This document shows, piece after piece, positions 1 to 64,000 of a stretch of DNA of 64,000 nucleotides; positions within the stretch are counted from its first letter, which is position 1; each line of letters starts with the position of its first letter. This DNA is from Candidatus Levyibacteriota bacterium. Lineage in GTDB: Bacteria > Patescibacteriota > Microgenomatia > Levybacterales > UBA12049. The translations under genes were made by a program, and so were the position numbers. Under the pieces are notes generated by a model. The model saw only the letters and a program-made list of their open reading frames with translations, was not told where the DNA came from and did no database searches. The stretch covers positions 113,698-177,697 of the forward strand of contig JBPOIT010000005.1 of assembly GCA_052034235.1 (NCBI GenBank). The letters are read 5' to 3'.

Positions 1-1407
1 ATTATATGCATTTCTTCTTTCGTATTTGTTTTTAAGCTCTTCAATTTTATCAATCATCATATACAAGGAGCTTACTTTTGAAACATCCTGAAAATGCGTC
101 GCTTCAGCTTCTTTGTATATCTTTTCATAAATTTCTTTATAATTATGTGCATCAGCTGACAACCCCGCCAAATAAACATAATCTTCTTTTCCAAACATAG
201 TAGGTTTGTAATATGCAGCGATGAGGTAATCAAAATTAAGCACATTAACAAGTAAAAGGATTCCGAGTGTGTAGGTTATGATTTGTTTAACAAAGAGAAG
301 ATGTGCTGACTTACGATAATAATGATAAACAAAAGCTATCAATGCGCCGCTGAGCCATGTCATCGTCGTGTAACCCCATAAACGTTTTTGTGTAAAACCG
401 AAGAGGGAAGAATAATCATACACACTCTTAAATGCAACACCTATCAGAAAGAAAGCTTCAATAACGAGAAAATAAGTCAAACGAGTATTCCAAGCTTTAC
501 GACTTTTATCAAAATATGCGAGAAGAAATACGATAAATGCAACAATCGTAACCTGCGCAAAGACTTCATTGGTAAGACGGGAATTGGTATAGCCCATTCC
601 TAAAAGAGTTTCAGATGACGCAAAATAAAGCTGCATTTGTGTAATAAAGAAGATGATAAGCAGGCCAGCCATTGCAATTTTGGGGTAAAGATAATCAATC
701 GTAAACCATGATTTGAATATTTTGCTTTCTGGACGCTTTAGCGTTAATGTCAGTAATCTCGGAATAAAAAACGCCAGCCCAGCAAAAAGTACAAGGCGTA
801 AAAAATAAATTTCAATTGTTTCCCCAAACAGCAATTTGGATAGCCACTCAAAATTCAAAGTATGAAGTATATTCTGCACTAAGGCATTGAAAAAAGGATT
901 TGCGGAAGACAAAAGTGGAATCGTTATAAGGATAACTAACCCAGTTACGAGTGCGGTTGGGAAATACTTTTTAAAGTAGCTTGATGGATCATATTTTACC
1001 GGAATGCGAAATGAATATGGAAAAATAGTTTTTGCTAAAAGCGTATTCATAAATACACTAAAAGGCGAAAAGAGAATTCGAAAAACTCCATGCTCTTCAA
1101 GGATCGGACTTACTAGGAGTGATCCAAAAAATATAATAAAGACAAAATTTAAAAACTGAATAACATCATTTGCCCAAATAAGTGTACTAAGCGAAAGTAA
1201 TACAATTCCTCCATAGAGGATAAAATCAAGCCAGGATGTATCTTTACGAAGGAAATAGATAAGAGAACTTGTTGCTACAGCAAAGATAAAGAAAGCTACG
1301 AAAGGGAATCCGTTGAGTACTGGAAGTGCTAACCACGAGACAATCAAACTGATAATCAGCGAAAAGACAGGCATTCTAGGCATAAGCCTCGCGGCCAAAG
1401 ATTTCAT
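1..1407 (-). CDS. polytopic integral membrane protein, partial (C-terminus beyond window start)
   Basis: Hand translation of the reverse strand from ATG at 1407..1405 (MKSLAARLMPRMPVFSLIISLIVSWLALPVL...) runs without a stop to position 1. It has at least 8 hydrophobic segments. It is absent from the ORF track because no stop lies inside the window. The + strand ORF 388..603 lies inside it and is judged spurious. Confidence 0.45.
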   Translation of the reverse strand, partial: MKSLAARLMPRMPVFSLIISLIVSWLALPVLNGFPFVAFFIFAVATSSLIYFLRKDTSWLDFILYGGIVLLSLSTLIWANDVIQFLNFVFIIFFGSLLVSPILEEHGVFRILFSPFSVFMNTLLAKTIFPYSFRIPVKYDPSSYFKKYFPTALVTGLVILITIPLLSSANPFFNALVQNILHTLNFEWLSKLLFGETIEIYFLRLVLFAGLAFFIPRLLTLTLKRPESKIFKSWFTIDYLYPKIAMAGLLIIFFITQMQLYFASSETLLGMGYTNSRLTNEVFAQVTIVAFIVFLLAYFDKSRKAWNTRLTYFLVIEAFFLIGVAFKSVYDYSSLFGFTQKRLWGYTTMTWLSGALIAFVYHYYRKSAHLLFVKQIITYTLGILLLVNVLNFDYLIAAYYKPTMFGKEDYVYLAGLSADAHNYKEIYEKIYKEAEATHFQDVSKVSSLYMMIDKIEELKNKYERRNAYN

Positions 1408-1443
1408 AAACGCTCGGCAGTAATTATATCACGTTGATGCAAA

Positions 1444-2709
1444 TTGTTCAGAAATATAAATAGAGAAAAAAAGCACTTATTACAGATATATACCAGATGC
1501 TATAATACAAACATGATAAAACATCGGATTGCGTTTAATCCTGTGGTTGATTGGCGGTTTGATTTACTCAAGGCTGACGGTGCTTTTCTGTGGGATACGA
1601 ATGGTAAAGAATATATTGATTTTACAAGTGGATGGAACACTACTAATCTCGGTTGGAATAACAAGGAAATAAATGAAGCTGTTGCAGTTCAGGCAAAGAA
1701 GAACGTCTATGCACCAATGTGGACAGCAGACGAAATTCAAATCACCTACGCAGAAGCATTGACGAATGCATTCCCTGCAGAACTTGATGTCATTTGTCGA
1801 GCGACAGGAGGAACTGAAGCCAATGAAATGGCAATGAAAATCGCCCGTGCTGTGACAGGAAGACAAGAAATTATCAGTTTTCAAAACACCTATCATGGAC
1901 AATCATTCGGCACACTTTCACTAGGTTATAATCCTGATTATGTTAAGAAAATCGCACCATTACTTCCAAAAATAAACCCAATCCACTATCCACAGAATAA
2001 TTTGGATGCATTTTTAGATGACCTTGAAACAAAGCTTAAATCAGAAAACATAGCAGCGGTTTTTACAGAAGCCGGAATGATTACAGGATGGGGCTCGATG
2101 CTAATTGCTCCTATAGGATATCTCAAGGGCGTAAGAAAACTAACAGAAAAATACGGTACGTTGTTAATTGTTGATGAAGTAGGTACTGGCTTTAGCAGAA
2201 CCGGAAAACTCTTCGCTATTGAGCATGAAAACGTTATTCCGGACATCGTAACACTAGCAAAAGGGATTTCAAACGGTGCAGGTGCAATAGGAGCAACCAT
2301 AACCAAATCCAAATTGTTAGAACCAAACCAAAATTTGCCGAAGTTAACCTCAACTTTTGGCTGGACTCCTCTTGCCTGTGCTGCTGCTTTAAAAACGCTT
2401 GAGATTCATCAAAGAGATTCTGTTTGGGAACAATCTGCAAAGAAAGGAGAACTCGTTAAAACACTCCTTAAAAAAGCTCAAAACGAAGGAGCTAACATCA
2501 AAAATATTCGGGGACAAGGCCTTGAGATTGCTTTTGATAGTGAAGTCAGTTATGACAAGATTATTCAAACCGCTGCAGAAAAAGGTGTCCATATCGCCAA
2601 CGCAGGCGAATGCATCCAACTCATGCCCCCACTCACAACTTCAAATGAAATTCTCATTGAGGGAGTTACGACACTTACTACTGTTATTACAAACTTACAA
2701 AGCAATTGA
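1444..2709 (+). CDS. class-III pyridoxal-phosphate-dependent aminotransferase (acetylornithine/GABA aminotransferase family)
   Basis: GGTEANEMAMKIAR, YHGQSFGTLSLG, LIVDEVGTGFSRTGKLFA and a TLAKGISNG PLP-lysine motif. The real start is probably the downstream Met MIKHRIAF (about 1513). Confidence 0.85.
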   Translation: MFRNINREKKHLLQIYTRCYNTNMIKHRIAFNPVVDWRFDLLKADGAFLWDTNGKEYIDFTSGWNTTNLGWNNKEINEAVAVQAKKNVYAPMWTADEIQITYAEALTNAFPAELDVICRATGGTEANEMAMKIARAVTGRQEIISFQNTYHGQSFGTLSLGYNPDYVKKIAPLLPKINPIHYPQNNLDAFLDDLETKLKSENIAAVFTEAGMITGWGSMLIAPIGYLKGVRKLTEKYGTLLIVDEVGTGFSRTGKLFAIEHENVIPDIVTLAKGISNGAGAIGATITKSKLLEPNQNLPKLTSTFGWTPLACAAALKTLEIHQRDSVWEQSAKKGELVKTLLKKAQNEGANIKNIRGQGLEIAFDSEVSYDKIIQTAAEKGVHIANAGECIQLMPPLTTSNEILIEGVTTLTTVITNLQSN

Positions 2710-2817
2710 AAATTGTTATAAAGGCCTCGTAATTATTCTAATGTTCGTTTCCTTTGCCCTTAACTCACTAATCACTGGTGATTCAGCAAGCTCATGTATA
2801 GTTTATAATGTACTTAT

Positions 2818-3378
2818 ATGAAATCAGTTGCAATTTTATATGGATTGGCTGAAGGGCCTCGGGTGAGTAAGCGGCTTACTGAGCTGCTTCGAAAGCATGA
2901 TTTTAGTATTACTACCGATGTACAGAACGCTGATGTTATTATTGCTCATTCGGGAGGTGTGTATTTTGTTCCAAAAAAATCAAAAGCGAAAACAGTGCTT
3001 CTTGTAGGCGCAAGTATGGGATTTGAAGGATCACTCCTTTTGCTGCAAAGCCGAAAAATAAAGATCGACTTTCTCTACTGTTTAAAAACAAACCACTATC
3101 ACTATTGGTTTTATAAGTCATTTTGGAATGCGATCTATTTACTTACCAAACAACAGTACAATTGGGCAATGCATAAACATGCACTCGTTAATAAAACGCT
3201 CTTGCCAGAAATTCTTGTGCCAAAAGTCTTTGTGATTACCTATGATGATGATCCCTGGTCTGGAAATATAAAAAAGACAGAAATGCAGAAATTTCCTCAT
3301 TATACGTATATCAGGAAAGTCGGAGTTCATGATGATTTGTGGATTAATCCTGAAAAATATTTAGAGTACTTAGTGTAG
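2818..3378 (+). CDS. hypothetical protein, possible alpha/beta-hydrolase-like (AHSGG nucleophile-elbow-like motif)
   Basis: ORF with good local coding context. It carries a small-x-Ser-x-small motif (IIAHSGGV). No confident family assignment. Confidence 0.4.
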   Translation: MKSVAILYGLAEGPRVSKRLTELLRKHDFSITTDVQNADVIIAHSGGVYFVPKKSKAKTVLLVGASMGFEGSLLLLQSRKIKIDFLYCLKTNHYHYWFYKSFWNAIYLLTKQQYNWAMHKHALVNKTLLPEILVPKVFVITYDDDPWSGNIKKTEMQKFPHYTYIRKVGVHDDLWINPEKYLEYLV

Positions 3379-3383
3379 TTTTT

Positions 3384-5345
3384 TTAGTTTACATCCTCGG
3401 ATTCAACCTCTGAAGAACTTTCTTCTTGATAACTATCTTCAGCTGGCGTGTACTCTTCGGGTGCTGAATGTGTATCTTCGTAAGAATCTGCTGGATCAGA
3501 CGTATTTTCATCATACATAATTTCACTTTGCTGGTCTGATTCCTCTCCACCTACTTCATAGTTACCACTATCTCCTTCTTGCTCTGGTTCAGGTGTCATT
3601 TCAATATACATCTGCATATCGTCATATTCAGGTTCGTCATAATCTTGAGATTGAACCGTTCCAATCTTTTCGGCAATCGTATAACTCTCATCAAGTGCTT
3701 TGTCTATTTGACTTGAAAGCTCGGCATGTTTACTGTCACAATCGTCGCCTCCCATTTCCAAACATGCGATATAAACAGCTTCGTTCATTTCCCTAGCATA
3801 CATTTCATTTTCATCTGCCCTCTTTTTCATGCTTTCTTCATCAAGGCCATCAAATCCTACAGCTTTCATCATTGCAAGTCCAAATGCAGCCCATACCTGT
3901 TCCTTAATAATTTCTTCCTCATCAATCGTTGTTCCTTCTCCATAATCTTCAGGTGAAGTTTTTGGTTCTTCTGGCGGCGCTGGGGGCGTCTCTCCATTAC
4001 CATTTCCCTCTGACCCTTCAATGCGATCTAACAATCGTTTTTCCAATTTTTGAGCAGTTGCTCCTTCAATACCAAATGCTTGAAGTTTTTGTAATTCTAA
4101 GGCAGCTTCAATATCAGTTGAATTTGGATCTTCCGCAACTTTTTTAGCTTCTTCTTCAGCAATTTTTCGAGCTTGTCCCATCAATGCTTCATCGAGCTGA
4201 GATTCTTCATCAATACCCAGGAATTGGAGATCCTGAAGTGCAGTAATTGTGTCTTTTAATGAAGCATTCTTGTCATTTAAAACTCTCTCAGCAGCTTGTG
4301 CCACGAGGTTTTTGGCTTTGACCATACAGTTTTCGCCTATTGCATCATGCCCCATAAATTGAGCTGTTTTTGCATAAGCAACATACTGTTCAACTGAGAG
4401 ATTATCTGATTTACAGGCAGTTATAAAGAATCCTTCAGTTGATTCGATCGCATGTGCAGTTCCGATAAATGAAATTTTAGAATCGTTTAACAATTTCTGA
4501 GCAACAAGTGCTGCATAAATTTCTGAAACTGGAGGGTTTTTCTTGGAAAGTATTTTAGCTGCTGCTCCTTCTGCTTTTGCTCTCATTTCTTTTGACAATT
4601 TTTCTTTGTTACTTAAAAGAGCATTTGTTGCTTCCAAAATACTGATCGAGTTTATTTTTTCTTTACTAAACGCATGTTTGGCCCATGCAATTTGTTTATC
4701 CGTTTCAGTTGTAAAGACATATCCACCTCCACCTAGGACACGAGCACGAAGCTGAATACTTGTTTCAAGCTCTCTCGCTACTAAAACCGGAATAAGTTCC
4801 GTTGCGTCTTTATCGAGCGTCAAAACCTGAGATGTTCCAGAATATCGAATAGTTTTATCCTTTTGATTTTTTGGTGCATCAGTTCTAAATTGACTTTCTG
4901 AAAGATCAAAAAGAAGGGTGACTGGATGATTAAAAGTAACTGAAGCTGGACTAATAATTACACCTGCACTTGGATCAGTTGTCTTATTGTTGTAATAATA
5001 TGGAATCATATCAACCGTTTGTTTCTTTGCGATTGCACCTTTAGGAACAATAAGTGAAATTTTCACTTTTTCTCTCGTGGTAACCTGCATAACCGTGTCT
5101 TTAGCAGGATCAATTGTTAACCGTCTCGCACGCGCCATATCAGGACTAGGTTTGGTAATCGCAATTTTCTCTACAAAAGGATTAACCGCCTGGAGTGTTT
5201 TAGATTTTGAAAGGAGGAAAAAACCCGTTCCAGCTAGAATCAAAATGCCAATTACTATGAAAAGTATCTTGAGGTTAGAAAAGCCTTTACGAAGCTTTTT
5301 AGGTGAAACTTTTCTCTTAACAACTCGTTTTGTTTTTTTAACCAT
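3384..5345 (-). CDS. large membrane-anchored hypothetical protein with highly acidic C-terminal tail
   Basis: 653 aa. Basic N-terminus (KRVVKRKVSPKKLRK) followed by one TM helix. The last ~150 aa are Asp/Glu/Ser/Tyr-rich (EPEYDDMQMYIEMTPEPEQEGDSG...). No recognisable catalytic motif. Confidence 0.55.
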   Translation of the reverse strand: MVKKTKRVVKRKVSPKKLRKGFSNLKILFIVIGILILAGTGFFLLSKSKTLQAVNPFVEKIAITKPSPDMARARRLTIDPAKDTVMQVTTREKVKISLIVPKGAIAKKQTVDMIPYYYNNKTTDPSAGVIISPASVTFNHPVTLLFDLSESQFRTDAPKNQKDKTIRYSGTSQVLTLDKDATELIPVLVARELETSIQLRARVLGGGGYVFTTETDKQIAWAKHAFSKEKINSISILEATNALLSNKEKLSKEMRAKAEGAAAKILSKKNPPVSEIYAALVAQKLLNDSKISFIGTAHAIESTEGFFITACKSDNLSVEQYVAYAKTAQFMGHDAIGENCMVKAKNLVAQAAERVLNDKNASLKDTITALQDLQFLGIDEESQLDEALMGQARKIAEEEAKKVAEDPNSTDIEAALELQKLQAFGIEGATAQKLEKRLLDRIEGSEGNGNGETPPAPPEEPKTSPEDYGEGTTIDEEEIIKEQVWAAFGLAMMKAVGFDGLDEESMKKRADENEMYAREMNEAVYIACLEMGGDDCDSKHAELSSQIDKALDESYTIAEKIGTVQSQDYDEPEYDDMQMYIEMTPEPEQEGDSGNYEVGGEESDQQSEIMYDENTSDPADSYEDTHSAPEEYTPAEDSYQEESSSEVESEDVN

Positions 5346-5481
5346 AAAATTTATTGTTCAGATTAATCAAATCAATATACGAGTTTATTGTCAAGTAGAA
5401 TTATAGATATGTCGAATATGCTTATATGAATAAATTTTCACTTATGCTTATAAGTATCGTCTGCTATAATGAGCTTACATT

Positions 5482-6651
5482 TTGCTAATGAGTACATCCA
5501 AAAGGACATTTTCGTTCGAACAACTATTGGAGGCACTAAAACGCGAGGTTTATTTTCCAAATTACACAATTAAAGGTTATATCTTCAGATATACCTCCGC
5601 GCTGCTTATTACCTCATCCCTCTTTCTTCTCAGCGTGCTCTTTAAATCTGAATCCCTGTCATCACTACTCCTCGTGCTCGCAATCGTTTCAACGGCTTGG
5701 ATCGGAGGACTTGGTTCTGCACTTTTTTCTGCTTTGTTATCCATTGGCTTTCTGTATGTTTTGTTCTTTTTTCCTATAAATCCATCAATAACCTTTTTTC
5801 TTGAATCAATAATTTTACTCATGACAGCAACGATTGCCGGTATGAGTATTTTCTATTCCAAAAAAATTGACCAGCTAGCAAGATTTCATCTAAAAGAAAA
5901 AGAATTTGAAAAAACTGTTGCCGCAATGCAGGAAGAAAATCTTAAACTTAAAACAGAAATCAGATCTCGTGATGAATTTCTCTCAATTGCATCACACGAA
6001 TTAAAAACTCCTTTGACAGCAACACTTCTCAAACTGCAAATTGCACTGCATAATATCCGTAATACATCACTTGCTAATTTTTCAGTCCAAAACTTAATGG
6101 ACATGCTTTTGAGCTCTGAACAACAAACACAAAGGCTTTCTAAAATGATTGGTGATTTATTAAACGTTTCTCTCATGAGAACAGGCCGGATGGAACTTGA
6201 TATTGAAAAAGCAGACCTCACTATCATTACAAAAGATGTGATAGAAGGATTGATTGAAAAAGCGACACGCGAAGATATCGATATTCGGCTCAATTCAAAT
6301 GGTGAAGTGAGCGGCAAATTTGACAAAATGCGCATCGAACAAGTACTTATCAATCTTTTAACAAACGCTATGAAATACGGCGGTAAAAAGCCAATTGATG
6401 TGAAAGTTGAACAAGAAAATAATATCGGAAAAGTAAGCGTGACTGATTATGGAATTGGTATACCAGCCAAACAAAAAGAAAAAATATTTGAACTTTTTGA
6501 ACGCGGCGTGCACGACGGACAAAGAAATGGTTTAGGAGTTGGATTATATATAACGAACCAAATAGTGAAAGCCCACAAAGGCAAATTGCATTTGGACAGC
6601 AAAGAAGGAAAAGGCTCTACGTTTTGTTTGGAACTGCCTCTAAACTCATAA
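5482..6651 (+). CDS. sensor histidine kinase (membrane, HisKA + HATPase_c)
   Basis: N-terminal TM segments. H-box SIASHELKTPLTA. N/G boxes: NLLTNAMKYGG, VTDYGIGIPAKQKEKIFELFERG, GLGVGLYITNQIV. No response regulator adjacent, so it looks like an orphan kinase. Confidence 0.85.
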   Translation: MLMSTSKRTFSFEQLLEALKREVYFPNYTIKGYIFRYTSALLITSSLFLLSVLFKSESLSSLLLVLAIVSTAWIGGLGSALFSALLSIGFLYVLFFFPINPSITFFLESIILLMTATIAGMSIFYSKKIDQLARFHLKEKEFEKTVAAMQEENLKLKTEIRSRDEFLSIASHELKTPLTATLLKLQIALHNIRNTSLANFSVQNLMDMLLSSEQQTQRLSKMIGDLLNVSLMRTGRMELDIEKADLTIITKDVIEGLIEKATREDIDIRLNSNGEVSGKFDKMRIEQVLINLLTNAMKYGGKKPIDVKVEQENNIGKVSVTDYGIGIPAKQKEKIFELFERGVHDGQRNGLGVGLYITNQIVKAHKGKLHLDSKEGKGSTFCLELPLNS

Positions 6652-6670
6652 AATATCGTATAATAAAACT

Positions 6671-7060
6671 ATGAAACCACTATACACATTAAACGGAATT
6701 GTTCAGCATGGGAATAAGCGCGGTAAGGAGATGGGATTCCCAACAATTAATCTACAAACAGAACTCAATAGTACTGATGGACTTTATCTATCACAAACGC
6801 TGGTGCAAAATACCTGGTATAACTCACTCACTTTTATCGGTGTTGCTAAAACGTTTAATGCAAAAGATTACCTGGCTGAAACTTTTATTTTAGATTTCAA
6901 TAAAGACATATATGGTGAATCAGTTACTGTTACGATATTGAAAAAGCTCAGAGGCAATGTGAAATTCGCATCGGTGCCAGAACTTGTTGAGCAAATGAAA
7001 CTTGACGAAAAAGCTGCACGGGAATTTTTCTTATCTTTTTCTCATAAAACACAGGTATAA
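6671..7060 (+). CDS. riboflavin kinase (monofunctional flavokinase domain)
   Basis: GNKRGKEMGFPTINL (GxGRG...PTAN-type flavokinase motif), GLYLS, and an E..LDF motif. 129 aa, so no FAD synthetase domain. Confidence 0.75.
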   Translation: MKPLYTLNGIVQHGNKRGKEMGFPTINLQTELNSTDGLYLSQTLVQNTWYNSLTFIGVAKTFNAKDYLAETFILDFNKDIYGESVTVTILKKLRGNVKFASVPELVEQMKLDEKAAREFFLSFSHKTQV

Positions 7061-7069
7061 TGCTTCAGT

Positions 7070-7741
7070 ATGTTTCCACTTTACGATACTATACGACCAT
7101 CAAAATTTCCCTTTCTTAACTGGCTGATTGTTATCATAACAGTTTATGGTTTTTATCTTCAATTAACGACCACTGACCCGGAAGCGTTTATCACCCAATT
7201 TGCACTCATTCCCTCACTTGTTGATTTTTCAAACCCTATAACGCTTGTTCCATTTATAACCGCCATTTTCCTTCACGGCGGACTTTTGCATATCATTTCA
7301 AACATGTGGTTTCTCATTGTATTCGGAGACAATGTCAACGATTCACTCGGCTACATAGGGTTTATCCTTCTTTATTTCGCAGCGGGAATCGTTGGTAATT
7401 TTGTACAATTTATGTTTACTCCAGAATCAAGCATACCTATGCTCGGAGCATCTGGTGCTGTTGCGGGCATTTTGGGATGTTATTATGTGCTTTTTCCGCA
7501 CGCAAAAATTAAGACCCTCGTTTTTATATTCTTTTTCGTTACACTCATAGAGATCAGCGCTCCGTTGATGCTTGGTTATTGGTTTGTCCTCCAAATCTTT
7601 TCAGGAGCCGCATCAATTCCTATGCTCGGTGCAGAAGAAGGAGGCGTAGCATTTTTTGCCCATATTGCTGGTTTTGTGGTTGGATTAGTCTTTGGATATT
7701 TATACAAAAATAAAGCTCGCACTGGTGATTATTATGAATGA
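7070..7741 (+). CDS. rhomboid family intramembrane serine protease
   Basis: Six or more TM helices. Catalytic GASGAVAG (GxSG). Downstream AHIAGFVVGLV (His in the last TM helix). Confidence 0.85.
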   Translation: MFPLYDTIRPSKFPFLNWLIVIITVYGFYLQLTTTDPEAFITQFALIPSLVDFSNPITLVPFITAIFLHGGLLHIISNMWFLIVFGDNVNDSLGYIGFILLYFAAGIVGNFVQFMFTPESSIPMLGASGAVAGILGCYYVLFPHAKIKTLVFIFFFVTLIEISAPLMLGYWFVLQIFSGAASIPMLGAEEGGVAFFAHIAGFVVGLVFGYLYKNKARTGDYYE

Positions 7742-7949
7742 GAACCTAGGCAAAACAATAATTGTGATGGGAGTAATACTCATCATAGTCGGTGCATTAT
7801 TTATGCTTCTTGGCAAAGGCGGACTTCCCAAATTGCCTGGAGATATTTATATTAAAAAAGATAATTTTGTTTTCTTTTTTCCCTGGGTATCCTCTATTGT
7901 TATTAGCATCGTTCTCTCCATAGTATTCTATCTATTTTTCCGCAAATAA
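7734..7949 (+). CDS. DUF2905-family small membrane protein
   Basis: Start adjusted to MNENLGK inside ORF 7692..7949. Pattern IIVMGVILIIVGALFMLLGKGGLPKLPGDIYIKKDNFVFFFPWVSSIVISIVLSIVFYL is typical of DUF2905 (LPGD...F.FP). Confidence 0.6.
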   Translation: MNENLGKTIIVMGVILIIVGALFMLLGKGGLPKLPGDIYIKKDNFVFFFPWVSSIVISIVLSIVFYLFFRK

Positions 7950-7999
7950 TTCTGCCTAGTTCTCACATCTCTCTTACAATGGATGTGTATACTATTTGC

Positions 8000-8209
8000 A
8001 TGAACAAGAAGCTCGTCAGGCCACGAAAAGGAAGAATTATCGCAGGTGTTGCAAGAGGTATTTCCAATTATTTCGGCATTTCTGTTGTGCTTGTCAGAAT
8101 TATCTGGGTTCTCCTCTTCCTCCCCGGCGGAGCACCCGGCCTCATCCCTTACATCATCTTCTGGATTTTCATGCCATCAGAAGATAAAAATATAGAATCA
8201 GCTAAATAG
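8000..8209 (+). CDS. PspC-domain membrane protein
   Basis: Start adjusted to MNKKLVRPRKGR. The GRIIAGVARGISNYFGISVVLVRIIWVLL motif matches PspC-domain proteins (R..IAGVC.GLA.YFGID...VR). Confidence 0.7.
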   Translation: MNKKLVRPRKGRIIAGVARGISNYFGISVVLVRIIWVLLFLPGGAPGLIPYIIFWIFMPSEDKNIESAK

Positions 8210-8324
8210 CACATCAAAATCCCCTATAGTTTAGTACTTTAAAAAATTGATCAAAATTGCTATACTTAACACTTCCTAATTGAAAAAAGTTGTTATACTT
8301 GATACGCTTTTCATTAGTAAACAT

Positions 8325-8397
8325 GGTGGTTGTAGCTCAGTGGTAGAGCGTCAGTTTGTGGTACTGAAAGTCGCGGGTCCGATCCCCGTCAGCCACC
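8325..8397 (+). tRNA. tRNA-His (anticodon GTG) with genome-encoded G-1
   Basis: Cloverleaf folded by hand. G-1 plus acceptor GTGGTTG / CAGCCAC. D-arm GCTC..GAGC. Anticodon stem TCAGT / ACTGA with loop TTGTGGT (GTG at 8358..8360). T-arm GCGGG-TCCGATC-CCCGT. Discriminator C73 pairs with the extra 5' G, as is typical for tRNA-His. Confidence 0.85.
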
Positions 8398-8407
8398 CAT
8401 AGAAATA

Positions 8408-8437
8408 AAAAAGCTCCGAAAGGGGCTTTTTTTGTGG
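8408..8437. terminator. bidirectional intrinsic terminator (A-tract, GCTCC-GAAA-GGGGC hairpin, T-tract)
   Basis: AAAAAAGCTCCGAAAGGGGCTTTTTTT lies between the 3' end of tRNA-His (+) and the 3' end of the Fic gene (-). Confidence 0.6.
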
Positions 8438-8489
8438 GACGAAAAAGAATGAAAGGATATGTCATAAAACACGGAGCATAGCAATTATC

Positions 8490-9125
8490 TTATTCTTGAG
8501 ATAACTCTAAGGTTTCAGAGAGCGCTTGGCCTAATAATCGCTCCAAATGTGAATAATCCCCTTCATCAGCTTCTTGCATGGCTGTTAGATATTCATTTCT
8601 ATCTTCCTCTTTTTCTACTCGGAGTTCAATTGGCGGTAAATTAAGCTTTAGGAGAATAAAGATTGTGAGCATTCTTGCAGTTCGGCCATTGTAGTCTTGA
8701 AATGGATGGATAAATACATAGCGATGCTGAAACCATGCAAGCAACTTTACTATCTCGAGAATGAACTCATCATCATCTTTTTTAGGTAAACTTTTTAATC
8801 TCTCTTCTAAGTCATTAGATAAGTTCGTAATTAACACTGACACTTCGAAGTATGGAGGAGCTTCTTTATCGGAAAAAGTTACTTGAATTTTTCTATATTT
8901 TCCAGCCCATTGCGGAAAGATCCAACCAAACGACACATCATGAAGTATACAAATAAATTCAGGTGTAATACTCTCTTTATTCTCTGTAACTATTTTATAG
9001 ATGTATTCCAACCCTTTTTTCGTTCCTTCAATTTCAAATTGGAGTAGCTTTTCCCGCGGAATAATACCAAATGCTGTATCTTTATATGAAGTGGCACCAA
9101 TAGGCTTTGTTGATGACTGTTTCAT
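8490..9125 (-). CDS. Fic/Doc family protein (FicT-like toxin, adenylyl-/phospho-transferase fold)
   Basis: Canonical Fic motif HPFQDYNGRTARM (HxFx(D/E)GNGRxxR). 211 aa. Confidence 0.8.
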   Translation of the reverse strand: MKQSSTKPIGATSYKDTAFGIIPREKLLQFEIEGTKKGLEYIYKIVTENKESITPEFICILHDVSFGWIFPQWAGKYRKIQVTFSDKEAPPYFEVSVLITNLSNDLEERLKSLPKKDDDEFILEIVKLLAWFQHRYVFIHPFQDYNGRTARMLTIFILLKLNLPPIELRVEKEEDRNEYLTAMQEADEGDYSHLERLLGQALSETLELSQE

Positions 9126-9128
9126 TCA

Positions 9129-9305
9129 TTACTTAAAGAGAGCAGAAACTTTTTTACGAGTTACACTTTCACCCTCTAATTTTGTGGTTCGGAAAATAAT
9201 TTCCGGCATAAAAGCACGGAAAAATTCCAAGACACCTTTTTTATTCTTTGTCGTACGGTATTTTTTATATGATTTTACTAGTCTTGTTTGCTCTCGTTTG
9301 CTCAT
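9129..9305 (-). CDS. small FicA/VbhA-like antitoxin candidate (58 aa, below ORF-track cutoff)
   Basis: Hand translation gives MSKREQTRLVKSYKKYRTTKNKKGVLEFFRAFMPEIIFRTTKLEGESVTRKKVSALFK. Its TAA stop is followed by TGA and then the Fic ATG, an operon-like junction. It contains TTKLEG, which matches the [S/T]xxxE[G/N] inhibitory-helix motif of Fic antitoxins. Confidence 0.5.
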   Translation of the reverse strand: MSKREQTRLVKSYKKYRTTKNKKGVLEFFRAFMPEIIFRTTKLEGESVTRKKVSALFK

Positions 9306-9505
9306 AAGTTCAGTATAGTACTATATGCAAATTATAACAAGGTTTTGTATGAAATTGTAAAAATATCTTTTTCTTGTGAACTTAATAAACTAAAATAGGT
9401 TCGAACGTCGTTTGGTAATCTACCCCAAAAAATAAATTAAGCTCCGAAAGGGGGGGTTATAGATTTTATTTGAGGGGCAGATAGTTTGGAGTCGTATGTC
9501 GTTTT

Positions 9506-10528
9506 TTAGCCTCGTAGGATGAGAAAGGTAAGATAGATACAATAGCCTGAGAACATCAGTATTCCTTTGGTGCGGGTAATGCAGTGTTTTTTGTAGACAA
9601 AAAGAGAAAGAAAGAGTACCAGTGTCGCAGCAAATAAGACAAGAATATCAACGAGCTCTTTGCCGCTCATCGGGATATCTTTAATAAGAGCTGTCACACC
9701 CAATATAAAAAAGATATTAAAAATATTCGAACCAACAATATTACCAACTGCCAATTCAACTTGCTTTTTAACAGCAGCGGCAATACTCGTAACAAGTTCT
9801 GGCAGACTTGTCCCAATCGCAACAACAGTCAATCCAATAAAAGTATCACTTACACCCAAACTCCTCGCGATAATAACTGCGTTATCTACAAATAATTTAC
9901 TTCCTACAACCAAACCGGCAACGCCTGCAATAATTAAAATCAACGTAATGTTCGTTGATCGTTTTTTTATTTCAGGCTCTTCCGAAGTGCTTTTTGAGAT
10001 ACCAAACGTATAATAAAGAAAAATGACAAAAAATAATAATAAAATGAGACCATTACTGAACGATAGTGTTCCGATTGTTTCTGGAGAAGTTAATGAGATA
10101 GATGAATAATGATGATTGTCCAGAATAAGCTGCATACCCAGGATAGTCATAACAACCGCCCCGAGAAAGGACATAGGAATTTCTTTCAGTACAGTGTTTT
10201 TCTGGACGGTGACAGGTGTTATCATCGCAGTTATGCCAAGTATCAAAAGAATATTGGCAATATTTGAACCTACGATGTTACCAAAAGCAACGCCTGTGTT
10301 CCCTGATAAAGCACTGGTGACGGACACAACGAGTTCAGGGGATGAGGTACCAAAAGCAACAACGGTTAAACCAATGACAATAGGGGAAATTTTAAATCGT
10401 AGAGCTAAAGAAGATGAACCGTCTACAAATAAGTTTGCTGATTTAATGAGTAGAAAAAGTCCGGCTATCAATAAAATTATAGCTAAAACCACAATCATAT
10501 TATACGATATCATTCGGGGTGAAGACAA
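9506..10528 (-). CDS. Ca2+/cation antiporter (CaCA family, YrbG-like Na+/Ca2+ exchanger)
   Basis: Two alpha-repeats with GTSSPELVVS / GTSLPELVTS and GNIVGSNI motifs. About 10 TM helices. Confidence 0.85.
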   Translation of the reverse strand: MSSPRMISYNMIVVLAIILLIAGLFLLIKSANLFVDGSSSLALRFKISPIVIGLTVVAFGTSSPELVVSVTSALSGNTGVAFGNIVGSNIANILLILGITAMITPVTVQKNTVLKEIPMSFLGAVVMTILGMQLILDNHHYSSISLTSPETIGTLSFSNGLILLLFFVIFLYYTFGISKSTSEEPEIKKRSTNITLILIIAGVAGLVVGSKLFVDNAVIIARSLGVSDTFIGLTVVAIGTSLPELVTSIAAAVKKQVELAVGNIVGSNIFNIFFILGVTALIKDIPMSGKELVDILVLFAATLVLFLSLFVYKKHCITRTKGILMFSGYCIYLTFLILRG

Positions 10529-10591
10529 TGTATTTTTGTTCTATAACCAATTTATTGAAATCGATTCGATTAAAGGCCTAATAAGCGCTTC

Positions 10592-10620
10592 TTGAAAAGC
10601 TATTGACGACATGGTATAAT
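10592..10620 (+). promoter_or_regulatory. sigma70-like promoter (TTGAAA -17- TG-TATAAT) for the glycosyltransferase gene
   Basis: cTTGAAAagctattgacgacatggTATAAT with 17 bp spacing and an extended -10 TG, ending 8 nt before the ORF start at 10629. Confidence 0.5.
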
Positions 10621-10628
10621 ATCCTATA

Positions 10629-11798
10629 ATGTTATTACTCCAATTACATATCGTCAATCGATACTTTTTCCCAGTTCATGCTGGGATTGAAACGACATTG
10701 TTGCAGCTTCTTCGGCATTTTGATCCGAAAAAATATGCTGTAACCATGCACGCGTCAGCAAGTACACTTTCTGAAAAAAATATCCTCCCTTTAGAAGCTA
10801 AAAAAGAACATATTTTTATAAAAAGATACAAAACGATTAAAGGGTTTTTCATTCCTCATCTTCCTTATAAAGATATGGACGCGTTATTCCTTACCAATTT
10901 TACTCTCGTGCCACATATATTTATTCTTTGTTCTACTGCTATTCTTAAGTTACTAAACATGAAGAATTTTAATATAGTTTATTTTCCGTGCGGAGGTTTT
11001 ACACCTGATTGGAAAACGTTCTCTCTTCCAAAACGTTTTATCAAACAAACTATTCATATAATTTTGGGTCGAAGACTCATTAATTATGTTGCTGACAGCG
11101 TTATTGCAATTTCGAAATGGGAAAAGGACGAATTGATAAAAAATCGTATTGATCCGAAACTTATCCATGTTATTCCATTAGGCGTAGAAGATGAAGCATT
11201 TTTGCCAGTTAAAACAGATATAATTTCAAACGAAATTAAAGTTATGGTAAAAAAAGCAAAACCCTACGTGATACAGGTTTCCAGAATTCATCGCATCAAA
11301 AACATAGATACAACAATTCGCACCCTTGCCCTTATGGAAAATCCATTTACATACATAATCGCTGGTGGTATTGAAGACAAAACATACTTTGAAGAATTAC
11401 AAACGCTGGTCAAAGAAAAGAAGCTTACTCATAAAGTTATCTTTGCAGGAAGAATTTCTTCGGAAGATAAATATTATTTGATTGATCATAGCGTTGGAAT
11501 GATCCATCTGTCTCATAATGAATCGTTTGGGCTGTCTGTTTATGAAGGAATGAGTCGTGGAAAAATATGTATTGCTGCGAATAATTCTGCTTTGCCAGAG
11601 GCCGTAGTTAATGATAAGAATGGCTATCTCATAGAAACCCAGGATGCAAAACGTCTTGCAAACAAACTCACATATATACAAACTGAAAAAGGAAAACAGG
11701 CTATAAAAAGAATGGAAACAAATAATAAAACTGAGATGAAAAAGTATCGCTGGAATAACGTTGCAACAAATTTCCAAAAATTACTTAACGATAATTAA
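10629..11798 (+). CDS. glycosyltransferase family 4 (GT-B, group 1)
   Basis: C-terminal EX7E-type motif HLSHNESFGLSVYEGMSRGKICIAANNSALPE. Confidence 0.8.
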   Translation: MLLLQLHIVNRYFFPVHAGIETTLLQLLRHFDPKKYAVTMHASASTLSEKNILPLEAKKEHIFIKRYKTIKGFFIPHLPYKDMDALFLTNFTLVPHIFILCSTAILKLLNMKNFNIVYFPCGGFTPDWKTFSLPKRFIKQTIHIILGRRLINYVADSVIAISKWEKDELIKNRIDPKLIHVIPLGVEDEAFLPVKTDIISNEIKVMVKKAKPYVIQVSRIHRIKNIDTTIRTLALMENPFTYIIAGGIEDKTYFEELQTLVKEKKLTHKVIFAGRISSEDKYYLIDHSVGMIHLSHNESFGLSVYEGMSRGKICIAANNSALPEAVVNDKNGYLIETQDAKRLANKLTYIQTEKGKQAIKRMETNNKTEMKKYRWNNVATNFQKLLNDN

Positions 11799-11841
11799 TA
11801 CTGCAATCTCATTAGACCCATATCTAAATATCTGCTAAAAT

Positions 11842-12393
11842 ATGCGTATGTCTGCATTTAGTTTTGAAACAAAACTCTTTAAAATCAAAGATTGGACCAT
11901 CCTCAGATTACCAGAAGATGCTTCAGCAAAACTTCCATCAAGAGGTATGACTATGGTTTCAGGAACATTCAATGGTGTTCGCTTCAAAACATTACTTGAA
12001 CCGGATGGAACGTATGGACCGGGACTAAAACCAAGTCACTGGTTTAGACCTGACCAAAAATTGCTTGTTGACGCTAAAGCACAATTAGGTGATAAAGTCC
12101 AACTTTCGCTTGAACCAACAAAAGAATGGATAGAGCCGGAAGTGCCTGAGGATTTAAAAAAAGCACTGTCTACTTCTCCCAAAGCACATGCTTTATGGAA
12201 AGATATCACTCCAATGGCTCGCTGGGATTGGATTCGCTGGATACGAGCAGTCAAAACCGAAGAAACCCGTCTAAAACATATAGAAGTTGCTCTTGATAAA
12301 CTCAATAAAGGAATGCGACGCCCCTGCTGCTTCAACCGCAATCTCTGCAGCGAACCATATGTCTCCCACAACTGGGTACTCATCGACCCATAA
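11842..12393 (+). CDS. DUF1905 + YdeI/OmpD-associated domain protein
   Basis: N-terminal DUF1905-like region (RLPEDASAKLPSRGMTMVSGTFNGVRF). C-terminal WIRWIRAVKTEETRLKHIEVALDKL is typical of YdeI-like proteins. Confidence 0.55.
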   Translation: MRMSAFSFETKLFKIKDWTILRLPEDASAKLPSRGMTMVSGTFNGVRFKTLLEPDGTYGPGLKPSHWFRPDQKLLVDAKAQLGDKVQLSLEPTKEWIEPEVPEDLKKALSTSPKAHALWKDITPMARWDWIRWIRAVKTEETRLKHIEVALDKLNKGMRRPCCFNRNLCSEPYVSHNWVLIDP

Positions 12394-12466
12394 CAAGAAG
12401 AAAGAGCTTGCAATTTTCTAAAATAGTTATACAATAGCAATCAGTATATAAATATCTACTAAGTAT

Positions 12467-13024
12467 ATGGCAAGAGCAGAGCGCGAACGTATACAACCAA
12501 ACTATGAGCCTACTGAACAAGATCAGGCAGATATATATCGCGGACTTATCGTTCATGCAAGACGGAGAGGAGGCTTATTAGCACCAGATGGAAGATTCGT
12601 TGCAGGAGATGTTCTTGTAGATACTTCAAATGGAACAAGAATAGAATTTTCCTCACCTAATCTAGGCCTAGACCAGCATGTTGTTTTTGACACTAGCGAT
12701 CCAGCGCAAGATCAACCTACTCCTGGTCAGCTTGGGTTACTGGACGTAGCCCCACAAGACTTGGAAGCTTATAGGAGTGCAGCAATCGCCATTCCTCAAC
12801 CAAAGTATCCAAGCAGAGGTTCATTCAGCCAATTATCACCTGACCTGCAACCGTTTAGGGCTCAACAACTTGAAAGGGTAGCAGAAATGTCAGCGCATGC
12901 ATATCCAGGAGGAGGTTCTTTTGTGGCTTTATTAGGACATATGATGCTTGAAACGGGTTTAACTGCTTTGACAAACGCTTGGGGAAATGTCAAAAAGCAT
13001 GTAGCAGACGCAATTAAATCGTAA
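12467..13024 (+). CDS. hypothetical protein (Arg/Gly/Pro/Gln-rich, composition atypical for this genome)
   Basis: 185-aa ORF with no recognisable motif. Codon and amino-acid usage is noticeably more GC-rich than neighbouring genes. Confidence 0.5.
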   Translation: MARAERERIQPNYEPTEQDQADIYRGLIVHARRRGGLLAPDGRFVAGDVLVDTSNGTRIEFSSPNLGLDQHVVFDTSDPAQDQPTPGQLGLLDVAPQDLEAYRSAAIAIPQPKYPSRGSFSQLSPDLQPFRAQQLERVAEMSAHAYPGGGSFVALLGHMMLETGLTALTNAWGNVKKHVADAIKS

Positions 13025-13044
13025 AAGAATCTTAATAAAACCTC

Positions 13045-13797
13045 TTGACAAATAAACGCCCGAACACTACACTACAGGCCATGTCAGAAAGAAGACCCAT
13101 AATATATTCCGACAATGAGTTAGAAAAAATACTTTACAAGTCTTCTGAGGCTGCAAAAGCAAACGCGGGTGTTCTTTGGTGGGAAGGTGATCATGAGGAT
13201 GCAACGAAGAACAATAAGATGATACCTTTTTTTAATAGAAACCTAGACCGATCAAGAGGTGATGTCTTACTTGTGGAAGGTTATCCTTACGGAGTCCCAA
13301 TTGAGGGAGTCTTTGAACCACAAGTCGACGCTTTCGGATTTGAAATAAATCCTGTCCTGCTTGTCTTGAATAAAGCATTAGATGAATTGGCCCAAGACGC
13401 TGCACGAAGAGTAGTAAAATTAGAAACGAGTGATGAGGAATATGCTGATTTCCATGCAAGGTTTAGGGACTCATATGTTAATCGAACAAAATATTCTCTT
13501 GTTCCTGCTATGAATAATGTTTGGGAATCGTATCCTGATGCACGTAATGGAGTAGTATTTGGCTTAGCTCATGTTTTTTCTGACAACTCGATGACAGAGT
13601 TTTTGCCGCGAGAAGAACAGATAATTGTCAGAGAGCATAAGCTGGTATCCGGAGTGGAATCTTTCCTTGCCCCAACCATGATTGATCATGGTGGATTTGT
13701 GATACTTGGCGATAGGTTTGATTTTGGTCCATTGAAACACGCTATTCCTCAACCTCCACCCCCACCACGCCCTGTTCGTAGAAGATGGGTTTTATAA
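13045..13797 (+). CDS. hypothetical protein with proline-rich C-terminal tail
   Basis: The ORF track starts at a TTG inside a TTGACA...TACACT promoter-like element. The likely true start is ATG 13081 (MSERRPIIY...). Ends PQPPPPPRPVRRRWVL. No known domain recognised. Confidence 0.5.
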   Translation: MTNKRPNTTLQAMSERRPIIYSDNELEKILYKSSEAAKANAGVLWWEGDHEDATKNNKMIPFFNRNLDRSRGDVLLVEGYPYGVPIEGVFEPQVDAFGFEINPVLLVLNKALDELAQDAARRVVKLETSDEEYADFHARFRDSYVNRTKYSLVPAMNNVWESYPDARNGVVFGLAHVFSDNSMTEFLPREEQIIVREHKLVSGVESFLAPTMIDHGGFVILGDRFDFGPLKHAIPQPPPPPRPVRRRWVL

Positions 13798-14216
13798 ATA
13801 TGACACTATTTTGCTATAATTTAGTTATGTCATCTGACATTCACGCATACAACGATACATTACAACCACAAGACAAAGAAATTTGTGAAGTCTTAAAAAA
13901 AGAGCTTGATGAACATTTGCCACAGTCTGAAAGTAAGATATGGCATGGTCATCCAGTTTGGTTTCTTGAAGGAAATCCTATCGTTGGATACGCGAAAAGA
14001 AAAAATGATGTTCAGCTGCTCTTTTGGAGCGGACAATCCTTTGACGAGCCTGGCTTGGAAATCGAAGGCACATTTAAAGCAGCACAAGTCAGATATACAG
14101 ATGCAAGCGAAATTACTGTGACAGATCTACGTCGCTGGCTTAAAAAAGCAACAGAAATCCAGTGGGATTATAAAAACATTGTAAAACGCAAAGGCGTCCT
14201 CGAAAGATTAAAGTAG
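13785..14216 (+). CDS. DUF1801 (YdhG-like) domain protein
   Basis: Probable start MSSDIHAY (about 13827). KIWHGHPVWFLEGNPIVGYAKRKN...QLLFWSG resembles the DUF1801 pattern (K.W.G.P.F...F..F...HL.LYF). Confidence 0.45.
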   Translation: MGFINMTLFCYNLVMSSDIHAYNDTLQPQDKEICEVLKKELDEHLPQSESKIWHGHPVWFLEGNPIVGYAKRKNDVQLLFWSGQSFDEPGLEIEGTFKAAQVRYTDASEITVTDLRRWLKKATEIQWDYKNIVKRKGVLERLK

Positions 14217-14263
14217 AAAACATCTTGACATACACGGAAAATGTATCCACAATGTAATTACAT

Positions 14264-14503
14264 ATGATAACCACAATTATATCGATAGGTAATTCCCGAG
14301 GTATTCGTATACCCAAAGTATTGCTTGAAGAAAGTGGACTTGAAAATGAAGTTGAATTAGAAGTAAAAAAAGGTGAAATAAGAATTATTCAGGCAAAACC
14401 AAAAACTATAAAAGGTAATGATGCGCTACTGTTGTCAGAGAAATCGCTCGAAGCTGATTGGAGTAAACCAGAAGAGGATGAAGCATGGAAAAGTTTACAA
14501 TAG
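14264..14503 (+). CDS. mazE: MazE/AbrB-family antitoxin
   Basis: N-terminal IGNSRGIRIPKVLLEESGL (SpoVT/AbrB swapped-hairpin). Acidic C-terminus. Overlaps the downstream toxin gene by 19 nt. Confidence 0.75.
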   Translation: MITTIISIGNSRGIRIPKVLLEESGLENEVELEVKKGEIRIIQAKPKTIKGNDALLLSEKSLEADWSKPEEDEAWKSLQ

Positions 14504-14820
14504 GTAGCATCGTACTAGTAGCATTTCCCTTTTCCAACCTAAAAGGAAAAAAACTCCGCCCTGCTCTTATTTTGGCACATGTTGAGTTTGATAATCTCAT
14601 TCTCTGTCAAATCACCTCAAAACCATATTCCAGTAAAACTGCAATCAAAATTTTACCCGAAGATTTCGAAGAAAAGAGCTTGCCTGTTGTGAGCTATGTA
14701 AGACCTGACAAACTATTTACTGCTGATTCGTCAATTATTGAACGAATCGTTGGAAGACTAGGAGGCAAAGCTCGAAAAACAATTTTACATAAAGTCAGCA
14801 CATTGTTTACTGCCATATAA
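14485..14820 (+). CDS. mazF: MazF/PemK-family mRNA interferase toxin
   Basis: GSIVLVAFPFSNLKGKKLRPALIL matches the MazF/PemK N-terminal signature (GD(I/V)V.V.FPFSD....K.RPALV(L/I)). Confidence 0.75.
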   Translation: MEKFTIGSIVLVAFPFSNLKGKKLRPALILAHVEFDNLILCQITSKPYSSKTAIKILPEDFEEKSLPVVSYVRPDKLFTADSSIIERIVGRLGGKARKTILHKVSTLFTAI

Positions 14821-14828
14821 TAACTCGT

Positions 14829-15362
14829 ATGATAAATTCTGAAGAATTATTATTTATTGTTGATGAACATAATAAACCACTCGAACCACAAGTAAGGAGC
14901 TTTGCTCACAAAAATGGACTTTGGCACAGAACAACGGGTATTTGGGTCATAAATAGAAAAAAACAAATACTCTGTCAAAAACGTTCTCTCAAAAAAGATA
15001 TTAAACCTGGTTTTTGGGAAGCTTTTTTTGGTGGACATCTCGCACCGAATGAAGACTACAAAGAGAGCGCCAAAAAAGAAAGTACGGAAGAGCTGGGAGT
15101 GATAATAAAAGAAGAACAATTAATCCCCTATCAGATTATGAGCAGTAATAAGCTCACTCATAAAGAATTTCAGCATATCTTTGCTCTCGTTTTAGACAAA
15201 GACATTTCCGAACTACATTTTGAAAAGGAAGAAATTGACGAACTTGAATGGATCGATCTTAAAGAAGTACGAAAAATTTTAGCGGATGACAAAGTCGAAA
15301 ATTGGGTAAAAAAACCTTGGGATAAAGAAGTACTTACTTGGCTAGCAATGCAAGTTCGATAA
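14829..15362 (+). CDS. NUDIX hydrolase
   Basis: Nudix box GGHLAPNEDYKESAKKESTEELGV (Gx5Ex7[RK]EUxEExGU). Confidence 0.8.
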   Translation: MINSEELLFIVDEHNKPLEPQVRSFAHKNGLWHRTTGIWVINRKKQILCQKRSLKKDIKPGFWEAFFGGHLAPNEDYKESAKKESTEELGVIIKEEQLIPYQIMSSNKLTHKEFQHIFALVLDKDISELHFEKEEIDELEWIDLKEVRKILADDKVENWVKKPWDKEVLTWLAMQVR

Positions 15363-15396
15363 AACCAAATTAGTAGCAGCGTGTTATAATCTTTTC

Positions 15397-16098
15397 ATGA
15401 ACGACTCCATTCGTTTTCCCCTTTTTGATATCGACGGCACACTTGTCACGGGTGGAAATAAGGTGCATCATGAGGCGTTTGATTTTGCGCTTGAGACAAT
15501 TTACGACCTTCCTGATGCGTCACATGATGAAATCGATATCCGTGGAATGATTGATAGTCAAATACTTGTAGAAATAACCAAACTTCACGGTATAACAGAA
15601 GAGGACGCAAAACAAAAACTTCCCCAAGCAATGAAAGCGATGGTACATTATTTCGAGCGCCATAAAGAAACTGGTAATCATCTCCTACTTGAAGGCGTTG
15701 TCGATTTACTGCAAACACTCGCAGGTAAACATATTCCAATTGGACTTCTGACAGGAAATGTTGAGGAAATTGGTTGGGGGAAAATGGAACTTGCAGGGAT
15801 CAGGAAGTACTTTTCATTTGGTGCTTTTGGAAATGAAGCACTTAAGCGAGCTGAACTGATACCTGTTGCTCATAAAAAACTTGAAATACTTTTACAAAAG
15901 AAAATCCCACTCAAACAATTAGTAATTATCGGTGACACTCCTCTTGATATTGCATGTGCAAAAGCTGGCGGAATTGATATTATTGCAGTTGCAACAGGTA
16001 AATTTTCAAAAGAAGAATTAGCCAACTTAGAACCAAATCTCGTGATTGATTCATTAAACAAAAAAGGGGAAATCATGAAATTTCTGGACATTGAGTGA
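15397..16098 (+). CDS. HAD-superfamily hydrolase (subfamily IA, phosphatase-like)
   Basis: Motif I FDIDGTLV, motif III K (KAG), motif IV IIGDTPLDIACAKAGG. Confidence 0.8.
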   Translation: MNDSIRFPLFDIDGTLVTGGNKVHHEAFDFALETIYDLPDASHDEIDIRGMIDSQILVEITKLHGITEEDAKQKLPQAMKAMVHYFERHKETGNHLLLEGVVDLLQTLAGKHIPIGLLTGNVEEIGWGKMELAGIRKYFSFGAFGNEALKRAELIPVAHKKLEILLQKKIPLKQLVIIGDTPLDIACAKAGGIDIIAVATGKFSKEELANLEPNLVIDSLNKKGEIMKFLDIE

Positions 16099-16122
16099 TA
16101 TACTATATCCTCAGAAAGCGGG

Positions 16123-16425
16123 GTGATAATTATGGCAGAAGTTAAAAAAATAGCTTCAAAGACAAAGAGTACATCTGACAGCTCAGATACTAAAAAGGAA
16201 GAGACATTTAAAGTTGATGGAGAACAATTGCTGAAAAAAGTAAAAGAACTCATCAAAGAAGGTAATGTCAGAAAAATTACGATAAAAGATAAAAGCGGCA
16301 AACCGCTTATCGTATTTCCACTCACCATTGGTGTCGTTGGAGTAGCATTTGCACCGGTACTCGCAGCAATTGGAGCAATAGCAGCTCTTATCGGAGAATG
16401 TACAATTACTGTTGAACGGAAGTAA
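16123..16425 (+). CDS. DUF4342-like small protein
   Basis: VDGEQLLKKVKELIKEGNVRKITIKDKSGKPLIVFPLTIGVVGVAFAPVLAAIGAIAALIGECTITVER matches the DUF4342 consensus pattern. Likely start is MAEVKK (16132). Confidence 0.55.
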   Translation: MIIMAEVKKIASKTKSTSDSSDTKKEETFKVDGEQLLKKVKELIKEGNVRKITIKDKSGKPLIVFPLTIGVVGVAFAPVLAAIGAIAALIGECTITVERK

Positions 16426-17149
16426 GCTTTTTCATAATTTGCTTTTTTAGTGTTACAAATTTACTGCTCGTTAAAAAATCAGCCGATCGAGGTTTTTTGA
16501 TCGGCACATGTATTTCTGCAATTATTTTTGCAGGCCTGAGTGAAAGAATATAAATTCTATCAGATAAAAAAATTGCTTCATCAATATCATGAGTGACAAA
16601 GAGTACAGCCTTTTTTTGCTTTTGCAAAGTCTTTAAAAACCATAGCTGCATCTTAAGACGAGTTAGAGCGTCTAATTTACTAAACGGCTCATCAAGTAAT
16701 AGTAACTCTTTTTTGCATAAGTACGTTCTAAGCAGTGCCGCACGCTCACGCATACCCCCTGAAAGCATAAAGGGATAATACTTGGCAAATGTTTCCAAAC
16801 CAAAATCTTTTAAATAACCATCAGCTTCATTTCTCGCTTCAGCCTTTTTCATACCTGAAATTTCAAGTGGTAGTATGACATTATCGATAATGCTTCGCCA
16901 CGGAAACATGACATCATCTTGAAACATATATGCAGAGCCGCCTTTAATGCTTATTTCTCCACTGTCATATTCAGTAATATCTGCGATGCAATCAAGAAGA
17001 GTACTTTTCCCACAACCACTTGGTCCAATGATACTCACAAGTTCTCCTGCTTCAACTGTCAAAGAAATGTCATCAAGTACTTTAAGTTTTGAATCTTGAA
17101 ACGACTTTGAAAGATTTTTTACGATAAGTTTTTGTTTAGAGGAATTCAT
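16406..17149 (-). CDS. ABC transporter ATP-binding protein (NitT/TauT/Ssu-type)
   Basis: Walker A GPSGCGKSTLL, signature LSGGMRERAAL, Walker B LLLDEPFSKLD. Confidence 0.85.
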   Translation of the reverse strand: MNSSKQKLIVKNLSKSFQDSKLKVLDDISLTVEAGELVSIIGPSGCGKSTLLDCIADITEYDSGEISIKGGSAYMFQDDVMFPWRSIIDNVILPLEISGMKKAEARNEADGYLKDFGLETFAKYYPFMLSGGMRERAALLRTYLCKKELLLLDEPFSKLDALTRLKMQLWFLKTLQKQKKAVLFVTHDIDEAIFLSDRIYILSLRPAKIIAEIHVPIKKPRSADFLTSSKFVTLKKQIMKKLTSVQQ

Positions 17150-18122
17150 TTGTGTATGCCTTCTGTGAATCTAATGGTTTTTCGATTTGTTTATGCTCAA
17201 AGAGCCAATCTGTATATCGTTTCCACACGTCTGCTTTTTGAACACCCCATTTGGATGCATCCTCGATATATTTTTTGCTCACCCATATTTGTGATTGTTT
17301 CACTAAATCTTTGTTTAATTCGGGAGCATTTTTCAGAAGTATTTCAGCCGAAGCTTCAGGATTTTTTGCAGCATAGGTATAACCTTCGGCAGTTGCTTTT
17401 ATAAATTTACTAATTAATTCCTTGTCAGTAGTTATATGTTTTTCATTGGTGATTAAGACAGGGGTGTAATAATCAAGTATTGGACTCAAATCTTTAAGCA
17501 TAATAATATTGAGCTCCTTCCCCCGGCGTTGAGCCTCAATTCCATCCCATCCATAAAAGATCCATTGAAAATCACTATCCCTACCTATTGTCGTAAAGAA
17601 ATCAGTTGTACCAATCGTAATTTGTGTTACCTTTTTATAATCAGCTCCAGCATCAGACATAACAGACTCTATAACCGCCTTTTCAATCGGAGATCCCCAT
17701 CCACCATACCGTTTATTTTCAAAATCATTTACGGTTTCAATGCCAGATTCTTTAAGTGATGCAAAAGCTGAAGTGTTATGCTGCAAAATAGCCGCTAGAG
17801 AAACGAGAGGCACGCCTTGTGCTCTTGCTAATGTCACAGCTTCCTGACTACTGATGCCAATATCGACCTTACCGCTCGCGACAATTTTTCCGCTGTCACC
17901 CTCTCCAGGCTGAATAATTTCAACTTCAAGATTTTGTTTATCATAAAATCCTAAATCGCGAGCTACATAGAGTCCAGTATGATTTGTATTCGGAATCCAA
18001 TCCAAAAGCACTGTTACTTTTTGTTTTTGTGGTAGGGCTGTTTTTTTTGCGACACTATCAACAACAAAGTAAAGCGCTACACCAATAAGAATCATAAGAA
18101 GTAAGATCAAATGTTTTTTCAT
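17136..18122 (-). CDS. ABC substrate-binding protein, NMT1/THI5-like (ThiY-like; likely HMP/thiamine-precursor binding)
   Basis: Signal/TM N-terminus. VTVLLDWIPNTNHTGLYVARDLGFY is characteristic of the NMT1/THI5/ThiY family. Confidence 0.8.
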   Translation of the reverse strand: MKKHLILLLMILIGVALYFVVDSVAKKTALPQKQKVTVLLDWIPNTNHTGLYVARDLGFYDKQNLEVEIIQPGEGDSGKIVASGKVDIGISSQEAVTLARAQGVPLVSLAAILQHNTSAFASLKESGIETVNDFENKRYGGWGSPIEKAVIESVMSDAGADYKKVTQITIGTTDFFTTIGRDSDFQWIFYGWDGIEAQRRGKELNIIMLKDLSPILDYYTPVLITNEKHITTDKELISKFIKATAEGYTYAAKNPEASAEILLKNAPELNKDLVKQSQIWVSKKYIEDASKWGVQKADVWKRYTDWLFEHKQIEKPLDSQKAYTNEFL

Positions 18123-18898
18123 AAAGTTCCCTCTCTACCTGCATAAAACCACGGCACGAAACGTCTTGCAGATAGTTCAATAATTCCGACTATGACCAAA
18201 CTGAGTAGTGATATCACAACGATTGATGCAAATACCGCTTCGGTTTGGTACGATTTCGCTGATCGGAGTAGAAAAATCCCAAGCCCTTTTTCTGCCCCCA
18301 ACCATTCACTAACAACAGCTACACCGACGGCATACGCACCGGCAATTTTTAATCCCGAAAAGAAAGAAGGCATACTCGCTGGAAGTTTCACCAGACGAAA
18401 TGTCTGCAGTTTTCCAACTCGCATTGATTTCATAAGTTTTAATAAATTAACATCAACTGATCGAAAACCTTCATACATACTCATACTTATGGGGAAAAAG
18501 CATGCAAGGACAATCACGACTATTTTAGGCAAAACTCCGTATCCCAACCAGATGATAAGAAGCGGCGCTAAAACAATAAATGGAATTGTTTGTGAAACAA
18601 TCAGCAATGGTTTGAAAAGATTTCTGAAAAACGCTGACCATTCCATAAGTATTGCTAATGTAGCACCGACAAGGATGGCAATGAATAATCCTAGTAATGT
18701 TTCACTTATGGTTTGGATTGTATGTATATAAATTAGCTCGCGAGAGGTCCATAAGGAATTCGCGATGAGGCTTGGTGCTGGAAATAACCATTTTTCAATC
18801 GATAAAGCGCTGACTCCAATTTCCCATACTGCTAAAAACATAAGTAGCGCAATACTGGGTGTGATGATGGAAAGTAACAATGAAGATTTGACTTTCAT
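18119..18898 (-). CDS. ABC transporter permease (SsuC/TauC/ThiX-type, BPD_transp_1)
   Basis: Six TM helices. The EAA-like loop region (SMSMYEGFRSVDVNLLKLMKSM) fits binding-protein-dependent permeases. Confidence 0.8.
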   Translation of the reverse strand: MKVKSSLLLSIITPSIALLMFLAVWEIGVSALSIEKWLFPAPSLIANSLWTSRELIYIHTIQTISETLLGLFIAILVGATLAILMEWSAFFRNLFKPLLIVSQTIPFIVLAPLLIIWLGYGVLPKIVVIVLACFFPISMSMYEGFRSVDVNLLKLMKSMRVGKLQTFRLVKLPASMPSFFSGLKIAGAYAVGVAVVSEWLGAEKGLGIFLLRSAKSYQTEAVFASIVVISLLSLVIVGIIELSARRFVPWFYAGREGTL

Positions 18899-18900
18899 AT

Positions 18901-19203
18901 TTAAGATCTGTGCTTAGTGACTTTTTCTTCAATCGACATTACACCTTTTGGACTATATAAAATTTTTACATTTGAGAAAACACCAGCTGCTCCTTTTTTT
19001 ATACAAATATCCTGTGCTTTTCTAAGGATTCCAAAAAGTGTATCTAAATCTCCTTCCATTGTTGTTTCCATTGGTCCAACTTCATAACGCACACCTGATT
19101 TTTTTATAAGTGAGATTACTTCATCAATAATTGCTATTGTTTGTTTTTGAGACGGAGCATCAGGTAAAACTTGAAATGCGATAGTTGCAGTTGGTTTTTT
19201 CAT
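18901..19203 (-). CDS. YkoF/MTH1187-family thiamine/HMP-binding protein
   Basis: A 100-aa ferredoxin-like fold protein with the MTH1187/YkoF pattern (IAFQVLP...VISLIKKSGVRYEVGPMETTMEGDLDTLFGIL). First gene downstream of the TPP riboswitch. Confidence 0.6.
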   Translation of the reverse strand: MKKPTATIAFQVLPDAPSQKQTIAIIDEVISLIKKSGVRYEVGPMETTMEGDLDTLFGILRKAQDICIKKGAAGVFSNVKILYSPKGVMSIEEKVTKHRS

Positions 19204-19340
19204 AAAAAAAGCGATTTCCGGAGTATGGAAATCGCCAAAAAAATGCTTTTCCCTACGCCGGTATTATCCGATCAGGTTCAATGGGTCAATCACTTTAGTG
19301 ATACTCTCAGCCCGTCCCACGAGCCCCCCGTTATGATGTA
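19204..19340 (-). promoter_or_regulatory. TPP riboswitch (THI element) with terminator/RBS-sequestering expression platform
   Basis: Reverse complement reads GGGGCTCGTGGGACGGGCTGAGAGTATCACTAAAGTGATTGACCCATTGAACCTGATCGGATAATACCGGCGTAGGGAAAAGCAT, containing the conserved CUGAGA, ACCUGAUC and GGAUAAUACC...GCGUAGGGA cores. It is followed by GGCGATTTCC-atactcc-GGAAATCGC plus T7 directly abutting the ATG of the ykoF-like gene. Confidence 0.9.
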
Positions 19341-19375
19341 TACTATACGCACTAAACTCATATCTGTCAATAACT

Positions 19376-20014
19376 ATGAAACGAGCGATTATTTTTTATA
19401 ACGGAGATAAAGCTGATCTTACCTCTGCCAAAAGATACATTAATAACAGTGATTATATTATTTGCGCTGACGGCGGAACTGAACTTGCTCTAAAACTTGG
19501 TTTGACTCCTCACACAATCATCGGCGATTTTGATTCTTTATCAAAAGAGACACGAAAAAACTTAGTGGAAAAACAGATAGATTGGGTTACCTTTCCCAAA
19601 GAGAAAGATGAAACAGATTCAGAACTCGCCCTTTCCTATGCAATAAAAAAAGGTTACACAAATCTTCTTATTTTTGGACTTTTTGGTACACGTTTGGATC
19701 ATATGCTCACCAATATATTTGCACTTTCTTATCTTGAAGAAAAAGGTATCACTGTTATGTTTGTAGAAGGAGCTCAAGAAATACAAGTTACAAGAAGCAC
19801 AATAAACATAAAAGGAAACATCGGAGATCTCGTATCTCTCATCCCGTTACAAAGTGACATAAAGAATGTTAAAACAACAAATCTCGCTTATAAACTTCTG
19901 AAAGAAAATTTACATTTTGGTTTCTCCAGGGGAATTAGTAATGTTATGACAGCAAAAGAAGCTACCGTCTCGATATCTGATGGATTGCTCTTGGTAATTC
20001 ATACCAAACTTTAA
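19376..20014 (+). CDS. thiamine pyrophosphokinase
   Basis: N-terminal catalytic domain with ICADGGTELALKLGLTPHTIIGDFDS (GDxDS motif) and a C-terminal thiamin-binding domain. Divergent from the riboswitch-controlled uptake operon. Confidence 0.8.
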   Translation: MKRAIIFYNGDKADLTSAKRYINNSDYIICADGGTELALKLGLTPHTIIGDFDSLSKETRKNLVEKQIDWVTFPKEKDETDSELALSYAIKKGYTNLLIFGLFGTRLDHMLTNIFALSYLEEKGITVMFVEGAQEIQVTRSTINIKGNIGDLVSLIPLQSDIKNVKTTNLAYKLLKENLHFGFSRGISNVMTAKEATVSISDGLLLVIHTKL

Positions 20015-20274
20015 ACTTCATAGCCGCCGGATGGTGGTTCGTTTGAAGAGTGCATTTCACCATAAATTTCATTACTATCTTCAATTGGTCCGTCGTCATA
20101 TTTTGTTTCTTTATCATCTTCTCCGGTTTCGATAAGATGTTTTTTAATTGCGTTATATAATGTTTGTGAAGCAATTTCTTTATTGTCGTTGTATGTATAA
20201 AAAACATACGAGCAGTGGGAACACGATTGTGAGTAGTACATATATGTATTATACACCCTTTGATTTATTGACAT
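20011..20274 (-). CDS. small acidic hypothetical protein
   Basis: 87-aa ORF with a CSHC pair and an Asp/Glu-rich C-terminus. No family recognised. Confidence 0.35.
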   Translation of the reverse strand: MSINQRVYNTYMYYSQSCSHCSYVFYTYNDNKEIASQTLYNAIKKHLIETGEDDKETKYDDGPIEDSNEIYGEMHSSNEPPSGGYEV

Positions 20275-21932
20275 GCTCTAAATGTTTTTCACGTTCTTCT
20301 TCAAAACCTTTTCGATCAAGACCATGACGTGAAATCATCTGTGAAGCATAACGTGCACCCAGATAGTGAGGCATCACAACATACGTTGCTCCTAATTCAT
20401 AAAGTGCCTTGGCATGATCTATTTCTCCACTGCGGACAATGATAATTGCACGTTCGTTGATTTCGCGGATTTTTTTAACGAGTAATGCATTTGCTTTAAA
20501 TGAAGGTATTGTCGACACACACATCTTAATCGTTTGTAAATTAAGCTCTTGCAAGAATTCAACATCTTCAGCATCTCCATATTTAAACGGTACATTATTC
20601 GTCAGCATTTCCTTAATAAGTGTTGGGTTTAAATCGATAACGACATAATTACTGCCGATTTTTGAAAATGCATGGATAAAATCATGCCCTACTTTGTCAT
20701 ATCCAAAGAGAACAAGTTCAGGATGCGGAGAATTATCATGCGCTTCATGGCTATTTTGCTTCAATCTTATTTTTTTAAGAAAAGGTTTGAAAAAATCATA
20801 TAATTTATCAGACGAAAGCATCATGTAAGATGACCCCGCAATCGTTACCAAACCGACGAGTGTAATAAGAGACGTTACCTCCTCAGAAAGATGACCAGCG
20901 GTCAACCCAAGCCCAGCAAGAATGAGAGAAAATTCACTGACTTGCGCGAGATTAATACCTGTTTCAAACGCTGTCCTTGTTTTATAGCCTAATACATTCA
21001 TCAGATAAAAAACGATAAGTGGTTTTACGATAAGAACAAAGAGTGAGAGTACAATTGCTGGAATAAGGATGAGTTGAATTGTCCCAAGTACCATTTCGCT
21101 TCCGAGAAGAATAAAAAACAGAATAATAAAAAAATCACGCAGTGGTTTGAGTCGAGAGGCAATACTATCTGCAAATGGTGTTAGTGCAAGTGTCACACCT
21201 GCCATGAGTGCCCCAACTTCGACAGATAAACCAAGCAGGTAAAAACTGCTTGCAAGTGCTAACCCCCAACTTATTGAGAAAAGGAATAGAAGCTCTTGTG
21301 ATTCAGCCAAATATTGGACGACTTTGTTTAAAACAAATCTGCTGATTAAAAAGAGACCAAGGAACATAACAAGCATTTTAAGAATGAGCATTGTAACCAC
21401 ACTGGCAAAACCTGTCTCTGCACCAGCAGCACTAAATGAGGAAACAACGATAAGAAGAAAAATGGCTACCAAATCTTGAATTAAAAGTAGGCCAACTGAG
21501 ACTTTACCATGCAGTTTGTGCAACTCACCCTTATCTGAGAGGATTTTAAGTATAATAATCGTACTACTGAATGCAAGAGCAATGCCTACGTAAAGTGCTT
21601 CAAGTTCTGAGATGCCTAATAGTTTGGCTGCGATGAATCCGTAAAATGCCGTGAGTGCAATTTGACCGAGTCCTCCAATAAAAGAAACTTTTCCAACTTC
21701 CTTAATAACATTCGGGCTTAAATTAAGTCCAACGATAAACAATAAAATAGTGATTCCAATTTCGGAGAATAATTCTATGTATTCTGGCCTATGGAGCAAA
21801 TCAAAGAATTGAGGCCCAATCAAAATTCCGGTTACAATATAACCAACGACAAGCGGCTGTTTCAGAAGCCTCATCATAACTGATATAACAGCAGCAATTG
21901 TGACAATGTAAGAAAACTCTAGAAAAACTTCC

Positions 21933-23644
<1,712 letters not shown>

Positions 23645-23661
23645 CCCTGCCTCCTATTGGC

Positions 23662-24174
23662 ATGTCAAAAGAACTATCAAGACGAAGCTTATTAGAAGCA
23701 TCCGTTTCAGTCGGTGCAGTTCTTTTTCTTTCCAGCTGTACACAACAAAGACCATTACTCGAAGAACGAGACCTTCGACCAATAAAAACAGAGGAAGTAA
23801 AGACATACCTCACTCCTATTCAAAAACAATTGAGAGATGCAGAATTTGGTTTAAAACTTGACCGTGAGCCTACCAATTTTGGAACTATAAAAACCTATTA
23901 CGCTACAAAAAATGAATCTACAATTAAAATTGTTCCTTTGCATGACGCTATAGACACAATGATATTTATATCGACAGTAAAAGACGAGACAACTGAGGTT
24001 TCATATAAGGACACTGGCAAATCATGGCTGATTTACAAACGAGTATCAAAGAAAGATGGAAAAGCATCGACAGAGATATTTACAACTGGTGAATATGCTC
24101 CATTACAAGCACATGTTTATGGCGATTTAAAACATCATTGCAGTGAGGTATTGAAGAATTTTATTACGCTCTAA
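23662..24174 (+). CDS. hypothetical lipoprotein (Tat-like RRSLL signal + LSSC lipobox)
   Basis: MSKELSRRSLLEASVSVGAVLFLSSCTQ. Confidence 0.55.
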   Translation: MSKELSRRSLLEASVSVGAVLFLSSCTQQRPLLEERDLRPIKTEEVKTYLTPIQKQLRDAEFGLKLDREPTNFGTIKTYYATKNESTIKIVPLHDAIDTMIFISTVKDETTEVSYKDTGKSWLIYKRVSKKDGKASTEIFTTGEYAPLQAHVYGDLKHHCSEVLKNFITL

Positions 24175-24523
24175 AAGCATTGCTTGTCTGAGAATTTTTA
24201 ACCGCACCTGCTCTAGCTCTTTGAAGAGTCCGTCTATTGTTACTATATATTGCTTCGCGATCTTCTTCTGTTAATCCTCCCCAAATTCCATAAGGCTCTC
24301 GTGCATACAATGCATATTCTCGACACTTCTCTATAACAGGACACTGAGCACAAATTCCTTTGGCAACTCGTGCTCTTTCTCTTCTTGCAAAACCTCGTTC
24401 TCCTTCAGGATGGTAAAACTGTTCTGGATCATACCGACGACAAGCTCCATTTATTTGCCATTCCCAATTTTCTTCTATTGGTGCAGGCATATTTGACATC
24501 TCTGGATTTCTTCTACTAGGCAT
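24164..24523 (-). CDS. WhiB-like (Wbl) [4Fe-4S] transcription factor
   Basis: Cys-X23-Cys-X2-Cys-X5-Cys (CRRYD...CAQCPVIEKC), the GIWGG turn, and a basic C-terminal tail. Confidence 0.75.
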   Translation of the reverse strand: MPSRRNPEMSNMPAPIEENWEWQINGACRRYDPEQFYHPEGERGFARRERARVAKGICAQCPVIEKCREYALYAREPYGIWGGLTEEDREAIYSNNRRTLQRARAGAVKNSQTSNAFRA

Positions 24524-24595
24524 AATTTGAAATTATACCATAAAAGCATAATTCCCCTTGCCATTCGTTGCTCTACCTATTACAATTGACTCGAA

Positions 24596-25594
24596 ATGAT
24601 TAAGTTGAAAAGACAATCCAAAATGCACAACAAGAACTATTTTTTGCGAGGAAATCAATTTTCTTTTTCCCATCTCTCTTCTTTCCGCATATTTATGGGA
24701 TTTCTCCTAACCATCGTTTTCTCATTTGTAACACCTCTTCCCGCACTTACCATCACCCAAAATGCAGTTGATGCAACTTCAGAAGCTGAAGTGCAATTTT
24801 TCACACCTTCACTCTTCCCTACACCAACTTCAACAAACCAATCAACCCTGCCGCTTGACCCGTTAGAACTGCTTCACCAAACACCAACACCAGCGGCTAC
24901 GAAGTCTACTGAGGAGCCTGCGGCTGATTATTGTATGGAAGTACCTGTTTTGATGTATCATCACATCCAACCCCTTCAGGTAGCTTCACTGCTTGGACAC
25001 GCACCTCTTACCGTTGATAGTACCATTTTTGAAAACCAAATGATTTATCTCAACGATCATGGTTACACGGCACTTTCTGCTGATGATTTAGTAAATGCAC
25101 TTAAACACAAACAACAACTTCCCGAAAAACCTGTCATGATTACCATAGACGACGGTTATGACGATAATTACACCTACGCCTATATGACAGCAAAGAAACA
25201 GCACATGATTATGAATTTTATGATTCCGACACAACTGATCGGCAAACCAGGCTATATGAATTGGGATCACTTAAGAGAAATGCACGAAAATGAATATGCA
25301 AGGATATACAATCATACGGCAACACATGCTCCGCTTGGATATATTCTAAAAAATCAAATCCATCAAGAACTTGCCACTTCAAAAGATGATTTTAAAAGAG
25401 AGTTAAACTATATGACCGACATTTTCACCTATCCATATGGTTCATATACCCCTATCGCAATTGACGTTCTGAAAGAAGACGACTTTAATGCTGCATTTAC
25501 AACAGAAGACGGGCAAACCCATTGTCTTTCAAATATAATGCAGCTCCCAAGAAAACGAATAGGCAATGCCCCAATGAGCAGTTACGGCTACTAA
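24596..25594 (+). CDS. polysaccharide deacetylase (NodB/CE4 family), membrane-anchored or secreted
   Basis: MITIDDGYDD (TFDDG motif 1), HTATH (motif 2), N-terminal hydrophobic segment. Confidence 0.7.
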   Translation: MIKLKRQSKMHNKNYFLRGNQFSFSHLSSFRIFMGFLLTIVFSFVTPLPALTITQNAVDATSEAEVQFFTPSLFPTPTSTNQSTLPLDPLELLHQTPTPAATKSTEEPAADYCMEVPVLMYHHIQPLQVASLLGHAPLTVDSTIFENQMIYLNDHGYTALSADDLVNALKHKQQLPEKPVMITIDDGYDDNYTYAYMTAKKQHMIMNFMIPTQLIGKPGYMNWDHLREMHENEYARIYNHTATHAPLGYILKNQIHQELATSKDDFKRELNYMTDIFTYPYGSYTPIAIDVLKEDDFNAAFTTEDGQTHCLSNIMQLPRKRIGNAPMSSYGY

Positions 25595-26844
25595 GTGTGA
25601 AATGCTAAGTCTTTGACTCCTCCAAAGGCGATTCTGTCTAAAATAAGATCATCCATATCCATCATGATTCCCGGTACGACAGTGAATTCTCCGTATTTAT
25701 CGTTTAATTTATCAGCAGCATCTGCAACTTTTCTGGCTTTGTGAAAGTCTTCCTCAAAAAGATGCATTTGACGGGAATCAAAAGGTGAAAGTCGATAACA
25801 AGAAATGCCAATTTGGGAAACTTTTTTATATTCAGGCTGCATGCTAAAAATAATTTTGGCGTGATCATACAGTTCTTTGGTTGTATACATATCTCGCTCC
25901 ATCAGCCGCCCTCTGTGCCAGCCTGTATGATCTTTGTAGCCAAACCACATATGGATTCCCCTTGCAGTAAAACCTTTGTTTCTGAGTCTTCTGCCCATTT
26001 TTTCGCACAATTTCATGATGAGCCGTGATAGTTCAGTATGATCATCTGTTGCAAATTTGATGGCATATTGCTGACCGATAGATTTAATTCCAAAATCCTT
26101 TTGATCAGCTTCAAATCCTCGCAATTTATCAAACCATCTTCCGCCGATAACGCTTCTAAAAATTTGTTTTTCAAGTTTTTCGCGTGTTGCCTTAAAAAAA
26201 TCTAATGGGGTATAAATACCATTCATATTAAGTCTTAATTGGTAACGAACGTTTATGCCGCAAAAATCTAAGAGTTCTGCCTTTTGATACGTATCTAAAA
26301 GATTGGTGTGATCTATGTAAGTTAACCCGTCCGGTTTATGCAGTGACGCTCCCAGTTTTGCAAGAAACATATTGGTTCCGATGCCAATGCTGCAAAAAAT
26401 CCATTCTCCTATTTCCTGTTTCATCCGCTCCTTAATTTCCTTGGCAACACTAATTAAATCCGTATGCAGATTGGCAACGGGATGAAAATCGATAATTGCC
26501 TCATCAATTGATTTTGGAGTTACATCTGGTGAATAATCCATGAAGATTTTTTTAAATTTCTGATGAACGTCACGATACAAAGAAGGATCAGGTGTTCTCA
26601 CTACGATATTTGGATAAATCATCAGAGCATCACTCACACGCATCCCCATCTTTATACCAATCCGTTTGGCTTCAATTGACGGTGCGAGAATAAATGCATT
26701 AGGAGTACCATATGCAGCAACGACAATTGGTTTGCCTCGAAGAAGTGGATTGACCTGCTGCTCAATAGTGGCAAAACAAGAATTCAAATCAATATGCATC
26801 AGCAGAGGTTTGTGACGATTTAGTAATGAGGCATTCATAATCAA
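25591..26844 (-). CDS. Y-family DNA polymerase (DinB/UmuC-like), catalytic residues present
   Basis: MHIDLNSCFATIEQ (first catalytic Asp present) and SIDEAIIDF (Asp-Glu pair). Overlaps the upstream small gene by 4 nt, suggesting translational coupling. Confidence 0.8.
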   Translation of the reverse strand: MIMNASLLNRHKPLLMHIDLNSCFATIEQQVNPLLRGKPIVVAAYGTPNAFILAPSIEAKRIGIKMGMRVSDALMIYPNIVVRTPDPSLYRDVHQKFKKIFMDYSPDVTPKSIDEAIIDFHPVANLHTDLISVAKEIKERMKQEIGEWIFCSIGIGTNMFLAKLGASLHKPDGLTYIDHTNLLDTYQKAELLDFCGINVRYQLRLNMNGIYTPLDFFKATREKLEKQIFRSVIGGRWFDKLRGFEADQKDFGIKSIGQQYAIKFATDDHTELSRLIMKLCEKMGRRLRNKGFTARGIHMWFGYKDHTGWHRGRLMERDMYTTKELYDHAKIIFSMQPEYKKVSQIGISCYRLSPFDSRQMHLFEEDFHKARKVADAADKLNDKYGEFTVVPGIMMDMDDLILDRIAFGGVKDLAFHT

Positions 26845-27182
26845 TTTCCATCCGATATCTCTTCAAGTATCCAATGTAGTGTATCTGGGTCGTGGCGGAG
26901 ACGAAAATTTAAGGTACCTGTGCAAACATGAAAGATATGAAAGACTGTACGCCCCTCACGAACTTTGTGATGAAACCCGACTTTCTTCGTGAGATAATCC
27001 CGACCGTTCCATCTAATTTTATATGGAGTGACTTCCCCTCCAAGCTTTCTGTAGATTGTAATAACATCGACTTTTTCATTAATTTTTTGGTTCATACAGA
27101 GCAACTTTCCTCTGCGGCAGTACGTTTTTAATCGCTTGAGACCTAAGATATGAGAAGCTAGATCTATGAGAGGCAGCGTCAC
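26841..27182 (-). CDS. 113-aa accessory protein co-transcribed with the Y-family polymerase (possible YolD/UmuD-functional analogue)
   Basis: Position and 4-nt overlap mimic the umuD-umuC and yolD-uvrX arrangement. No S24 peptidase motif, only weak YolD-like resemblance (YKIRWNGRDYLT). Confidence 0.35.
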   Translation of the reverse strand: MTLPLIDLASHILGLKRLKTYCRRGKLLCMNQKINEKVDVITIYRKLGGEVTPYKIRWNGRDYLTKKVGFHHKVREGRTVFHIFHVCTGTLNFRLRHDPDTLHWILEEISDGN

Positions 27183-27213
27183 GGTCTAACTCCCCCTATT
27201 TCAGGACTCAAAT

Positions 27214-27831
27214 TTAGTGGTATTTACGTATCACACTTATCACCACTCCCCCTATTTCCAAACTTTGTTTTGGGCGGATAATAGGGTAATGCTTGTTTGC
27301 AGGAACAAGCTCTACTTCTCCGTTGCGTTTGAAATAATATTTAACAGTCCATTCGTTATCAACGATAGCGGCAACGATATCTCCATTGATCGGCGATCTG
27401 TTAGGATCAACGATAATTTTATCTCCCTCACCAATGAGCGCATCAACCATAGAATCACCAGAAACTGTGAGGAAATAAATTTCTCCCTGCACATCATAGA
27501 GATAACGAAAAAGATCGATATTATCATGATGAGCTTCAAATGCAGGCATTGGATAACCTGCTTTAATTGTCCCCAAATGGGGAATCGCAAAAAGATTCTT
27601 GGGGAGGAGTTTACCCTTGTCCCCTTTCTCCAAAAATCCTGCTTCAACAAGTTTGTTGACGATTTTAAAACTGGCATTTTTCGAAGCAACTCCAAACAAG
27701 GTATTCATCTCTTCATAGGTAGGAAGACGTTTTTCAAGTCTATAGAAGTTTCGAATTTTTTTAATAGCAAAGTCTAAAGTCATCGTCATAGTGGTGAACA
27801 AATGTTTACTAAAATTAGTATAAGTGAACAC
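27214..27831 (-). CDS. lexA: LexA repressor (S24 peptidase, wHTH)
   Basis: C-terminal VSGDSM (Ser) and WTVKYY (Lys) dyad. N-terminal wHTH. The likely true start is MTLDF/MTMTLDF (27784 or 27790), because the 5' end of the listed ORF covers the operator boxes. Confidence 0.85.
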   Translation of the reverse strand: MFTYTNFSKHLFTTMTMTLDFAIKKIRNFYRLEKRLPTYEEMNTLFGVASKNASFKIVNKLVEAGFLEKGDKGKLLPKNLFAIPHLGTIKAGYPMPAFEAHHDNIDLFRYLYDVQGEIYFLTVSGDSMVDALIGEGDKIIVDPNRSPINGDIVAAIVDNEWTVKYYFKRNGEVELVPANKHYPIIRPKQSLEIGGVVISVIRKYH

Positions 27832-27839
27832 CTGTTCAC
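27794..27839 (-). promoter_or_regulatory. two LexA (Cheo-like) boxes GTGAAC-N4-GTT(T/C)AC
   Basis: GTGAACAAATGTTTAC (27794..27809) and the perfect palindrome GTGAACACCTGTTCAC (27824..27839) sit immediately upstream of the probable lexA start. Core GAAC-N4-GTTC as in Gram-positive SOS boxes. Confidence 0.65.
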
Positions 27840-27897
27840 TGTCAAGTACCTGAGGTTTATTCTTACAACTTTTTTACATTTATATGGGGAACGCTCT

Positions 27898-28719
27898 TTA
27901 AACGTACTCTTCGCTACAGATGGCTTCTACTTCGGCGATGACTCTGTCTCGTTCTTCTTGAGTTAATGCGAGCATGTCCAGAACTGTTTTATCCCGCTGA
28001 ATATCCTTGCAGAGGACGACGTGATTTTGCAGGAGTGTAGCTTTTTGAGATTGACTGAGGTTGTGAATTACGGTGATCGGATGCAATCTGGCAGTTTCAA
28101 TTAAATCCCGAAGGCTTCCTCCACTCTCTGGATAACTCCAACTTATCACTTTCATACCCATGCATTCAGCATAAGTAATTGCATCAATTGTCGCTTTGGT
28201 ATTGGTCACAAGCCAAACATCCTGAAAATTCTGATTCGTTTGGACATCTTCAAATCTCGCAAACGTATAGAGTGCAACTTGTACTTCAGAGCGAGTTCCT
28301 GAACTATTATGAAATTTGAGCTCAATCATTGATGCTTTACCTTCTTTTTTGGCTATGACATCAACCTCATGCGAAACACACCTGCCGCGAAGGATTTGAC
28401 GAACTTGTGTTGTATAGCCATGTGCTTCAAGAATTCTTGCCACGAAATCTTCGAAGGGATAACCTGTCGGACCGAGCATCATAATTGATTCCTTCAGGCT
28501 ATAACGGGCGCGGACAAACGGTTGTGAAGAGTTACCTAGAAATTCCAGAATATGCCTATATATTTCCTCCGTTGAGATACCTTCATATAATTTTGACTTT
28601 ACATGTGCGAGGACTTCGTCGTGAAGTGAATTTGGAATCCGTGCTCTACGGATTGAATTCATAACTTTCTGCTCGTTGAATGCTTCTTTTTCACCTGTTG
28701 CCTTAATAACAGTAGTCAT
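27898..28719 (-). CDS. ATP-cone domain fused to PD-(D/E)xK (Mrr_cat-like) restriction-endonuclease-fold domain
   Basis: N-terminal TTVIKATGEKEAFNEQKVMNSIRRA (ATP-cone). Central HEVDVIAKKEGKASMIELK (D...ELK nuclease motif). Confidence 0.6.
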   Translation of the reverse strand: MTTVIKATGEKEAFNEQKVMNSIRRARIPNSLHDEVLAHVKSKLYEGISTEEIYRHILEFLGNSSQPFVRARYSLKESIMMLGPTGYPFEDFVARILEAHGYTTQVRQILRGRCVSHEVDVIAKKEGKASMIELKFHNSSGTRSEVQVALYTFARFEDVQTNQNFQDVWLVTNTKATIDAITYAECMGMKVISWSYPESGGSLRDLIETARLHPITVIHNLSQSQKATLLQNHVVLCKDIQRDKTVLDMLALTQEERDRVIAEVEAICSEEYV

Positions 28720-28762
28720 AGATTAAGTATAGACAATTTCACACAATTTCTAAATCCCACTT

Positions 28763-31207
28763 TTAAAGCTTTTCAAACACTGTGAATTCATCCTTTTGGA
28801 CAACAAGACGATATTTCGTATCAGCTGAGAGTTTTTTTACAAGTTCTTCTTCCTTTGCAAAGGATGGACCTTTTTCGGAGTTTGTGAGGAGAAAAACTAC
28901 TATATCAGCCTGCTCAGCACCTGTCGGAAGAACATAAATATCACGTCTATTTGAAAGATGTGCGCCAACGTTATTACTTGCCGCAACTTTCTTATCTGCG
29001 GGAATTGCAGCGAGAGTTCTATCTATCAATTCTCTATTTTTCTCGTGTTTGGTAAACATATCAAGATTAGGCTCTTTCGCACCAGGAAGCGGTCCATAGA
29101 GATATGCTGTGTTAACAGCGTTATAGAGAATGTAGAAAATTAACGCGACAAAAAGGGTTTTTCTCACAGTAATAAGTCGGAATCTCAAATGTGAATATCC
29201 GTAAGCTTTTGTAGCGAGTTTATTGATTACCCACATGCCGTAAATTGCAGCGATAAAAATGAAAGGTGTTATAGCAGCTGTGTACTGATAATAAATATAG
29301 TGAAGTTGTGCATTGTTACTCATGAGGTTAATCATGAGATCCGGACCCGCAAAAAGCAGCATCCAGGGAGCAAAGAGTGAGAGATATCCTAGTGGTGAGA
29401 AAAGCTGCCTGAGATACTTTGAGCGTTCTTCTTCCATAAAAAGCGCCAATACTTTATCTGGTGACAACACCATAGTTTTTATAACTTCTGCAGGCGAATC
29501 GCCAAAGTCAGCATAATAATTGAGTGCAAAATGAGACGTCGAACCAAGTGATTGCGGAATAGCATAGGACACCAAAAAGTAAAACATGCCGACAGAAACG
29601 AAAAACATCAAACTGCCGAAAATCCATTTTTTGTGATGTGCCATAAGAAATACACCAAAAATAGCCGTGATCGCCCAAATTTGTTCTTTACAAAAAGCCG
29701 CAAGAAGCGCAAATGTCACAAACCACACATATCGTTTTTGAAGGTAAAAATAAAATGTCCCCAACAGAAGTGCCGTTGCAAGTGCTGGTGCATGGAAATC
29801 ATAAATATTTACACGCTGCACGCTTGGATTAAGAAGATAAGCAAAGGCAAGTATTACACCTAACAATTGATGATTGAGCACCTTTTTTGTGATTAGAAAA
29901 ATAAAGTACGCACCTGCTGCAACAACGACAGTCTGAATCAACAAAATCATTCGTGGATCGGGCCAAACCCAATAAAATGGCGCTAGTAACACAAGAATGA
30001 AATCGGCATGAAAGGCAAGCCGGGAAACTTCATTGGTACTGTCTGGGTTGGTAAACTGAAAAATATTGCCCCGGGACGAATTCCAAACCGTTTGGGCCAT
30101 ATTGCCAAGATCAAACCTCCCCGCATAGAAATGATCGTATCTCAGAAAACTAACTGTTGCAAAGTAAATTGTATAAATACCTGCAAGCACAATCACAAAC
30201 GATTCGTAAGGATGCGCTGCAATCCATTTTTCTATTTTTTTAAGAGCTGGAATTTTTGCATTTAGCCAGACAAAACTGACACCAATAAACAACAACTCAG
30301 TTACAATACTCATTACCCTACTAAAAAGCGCGGCAAAAGCCCCAGCACCTGTCGTTAAAATAGTACTGAGTGAATAAATAAGGATTCCTTCTCTCACACC
30401 AAATCCTGCAGGAGTAACGATTGATAAAAATCCTGTCAAAAACGCAAAGACAAAAACACCAATAAGTTGAGAAACCAACCGAGGGTCAAGGAAAAAGATA
30501 GCACTGATAATAAAGTAATTACCCAAGCCAAAAAAGAAGAGTGCAAATGTACTAATTGTGATGAGCAATATATTTTCCTGCGGATGAAATTGCGGCAAAA
30601 GTATTTTAATACCATTTTTTCTAAGAATATGAAGTACGCTGCCTCCTGGATCTACCTGTGCTGTAAGTGATTTTTTGCCGGCAAATAGTGCTTGGTTGAA
30701 AACATAAATGAGTACACCAATTGTGACAATGAAGATAGCACCCCAACCAACAAGAGATGTAAATCCTCGGAGAAGAAATGGCAACGCTAAAAGTGAAACT
30801 ATAACACACCCAATGACAAAGAGTTCTACCTCAATCAACATTCCTTTAACAATGTCTTTTTTCTCAACATTTTTTTTGCTAAAAACGACAGCTCTGCCTA
30901 AAAATGCCCATACTTTCCCAGGAATGTAACGTTTCAGTTCAGACATACCCCAGAGATAGCTTGTCTCTCGAAGCGAAATTTCATAACCAAATCCTTTAAG
31001 AATACGTTGCCAAATAAAAGTCCTGAGGAAATAGTACAAAAGCAGACAGATTACGCCATAGAAAAATAATGTCGGGTTTAGCGTTTGAATACGTGGCAAA
31101 ATCGTCGGAGCTTGATCGTAAATGATTTTTCCGATAAAAAGAAATGCAATAACAGAAAGCGGCCACCCGACCGCAAATTTAAGAAATGAATACAGCCGAG
31201 TCTTCAT
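28763..31207 (-). CDS. large polytopic membrane protein: N-terminal UPF0104/flippase-like (LPG-synthase C-terminal-like) domain fused to DUF2079-like GT-C-type domain
   Basis: 814 aa, more than 20 predicted TM helices. N-terminal LRETSYLWGMSELKRYIPGKVW resembles the UPF0104 family. The C-terminal half resembles DUF2079 membrane proteins. Assignment is tentative. Confidence 0.45.
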   Translation of the reverse strand: MKTRLYSFLKFAVGWPLSVIAFLFIGKIIYDQAPTILPRIQTLNPTLFFYGVICLLLYYFLRTFIWQRILKGFGYEISLRETSYLWGMSELKRYIPGKVWAFLGRAVVFSKKNVEKKDIVKGMLIEVELFVIGCVIVSLLALPFLLRGFTSLVGWGAIFIVTIGVLIYVFNQALFAGKKSLTAQVDPGGSVLHILRKNGIKILLPQFHPQENILLITISTFALFFFGLGNYFIISAIFFLDPRLVSQLIGVFVFAFLTGFLSIVTPAGFGVREGILIYSLSTILTTGAGAFAALFSRVMSIVTELLFIGVSFVWLNAKIPALKKIEKWIAAHPYESFVIVLAGIYTIYFATVSFLRYDHFYAGRFDLGNMAQTVWNSSRGNIFQFTNPDSTNEVSRLAFHADFILVLLAPFYWVWPDPRMILLIQTVVVAAGAYFIFLITKKVLNHQLLGVILAFAYLLNPSVQRVNIYDFHAPALATALLLGTFYFYLQKRYVWFVTFALLAAFCKEQIWAITAIFGVFLMAHHKKWIFGSLMFFVSVGMFYFLVSYAIPQSLGSTSHFALNYYADFGDSPAEVIKTMVLSPDKVLALFMEEERSKYLRQLFSPLGYLSLFAPWMLLFAGPDLMINLMSNNAQLHYIYYQYTAAITPFIFIAAIYGMWVINKLATKAYGYSHLRFRLITVRKTLFVALIFYILYNAVNTAYLYGPLPGAKEPNLDMFTKHEKNRELIDRTLAAIPADKKVAASNNVGAHLSNRRDIYVLPTGAEQADIVVFLLTNSEKGPSFAKEEELVKKLSADTKYRLVVQKDEFTVFEKL

Positions 31208-31251
31208 TGGTGTATTGTATCTGTTTAGAAGGAATTTGTAAATTTAAAACC

Positions 31252-31896
31252 TTAGTTTGCTGATCCTGAACTATTTGGATCCGGGACAAGTACTGTTCCC
31301 TTACCTTCATAGGTGAATTTACGAGTTAACGTCCTCTCTTCTGACGTTGTAATGCTTTTAACACGAAGTTCAAATGATACTTGACCTTGTGGCAGATTAT
31401 AGAGTGCAACTGAGCGATCGTCATACCCAGACCAATTTCCGCCATTTATACTGTAAGACCAAGCAGCACCACAATATTCACTGTCATCATAGGCTATAGA
31501 GATAATCACTGGATTATCTGCTACTTTATCACTCTCTCCTGGCGTTGCAATACTAACAGGACCTATACCTTCTTTACAGGTTGCATCATCTTTTGGAGTA
31601 CTTGGTGTAATTATACTTTTCGGTTCAATAGGTGCTGCGAAGAAACCTCTACGCTGAGTATTATTAACTTCAGGTGTCGGGGTAGGTGTGGCATTAATTT
31701 TGGTTAAAGAGTTAATATTGAGAATACTAAGCGTTATCAGAACAGGAATACTTAAAATAGCTGTGACTAATTCAAAATAAGGTTTTTTCTGTACTATTTT
31801 TTTTGAAAGAGATTTTTTCTTACCTACTTTGCCGACCACTTTTTTGGTGGCTTTCTTGATTGGTTTTTTTGAAATGGGGTGGACAGATTTGGGCAT
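31252..31896 (-). CDS. hypothetical secreted/membrane-anchored protein (Lys-rich N-terminus + TM)
   Basis: KKPIKKATKKVVGKVGKKKSLSKK followed by a TM helix and an extracellular domain. No family recognised. Confidence 0.45.
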   Translation of the reverse strand: MPKSVHPISKKPIKKATKKVVGKVGKKKSLSKKIVQKKPYFELVTAILSIPVLITLSILNINSLTKINATPTPTPEVNNTQRRGFFAAPIEPKSIITPSTPKDDATCKEGIGPVSIATPGESDKVADNPVIISIAYDDSEYCGAAWSYSINGGNWSGYDDRSVALYNLPQGQVSFELRVKSITTSEERTLTRKFTYEGKGTVLVPDPNSSGSAN

Positions 31897-31959
31897 AAGA
31901 AATTATTGTTACTTACTTCATTGTAGAAAAGATCTTCTCTGTTTGTAAATAGATCAAGG

Positions 31960-33171
31960 TTACTCATACCTCAACGCTTCAATCGGCTGCATCTTGGCAG
32001 CTTTGCGAGCAGGATAATAACCAAAGGCAATCCCAACTGCTGCTGAAACACCAACCGCAATCAAAACAGCAGGGACACTGACAACAAATGGAATGTTAAC
32101 GGCTTGTGCAATAAGAAATGCTCCTCCAACACCAAGTAAAATGCCAATGATTCCGCCGCACACAGTCATAACAACTGATTCGATTAGAAATTGCATCATG
32201 ATATCTTTTTCTTTTGCACCAATCGCTTTTAACAAACCAATTTCTTTTGTACGCTCAGTGACTGAAACGAGCATAATATTCATAACCCCAACGCCGCCGA
32301 CAACAAGTGATATACCTGAAATCGCTGCAATCATCGTCGTGAGAAGCCCTGTAATTGTTTGTACCGTTGTAAGGATGTCTTGTGCACTAGTAATCTGAAA
32401 ATCATCCTTATCATCCTCTTCGATGCTGTGTCGATCACGAAGCAGCACTTTCACATCTTCCATAGTTTGTTCAATTTGCTCTTCGTTATGCACACTGACA
32501 TCGATTTCCTGAATAATATCACTGCCCGAAAATTCATTAAAGACAATTTCAATCGGCATATAAATTGATTGGTTTAATCTATTTCCGGCAAGCGCGCTAT
32601 CAGATTTGGTCACACCAATAACCCGAAAAGGGGTATTGTCTATACGTATCCGGTCGCCAACCGGATCTGTATCTTTGCCGAAAAATGTTTCGGCAACTTC
32701 TGAGCCAAGTACAACGACGCGCTCTGAAGTTAATTCTTCTTCTGTGCTTATAAATGTCCCATAAAGAAGTTCTATTCTAAAAATATCAAGCATTTCAGGG
32801 GTTATGCCATAAATAGTGATACTTTCTTCCTCTTCGTTGGCAGATACTTTTTTTGTTGTCAGTGCTATTGGAGCAACAAGATTAACGTTGGTTAAAGATG
32901 TATCAGTTTTGATCGCTTCCACATCATCCAAGGTCAATGTGTTTGATCCGGCAACCGAACTAAAGATACTTTCTCCAGGGTTAATCTGGAAATAATCAGT
33001 CCCAAAACTTGAAAGCTCGTCTGTTATAAATTTGACTGCTCCTTGTCCCAAAGACACAATCAGAATAACTGAAGTGATACCGATAATAATCCCCAACGTT
33101 GTCAGTGCTGTACGCATGACATTGTTTCTGAGGGTTTGCAGTGCTGTTTTAACAATTTCTAAATAATCCAT
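31960..33171 (-). CDS. ABC transporter permease, MacB/FtsX family
   Basis: N-terminal TM, large periplasmic MacB_PCD-like domain, C-terminal FtsX 3-TM bundle (IGLLKAIGAKEKDIMMQFLIE). Confidence 0.8.
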   Translation of the reverse strand: MDYLEIVKTALQTLRNNVMRTALTTLGIIIGITSVILIVSLGQGAVKFITDELSSFGTDYFQINPGESIFSSVAGSNTLTLDDVEAIKTDTSLTNVNLVAPIALTTKKVSANEEEESITIYGITPEMLDIFRIELLYGTFISTEEELTSERVVVLGSEVAETFFGKDTDPVGDRIRIDNTPFRVIGVTKSDSALAGNRLNQSIYMPIEIVFNEFSGSDIIQEIDVSVHNEEQIEQTMEDVKVLLRDRHSIEEDDKDDFQITSAQDILTTVQTITGLLTTMIAAISGISLVVGGVGVMNIMLVSVTERTKEIGLLKAIGAKEKDIMMQFLIESVVMTVCGGIIGILLGVGGAFLIAQAVNIPFVVSVPAVLIAVGVSAAVGIAFGYYPARKAAKMQPIEALRYE

Positions 33172-33172
33172 A

Positions 33173-33865
33173 TTATTTTTTCTTATCTACCTTTATTGTA
33201 CCGTCCACCAAACGTATCACTCTTCTCGCGTATTTGGCTATATCTTCTTCATGAGTAATGATTATGATTGTTTTCCCCTCTTTATTTAAACGTCTAAAAT
33301 ATTCCATGATTTCATAGGAAGTTTTTGTATCAAGATTTCCGGTTGGTTCATCTGCTAGGATAATCGCAGGATCCATCACAATTGCCCGTGCTATTGCAAC
33401 ACGTTGTATCTGACCACCTGAAATTTTATTCGAAAGGTTATTGGCCTTGCTTGCTATTTGAACAAGTTCTAAAGCTGCCATCGCTCGCTTCTCACGTTCT
33501 TCTTTTGGAACCCCACCGTATATCATTGGTCGCTCAACATTTTTTAAAACGGAAGTTCTTGAAAGTAAATTAAATGATTGAAACACAAAACCTATTTCTT
33601 TGTTTCGAATTTCAGCAAGCTGATCACTTGTGTAACTGGAAATATTTTTTCCCTTAAGAAGATATTTCCCGGTTGTCGGCGTATCAAGAGCTCCGAGTAT
33701 ATGCATCATGGTTGATTTGCCGCTTCCTGACGGACCCATAATCGCCACAAATTCTCCCTGATTTATAGTAAGTGAGATACCGTTAAGTGCTTGATAGAAC
33801 TCACCTTCTGCTAGGGGATACTGTTTTGTAACATTCTCGAGTTTAATAAGGGGAACATTCGCCAT
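33173..33865 (-). CDS. ABC transporter ATP-binding protein (MacB/LolD-type)
   Basis: [40 protein letters not shown]. Confidence 0.9.
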
Positions 33866-33867
33866 GA

Positions 33868-35163
33868 TTAGAAAAACCCTGACTGTTTCTTCACTTGTTC
33901 GTTTGAAAGCGCGGTAACAATCTCCTGACCTTCTGAAATGCCTTTTATAATTTGCGTCTTACTTTCACCTTTTATGCCGATTTGAACAGGGATATACTGC
34001 AGCTCTTTTGTTTTTGGATCAATAACTCTGACTGCTCTCCCACCTTTGTAAGGTTTTACTGCACTATTTGGAACAGATAGGACGTCATTTGCCTTATCAA
34101 CTTCGATATCAACATCAGCCGTCATGCCGGGTTTAATTCCACTGTCTGCATCATGAATGGACACAACGACATTGTAGGTAATAACATCCTGCGTATTTGT
34201 TCCAACCGCATCAACATGCGTAACAGAACCGTTGTACTTTTTACCAGCAAATGCATCAAGTACTATCGTTGCATGTTGTCCTTGTTTTACTTTGGGGATA
34301 TCAACTTCGTTAAGTGCAAGTTTTATGGAATAATCTGAAGACAAATTAGCAATCGTCAAAACTGGTGTACTTGCTGTTGCGCCCAAACCAAGAGTTGCGC
34401 TTGCTGAGAGTGCTGAGCTGCCGCCAGCTGTGACATTATCACCAATTGCCGTCGAAAGATTTGCAATTGTTCCTGTGGTTGGAGCTTTAACAACTGCGTT
34501 TTTTGTAGCCTGATATGCAAGCCAGGTTGCTGTTACTTGTGCTTTTGCAGCTACGACTGAAACGTCTGCTTCTTTATATGCTGTTTCTGCTGCTGTAAAA
34601 TCTTTTTCTGTTTGAACTGCTGACGCATCGACTGATTGCTCTTCAAGATCTTCATAATCATCTTTATGATCATCTTTTACTCGTTTTGCTTCCTTCGCAT
34701 TTAGTCGTAACTTCTGAGCACTCCACATAGCAGAATCCGCAGAGAGTTTCCCCTGTTCAGCTTTTTTCTGTGCGCTCAGCGCACTTTGATAGGAAGCATT
34801 CGCCGTTGCCTGTTCCTGCTCTGTTGCTGTACTTCTCACCTTAAAAAGTTGCTGGTTAAGTTCAACTGCGTCGCCATTTTGTACATAAAGTTCTTCGATA
34901 ACGCCAGTGGCAGTTGATGAAACATCAACCCGACCACCTGTACTGACATTACCAGTTTCAGAGACTAGTTGGACGATATCTTCTACTTTTGCAGCCTGTG
35001 TTTCGTAAGGAGGTTTAGCAGTAGCATTTTGAATTTGGGTTCCAATGATACTTCCGACGATAATAAGTGCAATGATTGCAAACACCTTATTGCGCCTACG
35101 AGTGCGCTTAAACCATCGAAAAGGCTTGAGGAGCAAATGAAAAATACGTATCAGAAAGGACAT
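33868..35163 (-). CDS. HlyD/MacA-family periplasmic adaptor (membrane fusion protein)
   Basis: N-terminal TM anchor, long Ala/Gln-rich coiled coil, C-terminal beta-barrel/lipoyl-like domains. Confidence 0.7.
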   Translation of the reverse strand: MSFLIRIFHLLLKPFRWFKRTRRRNKVFAIIALIIVGSIIGTQIQNATAKPPYETQAAKVEDIVQLVSETGNVSTGGRVDVSSTATGVIEELYVQNGDAVELNQQLFKVRSTATEQEQATANASYQSALSAQKKAEQGKLSADSAMWSAQKLRLNAKEAKRVKDDHKDDYEDLEEQSVDASAVQTEKDFTAAETAYKEADVSVVAAKAQVTATWLAYQATKNAVVKAPTTGTIANLSTAIGDNVTAGGSSALSASATLGLGATASTPVLTIANLSSDYSIKLALNEVDIPKVKQGQHATIVLDAFAGKKYNGSVTHVDAVGTNTQDVITYNVVVSIHDADSGIKPGMTADVDIEVDKANDVLSVPNSAVKPYKGGRAVRVIDPKTKELQYIPVQIGIKGESKTQIIKGISEGQEIVTALSNEQVKKQSGFF

Positions 35164-35261
35164 ATGATTATTATAGCAGTCCTTTCAATAGATATAAATG
35201 ACATTTATCACAAAGTCATTTTTTGTGTTTTGCAGCCCAGTTTGTTAAAATGGCAATACTC

Positions 35262-35334
35262 GCACCTGTAGCTCAGCGGATAGAGCACTTGGCTTCGAAC
35301 CAAGGGGTCGGGGGTTCGAATCCCTCCAGGTGTA
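35262..35334 (+). tRNA. tRNA-Arg (anticodon TCG)
   Basis: Acceptor GCACCTG / CAGGTGT, D-arm GCTC..GAGC, anticodon stem CTTGG / CCAAG with loop CTTCGAA (TCG), T-arm GGGGG-TTCGAAT-CCCTC, discriminator A. Confidence 0.85.
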
Positions 35335-35490
35335 CTATGCTCAAATCTACTCTTGTCATCTCAAGAAGCTAGAATTAGCATTGGGAAACAGGGACGATCA
35401 TATTAACTTTTTTCCGCCTGCAAGACGACTTTGCACTCCATGATTTTATCAGACTGAATCAATATTCACTAACCCCCGTCGAATCTGTCG

Positions 35491-36987
35491 TTGACAATCT
35501 TCAATAATATACTATATGATCTCGTTTTGTGTTGTCATAATATGACAACGTATATCTATATAGTGCAAGACATATTGTTTTTTTCACGCTTTTACTATAA
35601 TTTTATGACTAATAATTTAGAAATAAGTGCTTCAGCAGGTAAACAAATTTCGGGTACTTCTACTGGGAAACCAGGAGAAGTAATTCATCATAACCCAAAT
35701 TTGCTCCCAATAACTCAACGTATTCCTCAAATTGTCGCTGACGATGGATTGACTCCCCCACGAAGAGTCACTTATCAATACAATGATCTGTGTAATCTCG
35801 CTTGTGCTGGATGTTATGTTAGTGATTCGCTAAAAAAAGGCGGTAGAGTTTATGCAGAAAATAAAAAGAAAATAGTCTCCCCCGATCAATTTGAAGGTCA
35901 CCTGGATGCTTTAGGTCCAGGTATGGAGTCTTTTTACATGCTCGGAACTGAGGCAACAGTCACGCCGGACCAGTCGAGAAGGACTATGCAAACTGCTCGA
36001 GATCGTGGATTAGTGATATCAGCAGTCACAAATGCTGCCACTTTTCCTAGAAATTTTGATAGAACATTTAGTGTATTTGGACCTGAAGGACTCAGTAAAT
36101 TAGTTATTAGTGTCGATTCAGTTGACCCTGAAATTCATGACAAAATGAGAGGTAAAAAGGGTGCTCTAGCTGCTACTTTGGAGAATCTGGATAGATATGT
36201 TGGTGAAGGATATCAAATCAAAGCGCAAACAACAATTTTTGCCAGAAATTATGGTACAGTTCTCGAAACAGTGGAAACGTTATATGAAGAGCATGGCGTA
36301 AGGCGATTCGGATTTCATTGTGCATCACTTGAGGGTGTATCTGATGCAAAGCAAAAAGGTGTTGAACATGTAGATCCTTTAGCGTGGCGTGCTCTTTTTG
36401 ATCAATTAAACCAGTTTAAAGAAAGCCATACCAATCTTTCTGATCCTTCACAAAATATTACTGAAATTAATCTACCGTACATATATTTAACAGGACAGGA
36501 ATTGGAGACATACATCGGAGATCCTCAGCTTACAGATGAATATTTAGCACATCTTACAGAAGTCGAACGTGGTGTTGAAAAACCAATGCCATTTATTGCC
36601 TGTCCAAAAATCGCAACTGATGATCCATATATTTATGGTAATGATGGACCAAATGGTGTTGGTAGACTCGCACAATGTTGTATTCTTGCTGGCGGACATG
36701 AGAACATGCATCATGCCCAATATGACCCAGCTCAAAGAATATTTGTTGTAAATACTGATCCACAGACATCAGAGTTACACAAAATGAAAACATCTTCCTA
36801 TCTTTGTCCTGCGATGGACACAGCAACAGGAGGGCAAAAATCAGATAGAGTGATAACAGAAATCGGTGATTTATTCCATGTTTGCAGGTTTACGAGCAAT
36901 AATACATTACCCTATGCAGTCAATTCTGAAGTCGATTATGCAACACATTATGAAAGGTTTAGGATGCAATATAAGCTTGCCTCTTAA
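35491..36987 (+). CDS. radical SAM enzyme with large Cys-containing C-terminal extension
   Basis: CNLACAGCY (Cx3Cx2C). GTEATV (GGEP-like). ISVDSVDPEIHDKMRGKKGALAATLENL matches the MoaA/PqqE/AlbA-type rSAM core. The ~200-aa C-terminal region carries five additional Cys. The likely true start is ATG 35604 (MTNNLEISAS), because the first 38 codons of the listed ORF cover the operator and promoter. Confidence 0.75.
   Translation: MTIFNNILYDLVLCCHNMTTYIYIVQDILFFSRFYYNFMTNNLEISASAGKQISGTSTGKPGEVIHHNPNLLPITQRIPQIVADDGLTPPRRVTYQYNDLCNLACAGCYVSDSLKKGGRVYAENKKKIVSPDQFEGHLDALGPGMESFYMLGTEATVTPDQSRRTMQTARDRGLVISAVTNAATFPRNFDRTFSVFGPEGLSKLVISVDSVDPEIHDKMRGKKGALAATLENLDRYVGEGYQIKAQTTIFARNYGTVLETVETLYEEHGVRRFGFHCASLEGVSDAKQKGVEHVDPLAWRALFDQLNQFKESHTNLSDPSQNITEINLPYIYLTGQELETYIGDPQLTDEYLAHLTEVERGVEKPMPFIACPKIATDDPYIYGNDGPNGVGRLAQCCILAGGHENMHHAQYDPAQRIFVVNTDPQTSELHKMKTSSYLCPAMDTATGGQKSDRVITEIGDLFHVCRFTSNNTLPYAVNSEVDYATHYERFRMQYKLAS
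35531..35549. promoter_or_regulatory. operator-like perfect palindrome GTTGTCATA-A-TATGACAAC (GTTGTC-N7-GACAAC)
   Basis: 19-nt perfect inverted repeat about 55 nt upstream of the rSAM start codon. A partial half-site TTGACAA lies about 25 nt further upstream. Confidence 0.55.
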
Positions 36988-37028
36988 ACCAAGATTAAGC
37001 ACTCATTATAAAGAAGCCTTTAGATTTA

Positions 37029-38066
37029 CTATTGTTGAAACACTCCGCGCATGAATACGGGGTCAGCTTTCAGAGAACTTACATCTGTGCTCAATGCATA
37101 CACCGTCTGTTCTGGAACTCGATTAGATAATGTCGGCTCAAAAGGAGGCATGCTGCTTAATTTCCCATCAACAAACCTTCCTAGCCTTTCAGTATTAAGA
37201 TCGAGCGGATTGGTTGCTCTTGCTTTACATTTCATTTCTTCTTTATGATCTTCAAAAGGAAAACCATAAGTTCCCAGAATTAATGCAGAATCGAACGGTA
37301 ACTCGATAACATCATGCAGCGGAGATCCTATTTTTAAATCCGGATAGTTTACAGAAAAATAAGTAGCCATTCGTGCAATTTGTGTCGGTGATTGTTCAGG
37401 CCACAGTTGTCTTGCCTGGTTATCGGTATACCCCATAGCAACAACTCCTGCACCTAACTGACGAGCAGCCTGTGCGAGTGATTCTTCCATACCTATTTTA
37501 CATGATGAACAAAAACCAGGGTATCCTAATTGTTGCTCATCCGCTCTGGCAGGTTCTATTATAAATCCTTTATTTCTGGGTGAGAGATCCATATAATAAT
37601 GATCAGTTTCTGGATCAAATGTCTCTGATTGAAGTACGTTAGCAATTTTTCTCGCTTGTCTACGAGGAGCCTCAAGTTCATCACTAAAACCTGGTAAAGC
37701 GGTAACTAAATATGCTTTTCTGTCTGGCTGATCCCTGAAGAGATCAAGCGTTAAGGCAGCTATCGATGATGAATCTCTTCCTCCCGAAAAAGGAATCAAA
37801 ACTGCAGAAGTTTGTCCGTAAAATAATCCTAGCCGATCTAATGAACGTCTCTGTAAATCTCTGGCTCGTGCCGCCAATGCATCAGGGGATTGGACTAACG
37901 ATAGTGTGGCATCAACAATATCCTGTGGTAAATTTTTTGCTCTTATCTCATCTGCGTACGAGGGACTGCCTAGATGGGTTATTGTCCTGTTTAATTCAGT
38001 ATAACCTGTGTTTCTAACCAGAGAGCTATCTACTCCTTGAGATAATGGTATAAATTGTTCTGTCAT
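37029..38066 (-). CDS. asparagine-synthetase-like PP-loop ATP pyrophosphatase (adenylating domain only, no glutaminase domain)
   Basis: RRSLDRLGLFYGQTSAVLIPFSGGRDSSSIAAL (SGGxDS PP-loop) followed by TALPGFSDELEAPRRQARKIANVL, which parallels the AsnB segment SGGLDSS...VGLPGSPDLKAAQEVANHL. 345 aa. Confidence 0.7.
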   Translation of the reverse strand: MTEQFIPLSQGVDSSLVRNTGYTELNRTITHLGSPSYADEIRAKNLPQDIVDATLSLVQSPDALAARARDLQRRSLDRLGLFYGQTSAVLIPFSGGRDSSSIAALTLDLFRDQPDRKAYLVTALPGFSDELEAPRRQARKIANVLQSETFDPETDHYYMDLSPRNKGFIIEPARADEQQLGYPGFCSSCKIGMEESLAQAARQLGAGVVAMGYTDNQARQLWPEQSPTQIARMATYFSVNYPDLKIGSPLHDVIELPFDSALILGTYGFPFEDHKEEMKCKARATNPLDLNTERLGRFVDGKLSSMPPFEPTLSNRVPEQTVYALSTDVSSLKADPVFMRGVFQQ

Positions 38067-38069
38067 TAT

Positions 38070-38092
38070 ATGTTGTCGTTAAATGACAACAT
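38070..38092. promoter_or_regulatory. operator-like inverted repeat ATGTTGTC-N7-GACAACAT (GTTGTC-N7-GACAAC)
   Basis: Lies 4..26 nt upstream of the PP-loop gene start (minus strand). It has the same half-sites and 7-nt AT-rich spacer as the site at 35531..35549. Confidence 0.55.
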
Positions 38093-38129
38093 GGATTATA
38101 GCATATATATATATGCGCTATATGGAGTA

Positions 38130-38849
38130 TTATTGTAGTGCTAGGGAGTAGATTTTGTAACCGTCGTCTAGGAGGACGGTTAGGCAGTCTCCAACTTTCG
38201 TGGTTGTGGCATTGGGAACTCCTTGGAATAAGAATGATGAAATGAGAATGCCTTGGCCGCTTTTATCGCCTGTGAAACTGATATGCCATGATGAATCATT
38301 TTTTTCAACAAGTTTGCCGTAAATTTGTTTGATTTTACCTGAGGATTTGGTGATTGATGATGGCGGGAGATAGACTGTCGCTCCAACCACAAATGGACCA
38401 ACACCATTAAGCTGCATTAATTCATTTACACGTGTTTCATCTTTTAATTCGTCCCGAGCGATACTTTGGAGTGAATCATTTGGTTTGAGTACATAAGGTT
38501 TGAGATATTCCCATTTTTGTGCAAAGCCAGTTTTGCTGCAAACACTGTCAGTTGTCGTACTACTACTGAATGCAGGCCCAATCGGTGCGATTGTAGGCGC
38601 TGTAGCTGTTTCCGTTTGTTCCGCAACCGCAATCGGCTCAGGAGTTGTAATTGAATCCTGAACGTTAGCGATTTGATTGGTTTGAGCATTTAATACTTTT
38701 GCCTGGGATTCAGTTTGTTTTGTTACACTTTCTTTCCCAAACCCATACCCAACAAACCCAGTGAAAATTATAGAAAAAACCCACAGAAATCCGATGAGTA
38801 ATTTTAAATTTGCAGAAGCCTGCGAAGAAGAATCAACACTTTCGTTCAT
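38130..38849 (-). CDS. membrane-anchored LysM-domain protein
   Basis: N-terminal TM. YVLKPNDSLQSIARDELKDETRVNELMQLNG matches the LysM pattern (Y.V..GD.L..IA.......ELA..N). Confidence 0.55.
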   Translation of the reverse strand: MNESVDSSSQASANLKLLIGFLWVFSIIFTGFVGYGFGKESVTKQTESQAKVLNAQTNQIANVQDSITTPEPIAVAEQTETATAPTIAPIGPAFSSSTTTDSVCSKTGFAQKWEYLKPYVLKPNDSLQSIARDELKDETRVNELMQLNGVGPFVVGATVYLPPSSITKSSGKIKQIYGKLVEKNDSSWHISFTGDKSGQGILISSFLFQGVPNATTTKVGDCLTVLLDDGYKIYSLALQ

Positions 38850-38961
38850 AGTTTACAGTATTACGCGAAGTCAAAAAAATGTCAATGGATGATCAAAAAA
38901 CGGAATCTGGAGCAAAATACTCTTAATACATATTTGAGGAGGAGACTATTACTTGAATTTA

Positions 38962-39441
38962 CTAATTATTAGAACGTTCCTCTCTTCTTCTTTGTCTATC
39001 TAATTTTCTTTTTTCATCCGCTGCTTTTCTTTGTCGAATTCTTTCATCCCTATCTTCATTATAATCTGGTGGTCCGTCCTGTAAATCTCGTAATCTTCGT
39101 TCCTGCTGTCTTTGTTGAAGTCCGCCGTCTCCGCATTCAGCACCCATTGTTGTTAGACTTATTGCTACAAGTGCTCCAGCCCTTACCTTTTTACTACCTA
39201 AAACTCGTGAACCCAGTTCTACAAGAGTTCCACCTACGCTTTTTTCGCTCGTATCAGCTACTTTTGTAACTTTTACTAATTTTGCTTCCAATCGTTGTTG
39301 AGCTGTTAAAATACCGACATTGTTACGAACGCCAGCTTTCTCTGCTGGGGTTAACCCAAATGTTACTCCCCCTTCAGGAATTTGTTGGGCAATGCTTGCT
39401 ACAACTTCAGGATTAATGGTTGGTCCAGGTCTTTCTAACAT
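38962..39441 (-). CDS. hypothetical protein with highly charged Arg/Glu/Asp C-terminal tail
   Basis: 159-aa ORF ending RLRDLQDGPPDYNEDRDERIRQRKAADEKRKLDRQRRREERSNN. No recognised domain. Confidence 0.4.
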   Translation of the reverse strand: MLERPGPTINPEVVASIAQQIPEGGVTFGLTPAEKAGVRNNVGILTAQQRLEAKLVKVTKVADTSEKSVGGTLVELGSRVLGSKKVRAGALVAISLTTMGAECGDGGLQQRQQERRLRDLQDGPPDYNEDRDERIRQRKAADEKRKLDRQRRREERSNN

Positions 39442-39543
39442 ATGTTTATGATTTGGATTCTACTCTTGACATATCACGTTGTCAATAGGTACTGAATATG
39501 TGCGGATATCACTTGCCATTTAAACCTATAGCATATATAATCG

Positions 39544-41610
39544 TTGTTTATTATGACACGAGGACCGGAACAACCACGAATTGTGAAAAAAGGTCAGGAT
39601 AAACGACGACGACGTAGAAACCTCAGACTACCTGCTGTTGCTATGGCAACACTCCTTGCAGGAAGCGGATGCACTATCAGCGGGATTGAAAAAGATGAAA
39701 TACAGGCCAAACCTGGTATCGCGTCTCCATCCAGTCATACGTTGCAAGACTGTTTTACGGGAAATGCACCAGTTGAAGAAGTTGATTATTGTGTCGCATT
39801 CACAGCCATAGATACTGCTCGAAACGCAACAGGCCAAGTTGAAAAAGCTTTTAAAACTTCACAAATTGCCATAAACGAAATAAGTACTCCCGAAATTAAA
39901 AAACGAGCAGCTGATACACTTGTTTTTGCACAAGGAGGAAAAGCTATACGAATGGCTATTCACGATGAAGATTATAAAGGTGCAGAAAAATTAGCAGATG
40001 GTATAGAATCATCTGAAATACGTTCATCAGCTAAAAATATTATTGATGAAGTAGAAGTTCTCCTCGCAGCAAATGATATGAAAGATGGGGTTTTAGATAA
40101 AGAGGAAGAAAAAATCCTCTATGAAATTGAAGATCAGGCGCTTTTACTCAAAGTTGTTGGTTATCTCACTTCTATCGTAGAAAGAAATTATAATTTTGCG
40201 ACATATTATATAACTGATGCTGAAAAGAACAAAACAAACGCTGCAATCGATGCAACGTATCAGGAATTTGAAGACACGGTTCGAAGCGATTTGGCGTTAT
40301 GGAATACTGTTGAATATAAGGTAGAGACGGAAGAGGAAGGTTATTCATTATATAATGAGTGGAGCCGAAGAAGACTCAACAGAACAGGCCCGGATGCAAA
40401 ACCAGAATTTCCATTGCAGGAAAAAACGCAGCTAACCGATAGTGAGCAAATTGTACAACAGTTTGCAGGGTTTGTAACCACTATGAAGGGAATATTTCAT
40501 GATCCTTCAGATAGTACTGACAATGTTGATGTTACTTTTTGGAGAACCCTTGATGTCCTTGCTTCAAAACCTGATCTATTAAATTCACATTTTTTTGTTA
40601 CTGCAACGACTTCTGAAAATGAGAAAACAGGCACACTAGAAGCTTGGGAATATACCTATACACTGAACATACAGCCAATAACAGAAGAAACACGTCAGAA
40701 TCCAGACATTCAAGTTACAATAAAACAAAAACCATCTGGTCCAGAAGCTCTCAGTGCTAAGGCATTCATAGATTCACATGGACACTTTCATTCAGCACAA
40801 ACCAAAGGAGCAATTACACAACAGCAAGCAAGGGATGCATTGTCGATCATTGATACTACTGTTCCCAATATCACGACCAACTCAACGAATACAGCGGAGG
40901 TACTTTCTGGAGGGACTGATTATCCATATGAAGCAAACCTCAGAAGAGTAACCATAGGCAGTGATGGAGAAATAAATGTCTCATTCGGCAATGAAGGTCC
41001 ATTCTCTGCCGAATCTGAGATAATACCACCAGGCAATGGCCCGAATATAACTTCTCCAGAATGTTTTGATATTTTTACGGCTATTGATGCGATAGAAGGT
41101 TCTGAGTATGATCTTGCAGTTACTTTAGAAATTGCTGATAGATTATTACCTGGTAATGAAGAACCCTTAAAAACGACAGCTCATAAGGCAATTGATGCAA
41201 CGCTAGCAAGCACAGCAACGGTAAATCTAGACGAGGGCGATATAAGTGCCTTGGAAGCAGAGCAATTGATTGCATCTATGTATGGATCTAAAGATTCAGC
41301 CTCTGCAGCACTTGATATAAAAATTGCGGAAATAGCCATGAATAATTTATCTGAACATAACTTAGCTTATGCGTTGCATGTCACTGAACTTATAAAAAAT
41401 AAAAAACTACGCACGGAGGTTGCGAAAAAAATAAGCGATGCAAAGAAAGTACTTACAAGCCGTAACCCTGATAAAATAGAAAAGGCCGAACAATCATGGA
41501 AACAAATTGCAGCGAATTATGGTAATCGCGCAGACAGCGCTCGCACAGATATTACTTCTACTGCCGCTGATTCCAATAAAAAATTGGATCTCATTTGCGC
41601 TGGGAGTTAA
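39544..41610 (+). CDS. large hypothetical lipoprotein (688 aa)
   Basis: The probable true start is ATG 39553 (MTRGPEQPRIV). Lipobox LLAGSGC. No recognisable enzymatic motif. Confidence 0.5.
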   Translation: MFIMTRGPEQPRIVKKGQDKRRRRRNLRLPAVAMATLLAGSGCTISGIEKDEIQAKPGIASPSSHTLQDCFTGNAPVEEVDYCVAFTAIDTARNATGQVEKAFKTSQIAINEISTPEIKKRAADTLVFAQGGKAIRMAIHDEDYKGAEKLADGIESSEIRSSAKNIIDEVEVLLAANDMKDGVLDKEEEKILYEIEDQALLLKVVGYLTSIVERNYNFATYYITDAEKNKTNAAIDATYQEFEDTVRSDLALWNTVEYKVETEEEGYSLYNEWSRRRLNRTGPDAKPEFPLQEKTQLTDSEQIVQQFAGFVTTMKGIFHDPSDSTDNVDVTFWRTLDVLASKPDLLNSHFFVTATTSENEKTGTLEAWEYTYTLNIQPITEETRQNPDIQVTIKQKPSGPEALSAKAFIDSHGHFHSAQTKGAITQQQARDALSIIDTTVPNITTNSTNTAEVLSGGTDYPYEANLRRVTIGSDGEINVSFGNEGPFSAESEIIPPGNGPNITSPECFDIFTAIDAIEGSEYDLAVTLEIADRLLPGNEEPLKTTAHKAIDATLASTATVNLDEGDISALEAEQLIASMYGSKDSASAALDIKIAEIAMNNLSEHNLAYALHVTELIKNKKLRTEVAKKISDAKKVLTSRNPDKIEKAEQSWKQIAANYGNRADSARTDITSTAADSNKKLDLICAGS

Positions 41611-42289
41611 AAAGAAACGGGTTGAAGTTGGTTTTGTGATCGTAGTGGTCTTCGTGTTCTACTTTTTTAAGTTTATTTACCACATAATATGTTACAGGTG
41701 TGAAGAGCACTTCCATGGCAACTTTGAAAATGTAATTTGAAATTACGAGTGAAATAAGGACTTCAGTTGGCAAGAGTCCCCAGAAAGCAATGGCGATAAA
41801 GATGACCGTATCAAGCAGCTGCCCGATGAGCGTTGAACCGATTGTTCGTGACCAAAGATATTTCCCTTTGGTTGTAATTTTGAGTTTGGCAAGCAAAAAC
41901 GAATTGATAAATTCACCAGCGAAATATGCAACAATACTTGCAAGTACTATTCGTGGAGCAAGGCCGAGAATGGTGTTGTAAGCTTCTTGGTTTGGCCAAT
42001 CTGGTGATGGCGGCAGCATACCAACAACAATGATGATTCCAGCCATGAGCAGATTACATAACAATCCGATCCAAATTACCCGCCTTGCACGTGCATAACC
42101 ATATACTTCTGTTAAGATATCTCCAAAAATATAGGTGAGTGGAAATAAAATCGTGCCAGCATCAAGTGTGAGAAAGCCAAACGAGGTGAGTTTGGTGGAT
42201 GTGATGTTTGAAATAAGCAGAACCGCCACAAACAAAGCAGTTATGATATCAACATAGCGAAAGGTATGTACTTGTTTTTTCTCCGACAT
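41591..42289 (-). CDS. yhhQ: queuosine-precursor transporter, YhhQ/DUF165 family
   Basis: FPLTYIFGDILTEVYGY closely matches the YhhQ signature (FPLSYLIGDVLTEVYGY). Six TM helices. Confidence 0.8.
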   Translation of the reverse strand: MSEKKQVHTFRYVDIITALFVAVLLISNITSTKLTSFGFLTLDAGTILFPLTYIFGDILTEVYGYARARRVIWIGLLCNLLMAGIIIVVGMLPPSPDWPNQEAYNTILGLAPRIVLASIVAYFAGEFINSFLLAKLKITTKGKYLWSRTIGSTLIGQLLDTVIFIAIAFWGLLPTEVLISLVISNYIFKVAMEVLFTPVTYYVVNKLKKVEHEDHYDHKTNFNPFLFNSQRK

Positions 42290-42324
42290 AGGCTCTTATT
42301 ATACACCAGTTAGGCACCTTTGAT

Positions 42325-43620
42325 GTGCTATACTTTCAAACATACATGAGCAGTTCACATTTTAAATTTAAAATACTAGGAAAAGACAAAAAATCAAAGG
42401 CCCGCTTGGGGCAACTGAAAACACCTCACGGGACGATAAACACACCTGCATTTGTGCCTGTCGGGACACTAGCGAGTGTCAAAGCTATTACACCGCAAGC
42501 ACTGACAGAACTTGGAACACAGATTGTGCTTTCAAACACCTATCATCTGCATTTGCGCCCAGGTGAGGATGTCATAGAAGAAATGGGAGGACTTGGGAAA
42601 TTTATGGGCTGGAATGGTCCGACAATGACAGATAGCGGCGGCTATCAAGTGTTTTCATTGGGAGTAGCTCAGCGCAAAGAAGTTGTGAGGGATATTACCG
42701 GCAAGAAAATAAACAAATTTACGAAATCTGTTTTTTTGAACCCTGCTGATAAAGTACCATTGTTATCAGCTGTCACTAAAACAACTGAAGATCGGCAAAA
42801 ACAAAAACTCAAAGGCGCACTCGTCAAAGATGATGGTGTGTGGTTTTTTTCTCATCTAAATGGTGACAAACAGTGGTTTGATTCTGAAATATCAATCAAA
42901 ATTCAGGAAAAGCTTGGAGCAGATTTGATTGTCGCGTTTGATGACCACGAATCCCCTCTCTGGGATCATGAAACGACAAAACTGTCACTTGAGAGAACCA
43001 GTCGCTGGGGCATTGCGAGTTTGCAGTATCATAAACGCAAAGACCAACTTATGTACGGTATTGTCCACGGCGGACGCTATGAAGATTTGCGGATATTTTC
43101 AGCTAAATTTACCAATAAATATTTTGATGCGGTTTCAATTGGCGGGTCTTATACCTCCAAGGAAGTTTTATTTCAAATGATTTCTTCATGTGTCCCCTAT
43201 TTTGATGAAGAAAAACCCAGACATCTTTTAGGAATTGGCGAAATAGAAGATGTTTTTGAAGCTGTTGCGAGAGGAATGGATTTTTTTGATTGTGTCGCAC
43301 CGACAAGAAGAGCGAGGCATGGCAGTCTTTTTGTCAGTCCAAAAAACGGCGGACGTAAAGAAAAAAGTTTTGTCTTTCATATCACCAATAAACAGTTTCA
43401 AAGAGATCCTAACCCAATTGATCCAGGCTGTGAATGTTTTGTCTGCCAAAATTACACCAGAGCCTACCTCCACCATCTTTTTGTCGGCGAAGAACTTTTA
43501 GCCTTTCAGCTGGCAACATATCACAATCTCTATTTCATCACCAAACTCATGGAAAAAGTCAGAAAATCTCTCGAAGACGGTAGCTTCCACTTACTCAAAG
43601 ATGCATGGCTTGAGCAATAA
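42325..43620 (+). CDS. tgt: queuine/preQ1 tRNA-guanine transglycosylase
   Basis: TPHGTINTPAFVPVGT, LSNTYHL, MTDSGGYQVFSL, and the Zn site CECFVCQNYTRAYLHHL (CxCxxC...H). About 50 aa longer than typical bacterial Tgt, with an insert near residues 130-190. Confidence 0.9.
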   Translation: MLYFQTYMSSSHFKFKILGKDKKSKARLGQLKTPHGTINTPAFVPVGTLASVKAITPQALTELGTQIVLSNTYHLHLRPGEDVIEEMGGLGKFMGWNGPTMTDSGGYQVFSLGVAQRKEVVRDITGKKINKFTKSVFLNPADKVPLLSAVTKTTEDRQKQKLKGALVKDDGVWFFSHLNGDKQWFDSEISIKIQEKLGADLIVAFDDHESPLWDHETTKLSLERTSRWGIASLQYHKRKDQLMYGIVHGGRYEDLRIFSAKFTNKYFDAVSIGGSYTSKEVLFQMISSCVPYFDEEKPRHLLGIGEIEDVFEAVARGMDFFDCVAPTRRARHGSLFVSPKNGGRKEKSFVFHITNKQFQRDPNPIDPGCECFVCQNYTRAYLHHLFVGEELLAFQLATYHNLYFITKLMEKVRKSLEDGSFHLLKDAWLEQ

Positions 43621-43630
43621 TTTTTTACAC

Positions 43631-44326
43631 TTACAAAAGTATTGCCAATGCGGACAAACCAAAAAGTATAATTATTCCTCCTGATATTCTATTAATCAGA
43701 CGCAGATGTTTTGTATTTATTTTTACTCTAAGAAAACTCATTCCCGTACTAAGTGTCAGCCACCAAAGTGCTGAGCCGGTAAAGACACCGATGACTAAAA
43801 GTAGTGACGTCAGGTAATTCCCCGCTTCAATCCCCACGCCAGCAAAGATGGCGATAAAAGATAAAATTGTGGCAGGATTGGTGATAGTGAGAAAAAGTGT
43901 AGAGAGATAATCTGCAATCAAACCTTTATGTTCTGCTTTGGCGCTGTGGTCTGCTGGTTTGGCAGTGAATGTTTTGTAGCCCAAGTAACACAAGAACAAT
44001 CCACCAACCAAACTCAGAAGCATTTTTTCCTTAAGTAAAAAGCTGGAAATTGCGGTAATGCCAAACGCCGCAATCACACCGTAAAACCCATCAGCAGTAG
44101 CCGCACCAAGTCCTGAAAGAAGACCTGACAACCGCCCATACGAAAGTGTCCGGCGAATACACAACAGACCAATCGGCCCCACAGGTGCGGCGATTGCAAA
44201 TCCAATAAGAATACCTTTCAGTAAATATTCCATAAAAAAACCAGCCATTTGGCTGGTATATCTTTTCAAAACAAAAACCAGCCACCTACATGGAATCTGG
44301 GTTTTGTTGATATGAAAAATGAGCAC
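43631..44326 (-). CDS. LysE/RhtB-family amino-acid exporter
   Basis: MEYLLKGILIGFAIAAPVGPIGLLCIRR (LysE signature ...PGP...). The likely true start is ATG 44233. The upstream 31 codons of the listed ORF cover a leader containing repeated AAAAACCAGCCA hairpin elements. Confidence 0.7.
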   Translation of the reverse strand: MLIFHINKTQIPCRWLVFVLKRYTSQMAGFFMEYLLKGILIGFAIAAPVGPIGLLCIRRTLSYGRLSGLLSGLGAATADGFYGVIAAFGITAISSFLLKEKMLLSLVGGLFLCYLGYKTFTAKPADHSAKAEHKGLIADYLSTLFLTITNPATILSFIAIFAGVGIEAGNYLTSLLLVIGVFTGSALWWLTLSTGMSFLRVKINTKHLRLINRISGGIIILFGLSALAILL

Positions 44327-44365
44327 GCGTCATAAAAGTATTATAACGCTAAACTTCTTTTTCGT

Positions 44366-44788
44366 CTATAAAGAAGGATACTTTTTGTTAATCTCATCAA
44401 TTGATAGTTTAATACTTTTTTCCAAAACGGTAAGATCTATATCTGAAAGTTTATTGATATACAGACATGCACCTGTTGCTTTGTGTTTTCCCAGATTATC
44501 AAGCAAACCCTGTTCTTTGGCACTCCCGGTATTTAAATAGACAACTAAATTTGCTTTGCGTGGAGAAAAACCAGTAATGCACATATCTCCTTCATGTCCG
44601 GATTCGTATTTGTAGTGATATTTCCCAAACCCCACAATAGTCGGTCCCCACATAACAGCTTTTTCCCCGGTAATTTTTCCCATGAGTTTGAGAAGAGTAA
44701 AAGCGTCTTCACGTTTGGAAGCAGGTTCAACTGCACTGAGAAAATCTTCGACGTTTACCTGTGTCGCTTTTGTTTTGAGGTCTGCCAT
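44366..44788 (-). CDS. DUF1801 (YdhG-like) domain protein
   Basis: VEDFLSAVEPASKREDAFTLLKLM...MWGPTIVGFGKYHYKYESGHEGDMCITGFSPRKANLVVYL matches the DUF1801 consensus pattern. Confidence 0.6.
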   Translation of the reverse strand: MADLKTKATQVNVEDFLSAVEPASKREDAFTLLKLMGKITGEKAVMWGPTIVGFGKYHYKYESGHEGDMCITGFSPRKANLVVYLNTGSAKEQGLLDNLGKHKATGACLYINKLSDIDLTVLEKSIKLSIDEINKKYPSL

Positions 44789-44790
44789 AC

Positions 44791-45375
44791 TTAATCCTTT
44801 GGTTGTCTGCCTGTAAGAGCAAGTAACTTTTCAATAAGAGGTGCATCTTCTGGTACTTTTATTTCTTCACCAATGACACCAATTTGTCTGAAATATGCTG
44901 CATTGGGTACGATATATTCCCAAATGCCCTCAATCAATTTATCAGGCAAATGATACGGTATATGGAGCAATCTACCGAAATCAACTGCACGAAACGTTCG
45001 GAACAGTGTTATGTGATACAGATACTCTTCAGCCGGATAATCTCCATAGCTGAGATGGACATTTTTTTTGAGATCAGCACTTTTAACCGCCTCCACAGAT
45101 TTATCAACAATTGCATGCCAATTCACTTTAGGATCACTGCCCAGCAAATCCCCATCATATTTCGTCCCAACTTCCGCAATCGTCTTCCCAGCAAGAGTCT
45201 CCGGCACCCAAGCATCATCATAAGCATGATAATTGATAAGCTTCCGAACAGTCCACTCTCCATCCTGTATAGTAAATCCCTTCGGCACCACAATCTCCCA
45301 CTGATTATCCGAGATCTGATCGACAACCTCAGTCAAAGCCTTCTCCGAAAGTAAAAACAGTTCAGCAGAATTCAT
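44791..45375 (-). CDS. DinB_2/MDMPI_N-like (TIGR03086-type) four-helix-bundle protein
   Basis: N-terminal LSEKALTEVVDQISDNQWEIVVP...GEWTVRKLINYHAYDDAWV resembles maleylpyruvate-isomerase N-terminal domain / TIGR03086 proteins (W.VRDL..H). Confidence 0.45.
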   Translation of the reverse strand: MNSAELFLLSEKALTEVVDQISDNQWEIVVPKGFTIQDGEWTVRKLINYHAYDDAWVPETLAGKTIAEVGTKYDGDLLGSDPKVNWHAIVDKSVEAVKSADLKKNVHLSYGDYPAEEYLYHITLFRTFRAVDFGRLLHIPYHLPDKLIEGIWEYIVPNAAYFRQIGVIGEEIKVPEDAPLIEKLLALTGRQPKD

Positions 45376-45468
45376 ATGAGAATTAGTATACCCAAAAAAC
45401 TGTAAAATGCTTGTAAGAAATTGTTATTGGCTTATAGCAGATATTATGCAGATGTAAGTAGTACCGAA

Positions 45469-46155
45469 CTATTTAAGTGGAGATATCGAAAATGCAAATC
45501 TATCCATATCTTCTGGAGTAAGCCCATCAGGATAGTCTCTGACTATCAATGATTTAAATCCTGTCTGCTGCAAAAGATCTGTTAATTCACTAAATGATGT
45601 TACCGTGACATAGTCATTTAAATAGTCATCAAATTGTGGAGAACGCTGATTCTCTGGATTTTGTTGATATAGAACTAGATCTGTTCTTCCTAATGTCGGC
45701 ACAATAATACACCCAATTGGGTAGCCATCAACACCTGAACTAAACCTTGAAACATCACGACCCACCACAAGTGCTCTCAAGTCATGTTCTGATGGAACAT
45801 ATGATGAAATAGGATTTTCCATCCCATAAGGATGCGTATGAGCATCAATTAACTGAAATCGTCCCTGGTCTATTAATTCTTGTCTCTGAGCAGATTCCTC
45901 AGGCGTATGTTCTACATACTCATCACCGATAACAGATTTAGTAATATGTGATAATCCTTTTGTTTTAGGATTTAAAAATAAATCAAAGCCAATCTCCATG
46001 TCGTGTTCAGTTCGACCTAATGTTGAGATAGCTTTTCTAACCTGTGATTTAAAGATTGGCTTATTAATAGCAGCATAAAGAATAGAACCCGAGATAACAA
46101 TATCTTTTTTTATCTTTGGTTCGGGAGCAACCGGTATTTCTCCATTTCCTTCCAT
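45469..46155 (-). CDS. hypothetical protein with JAMM/MPN+-like metal-binding motif (HxH...PSxxD), RadC-like
   Basis: E...AHTHPYGMENPISSYVPSEHD. HTH then Ser-x-x-Asp with a longer spacer than canonical HxHx7Sx2D. No partner ubiquitin-like, E1 or E2 genes nearby. Confidence 0.35.
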   Translation of the reverse strand: MEGNGEIPVAPEPKIKKDIVISGSILYAAINKPIFKSQVRKAISTLGRTEHDMEIGFDLFLNPKTKGLSHITKSVIGDEYVEHTPEESAQRQELIDQGRFQLIDAHTHPYGMENPISSYVPSEHDLRALVVGRDVSRFSSGVDGYPIGCIIVPTLGRTDLVLYQQNPENQRSPQFDDYLNDYVTVTSFSELTDLLQQTGFKSLIVRDYPDGLTPEDMDRFAFSISPLK

Positions 46156-46203
46156 TTAACTATTTATATCACCAATTGCTTTGAATAACTACTAAATGAG
46201 TGC

Positions 46204-48438
46204 TTATATGTATCGACTCGTCAATGAGGCTTTTACTCCTTTGAGCTCTTTAGGGGGGCCTTCGAATAGTATTTCTCCGCCTTTGTGGCCGCCTTCAGGG
46301 CCTAGGTCTATGATCCAATCGGCGTTTCTGATGATGTCTAGGTTGTGTTCGATGGCGATGACGGTGTTGCCGGCGTCAACGAGGCGGTTTATGATTTCGA
46401 GAAGATGCGTGATATCACTCATGTGTAAACCAGTTGTTGGTTCGTCCAGGACATAGATGCTGCCTTTTTTATGGAGTTCACTTGCGAGTTTGATTCTTTG
46501 GCATTCTCCTCCACTGAGCGTGTTGAGCGGCTGACCGAGTGTGAGATAACCTAAGCCCACATCCTCCATAGCCTGAAGTTTTTTGAGAACCTCTTGTATG
46601 TAGAAATATTCAAGCGCTTCAGTGACGTTCATTTTCAAAACATCAGCTATTGATTTGCCGTTGAGTTTGTAGGCAAGCACCTCATCTTTGAAACGTTTTC
46701 CCTCACAGATATCACACGGCGTTTTAACACCTTCTAAAAATGCGAGATCTGTGTAGACAACACCTTGCCCCTGACAATTTTCGCACGCACCTGTTGAATT
46801 GAAACTGAAAAGACCTGGCTGGACTTTGTTGGCTGTGGCAAAGGCTTTGCGGACATCATCCATAATGCCAGTGTATGTTGCAGGATTTGACCTAGAATTT
46901 GCACCAACTGCTGATTGGTCAATCACAATTGCATCTGGATGCTGTTTGAGAAATTCTCCATGAATGAGTGAACTTTTTCCTGAACCAGCAACACCCGTGA
47001 TTGCGGTCAGAACGCCAGTCGGGATATCAACACTGACATTTTTAAGATTGTTGGCTGTGGCGTTTTTAATTTCGAGTTTTCCTTTTGGAGTTCTGACACT
47101 TTCTTTAAGAGGTATTTGTTTTTTCAAATGAGTACCTGTTAGGGTGTCTGATTTGAGAAGCTCCTCAAAGTTACCTTCAAACATAATCTTTCCACCATGA
47201 CTTCCAGCACGCGGGCCAACATCAACGATGTGATCGGAAACTTTGATGACATCAGGATCGTGTTCAACCACGATAACGGTGTTGCCTTTGTCGCGGAGTT
47301 TTTGCAACAGCTCATTAAGACGATGCACGTCTCGCGGATGCAATCCGACACTCGGCTCGTCAAAAATGTATAACACATCAACAAGACTACTTGATAGATG
47401 TTTGACCATTTTAATACGCTGTGACTCACCACCTGAAAGTGTGTCAGTTTCACGATTGAGAGACATATAATCAAGACCTATATCAATCACATGCTGCAAA
47501 CGCTCAGTGAGTGTTTTTATGAGAGACGCAGCGACGGGATCGTTAATCTCTTTAATTACCTTAATCAGTTCCCCCACTTCCATCGCTGACAAATCTGCAA
47601 TGTTATAGCCGTTTATTTTTGAGGCGAGGACTTTTTGATTGAGACGAGCGCCTTTGCATTCATTACATGGACCATATTCCAAATACGGTTCAACCATTTT
47701 TTGGGTACGTTCAGAAAGCGTTTTAAGATCACGCTTGATATACGATCTGGTGAGTTTTTCAACAATTCCCAAATAGGTCGCATTCATCGAATTTGCACCG
47801 ATTTGCAGTTTGAATTTCCGGTCTTTGCCGTGCATCAAAAGATCCATTTCTTCAGGAGTAAAATCTTTCAACTTTTTGTCATTATCAAAAAATCCTGAGG
47901 CCTTATATGAATCTTTCTCCCAACCTGAAAACAGCGGAACATTTATCGCGTCTTCATTGATGGATTTTTCCATGTCCAAAAAACCATTGGTGTTAATCCT
48001 TATTTTACGACCCAAACCATTACATTCCTGGCACATTCCTTGTGGATTGTTAAACGAGAATACATTGGAATAACCAGCATTCGGCTTACCAATACGGGAA
48101 AACAGTAAACGCAAAACTGTATAGATATCAGTGCTTGTCCCCATTGTTGAATGAGATCCTCCACCCATGCGTTTTTGATCAACCACAATTGCCATACTGA
48201 GATTTTCAATTGCCTCAGCATCAGGTTGTGAATATCTGGGAAGAAAATTGCGGACAAACATACTAAACGTTTCATACTCTTGTCTCTTTGCTTCAGTCGC
48301 AATCGTGTCAAACACAATCGAGGATTTACCAGAGCCTGAAACGCCGGTAAAGATAATGATTTTACGTTTGGGCAAACGGAGATCAACATTCTGCAAATTA
48401 TTCTCCCGGGCACCCTTAATAACAATATATTCCTGCAT
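46204..48438 (-). CDS. UvrA-like ABC ATPase, short (class II/UvrA2/DrrC-like) paralogue
   Basis: Two ABC modules (Walker A GVSGSGKSS / GVAGSGKSS; signatures LSGGESQR / LSGGECQR). Zn modules CQECNGLG, CNECKG, CENCQGQG, CDICEG. Only 744 aa versus ~940 for canonical UvrA, so the UvrB-binding/insertion region is probably absent. Confidence 0.8.
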   Translation of the reverse strand: MQEYIVIKGARENNLQNVDLRLPKRKIIIFTGVSGSGKSSIVFDTIATEAKRQEYETFSMFVRNFLPRYSQPDAEAIENLSMAIVVDQKRMGGGSHSTMGTSTDIYTVLRLLFSRIGKPNAGYSNVFSFNNPQGMCQECNGLGRKIRINTNGFLDMEKSINEDAINVPLFSGWEKDSYKASGFFDNDKKLKDFTPEEMDLLMHGKDRKFKLQIGANSMNATYLGIVEKLTRSYIKRDLKTLSERTQKMVEPYLEYGPCNECKGARLNQKVLASKINGYNIADLSAMEVGELIKVIKEINDPVAASLIKTLTERLQHVIDIGLDYMSLNRETDTLSGGESQRIKMVKHLSSSLVDVLYIFDEPSVGLHPRDVHRLNELLQKLRDKGNTVIVVEHDPDVIKVSDHIVDVGPRAGSHGGKIMFEGNFEELLKSDTLTGTHLKKQIPLKESVRTPKGKLEIKNATANNLKNVSVDIPTGVLTAITGVAGSGKSSLIHGEFLKQHPDAIVIDQSAVGANSRSNPATYTGIMDDVRKAFATANKVQPGLFSFNSTGACENCQGQGVVYTDLAFLEGVKTPCDICEGKRFKDEVLAYKLNGKSIADVLKMNVTEALEYFYIQEVLKKLQAMEDVGLGYLTLGQPLNTLSGGECQRIKLASELHKKGSIYVLDEPTTGLHMSDITHLLEIINRLVDAGNTVIAIEHNLDIIRNADWIIDLGPEGGHKGGEILFEGPPKELKGVKASLTSRYI

Positions 48439-48477
48439 AAGTTAATTTGTAAAGTATAACAGGTTTTAGAGTTAAAT

Positions 48478-49908
48478 TTGTGCTATAATCTTCTTACTAT
48501 GAGACTCGAAGGGGCACCCAAGGGAGTCATTACCAGAAGAGATCTATTAATTGCAGGTGGAGCTGCTGCTCTTAATGCGCTTTTAACATCTGCGGATATA
48601 GACCCGAATATCGATCATCGTATTGTTACTTATATTGGAGATAGACCCTACACTCCATTCGAATTGAAAAGTCCCCAAGTCGGATTAAATAAAGATGGAC
48701 TCCCTATCTCGATTACATTTAACAATGGAGAACGTGTTCCTGTAAACGCTCTCAATGCTTTAAGAGCGAGGAAGCGTGCTAGAGAAACAGGTGAACCACA
48801 AGTAGCGCAAATTTTTAAGGGTCCCCCAACACCTATTACAAGAGATTATTCCAAATTTGAAGCATCAGAAGCACACCCATTAGAAAAAACTCTTCCGCCA
48901 GATATCCTTTCAAAAGAAGCACTGCGAAAACGAGGAGTTGAGATCATAAACACTGATAGAGTAACACTTCACATCCGTGAGAGTGCATTCGCAGAAAATG
49001 GCCCGTTGGGAACAATCACTGAACCAAGACGGAAAATAATCATAGCATTACTTGATGGACCGATGATTGTAAATGATTTACTTGATGACGAACGTTATGA
49101 TAGCGTACGTCGTGATATAAGAGACCGAGAAGCTGAAATAAAGGTATTAAGAAAAGCTAGAGTCAAAGAAGAAGGTGATGAAGCTCATCGTGCAAAATTA
49201 CATTACGAAAGAGTATTGAGTGAAGACTATTGGAGCTCACCAGGTAAGAAAGGTGCACCATTAAAACAGATAAAAGAATCTTCCCTCCGTGCTTGGGCTG
49301 AGGCAAAAACAAGAGAAGTTGCTTGGGCAAATTATTATTCTGATAGTGAAGTCTACTTTAATATGCCTCGAATCGATAATACAAAGAGAGATCTTGCAGG
49401 ATTATATAAACCAAATAAAGACCAATTCCTTGATGGGACTACTTTTTATAAAGCAAGTAACATATTGTATGTTTCAGTAGGTAATAGATCTTTCAATGAA
49501 AGCATCTCTTCAGTAATGTTCTATCCCGATGGAACTTGTCACCTTATTCATATACCCCCGTCCGTGCGAGAAGGTGGAAAAGTAGTCCCTTTCGGTGATT
49601 CGTCTCCACATATCTCTCAAACGCACCCTGACCCTCAGTCGTTTAGTCGAAATAAAGACGCATCACCCAGTAAACCTGACTCTTATCCCTATGCTGGACT
49701 AACACCTGGATTAACATTGCGTCACGAGGCAGCACATGATGAATTAAGGATGACAAATCACCCAGATCAAGAGAGTGAATACTGGACAGATGAGCAAGCT
49801 ATGCAAGGTATTCGTGACGCATGGGAAAAATGGAAATCTTCTAAATTCATAGATAACAGTGGTTATTGTTTTGTGTTCCAAAGTGGAGGTGAACTCGTAT
49901 TTACATAA
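48478..49908 (+). CDS. Tat-secreted hypothetical protein with HEXXH zinc-metalloprotease motif
   Basis: The probable start is MRLEGAPKGVITRRDLLIAGGAAALNAL (Tat motif). LTLRHEAAHDELR carries HEAAH with a downstream Glu. No broader family recognised. Confidence 0.5.
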   Translation: MCYNLLTMRLEGAPKGVITRRDLLIAGGAAALNALLTSADIDPNIDHRIVTYIGDRPYTPFELKSPQVGLNKDGLPISITFNNGERVPVNALNALRARKRARETGEPQVAQIFKGPPTPITRDYSKFEASEAHPLEKTLPPDILSKEALRKRGVEIINTDRVTLHIRESAFAENGPLGTITEPRRKIIIALLDGPMIVNDLLDDERYDSVRRDIRDREAEIKVLRKARVKEEGDEAHRAKLHYERVLSEDYWSSPGKKGAPLKQIKESSLRAWAEAKTREVAWANYYSDSEVYFNMPRIDNTKRDLAGLYKPNKDQFLDGTTFYKASNILYVSVGNRSFNESISSVMFYPDGTCHLIHIPPSVREGGKVVPFGDSSPHISQTHPDPQSFSRNKDASPSKPDSYPYAGLTPGLTLRHEAAHDELRMTNHPDQESEYWTDEQAMQGIRDAWEKWKSSKFIDNSGYCFVFQSGGELVFT

Positions 49909-50503
49909 AAACTTCTTTGCTACAATGGAATCATGCACTTTATTGTTGAGCGATTTAAAAAAGAGCGCAAGCATTTCTATAAGTTGAGTGCCTAGGGACA
50001 AAAATTTCTCAAGTCATAGGCCCTTTTTGAATTGCTAAATCCCGTTTTTGGCATTTTTGTAGCTGCATTTTTATGGAGACAGACGCATGATATCGTTTTG
50101 ATTGCCACATATTACATTTTTGTAAACATAGCTATACCTTTGGGATTTTATTTCAAGCGATTTTGCGTTGAGATTTATCCCATTTTTGGTCGCGTGCGTC
50201 CAAATCCTCATGAGTATTTTGGCAAAATCAATTGAGAAGAAAGTTTGAGATGGATATTATCCTCGGGAGATAACGACAGCTACAGTGATGATGCCGATAC
50301 AAACTGCAAAAATGACTATGCGCACTGGTCTGCTAAAAAGAAAAAATTGTTTGTTTCCTTTATACTCAGGTAGCGGAGCAAATGTTGCTTCCATTGGTTT
50401 AGTCTTTTTTTCGTTTGTCTTTTCCTCCATATTTTTATAATCTCATTTAACTTGAGTAACTGTCAATAACTCTATGTATCTTCGATGCTATAATAAATGA
50501 CAT

Positions 50504-51961
50504 ATGGATGGAGACGCACTTCAAAATCATAAAATTACTTCTTTTTCTACCGAACAGGAAATTGGTTTTAAAGATCTCTGCGCAGCCAAAACTGTCAAAC
50601 ATGAAAAAAAAGATGAACATGGTGGTGATTTGGATAAACCCCACGAAGACCGCATGCTTTTTGCGCCGGAAGACCATGCGTTTGCAGTTTTCGACGGTTT
50701 GGGTGCACACGGTGGCGGCGATACAACTGCACAATTTGCGAGAGATTATGTAGCAGATATCGTTAAACAAACACCTGTCGACATTTCCGTAGAGGAAACG
50801 GCAAATTATTTAAAAACCAGAACGCTTGAACTCAACGCACACCTCTTTGAAGAAACCACAGGATATACAACTATGCTGCTCGCATATATTTATGAATCAA
50901 AAACTGGCGAAAAACACTTGCTGGTTGTCCCAATTGGAGATTGTCGAATGTATCTGTTACGAGATGGCAAGCTTACTTGTCTGACGATAGATAACGAAAC
51001 GCCTTCAACAAACAAAGAAAAACAGCAAGAAATTCAGAATAAAATAAGTAACGTTCAAACTGAAGAAGAACTAGTAAATTTGAGCCCTGAAGAAAAAACA
51101 GCTTTTCAAAAACGAAACGATGTCGATCAGGCACTCGGAAAAGAAGTCGTTACCCCTATTGTTCAAACACATGAAATAAAAGCAAATGATATCTTTCTTA
51201 TGACATCTGACGGTATAACCAATAACTTGACCGATAAACAAATTGAAACAACCATCGCAACAGGTAATAGCCCAAAAGAGCTTGTAGCAACTCTTATCAA
51301 TGAAGCACGAAAAATTGCGAATGACTCAGCAAATCTCAGACACATCCCTGATGATATGACGGCAATACTGTTCAAAATCAACAATGAATTTCCAAAACGT
51401 ACTCCTTACACGGCACCTGAGGTTGAATCTGAAACATGGATAAATGTTATACCTGAAATGATAACCTCGCATAAAGAAACGATCGATTCACTTGAAAAGG
51501 ATTTGGCAAGAAAACTGACACCGAGCGAGTTATTTTATATAACATCTTTTGGTGATCGTAAATTTATCGAGCATGTTGAACCGTTGTATAGAAGTCTTAC
51601 GCGGGCTCGGGCAAATCCTATCACCTCAGCCAATATTAAACTTCTAAAGCAGCTTGAAAAAAGTGAAGAAGCAAACCCTGATGATTTTCTGAAACTTGAG
51701 CAGATGGCATCCATGTCCTCAGTTAAAATCGCATCGTATGAAGATTTGGAGGTATACATGGTACTCCAAAAAGTTCCTGAAGCAACACGTGTTGCACTGC
51801 GAAATTTCTATAATACAAAACAAACAAATGAAGCCAAACCAATAAACACCAAAACTGTACTCCTTATGACCTTTTCAACCAATGCTTCAGGAGAGACACT
51901 TCCTCAACTATCCTCGTCGTATGAACCTCTTACTGATATGCATGAAGAAGAGAATAAATAA
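50504..51961 (+). CDS. PP2C-family Ser/Thr phosphatase domain protein with ~180-aa uncharacterised C-terminal extension
   Basis: AFAVFDGLGAHGGGDTTAQFA (PP2C motif 1-2), LLVVPIGDCRMYLL, IFLMTSDGITNNL, DDMTAILFKI (metal-binding Asp motifs). Confidence 0.65.
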   Translation: MDGDALQNHKITSFSTEQEIGFKDLCAAKTVKHEKKDEHGGDLDKPHEDRMLFAPEDHAFAVFDGLGAHGGGDTTAQFARDYVADIVKQTPVDISVEETANYLKTRTLELNAHLFEETTGYTTMLLAYIYESKTGEKHLLVVPIGDCRMYLLRDGKLTCLTIDNETPSTNKEKQQEIQNKISNVQTEEELVNLSPEEKTAFQKRNDVDQALGKEVVTPIVQTHEIKANDIFLMTSDGITNNLTDKQIETTIATGNSPKELVATLINEARKIANDSANLRHIPDDMTAILFKINNEFPKRTPYTAPEVESETWINVIPEMITSHKETIDSLEKDLARKLTPSELFYITSFGDRKFIEHVEPLYRSLTRARANPITSANIKLLKQLEKSEEANPDDFLKLEQMASMSSVKIASYEDLEVYMVLQKVPEATRVALRNFYNTKQTNEAKPINTKTVLLMTFSTNASGETLPQLSSSYEPLTDMHEEENK

Positions 51962-51962
51962 T

Positions 51963-53354
51963 CTACAGTGTCTTTTTTAGTAAATGAGGATGTGTGTTGT
52001 AAACTTTTAAAATTAATTCCCCAAACATCGAATTAGCCCACGCAAACCAGTGACGTGTAAACTTGCGGGGATTATCAACATCTATACTCTCATGCATTGC
52101 AAATGTCCCGGCATGTGTTTTTTTAAGCGTTTTGAGACACTGCAGAATTTCTCTTTCATCGGTTGAAGTCATCGCCTGCATGATTGTTGCCATAGGCCAA
52201 AAGTGATCACAGACACCGACATGAGGACTCGTCAATCCGCACGCAACTGCACCGGCAGCATAAAAAGAGTTCCACTTACTGAGGATAAATTCGCGTGTAT
52301 TGCGATAAATTGGATCAGTTGTTTTACAATAACCCAGATAAGGCAAACTTAATAAACTTGGGATGTTCGGATCATCCATCACGCAACTAGATCCAAATCC
52401 GTCTACTTCATAGGCATACATCTTGCCAAAGACATTATGATCAATAACTCCCCATTCTTTAATTCCTAAATCAATATCCCCCGCCATGCGCTTCACAGCA
52501 CTGGCAGTGTCAAAATCTGTTAGTTTTTCAAGAATCGGAATTACTTTTTTAAGATACACAACTGCCATGGCATTTGCCGGGATGAGATAGGGGAAAACAC
52601 ATTCGTCATCAGATGGTCTAAAAACACATCGAGATAAACCGCATCGCTTACCAGGGTAACCATAGCCTTCAAGTCTGATTGCCGGATGCAAATGTCCTGC
52701 GTCTGTTCGGAACTGGAATAAATCATCTTTGGTTTCCTTATCAAGTGTGTTTTGCTCAGCATGCATGACATCAACAATCAAACGTACCGCACGACACCAA
52801 TCACGATTAAACGGTTTGAGATCGTGTGTTATTTCATAATAGCCGCTTGATAAACGCAAAAACGCACAGAGACTATCAAGTTCGTATTTACGTTCCCAAA
52901 TACCCATATCCCGATTAAACGCATTGGCATAGGGATCAGTCAGAATACATTTTGTTTGACGGTAAATAAGCCCTTCAAACATTTTTTGCACTTCAACTTC
53001 CTCAGCTGCAAAAGGCAAATACGGCCAGACTTGATTGGTTGAATCTCGAAGCCACATCGCAGGAATATCACCAGTCACCACAAATGTATCGGGTAAACCT
53101 TCATCATCATGTTCTGTGAAGTGAACTGTTGTATCAAGCGTATTAGGGAAACATTTATAAAACATCTGGAAAAGATCTTCATCCACGATAACTGAAGCAA
53201 CTTTTTCTATAGCAGCCTCGACACTTTCACTTCTGAACATCCGTTCTTCCAAGCTCGGACGCAAATGAGAAAAATGATGAATAAGATGTTGCGATTGCAT
53301 ATATCTTATTAGTATATACAAAATGAATTCTTCAAAACTAGTGCTAGGCGGCAC
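51963..53354 (-). CDS. glycoside hydrolase family 125-like (DUF1237; putative exo-alpha-1,6-mannosidase)
   Basis: [22 protein letters not shown] (the MWLRDS signature of GH125/DUF1237 (alpha/alpha)6 barrels). Length and Trp/acidic pattern are consistent. The likely start is the internal Met [11 protein letters not shown]. Confidence 0.55.
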
Positions 53355-54153
53355 CTTCCAGTTTTTGCGGAGCGAATATTACTCTACTTGTTAAAATACC
53401 ACCATCTAATTCTATATTAGGTGACCAAGGAATATTTTTATCGTTATGTAAATAATTTATCCTTCTTTTACTTTTATAATTATTTTGATTTATTTCCATA
53501 AATACTTCATGAATTCCCTTTACTTCACATACTGCAAGCATATCAAGTAATAACATTGAACCTAATCCCTGCTCTTGGTGTCCGCTTGTCACATCAAAAG
53601 CAAATTCATATGCGGGATTCCTTGCACCATCTGAGTTGAGTATAGACGAACCAATAATGTTATCATTATCTCGGACAATCATGACCATCGCATCAGGTTG
53701 ATGATAAACTGATCGTACAAGTTTTGTGTGCTGCTCTTTATCACCTGGTACTTGGTTAAATCTTCCGTAGAAATCCTCATGTGTTAATTCAGACCTTTGA
53801 CTAGCCGCTAATTCTTCTGCCGTATCACTAGTCAATCCTTTGGGATAAAAATCAACAGTATATGGCCTTTTGCCAACATATCTTGTATAACGTTCATGTT
53901 CCCCTGTACGTAATGAATCTGAACTATCTACGATACGTTTGAATTTTTCTATATCGTAAAATTCCCGGACAATTTGGCGACGTGACCCAAATTCAGTGAC
54001 AGCCTCGAAACCAATCGTTGCCAATCTAGCAGGTAATACGGCTGCACTTACAAAAATATCTCCTGCTGTTTTCTGACTATCAGAAATTAAGGTTAATAGT
54101 CCTCTTTTGCCTTCAGGTCCTCTATACGTTGTTGGTCGTTCCGCTGCACTCAT
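53344..54153 (-). CDS. hypothetical protein with C-terminal GNAT acetyltransferase-like domain
   Basis: [31 protein letters not shown] resembles GNAT motif A (Q/R-x-x-G-x-G/A). The N-terminal 150 aa are unassigned. Overlaps the GH125-like gene by 11 nt. Confidence 0.45.
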
Positions 54154-54238
54154 AAGCCTATATTAATAAACTGTGATAGTACCATTATATTGATAAGCTC
54201 TGCTGTGATAAATATCACAACGGCTGTACTTTCCTAAA

Positions 54239-54841
54239 GTGAAGTATTTTCTTCTTCTTCTTTTTCGTTATAATAATACTTCGAATGCGAAGGGAGGTGA
54301 ATACATAATGGATGAACAACAACAACCAACTACCACAGCTTCCAAAAGCCAAACCGGACCAATTATCGCTATTGTCGGACTGATCGTTATTGTCGTTGTC
54401 GGAGTGCTTGCTTTCCAAAACATGAATAAGCCAGCTCAAACTGAAAACGCAACAATGACAACAGAACAAACACAGCAACAAACCCAAACAAATCAGGAAA
54501 CTGCAGCGCAGCCAAGTGCTGCTGAAGCAATGACTGCTGGTGCTTACAAGGATGGCACATACACAGCTGATGGTGACTATACATCTCCTGGAGGAGCTGA
54601 ACAACTCGGCGTTACCGTAACTATTGCAAACGGCGTAATTACAAGTTCAGAAGTAGAAGTAAAAGCGACTAGACCGATCTCAAAAACTCGCCAAACCGAT
54701 TTCAAAGATAACTATAAAGAACAAGTTGAAGGCAAAAACATTGACGAAATCGTATTAACCAAAGTTTCAGGATCATCGCTTTCACCAAAAGGGTTTAACG
54801 ACGCAATTGAAAAGATTAAAGCAGAAGCGACACAGTCGTAA
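54239..54841 (+). CDS. membrane-anchored FMN-binding domain protein (flavinylation target)
   Basis: The probable start is ATG 54308, with RBS GGAGGTG 8 nt upstream (MDEQQQP...). One TM helix. GAYKDGTYTADGDYTSPGGAEQLGVTVTIANGVITSSEV fits the FMN_bind domain, which has a covalent-FMN Thr/Ser context. Confidence 0.65.
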   Translation: MKYFLLLLFRYNNTSNAKGGEYIMDEQQQPTTTASKSQTGPIIAIVGLIVIVVVGVLAFQNMNKPAQTENATMTTEQTQQQTQTNQETAAQPSAAEAMTAGAYKDGTYTADGDYTSPGGAEQLGVTVTIANGVITSSEVEVKATRPISKTRQTDFKDNYKEQVEGKNIDEIVLTKVSGSSLSPKGFNDAIEKIKAEATQS

Positions 54842-54847
54842 TGCGTC

Positions 54848-55720
54848 ATGAACACATTTAACTTTGAAGCCATAGGAACAGTATGGAGTATTGATGTACT
54901 CGAACCGTTGTCTGAAAAAAAAGGACAGGAAATTTTAAGAGAGATTTCGAAGCGGATTGAGCTATACGATAAAACATATTCACGTTTCCGAAAGGATTCA
55001 CTCGTCACAAAGATGGCGCAACAAGCCGGCACATACAAATTGCCTGATGATGCAAAACCTTTATTGACACTTTATAAACAGCTCTATCACATAACAGATG
55101 GAGCAGTAACACCGCTCATTGGTTCGGTGTTATCTGAAGCAGGGTATGACGCTGCATATTCTTTGCAACCCCATACCCTGCATCACCCTGACACATGGGA
55201 AAATACTTTGACATATACTCCTCCAAACATAACGATGAAAAAGCCTGCAATTCTTGATTTTGGCGGTGCAGGCAAAGGTTATCTCACTGACATCATTGGC
55301 GATTTACTTGAAAAACATCACATCAATAATTATTGTGTCGACGGGAGCGGAGACATCTTAAACAAAACAACAACACAAAATCCTCTACGAATCGGCCTTG
55401 AACATCCTGACAATCCAAAAAAGGTCATCGGGGTTGCAGAACTTACAAATGGCAGTTTATGCGGTTCAGCGGGCAACAGACGAAAATGGCAAGGATTTCA
55501 TCATATTATGAACCCGCATACACTCACCTCACCAAACCACATAAAAGCGGTATGGGTCATCGCAGAGTCCGGATTACTCGCCGATGGTCTCACGACTTGT
55601 CTCTTTTTTACAAAACCTGAAACATTGCACAAGTATTTTGATTTCAAATACGTTATTCTCAATGAAGATCTGACTCTTAATAAATCAAATGACTTTCCCG
55701 GCGAATTTTTTTATAATTAA
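54848..55720 (+). CDS. apbE: FAD:protein FMN transferase (ApbE family)
   Basis: N-terminal EAIGTVWSIDV (ApbE MGT-like start). Length and mid-protein GGAGKGY (GG..KGY) are typical of ApbE. Confidence 0.7.
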   Translation: MNTFNFEAIGTVWSIDVLEPLSEKKGQEILREISKRIELYDKTYSRFRKDSLVTKMAQQAGTYKLPDDAKPLLTLYKQLYHITDGAVTPLIGSVLSEAGYDAAYSLQPHTLHHPDTWENTLTYTPPNITMKKPAILDFGGAGKGYLTDIIGDLLEKHHINNYCVDGSGDILNKTTTQNPLRIGLEHPDNPKKVIGVAELTNGSLCGSAGNRRKWQGFHHIMNPHTLTSPNHIKAVWVIAESGLLADGLTTCLFFTKPETLHKYFDFKYVILNEDLTLNKSNDFPGEFFYN

Positions 55721-55723
55721 TAT

Positions 55724-57244
55724 ATGAAAATAATTGATAATTTCCTCAACGGCTTTACGATGTATAAAGTCGTTCTTTACGGCCTTCTCATGTTGGCTGG
55801 TATTTCAATCCTTTTTGGCGCATTCGGACTTCTTTATTACAAACCACTTAATTTATTAGGTTCACTTCTTATTTTGGGAATAACCTGTTATGTCAGTAAC
55901 GAGCTTTTTGCCAGAATGCTCAAAGCACCCACTAACAGTGAATCGTATCTCATCACAGCCATTATTCTCTTTTTTATCTTTGACCCACTCTCCAAACCAG
56001 AGCAAGCATTAACACTTTTTCTGGCAGGATTTATCGCTATGGCCTCAAAATATGTGCTCGCCTTTAAGCATAAACACATTTTTAATCCGGCTGCCGTTTC
56101 AGCGGTTATATTAGGTCTCCTCGGCAATGGAGACGCTTTATGGTGGATTGGCAGTGATGTATTGTTGCCCATGGTTGCGATAATCGGATTTCTTATCGTT
56201 CGCAAAATCAGAAGATTTAGCATGGTACTTTCATTTATGGCTGCTGCTACTATTTCTATCGCTTTTGTTGGAGTCGTTTTCAATAAAACTGTACCGCTGG
56301 ATGCAATTACCCAAGCATACATTTCCTTCCCACTTGTGTTCTTTGCAATTGCTATGCTGACTGAACCGCTGACTACTCCGCCGAGAAATAACCTTCGCAT
56401 CATCTATGCAGTTATTGTCGGATTGCTCTTTGGCGCACAATTTGAGATTGGGCCACTTTTCTCAACACCTGAACTTGCACTCGTAATGGGAAATATTTTT
56501 TCCTTTGCAGTCAGTCCCAAACAACGTTTGCAGCTTTTACTCAAAGAGAAGCGCCAACTTGCTTCAGGTATGTACGAATTTATTTTTTCCTCGTATCAGA
56601 AATTGCCGTTTCTCCCTGGCCAATATCTCGAATGGACCTTGCCCCATAAAAAAGCGGATATCCGCGGCAATAGAAGATATTTTACGATAGCATCCTCACC
56701 AACTGAGCAAAAAATCAAACTCGGCGTGAGGATTCAGGAAAAAGACTCAAGCAGTTTTAAAAAAGCACTCCAAGATATGAAATCTGGAGACACGATGGCA
56801 GCATCACAACTGGCGGGAGATTTCACTCTAAATGAAAACCCTTCAAAAAAACTTGCTTTTATTGCAGGCGGGATTGGTGTCACACCGTTTCGAAGTATGA
56901 TCCGAGATATGCTTGATACCAAACAAAAACGCGATGTTGTTTTTCTCTATACCGTTCCCCACCCCAATGAACTTGCATATCGGGATATTTTTGAAAAAGC
57001 GGGTAAAGAGATTGGGATGAAATACTATTATATCGTGACACGTCCTGAGAACGCTCCTGCTGACTGGACTGGCAAAAAAGGTCGTATTGATGAAGCAATG
57101 ATTAAAGAAGTCGCTCCGGACTATATGGAGCGAATCTTTTATCTTTCAGGTCCGAATGCAATGGTAGAGACGTACAAACAGCTCTTAAAAAAATTAGGAG
57201 TCCCCTCGAGAAATATCAAAACAGACTTCTTCCCTGGTTTTTAG
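55724..57244 (+). CDS. polytopic membrane domain fused to FNR-like FAD/NAD(P)-binding oxidoreductase domain
   Basis: N-terminal ~280 aa with about 8 TM helices. C-terminal RRYFTIASSP (RxYS FAD motif) and FIAGGIGVTPF (NAD-binding GGxGxxP). Confidence 0.65.
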   Translation: MKIIDNFLNGFTMYKVVLYGLLMLAGISILFGAFGLLYYKPLNLLGSLLILGITCYVSNELFARMLKAPTNSESYLITAIILFFIFDPLSKPEQALTLFLAGFIAMASKYVLAFKHKHIFNPAAVSAVILGLLGNGDALWWIGSDVLLPMVAIIGFLIVRKIRRFSMVLSFMAAATISIAFVGVVFNKTVPLDAITQAYISFPLVFFAIAMLTEPLTTPPRNNLRIIYAVIVGLLFGAQFEIGPLFSTPELALVMGNIFSFAVSPKQRLQLLLKEKRQLASGMYEFIFSSYQKLPFLPGQYLEWTLPHKKADIRGNRRYFTIASSPTEQKIKLGVRIQEKDSSSFKKALQDMKSGDTMAASQLAGDFTLNENPSKKLAFIAGGIGVTPFRSMIRDMLDTKQKRDVVFLYTVPHPNELAYRDIFEKAGKEIGMKYYYIVTRPENAPADWTGKKGRIDEAMIKEVAPDYMERIFYLSGPNAMVETYKQLLKKLGVPSRNIKTDFFPGF

Positions 57245-58101
57245 TGAGGAATAATTTCGTTGTTATAAATAAAATCTGTCAGTTGCTGGCTAATAAACTC
57301 CACCCCGACTGCTGATGGATGAATGTAATCTGTTGGATTGATATAAGCCAAATTTCCATCTCCGGCTGGTGTCAGTGATTTTTCATAAATATTGATTACC
57401 GGGATGTTATGTTCCTTTGCGTACGCAATATGGCTTTTGATAAATGTCTCGCGTTCATTTACCATTGCAGTTCGTTCTTCAAGTGTAGTACTTGGATTAA
57501 CAGGAAGCGCATATTTTGCTTTACTCGGTGCAATTGTCGCCACAAAAACTATTCGTGCTTCAGGGTGTGTTTTTATGAGTGTTTTCATTGTTTTATCAAG
57601 GGTTTCTTTTTGCCATTTGAGACCAACGTCTAGTGAAAATTGTGAAAGCGGATTGTAACCAAATGATTCAATGAGGATAAGATCAAATTTGCGTGATAAA
57701 AGCGGTTCAAACGTCCATTCCCAATAGGTTGTTTTTGTTGTCATTGCTTTGTGAATTGAGAGAATACTTGTTGAGCCTGCAGCATAATTTTCAATCACTA
57801 TGCCCTTTTTTGAAGGTTTATATTTTTCATTAACGTATTCATAAAATTTATCTCCGTGAGGCCCAAGCGCATAAGTCATCGAATCACCTACCATGACGAT
57901 GGTATATTCAGATTTCTGAGGAAGAACTGGTGCGGTATATGTTTTAAACGGAAGTTCCTGCGTTGGCTGTGGTGTGAGTGCTTTTGGGCTAACGATAGTT
58001 GGAGCTTGAGAAGCAACGAGCACTTTTTCCATGGCAAAAAATGAGAAGGCAAAAGCAAAAAGGAAAAGAATGAAACTATAAAGAAAAAATTTATGTGACA
58101 T
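57241..58101 (-). CDS. SGNH/GDSL-family hydrolase (secreted)
   Basis: Signal/TM N-terminus. IVMVGDSMTYALG (GDSx block I). D-x-x-H near the C-terminus (DYIHPS). Confidence 0.65.
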   Translation of the reverse strand: MSHKFFLYSFILFLFAFAFSFFAMEKVLVASQAPTIVSPKALTPQPTQELPFKTYTAPVLPQKSEYTIVMVGDSMTYALGPHGDKFYEYVNEKYKPSKKGIVIENYAAGSTSILSIHKAMTTKTTYWEWTFEPLLSRKFDLILIESFGYNPLSQFSLDVGLKWQKETLDKTMKTLIKTHPEARIVFVATIAPSKAKYALPVNPSTTLEERTAMVNERETFIKSHIAYAKEHNIPVINIYEKSLTPAGDGNLAYINPTDYIHPSAVGVEFISQQLTDFIYNNEIIPH

Positions 58102-58146
58102 AAGGAAGAAAACCTATTCTAAACCTTTTGCGAAGAAATTGAAAGT

Positions 58147-59487
58147 TTAGACCTCTATTTCTTGGCCGTTGAGGGGGAGGGTTATGTCGGTAAGGCCTAG
58201 GGTTTCTTGTATTTTCTTTTGAAAGGTAATACGCTGCTCAACATCGCTATGAACCAAAAAGACTTTTTTTACACCCTTAATATGGCCTAGCCAATTAAGG
58301 AGTTTTTTCTGATCTGCATGCGAACTCATGGTTTTAATTTCACGAATTGATGCCTTAACCGTAACATTTCTATCACTTATGACGACATTTTTTGCACCCT
58401 GAAGAATTTTTCGTCCCAACGTTTCCTCAGCCTGATACCCTACAAAAAGGAGTCTTGTCGTTTTGTTTGATAAATAATTGGCAGCGTGGTGCAGAATACG
58501 CCCGCCAGACATCATGCCAGAGCCTGCGATAATAACCTTGGGCTCCATTGCTCTTATAATTTCTTTACTATCACGAGCCTCAATTGTCACTGCGAGACCT
58601 TCAAATCCAAACGGATCATCAGTGTGACTTTGCAGCTCTTCATTATAAAACTCACGAAATTGTTTGAATATTTCAGTTGCTCGAATTCCCATCGGGCTAT
58701 CCATAAAAACGGGAGTGTCCATACGAATTTTGCCGTCTTTTTTGAGATGATTTATTTTATGCAGCAGTTCCTGCGTTCGTTCAAGTGAAAAAGCTGGAAT
58801 CATAAGTACTCCGCTTTCTGCTTCAACTTTGTTTATTTCTTCCTGCAAAATCTGTGTTGGATCTTCATCAGGATGCACCTTATCGCCGTAGGTTGTTTCC
58901 ATAACGACGATATCTGCACTATCACTAAAAACTGTTGGTTTAATAATATCCTCAGGTGTATTGCCGAGGTCACCGCTGAAGATTGCTTTTTTACCATCAG
59001 CTTTATCAATCAGCTCCACACTTGCCGATCCTAAAATATGTCCTGCATCGATAAATTTAGCAGTAAATGCACCGACTGTAACTTCTTTATCGTACTGGAC
59101 AATTTCAACCATGCTGAGCGTCTTTCGTACTTCATCAGCACCGTAAAGAGGCGGCACATCAACTTTTTCTTCTGCAACTTTTGCGGCGTCAGTCAAGATA
59201 ACTTCTATCAAAGAAAATGTAGGGGCAGTCATGTAGATTTTGCCGTTAAAACCACCATATACGAGCATCGGCAGTCTTCCGCAATGATCCAAATGTGCAT
59301 GAGTTAATAAAACACCTTTGACGCGTGATGGATCAAAATGAGGTTTCTGATAATTTAAATCCGCAACCTCTTTGGAGCCTTGAAACAAACCATAATCAAC
59401 CATAACCTGCGTATCATCCTGCGCAGTCACAATATAACATGACCCGGTAACTTCCCCCGCAGCCCCCAAAAAAGCAATTTTCTTCAT
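58147..59487 (-). CDS. MBL-fold beta-CASP family hydrolase (RNase J/CPSF-like ribonuclease)
   Basis: LLTHAHLDHCGRLP (HxHxDH). Downstream Asp/His motifs and a beta-CASP-length C-terminal region. 446 aa. Confidence 0.7.
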   Translation of the reverse strand: MKKIAFLGAAGEVTGSCYIVTAQDDTQVMVDYGLFQGSKEVADLNYQKPHFDPSRVKGVLLTHAHLDHCGRLPMLVYGGFNGKIYMTAPTFSLIEVILTDAAKVAEEKVDVPPLYGADEVRKTLSMVEIVQYDKEVTVGAFTAKFIDAGHILGSASVELIDKADGKKAIFSGDLGNTPEDIIKPTVFSDSADIVVMETTYGDKVHPDEDPTQILQEEINKVEAESGVLMIPAFSLERTQELLHKINHLKKDGKIRMDTPVFMDSPMGIRATEIFKQFREFYNEELQSHTDDPFGFEGLAVTIEARDSKEIIRAMEPKVIIAGSGMMSGGRILHHAANYLSNKTTRLLFVGYQAEETLGRKILQGAKNVVISDRNVTVKASIREIKTMSSHADQKKLLNWLGHIKGVKKVFLVHSDVEQRITFQKKIQETLGLTDITLPLNGQEIEV

Positions 59488-59546
59488 AACTTAATTTAGT
59501 ATAGTTGGTAAAAACAAAGGAGTCCAGTTAAAGAATAATATGAGAT

Positions 59547-60563
59547 TTACTTTGCAGCTTCTTTGCCTATGGTGACCACAATGTCTGTGGCTTGAGTAGC
59601 TGCTGTTGGGAGTTGGGTTTCTTTTTCAAGAGAATAAGTTTTTCCAAGGACAGCTTTGAGTTTGGTTATCGCATCCGCACTCACGGTTTTTTTATAAACG
59701 ATTTGGGTTTTGACCACATCACTGCTATCAGCATTTCCAACAGTTCCAACGGTAAATCCATCTTCTTCAAGTGCTGCTCGTGCTTTTGCTGCTTCTCCTC
59801 TGATGCCGCTGCCATTAAGTACACTGATAGTGTAATCAGAGTTTTTAACAGTTGCAACAGGTGTAGCAGTCGCTGGTGCCGAAGGAGCTGTCGTTGCAGT
59901 CGGTTGTGCACCACCCGGAAGTGCTGGGACGTTTGGCATTGCAAAGAAGTTCTTGTCTGGCATGGCGTAATAAATGCCTGCCATAAAGGCGATACCTGTT
60001 ACAAAAGCCACAAAGGAAATAATAAGGAAATAAAGGACCGGATTTTTCTTTTTTTCAACTGCTTCAGGTGCAGTATTAAAAACGGTCTCGTGAGGATTAA
60101 ATGGAATAGGTTCATTTGACCGACCAATTGGAGCAATCGATGCGTCATTGCTGACTTCAATAGGAGCCGAAACTGGCTGAACAGCGTCCGTCTTTGGTGC
60201 TTCAACTGCGGAAGCTGTTTCAGCAGGATTTGTTGCTGTTGCAGAAAATTGTACAGGTTCAGGCTGTGGTGTGCTCGAAGCTGCAGGCGCAGAAGGTGTT
60301 TGAGCTGTTGGTTGTGGTGTGGTACCTGAAGGAGTTCCGAAATCAGTTTCAAACGGAACATCAGATAATTTGTCTACTAAATCTCCACCTTTTTGATGTG
60401 CTTCAACTGTTGGCTGTTCTGCCTCTGGGGTTTCTTTCACAACAGGAGTTTCAGAAGCTGGTTCAGCTTCTGTTTTTGGTTCGTCTACAACTACTGCTTT
60501 TTCTTCAGCTTCTCTAGCAGCCTTGCCGAACTTAACCGGTTTTGCACGTTTCTTTGTTTGCAT
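59547..60563 (-). CDS. LytR_C-domain membrane protein with Ala/Pro/Thr-rich low-complexity linker
   Basis: Low-complexity N-terminal half, one TM helix, and C-terminal ISVLNGSGIRGEAAKARAALEEDGFTVGTVGNA, typical of the LytR C-terminal domain. Confidence 0.5.
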   Translation of the reverse strand: MQTKKRAKPVKFGKAAREAEEKAVVVDEPKTEAEPASETPVVKETPEAEQPTVEAHQKGGDLVDKLSDVPFETDFGTPSGTTPQPTAQTPSAPAASSTPQPEPVQFSATATNPAETASAVEAPKTDAVQPVSAPIEVSNDASIAPIGRSNEPIPFNPHETVFNTAPEAVEKKKNPVLYFLIISFVAFVTGIAFMAGIYYAMPDKNFFAMPNVPALPGGAQPTATTAPSAPATATPVATVKNSDYTISVLNGSGIRGEAAKARAALEEDGFTVGTVGNADSSDVVKTQIVYKKTVSADAITKLKAVLGKTYSLEKETQLPTAATQATDIVVTIGKEAAK

Positions 60564-60628
60564 GGGCAGTCCTAAATTCTCTTCTTTTATTTTAGAAACA
60601 AACGCAGAGGTTTGTCAAATATAAATCA

Positions 60629-61003
60629 CTATTCCTCAGCAATTGCTTCAACTTCAACAAGTGCTCCCAAAGGAAGTTTTGCAACTTCTATGGTAGCACG
60701 TGCAGGTTTATTTTCGCTGAAATATTCATTATAGACTTCATTAAATTTCTGATAATCATGTAAACTCTGCAGATAACAAGTTGTCTTAACAACTTTTGTT
60801 AAAGAAGAACCTGCCTCTTCAAGAACTGCTTTGAGGTTTTTGATGACTCGATGGGTTTGTTCTGTGATTTCTCCAGCAACAAGTTTATTTGTTTGCGGGT
60901 CAAGGGAAATTTGTCCTGCACAAAAAACAAAACCACTTGAAACAATTGCTTGAGAATACGGTCCAACTGCCTTCGGTGCTTTATCTGTATGAACATGTTT
61001 CAT
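60629..61003 (-). CDS. ridA: RidA/YjgF/TdcF-family reactive-intermediate deaminase
   Basis: PKAVGPYSQAIVSSGFVFCAGQI...PARATIEVAKLPLGALVEVEAIA. Confidence 0.85.
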   Translation of the reverse strand: MKHVHTDKAPKAVGPYSQAIVSSGFVFCAGQISLDPQTNKLVAGEITEQTHRVIKNLKAVLEEAGSSLTKVVKTTCYLQSLHDYQKFNEVYNEYFSENKPARATIEVAKLPLGALVEVEAIAEE

Positions 61004-61218
61004 AAAGTTTCAATTTATTATAACCCAATTTTCTTTTTGTGCAAATCAATACTGCTTAAATACATACCTTTCCTCAACATAATTCTATGATAATAGTGAC
61101 CGATTACAAAGATTTATTCTAACTCATACAGAAATTAAATGCATAAGAGAAGTTAATCGTACTTCGGGAATATGAAACCTCAAATTTATATACTCTATAT
61201 TTCCTCTTGTAAATTGCT

Positions 61219-63714
61219 GTGATTGATCCTATAATCTTCCTGATGACCGGGATAGAGCACGGTGGAAGATCAACTGGACCTGAAAAAAGACTACCTAACA
61301 ATAGCTTGGGTTCAGGTATTCCTGCCAATTCTGGACCACCTCAAGATATCAGACCTGACAGAGGGAGAATCGGAGAGGGAGTAACACCAAGTCGTGATTT
61401 ATTTCCTTCTCACAAACCTCGAAGAGGTTCACTGTCTATACCCACCACCTCAATACCTGTAAGTTCAGCAAACCTTTCTGATGATGATGCCAGAGGGATA
61501 GACTCTACACGTAGAGACAAACCAGGAAAGGTAGTCAAACCTAGTCCTGACTTATTTCCACAAGGTCCTGTTAGGTTAACACATTTAGAACCCCGACCGA
61601 AGGGTTTGGGAGATCCGCTCCCTACCGCACCTGCAAATGAACTGCAATCAGCTGACCCCTTACTTCCACTGCATGCAGTTGTTGTCAGTAGCCCAAATAC
61701 AGTCTTTACAGTCTCGAAATCAGGAGAAGTCACTTCCGATACTAGACAAACAGAACAAAAACGAGATGAATCGCTGACGGTACACACAAAAACGCAGCAG
61801 GATATTCTTGACGCAAAAACTGCACTTGAAAGGTGGACTGATTTTAATAAAAAACCAACTGAACCGGTTTTCATAAAAGGTCGTAGAGCTAAAGGTATTG
61901 AAATACGCCGACGCAACGAAGCACAAGAAGGATTAGTACGTGAGCTCACTACAGGACTTTTCAATGACCCCGATAAGCTGGCTACCACCATGGAAGTATG
62001 GCATGCTCAAAATGAAGCAGGCTCTGGACTATACCAGAAAGCAAGAGTAGCTGTTATGAAAGAAATGCAAACCAAATGGGCAGAGGTTCCTGCAGAAGAT
62101 TTAGCCCGTTACGTACAATTAAATACTAAAGACCCTGAAGGGGAAACGATAAGCGGCAGTGTGCTCAAAGCATATTTTAGAGGTCCAAGCAGCGTGAAAG
62201 AACGGGCAGATGCGCTCTATACTTTTACTCTTGGAGCGCTTACTTTGACCACTGATGAAGCTGCCTTAAATTTAGCCTCCAGAATCGGTAAATTTGATAC
62301 AAAAATACTGGAACGTGGAGGAAGTTACCATGTTGATACAGTTATTGCTTCTGTCTATTCATTTGAAGACCCTGAGACTAAGAAAAGGGCTAATATTACG
62401 ACACAAGTGCTTCATAGTTTAACCTTTCTTTCATCTGAACAAGAAGATGAAATTAAAGAAAGAAATATGGAAGCAATGCAGGATATGTTTCGTGATCCCA
62501 GATATATCGCTTCATTTCGACAAGCTCAAGTACGATCTGAAAGAATAAAAGGGAGAGAGTTTATCAGAGATAGAATAGAAGCAAGAAATGAACTCGCAGA
62601 ACAGGGAATATCAATTAATGATATCTATACATATGCAGAAGAGGGGTTATTGAGTGAACAAGATATTGAGGATTTAGTGTCACTTGTAGACTATGATTTG
62701 GCTGACCCACTCTTTATAAAATTCCGGGAAGAAGCTGGTCCTAAAGTCTTACCGGCACTACAGAGGGGGAAATTTGAAAAGGATTTCCCGGACCAGCAAT
62801 TTGTCCACGTAACGAAAAGAATTCCTGGCAAAAATTATGTTATGGAGGTATCCATCCCCACAGAATTAATCGGTAGAAAAGAGGATGTGATTGCTGATAT
62901 CAGAATTGGTGCTCATCCGGAAGAAGAATTCGATAGTCCGGATGATGGATTGCCGAAATCCTACATTTCAACCGGCAATTTTGAAGGAAAACCAGTGCAA
63001 GCTATATATCGGGAACCTGTTACTTCGGAATTAAGTAGGCATGATTTAGAATTTATCGCAGAATATGGGTTCCCCAGTGTCGATAACCCTGATCTTGCTG
63101 AAGAAAATAACAGACTAGCAAATGCTATAGCAGAAACCCAAACTCGTTTTCTTAATCGTCGAGGAGTCCAAGTCCCGACCACGCATCCGATTTTAAAAGA
63201 ACTGGGATACAAAAAATTTGAATTTCGAAAAGATCCTAATGATCCGGAACAAACTAATGTTACCATCCATGTAAAAGATGGACAAATCAAATTCAAGCTG
63301 GACAGATATATGGGTATCGATTTTGAAGGAAAAGGCTGTGAAGGAACATCCCATGAAGATGTACGACATGTAACGCTGACTTACCTCCAAAAAATATTGT
63401 GTGAACCGTCAATCAAAGATGAATCAGGTGAGGTCATTGATATGTCCCATTTATTTTTTGGACGGGCTGGTCATATGGCATATTTACCTGTAGGGCAGAA
63501 TTTCAGTCATGACCAAGAGAAAGCTTTTTTTGAAGAAGAAGGAAGAGATCTGGCAACACATTCTGAAAGAAGAAGGCCTATTGATCCTGAAGGTAAAAAT
63601 AGAAAATCAACATATCGTAAACCAACCGATAAAGAAGGAGAACATATAGAACCTCGCTATATCAGTATACCACTGGAACCTGACTTCTTTCATCGAACTG
63701 CACAACATGTCTAA
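61219..63714 (+). CDS. very large hypothetical protein (831 aa) with Pro/Ser/Gly-rich disordered N-terminal ~150 aa
   Basis: Long ORF with consistent coding signal. N-terminal PxxP-rich low complexity. No catalytic motif recognised. Confidence 0.5.
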   Translation: MIDPIIFLMTGIEHGGRSTGPEKRLPNNSLGSGIPANSGPPQDIRPDRGRIGEGVTPSRDLFPSHKPRRGSLSIPTTSIPVSSANLSDDDARGIDSTRRDKPGKVVKPSPDLFPQGPVRLTHLEPRPKGLGDPLPTAPANELQSADPLLPLHAVVVSSPNTVFTVSKSGEVTSDTRQTEQKRDESLTVHTKTQQDILDAKTALERWTDFNKKPTEPVFIKGRRAKGIEIRRRNEAQEGLVRELTTGLFNDPDKLATTMEVWHAQNEAGSGLYQKARVAVMKEMQTKWAEVPAEDLARYVQLNTKDPEGETISGSVLKAYFRGPSSVKERADALYTFTLGALTLTTDEAALNLASRIGKFDTKILERGGSYHVDTVIASVYSFEDPETKKRANITTQVLHSLTFLSSEQEDEIKERNMEAMQDMFRDPRYIASFRQAQVRSERIKGREFIRDRIEARNELAEQGISINDIYTYAEEGLLSEQDIEDLVSLVDYDLADPLFIKFREEAGPKVLPALQRGKFEKDFPDQQFVHVTKRIPGKNYVMEVSIPTELIGRKEDVIADIRIGAHPEEEFDSPDDGLPKSYISTGNFEGKPVQAIYREPVTSELSRHDLEFIAEYGFPSVDNPDLAEENNRLANAIAETQTRFLNRRGVQVPTTHPILKELGYKKFEFRKDPNDPEQTNVTIHVKDGQIKFKLDRYMGIDFEGKGCEGTSHEDVRHVTLTYLQKILCEPSIKDESGEVIDMSHLFFGRAGHMAYLPVGQNFSHDQEKAFFEEEGRDLATHSERRRPIDPEGKNRKSTYRKPTDKEGEHIEPRYISIPLEPDFFHRTAQHV

Positions 63715-63749
63715 TGATTTTCCCCAATTCTTTCGCAGATCGATGAATT

Positions 63750-64000
63750 CTACAAATCAAATGTCTCACGTATAAGCTTCTCAAGAACGACTTTGTCGGC
63801 AATACTTTTTCGCGTATGCAGTCTCTCTTTTTGCTGTAACGAAACCATTTGCTCAGGCAATGATGCGTTTGAGACAATCCGACAAACCTCCTTAGCGATC
63901 ATAAATTCATCACCTTTTTTTTCTATGTATTTTCCAGCCAGAGCCTGATAAACATCACTTGCGAACTTGACCCAATGGGCTGTTGAAATGATTAACATTT
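63750..64000 (-). CDS. C-terminal fragment of a threonine-synthase-like PLP enzyme (gene continues beyond window end)
   Basis: IISTAHWVKFASDVYQAL resembles the ThrC C-terminal TAHPAKF block. The reading frame is open to the window edge. Confidence 0.4.
   Translation of the reverse strand, partial: MLIISTAHWVKFASDVYQALAGKYIEKKGDEFMIAKEVCRIVSNASLPEQMVSLQQKERLHTRKSIADKVVLEKLIRETFDL

Follow-up and report, generated by a model that had tools for sequence, protein, structure and literature searches.

A Fic-domain gene and its 58-aa neighbor, lying directly 3' of tRNA-His, probably constitute an accessory cassette of ~1 kb that was brought into a tRNA-His hotspot by site-specific recombination, with cargo of the class I Fic type. 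The locus is a tRNA-linked, att-flanked, integrase-less islet of a known type, from which it differs by its tiny units and its CPR host. Coordinates are those of the window, by which we mean the whole 64-kb stretch of DNA that was analyzed.

The Fic cassette and its surroundings

The tRNA-His gene (GTG anticodon) was located by ARAGORN at 8326–8398 on the plus strand, and its body is confirmed by Rfam RF00005 (62.6 bits, 8326–8397). Read directly from the sequence, G-1 corresponds to position 8325 and the body ends at C8397, which is followed by CA, so that the gene does not encode a complete CCA. Its T-loop has the sequence TCCGATC. On the 5' side of the tRNA are genes for a rhomboid protease, a DUF2905 protein and a PspC-domain protein, as assigned by Pfam. 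On the 3' side, the Fic gene, the 58-aa ORF and a Na/Ca-exchanger family antiporter (9506–10528, with its stop at 9506) are all on the minus strand, and beyond the antiporter the plus strand encodes a glycosyltransferase and then a DUF1905/OmdA protein. Homologues of the flanking proteins are labelled Levybacteria, Roizmanbacteria or Patescibacteria by their sources, so that the DNA probably comes from a Levybacteria-like CPR bacterium.

We delimit the cassette as 8402–9427 (1026 bp), from the first base that differs from an alternative allele in a conspecific contig (L020, described below) to the end of a distal boundary site. It thus begins directly 3' of the tRNA, which ends at 8397/8398. 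GC content is 0.32–0.365 within the islet and 0.36–0.415 in the flanks, a small difference, and the base composition of the islet is not distinctive.

The insertion target, tRNA-His, is followed by an islet holding just the Fic gene and the 58-aa ORF, and no recombinase gene. Two points of an earlier reading made from the sequence alone, that the interval between the repeats holds only a Fic gene with a small upstream ORF and that the islet is integrase-less, are therefore borne out. In limited tests of the window, no recombinase was recovered by motif regular expressions on the ORFs or by Pfam on ten candidate ORFs. Likewise, limited tests of the window turned up no IntI, and none was called in the related loci L113–L122 or in L123. 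Phages and plasmids yielded no attP-like or cassette sequence. Since the cassette itself encodes no recombinase, any movement would depend on an enzyme encoded elsewhere.

A direct repeat lies at the tRNA end and at the far side of the islet

The islet is bounded by two plus-strand copies of a direct repeat. The proximal copy (8388–8425), in an attL-like role, takes in the tRNA 3' end, an A-rich trailer and both arms of a hairpin together with its loop; the distal copy (9415–9453), in an attR-like role, carries a hairpin relic, GCTCC-GAAA-GGGGG (9441–9454), with no T-tract. A repeat search of the window aligns 8396–8425 with 9424–9453 at 24 of 30 positions without a gap. At its core is an exact 15-mer, AAGCTCCGAAAGGGG, present at 8411–8425 and 9439–9453 and nowhere else in the 64-kb window; when up to two mismatches are allowed there are three matches, against 0.12 expected. 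Outside this core the repeat is only 80% identical. Gapped local alignment lengthens it to 8388–8425 versus 9415–9453 (one gap), with a score of 43 compared with 15.2 ± 2.8 and a maximum of 30 in 1000 shuffles. The direct repeat that had been proposed at the 3' end of tRNA-His is thus real.

Its extent requires some revision. The repeat had been described as starting inside the last 4 nt of tRNA-His and as being ~30 bp long. It does overlap the tRNA body, by 2–3 nt in the ungapped alignment and by ~10 nt in the gapped one (GTCAGCCACCCA versus GTAATCTACCCCA), the gapped overlap being short and degenerate (8/12). The ~30-bp length describes the ungapped block; the repeat as a whole is longer, and its distal part continues to the left as far as ~9395. 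Both copies are invariant across 17–21 conspecific contigs, the one exception being a change in the length of a G-run in L023.

The sequence-only reading had named a high-copy generic terminator or REP sequence as the identity of the core that would overturn it. The many dispersed copies that would mark a REP, MITE or generic terminator were not seen: the 15-mer occurs twice, and the 33-nt boundary site discussed below once, in 64 kb. The 15-mer is also absent outside this species among the ~100 other loci fetched. Within the window there are no additional copies of the tRNA end beyond chance. One candidate for a third relic, containing ACCCATA and located before DUF1905 (11799–11841), was rejected on the grounds that a 90% relative (L110) reads TCAATA there; conserved linkage of the glycosyltransferase and DUF1905 genes disfavors it further.

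The proximal copy overlaps an intrinsic terminator (8407–8433) between the convergent tRNA-His and Fic genes, composed of an A-tract, the hairpin GCTCC-GAAA-GGGGC and T7. The plus-strand hairpin folds at −20.9 kcal/mol (z −4.6 relative to shuffles), and the minus-strand hairpin is weaker owing to a C·A mismatch (−10.8 kcal/mol, z −1.8). For the distal copy, neither strand folds better than its shuffles (z −1.4 and −1.3). These values agree with the first description of the locus, which took copy 1 for a proper intrinsic terminator and copy 2, with its missing T-tract, for a relic and not a second terminator.

A conspecific strain carries different cargo at the same junction

All of the conspecific contigs reached through the Fic, rhomboid or antiporter genes hold the Fic pair, with the exception of L020 (ENA ERZ3602260; 2068 bp). 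L020 is identical to window positions 7000–8401 at 1400 of 1402 sites, and the identity ends two bases past ...CCCA. Beyond the position equivalent to 8401 it reads CGGACTTATACGGTTTGCTACGG... and encodes a convergent alpha/beta-hydrolase (a hormone-sensitive-lipase type esterase), with no Fic gene. L020 is a short, low-coverage contig (coverage 2.9) and shows only the tRNA-side junction.

In one conspecific contig, then, the junction is occupied by alternative cargo, the L020 esterase, and we found no site empty of the Fic cassette in which tRNA-His is joined straight to the antiporter side. The antiporter-side contigs all hold Fic, and homologues at 79–83% identity that were followed through antiporter synteny lie in unrelated contexts with no empty site. 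An exact look-up of the PspC protein returned a single contig, and the contigs of the two closest DUF1905 relatives end before the tRNA. The earlier reading had proposed a search for an empty site with a single repeat copy, and none turned up among the contigs reached. Its central proposal, that the islet is integrated, is supported by the divergence of L020 at 8401 and by the copies of the tRNA end that bound cargo in relatives.

The 3' side of tRNA-His is variable in related lineages

The content of the interval between tRNA-His and DUF1905 varies in every lineage examined, and DUF1905 itself is 77–100% identical across the strains and lineages compared. A scan of JGI metagenomes for an exact pattern, the 3' half of the tRNA, identified a locus (L109) with a tRNA-His identical to that of the window and a DUF1905 neighbor that is 77% identical. 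Between the two lies a unit of 785 bp whose single gene, convergent and with an NYN domain, matches PADLOC HEC-09/NYN. The unit is flanked by CAGCCACCCATA[A/C]GGTTTGCTA[C/T]GGTTT, a 26/28 match that takes in 10 nt of the tRNA.

In a second lineage (L025), the tRNA 3' end recurs twice more. The first recurrence is an exact 17-mer located 128 nt downstream, after a non-coding unit; the second, CCCCAGAAAAAATT, follows a single convergent ORF of 232 aa. A third case is the species that carries protein P0169 (L113 and L121). There, DUF1905 comes next after tRNA-His, and the space between them contains one or two additional tRNA-end copies, each accompanied by a terminator-like hairpin. L113 and L121 differ by the presence or absence of an exact 125-bp unit bounded by tRNA-end copies. 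At the position of the window's terminator, both L025 and L113 have a hairpin followed by TTTTTTGTGG. In each of the three lineages whose trailers are of the terminator type, what is repeated extends from the tRNA end to the far side of the hairpin, and the window follows this pattern too. The cargo is typical of accessory or defense-like genes, namely Fic (PDC-S04), NYN (HEC-09) and HicAB (the latter in L123, described below). Comparison of these sequences supports the view that Levybacteria-like CPR bacteria have an insertion hotspot on the 3' side of tRNA-His.

The distal end carries a member of a ~33-nt site family

The distal end of the cassette is marked by a plus-strand site, ATAGGTTCGAACGTCGTTTGGTAATCTACCCCA (9395–9427), which contains a T-loop-like TTCGAAC, ends in ...CTACCCCA and is a member of a family of ~33-nt sites. 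The other members come from L123, an otherwise unrelated Logan contig of 3582 bp reached through P0241, a homologue (89% identical) of the L020 esterase; L123 is a single contig of ~3.6 kb. Its first and last 29 nt are identical, and it contains HicA/HicB, the esterase, GrpB, DUF3800 and a truncated HAD-hydrolase fragment. At every boundary there is a ~33-nt element in one orientation, with TTCGAAC and an end reading ...ACCC(C)A, for a total of four sites and four cassettes.

The pattern GTCGTNNGGTANTCTACCCCA of the window site is an exact match to site R4 of L123, for which zero matches are expected even at three mismatches, and there is no similarity between the two loci past the site on either side. 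A profile (nhmmer) built from the five sites recovered only those five in the window and 12 selected loci; it did not match real tRNA-His, and Rfam reports nothing tRNA-like at the distal site. The window site occurs once in 64 kb and is absent from unrelated loci. The esterase adds a further connection: L020 and L123 have homologous sequence on its 3' side, which adjoins the true tRNA-His in the one and site R3 in the other. One and the same esterase unit is therefore found in two locations, and in both its boundary coincides with ...CCCA.

We also considered the boundary sites as structured, attC-like elements and discarded this idea. Only one of the five, R4 of L123 (z −3.2), folds better than shuffles, the sites have no fold in common, and inspection of the sites revealed no GTTRRRY core.

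The cargo resembles a class I Fic module

The Fic-domain gene (8490–9125, minus strand) is convergent with the tRNA and encodes a protein of 211 aa (Pfam PF02661, E 3.7e-12). The 58-aa ORF (9129–9305, minus strand), a putative antitoxin, precedes it in the same reading frame with TAA TGA between the two. A promoter-like site upstream of this two-gene operon, TTGTTA-17-TATACT (9312–9340, minus strand), is a consensus match only, and it is overlapped by a palindrome at 9304–9335 identified in an inverted-repeat search.

Among solved structures, those of FICD are closest to the Fic protein (E 4e-15), and in PADLOC it matches PDC-S04, a defense candidate (E 1.2e-26). Its closest family representatives are stand-alone proteins of ~200–212 aa with 36–47% identity. 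The active-site motif is HPFQDYNGRTAR (residues 140–151). The consensus for AMPylation is HxFx(D/E)GNGRxxR, and departures from it have been linked to other activities (PMC3667792). The protein encoded here departs from this canonical form in that Tyr replaces the first Gly, and HPFxD[YF]NGR is found in all of its closest representatives, with D[YF]NGR kept across the subfamily. Because D-Y-N-G-R replaces D/E-G-N-G-R, the chemistry of this Fic protein is perhaps not AMPylation.

In class I Fic systems, the antitoxin brings the inhibitory helix with its (S/T)xxxE(G/N) motif (PMC3667792). No such motif is present in the Fic protein itself, and TTKLEG at residues 40–45 of the 58-aa ORF fits it; we estimate that roughly 5% of ORFs this size would contain such a three-position motif by chance. 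Searches of Pfam, NCBIfam, PADLOC and the PDB gave no match for the 58-aa ORF. A correspondence between this ORF and the FICD inhibitory helix was rejected, since the PDB search was empty and the alignment of an artificial fusion stopped short of the ORF. We place the antitoxin call at the level of the motif because the ORF has no detectable homologue and the fusion alignment does not reach it.

At that level, the pair is most likely a class I-type toxin–antitoxin module, albeit a putative one. The toxin–antitoxin label given to it at first sight holds as far as the FIC domain and the TTKLEG-bearing upstream ORF are concerned, and is weakened by a non-canonical active site and by an antitoxin assignment made from a motif only. 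Judging from the motifs, the helix of the 58-aa protein would block the Fic nucleotide site with glutamate E44, and Fic protein free of its partner would modify some target in the cell. The arrangement is like that of the class I modules VbhT/VbhA and EcFicT/FicA (PMC3667792, PMC5033356), with a Fic protein of ~200 aa that has no inhibitory helix of its own and, directly upstream, an ORF of ~60 aa with (S/T)xxxE(G/N). Unlike those modules, the Fic protein here has HPFQDYNGRTAR and belongs to a D[YF]NGR subfamily; its nearest solved relatives are the class II FICD proteins rather than FicT, and its small partner has no detectable homologue.

How the cassette may have arrived

In the reading that we think probable, a site on incoming DNA would have undergone site-specific recombination with the 3' region of tRNA-His, catalyzed by a recombinase encoded elsewhere and acting on the cassette. 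The att-like block duplicated on insertion would have comprised the end of the tRNA, its A-rich trailer and the hairpin of the terminator. Of the two resulting copies, the proximal one would continue to terminate tRNA-His and, more weakly, Fic. The distal copy would be a relic, with its left part corresponding to the ~33-nt boundary site of the family that separates other single-gene cassettes. An empty site would then have tRNA-His ...CAGCCACCCA joined to AAAAATAAATTAAGCTCCGAAAGGGGGGGTTATAG, and a circular form of the cassette would have ...GGTAATCTACCCCA joined to TAGAAATAAAAAAGCTCC.

A broader version of this idea, which is possible but somewhat doubtful, is that tRNA-His anchors an integron-like cassette platform in Levybacteria-like CPR bacteria, served by a trans-acting recombinase. 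Cassettes of ~1 kb (the Fic pair, NYN nuclease, esterase, HicAB, GrpB and DUF3800) would each be equipped with a ~33-nt site whose end reads ...ACCC(C)A and which would recombine with the 3' end of tRNA-His or with another such site. This would give rise both to arrays, of which L123 is an example, and to first cassettes that differ by strain, Fic in the window versus the esterase in L020. The platform idea is drawn from one short contig and several small islets.

Three other origins were weighed against insertion of the cassette as a unit. Toxin–antitoxin pairs are often the last survivors in degraded elements. The islet could accordingly be what decay has left of a larger island, prophage or plasmid that carried an integrase and had integrated at tRNA-His, in which case the att sites would be genuine and the 1-kb unit would never have been mobile. 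That no recombinase is present fits such a history, as does the truncated HAD-hydrolase fragment in L123, which indicates that decay happens in such arrays. Nevertheless, we regard it as unlikely: at least seven units (those in the window, L109 and L025, and four in L123) are all 0.7–1.1 kb with one gene or gene pair, a regularity of size that would be hard to obtain from independent decay. Nor would decay account readily for an esterase unit that occurs in two places, bounded each time at ...CCCA, or for similarity between the window site and R4 of L123 that is confined to the site.

Alternatively, homologous recombination through conserved flanks could have swapped the segment, leaving the repeats as older leftovers or local duplications unrelated to the arrival of Fic. 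The flanks are indeed conserved (1400/1402 upstream, and 77–100% for DUF1905), and the content between tRNA-His and DUF1905 differs in each lineage examined, as such exchange would predict. What an exchange of this kind leaves unexplained are the same-orientation tRNA-end copies or ACCC(C)A sites that bound each unit, and the exact 125-bp unit present or absent between tRNA-end copies, and for these reasons we consider it quite improbable. Finally, the notion that the repeat is just two look-alike intrinsic terminators produced by convergence or chance, one serving tRNA-His and Fic and the other the antiporter on the minus strand, with the Fic pair as a resident operon, can point to a GNRA-loop hairpin in both copies and to the T-rich run (TTAATTTATTTTTT) that follows copy 2 on the minus strand downstream of the antiporter stop at 9506, but is very hard to credit given that copy 2 folds at shuffle level on both strands with a U·G pair turned into a C·A mismatch on the minus strand, that the 15-mer occurs at no third place in the window, that the similarity reaches past the hairpin into the trailer and tRNA end, and that a conspecific strain has different cargo at the junction.

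Relation to known mobile systems

Genomic islands and islets linked to tRNA genes were reportedly described by Williams in 2002 as products of integrase-mediated insertion at tRNA 3' ends, and the work of Pavlovic and Bellanger on Streptococcus thermophilus is said to have described integrase-less derivatives, the cis-mobilizable elements (CIMEs). The Fic islet is like these in its position immediately 3' of a tRNA, in its direct repeats with one copy at the tRNA end, in its strain-variable accessory cargo and in the tandem copies of the tRNA 3' end seen in relatives. It differs in that the units are ~1 kb with a single gene or pair, there is no integrase in or near them, and the repeat shares only a few bases with the tRNA body before extending across the terminator. 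In 2006 Coleman et al. reportedly found that hypervariable islands of Prochlorococcus are flanked by and interspersed with repeated tRNA 3' fragments. There too, repeated partial tRNA 3' ends mark successive insertions and the content differs between close strains; however, those islands are tens of kb and have been attributed to phage, whereas the units here are kb-sized, or 125 bp and non-coding, in a CPR host.

CALINs are clusters of attC sites lacking an integrase. Integron arrays and CALINs share with the loci described here single-gene cassettes of ~1 kb, often encoding toxin–antitoxin or defense functions, with no recombinase inside and a short conserved site in one orientation bounding each cassette. 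In contrast to attC, the sites here have no imperfect palindrome or common fold; the cassettes occur in both orientations with their own promoters, and a tRNA gene takes the place of attI as the anchor. The islet is not an integron, because it has no attC-like structure and no IntI, and its cassettes have mixed orientations and promoters of their own. A search of the literature on integrons or tRNA islands in CPR bacteria found nothing relevant.

Mobile elements of CPR bacteria (Patescibacteria) are poorly charted. The Fic protein is a member of a conserved D[YF]NGR subfamily matching the PADLOC defense candidate PDC-S04. The interval between tRNA-His and DUF1905 offers a precisely delimited hotspot with strain-level alternative cargo and candidate recombination sites, and so makes the flow of toxin and defense genes in reduced genomes directly testable. 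If the cassettes do move as units by means of a trans-acting recombinase, they would represent a tRNA-anchored analogue of integrons.

Fic protein and its upstream ORF

The Fic protein encoded at window positions 8490-9125 (-) carries its active-site motif, HPFQDYNGRTAR, at residues 140-151. An aromatic residue replaces the first Gly of the motif, and every close family representative keeps this feature (D[YF]NGR). The protein appears to be a member of a distinct Fic subfamily, and it is matched by the PADLOC defence candidate PDC-S04 with an E value of 1.2e-26.

The 58-aa ORF that encodes the putative antitoxin (9129-9305, -) shares one reading frame with the Fic ORF, and all that parts the two is a pair of stop codons (TAA TGA) followed by an ATG, at window positions 9125-9131. 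The shared frame could be due to chance, for which the probability is 1 in 3, or could be the remnant of a once-fused gene that was later split. The tandem stop codons could also constitute a site of regulated readthrough.

Other variable and toxin-type genes in the window

About 5 kb downstream lies a second putative toxin–antitoxin pair (14264-14820, +), in which a 79-aa ORF is followed by a toxin of the PemK/MazF family; this assignment is the precomputed Pfam match (PF02452) of the equivalent genes in contigs L001 and L021. Window positions 12467-13797 (+) are a further variable segment, where ORFs of 185 and 250 aa follow DUF1905; both are missing from L110, a 90%-identical relative in which DUF1801 comes directly after DUF1905. 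The HisKA/HATPase sensor kinase at 5482-6651 (+) is a single 389-aa ORF in the window and is called as 206+70, 317+70 or 276 aa in conspecific contigs, differences that may reflect frameshift variation, start-site variation or assembly errors.

tRNA-His and the units at its 3' end in relatives

The T-loop of the window tRNA-His (8374-8380) reads TCCGATC, with C in place of the near-universal U55. The tRNA-His of L109, a contig from a related lineage, is identical to that of the window, and canonical T-loops are found in the tRNA-His of two other lineages, L025 (TTCGAGT) and L113 (TTCAAAT).

Most strains of one species carry an exact 125-bp non-coding unit (L113 5791-5915), which is missing from L121, a contig of the same species. 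The unit comprises a hairpin, a pseudo 3' end of tRNA-His, another hairpin that resembles a terminator, and TTGGCAAGG; it is homologous to a 128-nt unit that follows tRNA-His in L025.

In L123, a 3582-bp contig holding a cassette array, nucleotides 1-29 are identical to 3554-3582, and this overlap begins at the CCCCA of boundary site R1. The identical ends could mean that the molecule is circular, that the sequence is repeated in tandem, or that the assembly formed a loop.

TACGG/TTTGCTACGG is repeated at roughly 10-nt spacing in the trailer after ...CCCA in L123 (about 1745-1790), L109 (3700-3725 and 2922-2949) and L020 (1447-1480), a conspecific contig with an esterase after tRNA-His. Because these repeats are common to three unrelated contigs, they may serve the insertion site as an element to which a protein binds.

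Follow-up and report, generated by a model that had tools for sequence, protein, structure and literature searches.

Paired inverted repeats at the predicted promoters of a radical SAM gene and a PP-loop-type gene in a Levyibacteriota bacterium are candidate operators

The HAIR element of HspR (CTTGAGT-N7-ACTCAAG) and the HipB operator (TATCC-N8-GGATA) are repressor sites in promoters that are bound by dimers. Both have short arms, 7 to 8 non-conserved bases between the arms and half-site centres about 13 bp apart. The SOS box of LexA (Cheo-type) likewise consists of inverted half-sites at a fixed spacing that lie over or after the -10/+1 region of co-regulated promoters. In this study, we analyzed a 64-kb stretch of DNA (the window) from a Candidatus Levyibacteriota bacterium, in which two copies of the inverted repeat GTTGTC-N7-GACAAC precede a radical SAM (rSAM) gene and a gene of PP-loop type. 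The repeat resembles the sites above in its layout, whereas its half-sites are unrelated to those of HAIR and HipB and its targets are enzymes instead of chaperones or toxin-antitoxin genes; genes of HspR/MerR or Xre type were not seen in the vicinity of the sites. It is also unlike the SOS box, GAAC-N4-GTTC, in both geometry and sequence. The window has its own lexA gene (27214-27831, minus strand; TIGR00498, E = 1.2e-25, short of the family cut-off), and this gene displays a repressor-box layout, with the GAAC-N4-GTTC boxes GAACAGGTGTTC and AAACATTTGTTC placed around a TTGACA promoter. The region upstream of lexA has no GTTGTC-N7-GACAAC, and neither the rSAM nor the PP-loop promoter has a GAAC-N4-GTTC box. 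We rejected LexA as the regulator of the two genes because lexA carries boxes of its own kind.

Site 1, with the 19-nt core GTTGTC-ATAATAT-GACAAC (35531-35549, strandless), is a perfect 9-1-9 palindrome, GTTGTCATAATATGACAAC, and is followed, after 55 nt, by the rSAM ATG at 35605. Site 2, ATGTTGTC-GTTAAAT-GACAACAT (38070-38092, core 38072-38090, strandless), lies within the 63-nt gap between the stop codon of a gene for a 239-aa protein (38130) and the PP-loop ATG (38066, minus strand). Read on the minus strand, which is the coding strand here, it runs ATGTTGTC-ATTTAAC-GACAACAT, then ATA, then the ATG, so that the start codon follows 3 nt beyond the end of the site. The rSAM and PP-loop genes are convergent, 41 nt separate their 3' ends and nothing is encoded between them, as the first-pass annotation had described when it placed the sites at the 5' ends of both genes and noted that no regulator lies between. 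Exact matches to GTTGTC-N7-GACAAC number two in the 64-kb window, with 0 expected from 100 shuffles. Allowing up to 2 mismatches added no site in the window, and allowing up to 1 mismatch with spacers of 6 to 8 nt added none in the window plus 14 kb of flanks. The random scatter through coding regions that should have spoken against the motif was thus not seen in the window, its flanks or the related loci. Both sites are intergenic, and intergenic DNA makes up 9.5% of the window.

A consensus scan predicted a sigma-70-type promoter for the rSAM gene (35491-35520, plus strand, 11/12 matches), with a -35 element TTGACA (35491-35496), an 18-nt spacer and a -10 element TATGAT (35515-35520). Site 1 begins 10 nt past this predicted -10 element and would occupy about +4 to +22 of the transcript, whose start was inferred from the promoter. 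Upstream of the PP-loop gene we read the extended -10 element TGCTATAAT (38095-38103, minus strand), which we take as such from the TGnTATAAT consensus; the scan needs a -35 element and therefore did not list it. The core of site 2 begins 4 nt past this -10 element, which would put the predicted start site inside the first half-site. Both promoters are predicted from the consensus, and that of the rSAM gene is supported by its conservation in a diverged copy (below); overall, shuffled sequence had promoter-like matches as often as this region.

Coincidence had to be weighed carefully, since the first-pass annotation held that two independent occurrences strongly suggest control by one dimeric factor. 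We simulated 400 first-order Markov windows and searched them for perfect 6-Nk-6 palindromes (k = 3-11), leaving out low-complexity pairs. Some pair with the same half-sites and the same spacer length occurred in 71% of the simulated windows, and such a pair fell within 5 kb in 17%. The motif count in the window is a post hoc test, and single half-sites occur at background (19 and 14 observed, 12-15 expected). With an equivalent pair closer than 5 kb in 17% of simulated windows, the coincidence is by itself not strong evidence, and once this look-elsewhere effect is considered the earlier wording was too strong. Requiring both sites to lie in intergenic 5' regions multiplies the estimate by about 0.0095 (0.095 squared) and lowers it to about 0.0015.

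The second line of evidence comes from a diverged cassette (L001/L002) of rSAM, TudS-like and PP-loop genes, whose rSAM gene is 78% identical in amino acids and 83% in nucleotides to that of the window; the cassette thus exists in versions with and without the TudS-like gene. This copy keeps the -35 element TTGACAA, the 18-nt spacing, the -10 element TAT.AT, the 10-nt gap to the palindrome and 12/12 half-site bases, with CTTATTC as the palindrome spacer. Identity to the window is low in between (8/18 in the -35/-10 spacer, 2/10 in the 10-nt gap and 3/7 in the palindrome spacer) and upstream of the -35 element (37/89), so that neighbouring non-motif columns agree at about 40%. At this level, survival of 12/12 half-site bases has a probability of 0.4^12, or about 2e-5. 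Judged by this alignment, the half-sites are under selection. From the -10 element to the palindrome, the L001 rSAM promoter resembles the PP-loop promoter of the window (77.8% over 45 nt), and the promoters may therefore share ancestry; the near-random identity of the palindrome spacers, however, means that common descent alone cannot account for the preserved arms. The case for function is carried by promoter position and conservation, not by raw coincidence.

The three known copies (site 1, site 2 and that of L001/L002) have the same half-sites and a spacer that is always 7 nt long and free in sequence, the pattern expected for a dimer that reads two half-sites. We therefore favour, with a probability of roughly 0.6, the reading that both palindromes are promoter-overlapping operators for one dimeric repressor that co-regulates the rSAM and PP-loop genes. 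The repressor would be a single sequence-specific, probably homodimeric, DNA-binding protein encoded elsewhere in the genome. Each operator would overlap or directly follow the -10 element and the predicted start site, and from this position the bound protein would block polymerase binding, open-complex formation or promoter escape. Some signal would then switch the rSAM and PP-loop genes together, along with the second rSAM / TudS-like / PP-loop cassette. Several points count against operators, among them that just three sites are known and that no candidate regulator was found in about 78 kb (below). In the sense of the mRNA, R-TATA stands directly downstream of all three sites and has no symmetric counterpart on the other side, and a strand-specific flank is not expected of a symmetric dimer. 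The sites also vary in their distance from the -10 element, at 10 nt for the rSAM genes of the window and L001 and 4 nt for the PP-loop gene. Lastly, the GGTTGG-type leader hairpins that follow the -10 element in other Patescibacteria PP-loop/TudS operons look like RNA.

We looked for the regulator itself in the window plus 14 kb of flanks (about 78 kb) and found neither a transcription factor gene adjoining either site nor a candidate regulator. The DNA-binding or signalling genes seen in this stretch encode LexA, a WhiB-like protein, an ArsR-type protein and a histidine kinase; a comparison of about 45 more window proteins with Pfam and NCBIfam returned the WhiB-like protein, LexA and the histidine kinase alone. 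The ArsR-type gene is situated in the 7-kb left extension, inside an arsenic-type operon. Neighbouring gene products were considered and rejected as regulators: they are a membrane-anchored LysM-like protein (239 aa), a predicted lipoprotein (688 aa) and a charged protein of 159 aa whose sole family match, a VgrG-related one, is far below threshold.

We also searched for the motif beyond the locus. The motif was absent from all 19 loci with rSAM homologs in a scan of a genome collection. A metagenome scan for GTTGTC-N7-GACAAC-RTATA retrieved 86 stretches that vary in GC content and have neither an rSAM nor a PP-loop or TudS gene close by, a number that we judge to be about chance level and to say nothing either way. 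Literature searches on the motif and on Saccharibacteria regulons gave primer noise or nothing. Phylogenetic footprinting, which had been proposed as a check, was uninformative about the motif in distant homologs, where rSAM loci have no PP-loop gene and PP-loop loci have a different leader.

Several known classes of element were considered for the palindromes and rejected. Neither site appeared in the terminator scan or has a T tract, and both are at 5' ends; 2/6 pairs of the stems are G-C, and the next bases are GTATAT or ATATAA. A REP or miniature mobile element would not fit two copies in 64 kb plus flanks, both of them 5' and none in the 41-nt convergent gap. No Rfam family matched either palindrome (35200-39600, E ≤ 1), and all matches in this interval fell on the tRNA-Arg locus, namely the tRNA model and a Plastid-ycf2 match far below threshold on the opposite strand.

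The possibility that the palindrome acts as RNA is unlikely but deserves serious weight. It would then be an element at the extreme 5' end of both mRNAs, with a 6- to 8-bp stem and a 7-nt loop, recognized by a sequence-specific RNA-binding factor or affecting mRNA stability or translation. For hairpins of this size the three are stable, with folding energies from -7.6 to -8.8 kcal/mol and z from about -3 to -4.7; site 1 has -8.6 kcal/mol and site 2 has -8.8 kcal/mol (z = -4.4). In the predicted transcripts, each of the three sites is contained in the first ~25 nt, the R-TATA flank is downstream and strand-specific, and the site 2 hairpin stops 3 nt short of a start codon that has no Shine-Dalgarno sequence. 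Structure alone, however, gives no account of an identical stem at three diverged or unrelated promoters without compensatory change, and an identical stem at the promoters of different genes argues for sequence-specific recognition, not mere structure. The predicted start inside the first half-site of site 2 would truncate its hairpin, the 55 nt between site 1 and its start codon make a shared translational mechanism unlikely, and the sites show no terminator and no Rfam match. Such an element may derive from the 5' leader hairpin of other Patescibacteria PP-loop/TudS operons. In four homologous operons (L030, L033, L036 and L037), GGTTGG...CCAA(C) hairpins follow the promoter, with loops of about 8-14 nt and often T runs next to them, and their outer GUUG/CAAC pairs match the palindrome here, a likeness that rests on about 8 nt in four sequences. 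This leader hairpin (ATGGTTGG...CCAAC) starts with ATG(G)TTG, closes with CAAC, matches no Rfam family and occupies the same place as the palindrome, a few nt past the -10 element of the homologous gene. Variable loops, T runs and additional terminator-like hairpins in a long leader suggest RNA-level attenuation in those operons, whereas the leader here is about 22 nt and has no terminator, the spacer is always 7 nt and the element also precedes the rSAM gene. We consider it doubtful that Patescibacteria share a conserved 5' leader element which controls PP-loop/TudS-like operons for nucleotide thiolation or salvage, and that the palindrome is its form in this lineage, copied here onto a recruited rSAM gene. 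If this were true, the motif would mark a dedicated regulon for a new pathway in which a thio-modified nucleotide is made or recycled, with the rSAM protein, a YcfA-like adenylating enzyme and a desulfidase as its parts, under the control of a new factor or a nucleotide-sensing RNA. The shared dimeric transcription factor of the first-pass annotation is retained in part: a common trans-acting factor is the best explanation of the paired sites, but the observations do not tell a DNA-binding dimer from a factor that reads the same sequence as a 5'-terminal RNA hairpin, and no transcription factor was identified in the ~78 kb.

It is improbable that the sites have no dedicated function and are a coincidence or an undecayed leftover of promoter duplication. 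The simulated frequency of close pairs, the possible shared ancestry of the promoters and the chance-level, contextually unrelated metagenome matches could be read in this way; the position of both sites in 5' intergenic DNA and the half-sites kept intact in the diverged copy speak against it with the low probabilities given above. There is only a slight chance that an activator or a sigma-related factor, and not a repressor, binds the site. In its favour, the half-site tGACAAC is similar to the extended -35 element TTGACAA found locally, with half-sites that read ATGACAAC, ACGACAAC and TCGACAAC, and TTGACAA(T/A/C) is present in the promoters of the rSAM gene, L001 and the 159-aa gene. The position of the sites, at about -2 to +22, is nevertheless typical of repression and not of activation. 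An alternative promoter built from the half-sites was also rejected, as neither TTGTCA nor xTGACA taken as the -35 element has a -10 element at a workable 16-18 nt. Recombination or mobility sites around a mobile rSAM/PP-loop cassette are the least credible of these readings. The two sites do bracket exactly the two-gene cassette, which has versions with and without the TudS-like gene, and a tRNA-Arg gene, which in sister strains is a point of island insertion, lies 196 nt upstream of site 1: contigs L004-L006 part from the window at 35329, inside the 3' end of the tRNA, and L005 and L006 have a PLD-like gene there. Yet the strains break off at the tRNA, about 200 nt away from site 1, and none of them has lost either site. 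Each site is complementary to itself, unlike a single arm of a terminal inverted repeat; no gene for an integrase or transposase lies nearby, and the GC content is unremarkable. In two diverged copies the palindrome keeps its place relative to -35/-10, as fits a promoter element.

A repressor acting at these operators would control two enzymes from uncharacterised families. The 460-aa rSAM protein (35605-36987, plus strand) belongs to the radical SAM superfamily (PF04055, E = 8.7e-13, 49.2 bits against a cut-off of 29.5), with CxxxCxxC at C63/C67/C70 (CNLACAGC, residues 63-70) and more invariant cysteines in the C-terminal half. It is far under the cut-off of every NCBIfam subfamily, and its family was found in Actinomycetota, Ktedonobacter and two Saccharibacteria MAGs. 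PADLOC gave generic viperin-like matches alone, which leaves a defence role unsupported. The 345-aa product of the convergent gene (37029-38066, minus strand) resembles adenine nucleotide alpha-hydrolases and has an SGGRDS motif that is invariant in 8 homologs, as are C186, C189 and C280 (family alignment A4). Pfam detected no PP-loop domain in this protein, and its assignment to the PP-loop type is a putative one based on SGGRDS, weak LarE/NadE matches and a profile match to YcfA (E = 8.2e-5). Homologs were found solely in Patescibacteria-type contigs, in a nucleotide-salvage neighbourhood.

YcfA is the closest solved relative of this family by profile; the match is weak and covers part of the protein, over the nucleotide-binding domain. 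YcfA (PDB 9kq6) is a GTP-adenylating AANH/PP-loop-type enzyme of 6-thioguanine biosynthesis, which adenylates the free nucleotide GTP before sulfur insertion (PMC12494993). An enzyme that acts on a free nucleotide fits the nucleotide-salvage neighbourhood of the PP-loop homologs. The conserved partner of the PP-loop family is a TudS-like desulfidase gene, whereas that of YcfA is a YcfC-type lyase. The PP-loop family also differs from YcfA in its three invariant cysteines. Three such cysteines are also a feature of Fe-S-dependent thiolases. Whether the rSAM and PP-loop genes form a single module, as was first proposed, is answered in part: their adjacency and the palindrome recur together in the second diverged cassette, but in other Patescibacteria the PP-loop homologs pair with the TudS-like gene without an rSAM gene, and the PP-loop gene is missing from the neighbourhood of distant rSAM homologs.

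Repression through a palindrome that overlaps a promoter is textbook biology, and the worth of the sites described here is that of a lead, not of a surprise. To our knowledge, transcriptional regulation is almost unexplored in Patescibacteria, and we know of no regulator-motif pair assigned to these genes. A conserved operator predicts common regulation of the rSAM enzyme and the YcfA-like adenylating enzyme, to which the second cassette adds the TudS-like desulfidase. The motif may thus serve as a handle for finding the regulator and for helping to assign a function to two uncharacterised enzyme families.

The radical SAM (rSAM) gene and the convergent PP-loop gene are each preceded by a palindrome with the core GTTGTC-N7-GACAAC, and direct reading and a pattern search confirmed both sites as the first-pass annotation had given them. 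Site 1 (GTTGTCATAATATGACAAC, 35531-35549), upstream of the rSAM gene (35605-36987, plus strand), is a perfect 9-1-9 palindrome; site 2 (ATGTTGTC-GTTAAAT-GACAACAT, 38070-38092, core 38072-38090) lies before the PP-loop gene (38066-37029, minus strand). Nothing is encoded between the two genes, whose stops are 41 nt apart. An exact match to the pattern is found nowhere else in the 64-kb window, and allowing up to two mismatches added no site. With at most one mismatch and spacers of 6-8 nt, no further site was found in the window plus 14 kb of flanks, taken from a contig 99.8-99.99% identical to it.

A consensus scan placed an rSAM promoter on the plus strand (-35 TTGACA at 35491-35496, 18-nt spacer, -10 TATGAT at 35515-35520; 11/12 positions). 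Site 1 begins 10 nt downstream of this -10. Transcription is expected to start 6-8 nt downstream of a -10, and site 1 would span about +4 to +22 of the predicted transcript. On the minus strand the PP-loop gene is preceded by TGCTATAAT-CC-ATGTTGTC-ATTTAAC-GACAACAT-ATA-ATG, in which the core begins 4 nt after an extended -10 predicted by consensus (38103-38095) and the ATG lies 3 nt past the extended palindrome. This would place the transcription start within the first half-site of site 2 and give a leader of ~22 nt without a Shine-Dalgarno sequence. Both promoters were predicted from consensus, and the region has no more promoter-like matches than shuffles do; that of the rSAM gene is supported by its conservation in a diverged cassette (contigs L001/L002). 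Several nearby genes seem leaderless or very short-leadered, without Shine-Dalgarno sequences (38849-38890, 39513-39556): TTGACA-17-AATACT ends 7 nt 5' of the ATG of a 239-aa gene, and TTGCCA-17-TATAAT ends 11 nt 5' of that of a 688-aa gene (39553). A second, imperfect palindrome, TATAGC-gcatatatatatat-GCTATA, occupies 38099-38124, past the stop of the 239-aa gene and ahead of site 2. The TGCTATAAT -10 comes from its right arm, and the palindrome folds as a hairpin in read-through RNA.

The pattern was absent from all of 100 shuffled windows. Because this figure is valid only for a pattern picked afterwards, we searched 400 first-order Markov copies of the window for any pair of perfect 6-Nk-6 palindromes (k = 3-11, low-complexity arms excluded) sharing arm and spacer length. 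An equivalent pair occurred in 71% of simulated windows, and at most 5 kb apart in 17%. The window itself holds 202 such palindromes, 18 with k = 7, and the single half-site hexamers occur about as often as background predicts (19 and 14 observed versus 12-15 expected). Hence, the bare coincidence is weak evidence, and the earlier claim that two occurrences strongly suggest one factor overstated it (17% of simulations), but position and conservation add weight: both sites fall in the 9.5% of the window that is intergenic, at gene 5' ends and right after a -10, and are selectively conserved in the diverged copy.

In a protein search the rSAM protein had a single close relative, P0002 (78% identity), encoded on L001/L002, where the opposite strand carries a TudS-like (2-thiouracil-desulfidase-like, PF04463) gene and a PP-loop gene of which the 3' end is present. 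The coding nucleotide sequences there share 83-87% identity with the window. Ahead of the rSAM gene the conserved islands are the -35 (TTGACAA), the 18-nt distance, the -10 (TAT.AT), the 10-nt distance, (AT)GTTGTC-CTTATTC-GACAAC(AT), TATA and the start codon region. Identity is 37/89 upstream of the -35, 8/18 in the -35/-10 spacer, 2/10 between -10 and palindrome and 3/7 in the palindrome spacer, while the half-sites match at 12/12 positions. At ~40% background identity the chance of this is about 2e-5, which argues that half-sites and spacing are under selection and the spacer sequence is not. The two sequencing runs that yielded L001/L002 also gave contigs L134 and L135, which match window 37473-42849 at 100% identity and end at 37473. 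The last 30 nt of L001 (2223-2252) are identical to window 37227-37256, as happens where a de Bruijn unitig meets a branch of two co-existing sequences. The cassette proteins P0001, P0021 and P0002 and the 84% identical PP-loop protein P0028 are all listed with a longest contig of 250,158. Together these observations favour, or at least hint at, a second, paralogous cassette of the same genome rather than one from a co-occurring sister strain; in either case, L001/L002 is an independent diverged instance of the rSAM promoter.

The best available reading, to which we assign a probability of about 0.6, is that the palindromes are promoter-overlapping operators of one dimeric repressor, which when bound would keep RNA polymerase off the promoter or prevent its escape. 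It fits the identical half-sites, the constant 7-nt spacing with free spacer sequence, the place over or just after -10/+1, and the recurrence at two neighbouring promoters and in the diverged cassette. A palindromic operator over a promoter is a known kind of element, and the model foresees a fourth site upstream of P0028. Sites, shared spacing and conservation thus support in part the proposed single dimeric transcription factor, but no cognate regulator was found near them: the only regulators seen in ~78 kb were a WhiB-like protein, LexA, a histidine kinase and an ArsR-type gene, the last in its own operon, and the neighbours of 239, 159 and 688 aa are envelope or secreted-type proteins. 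The kinase is a single 389-aa ORF in the window (5482-6651) and is split into two gene calls (HisKA and a 70-aa HATPase_c) on near-identical contigs (L128 13004-13833); L128 differs from the window by one mismatch and one gap over the whole of the common stretch. A frameshift variant or assembly error in the kinase gene is a guess.

Several other readings were rejected. The AT-rich stems, 5' location and lack of a T tract do not fit an intrinsic terminator, the palindromes match no Rfam family, and a dispersed repeat is countered by just two exact copies in the window and none in the 14-kb flanks. Nor are they SOS boxes, since the window LexA (27214-27831, minus strand; TIGR00498, E 1.2e-25, below cut-off) instead carries GAACAGGTGTTC and AAACATTTGTTC around its own promoter. 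Two GAAC-N4-GTTC-type boxes flank the TTGACA promoter of lexA. Downstream of lexA, and on its strand, come a 113-aa gene and a Y-family polymerase gene (IMS); together they are an SOS mutagenesis cassette (25591-27900). That the palindromes bound a mobile cassette is unlikely: the sister-strain breakpoint (35329) lies inside the tRNA-Arg 3' end, ~200 nt from site 1, both sites occur in every strain, the surroundings lack a recombinase, and composition is uniform. Downstream of 35329, contigs from other samples match the window at >99.9% identity, and upstream of it the similarity is lost altogether. Beyond this break L005 (1-394) and L006 (1-842) carry a PLD-like (PLDc_2) gene and no tRNA, and L004 adds just 16 divergent nt, which suggests a strain-variable island at tRNA-Arg (35262-35335).

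A more serious, though still improbable, alternative is that the same sequence acts as RNA, with a 6-8-bp stem and 7-nt loop at the extreme mRNA 5' end (predicted folding, -7.6 to -8.8 kcal/mol). R-TATA follows all three sites in the mRNA sense with no symmetric upstream counterpart and is thus strand-specific, and PP-loop homologs elsewhere in Patescibacteria (39-49% identical) head operons with ATGGTTGG...CCAAC hairpins that share the outer GUUG/CAAC pairs. However, the stem is strictly kept with no compensatory change, spacer length is fixed, no terminator is present, transcription is predicted to start within site 2, and 55 nt separate site 1 from the rSAM start codon. Chance or inheritance, an activator or sigma-related role, and recombination sites jointly take up the remaining probability. 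In the other Patescibacteria lineages the leaders (L030 9745-10000; L033 9765-10000; L037 95-224; L036 860-990) have a TTGACA/-10 promoter, within a few nt a ATGGTTGG...CCAA(C) hairpin, and between it and the start codon one to three terminator-like hairpins with T runs. The loop length of the ATGGTTGG hairpin varies, which points to RNA-level action there. These leaders match no Rfam family and may be a new attenuator or riboswitch-like element of nucleotide-salvage operons.

The annotation of rSAM and PP-loop genes as a single module was borne out in part: both versions of the cassette have the two genes side by side and carry the shared element, but across Patescibacteria the PP-loop partner is a TudS-like gene without rSAM, and distant rSAM homologs (Actinomycetota, Ktedonobacter, two Saccharibacteria MAGs) lack a PP-loop neighbour. 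A TudS-like gene directly follows the PP-loop gene in five independent lineages (L030 10001-15900; L033 1-16000; L036; L037; L001 1576-2252) and is absent from the window's own cassette and the rest of the window. In two of the five the pair sits in a large nucleotide-salvage cluster without rSAM (ThyA, DHFR, SHMT, Tmk, Gmk, Maf, dNK, PRTase, GuaA, PNP, RNR). The 345-aa PP-loop protein matches no Pfam domain; its family has an invariant SGGRDS motif and three invariant cysteines, and its best solved relative in a profile search is YcfA (E 8.2e-5), which adenylates GTP in 6-thioguanine synthesis (PMC12494993). Given these features, a role in thio-nucleotide chemistry is a reasonable guess. PP-loop homologs occur only in Patescibacteria-type assemblies; the window has ~39% GC and a WhiB-like gene. 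Taken with the two Saccharibacteria MAGs among the rSAM hits, this points to a Patescibacteria genome, possibly one of Saccharibacteria. More distant PP-loop homologs (30% identical, P0034; L038-L041) are stand-alone genes in apparent defence islands with SIR2_2, RE_AlwI with methyltransferases, TIR_2 and AAA+/DUF6414, and no PADLOC model matches them.

The 460-aa rSAM protein (PF04055, E 8.7e-13) has CxxxCxxC at residues 63-70. In a Saccharibacteria MAG (L024 60-105) a perfect 17-9-17 inverted repeat, CATATTTACAATTATAT...ATATAATTGTAAATATG, precedes a 37% identical homolog. The repeat encloses a TTTACA-17-TATAAT promoter and has the start codon at its end, an arrangement suggesting that the palindrome controls a leaderless transcript. 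A Saccharibacteria homolog overlaps the end of an upstream HD_4 (RelA/SpoT-hydrolase-like) gene by 4 nt, and in Ktedonobacter a full, convergent RelA/SpoT gene lies ~1 kb downstream, past a 2-hydroxyacid dehydrogenase gene (L013 9264-11281; L023 12367-14274); the rSAM family may be linked to nucleotide alarmone metabolism. The PP-loop and TudS-like enzyme pair appears uncharacterised. The palindromes are of use as a handle on two uncharacterised enzyme families, and on how genes are regulated, in a poorly understood phylum.
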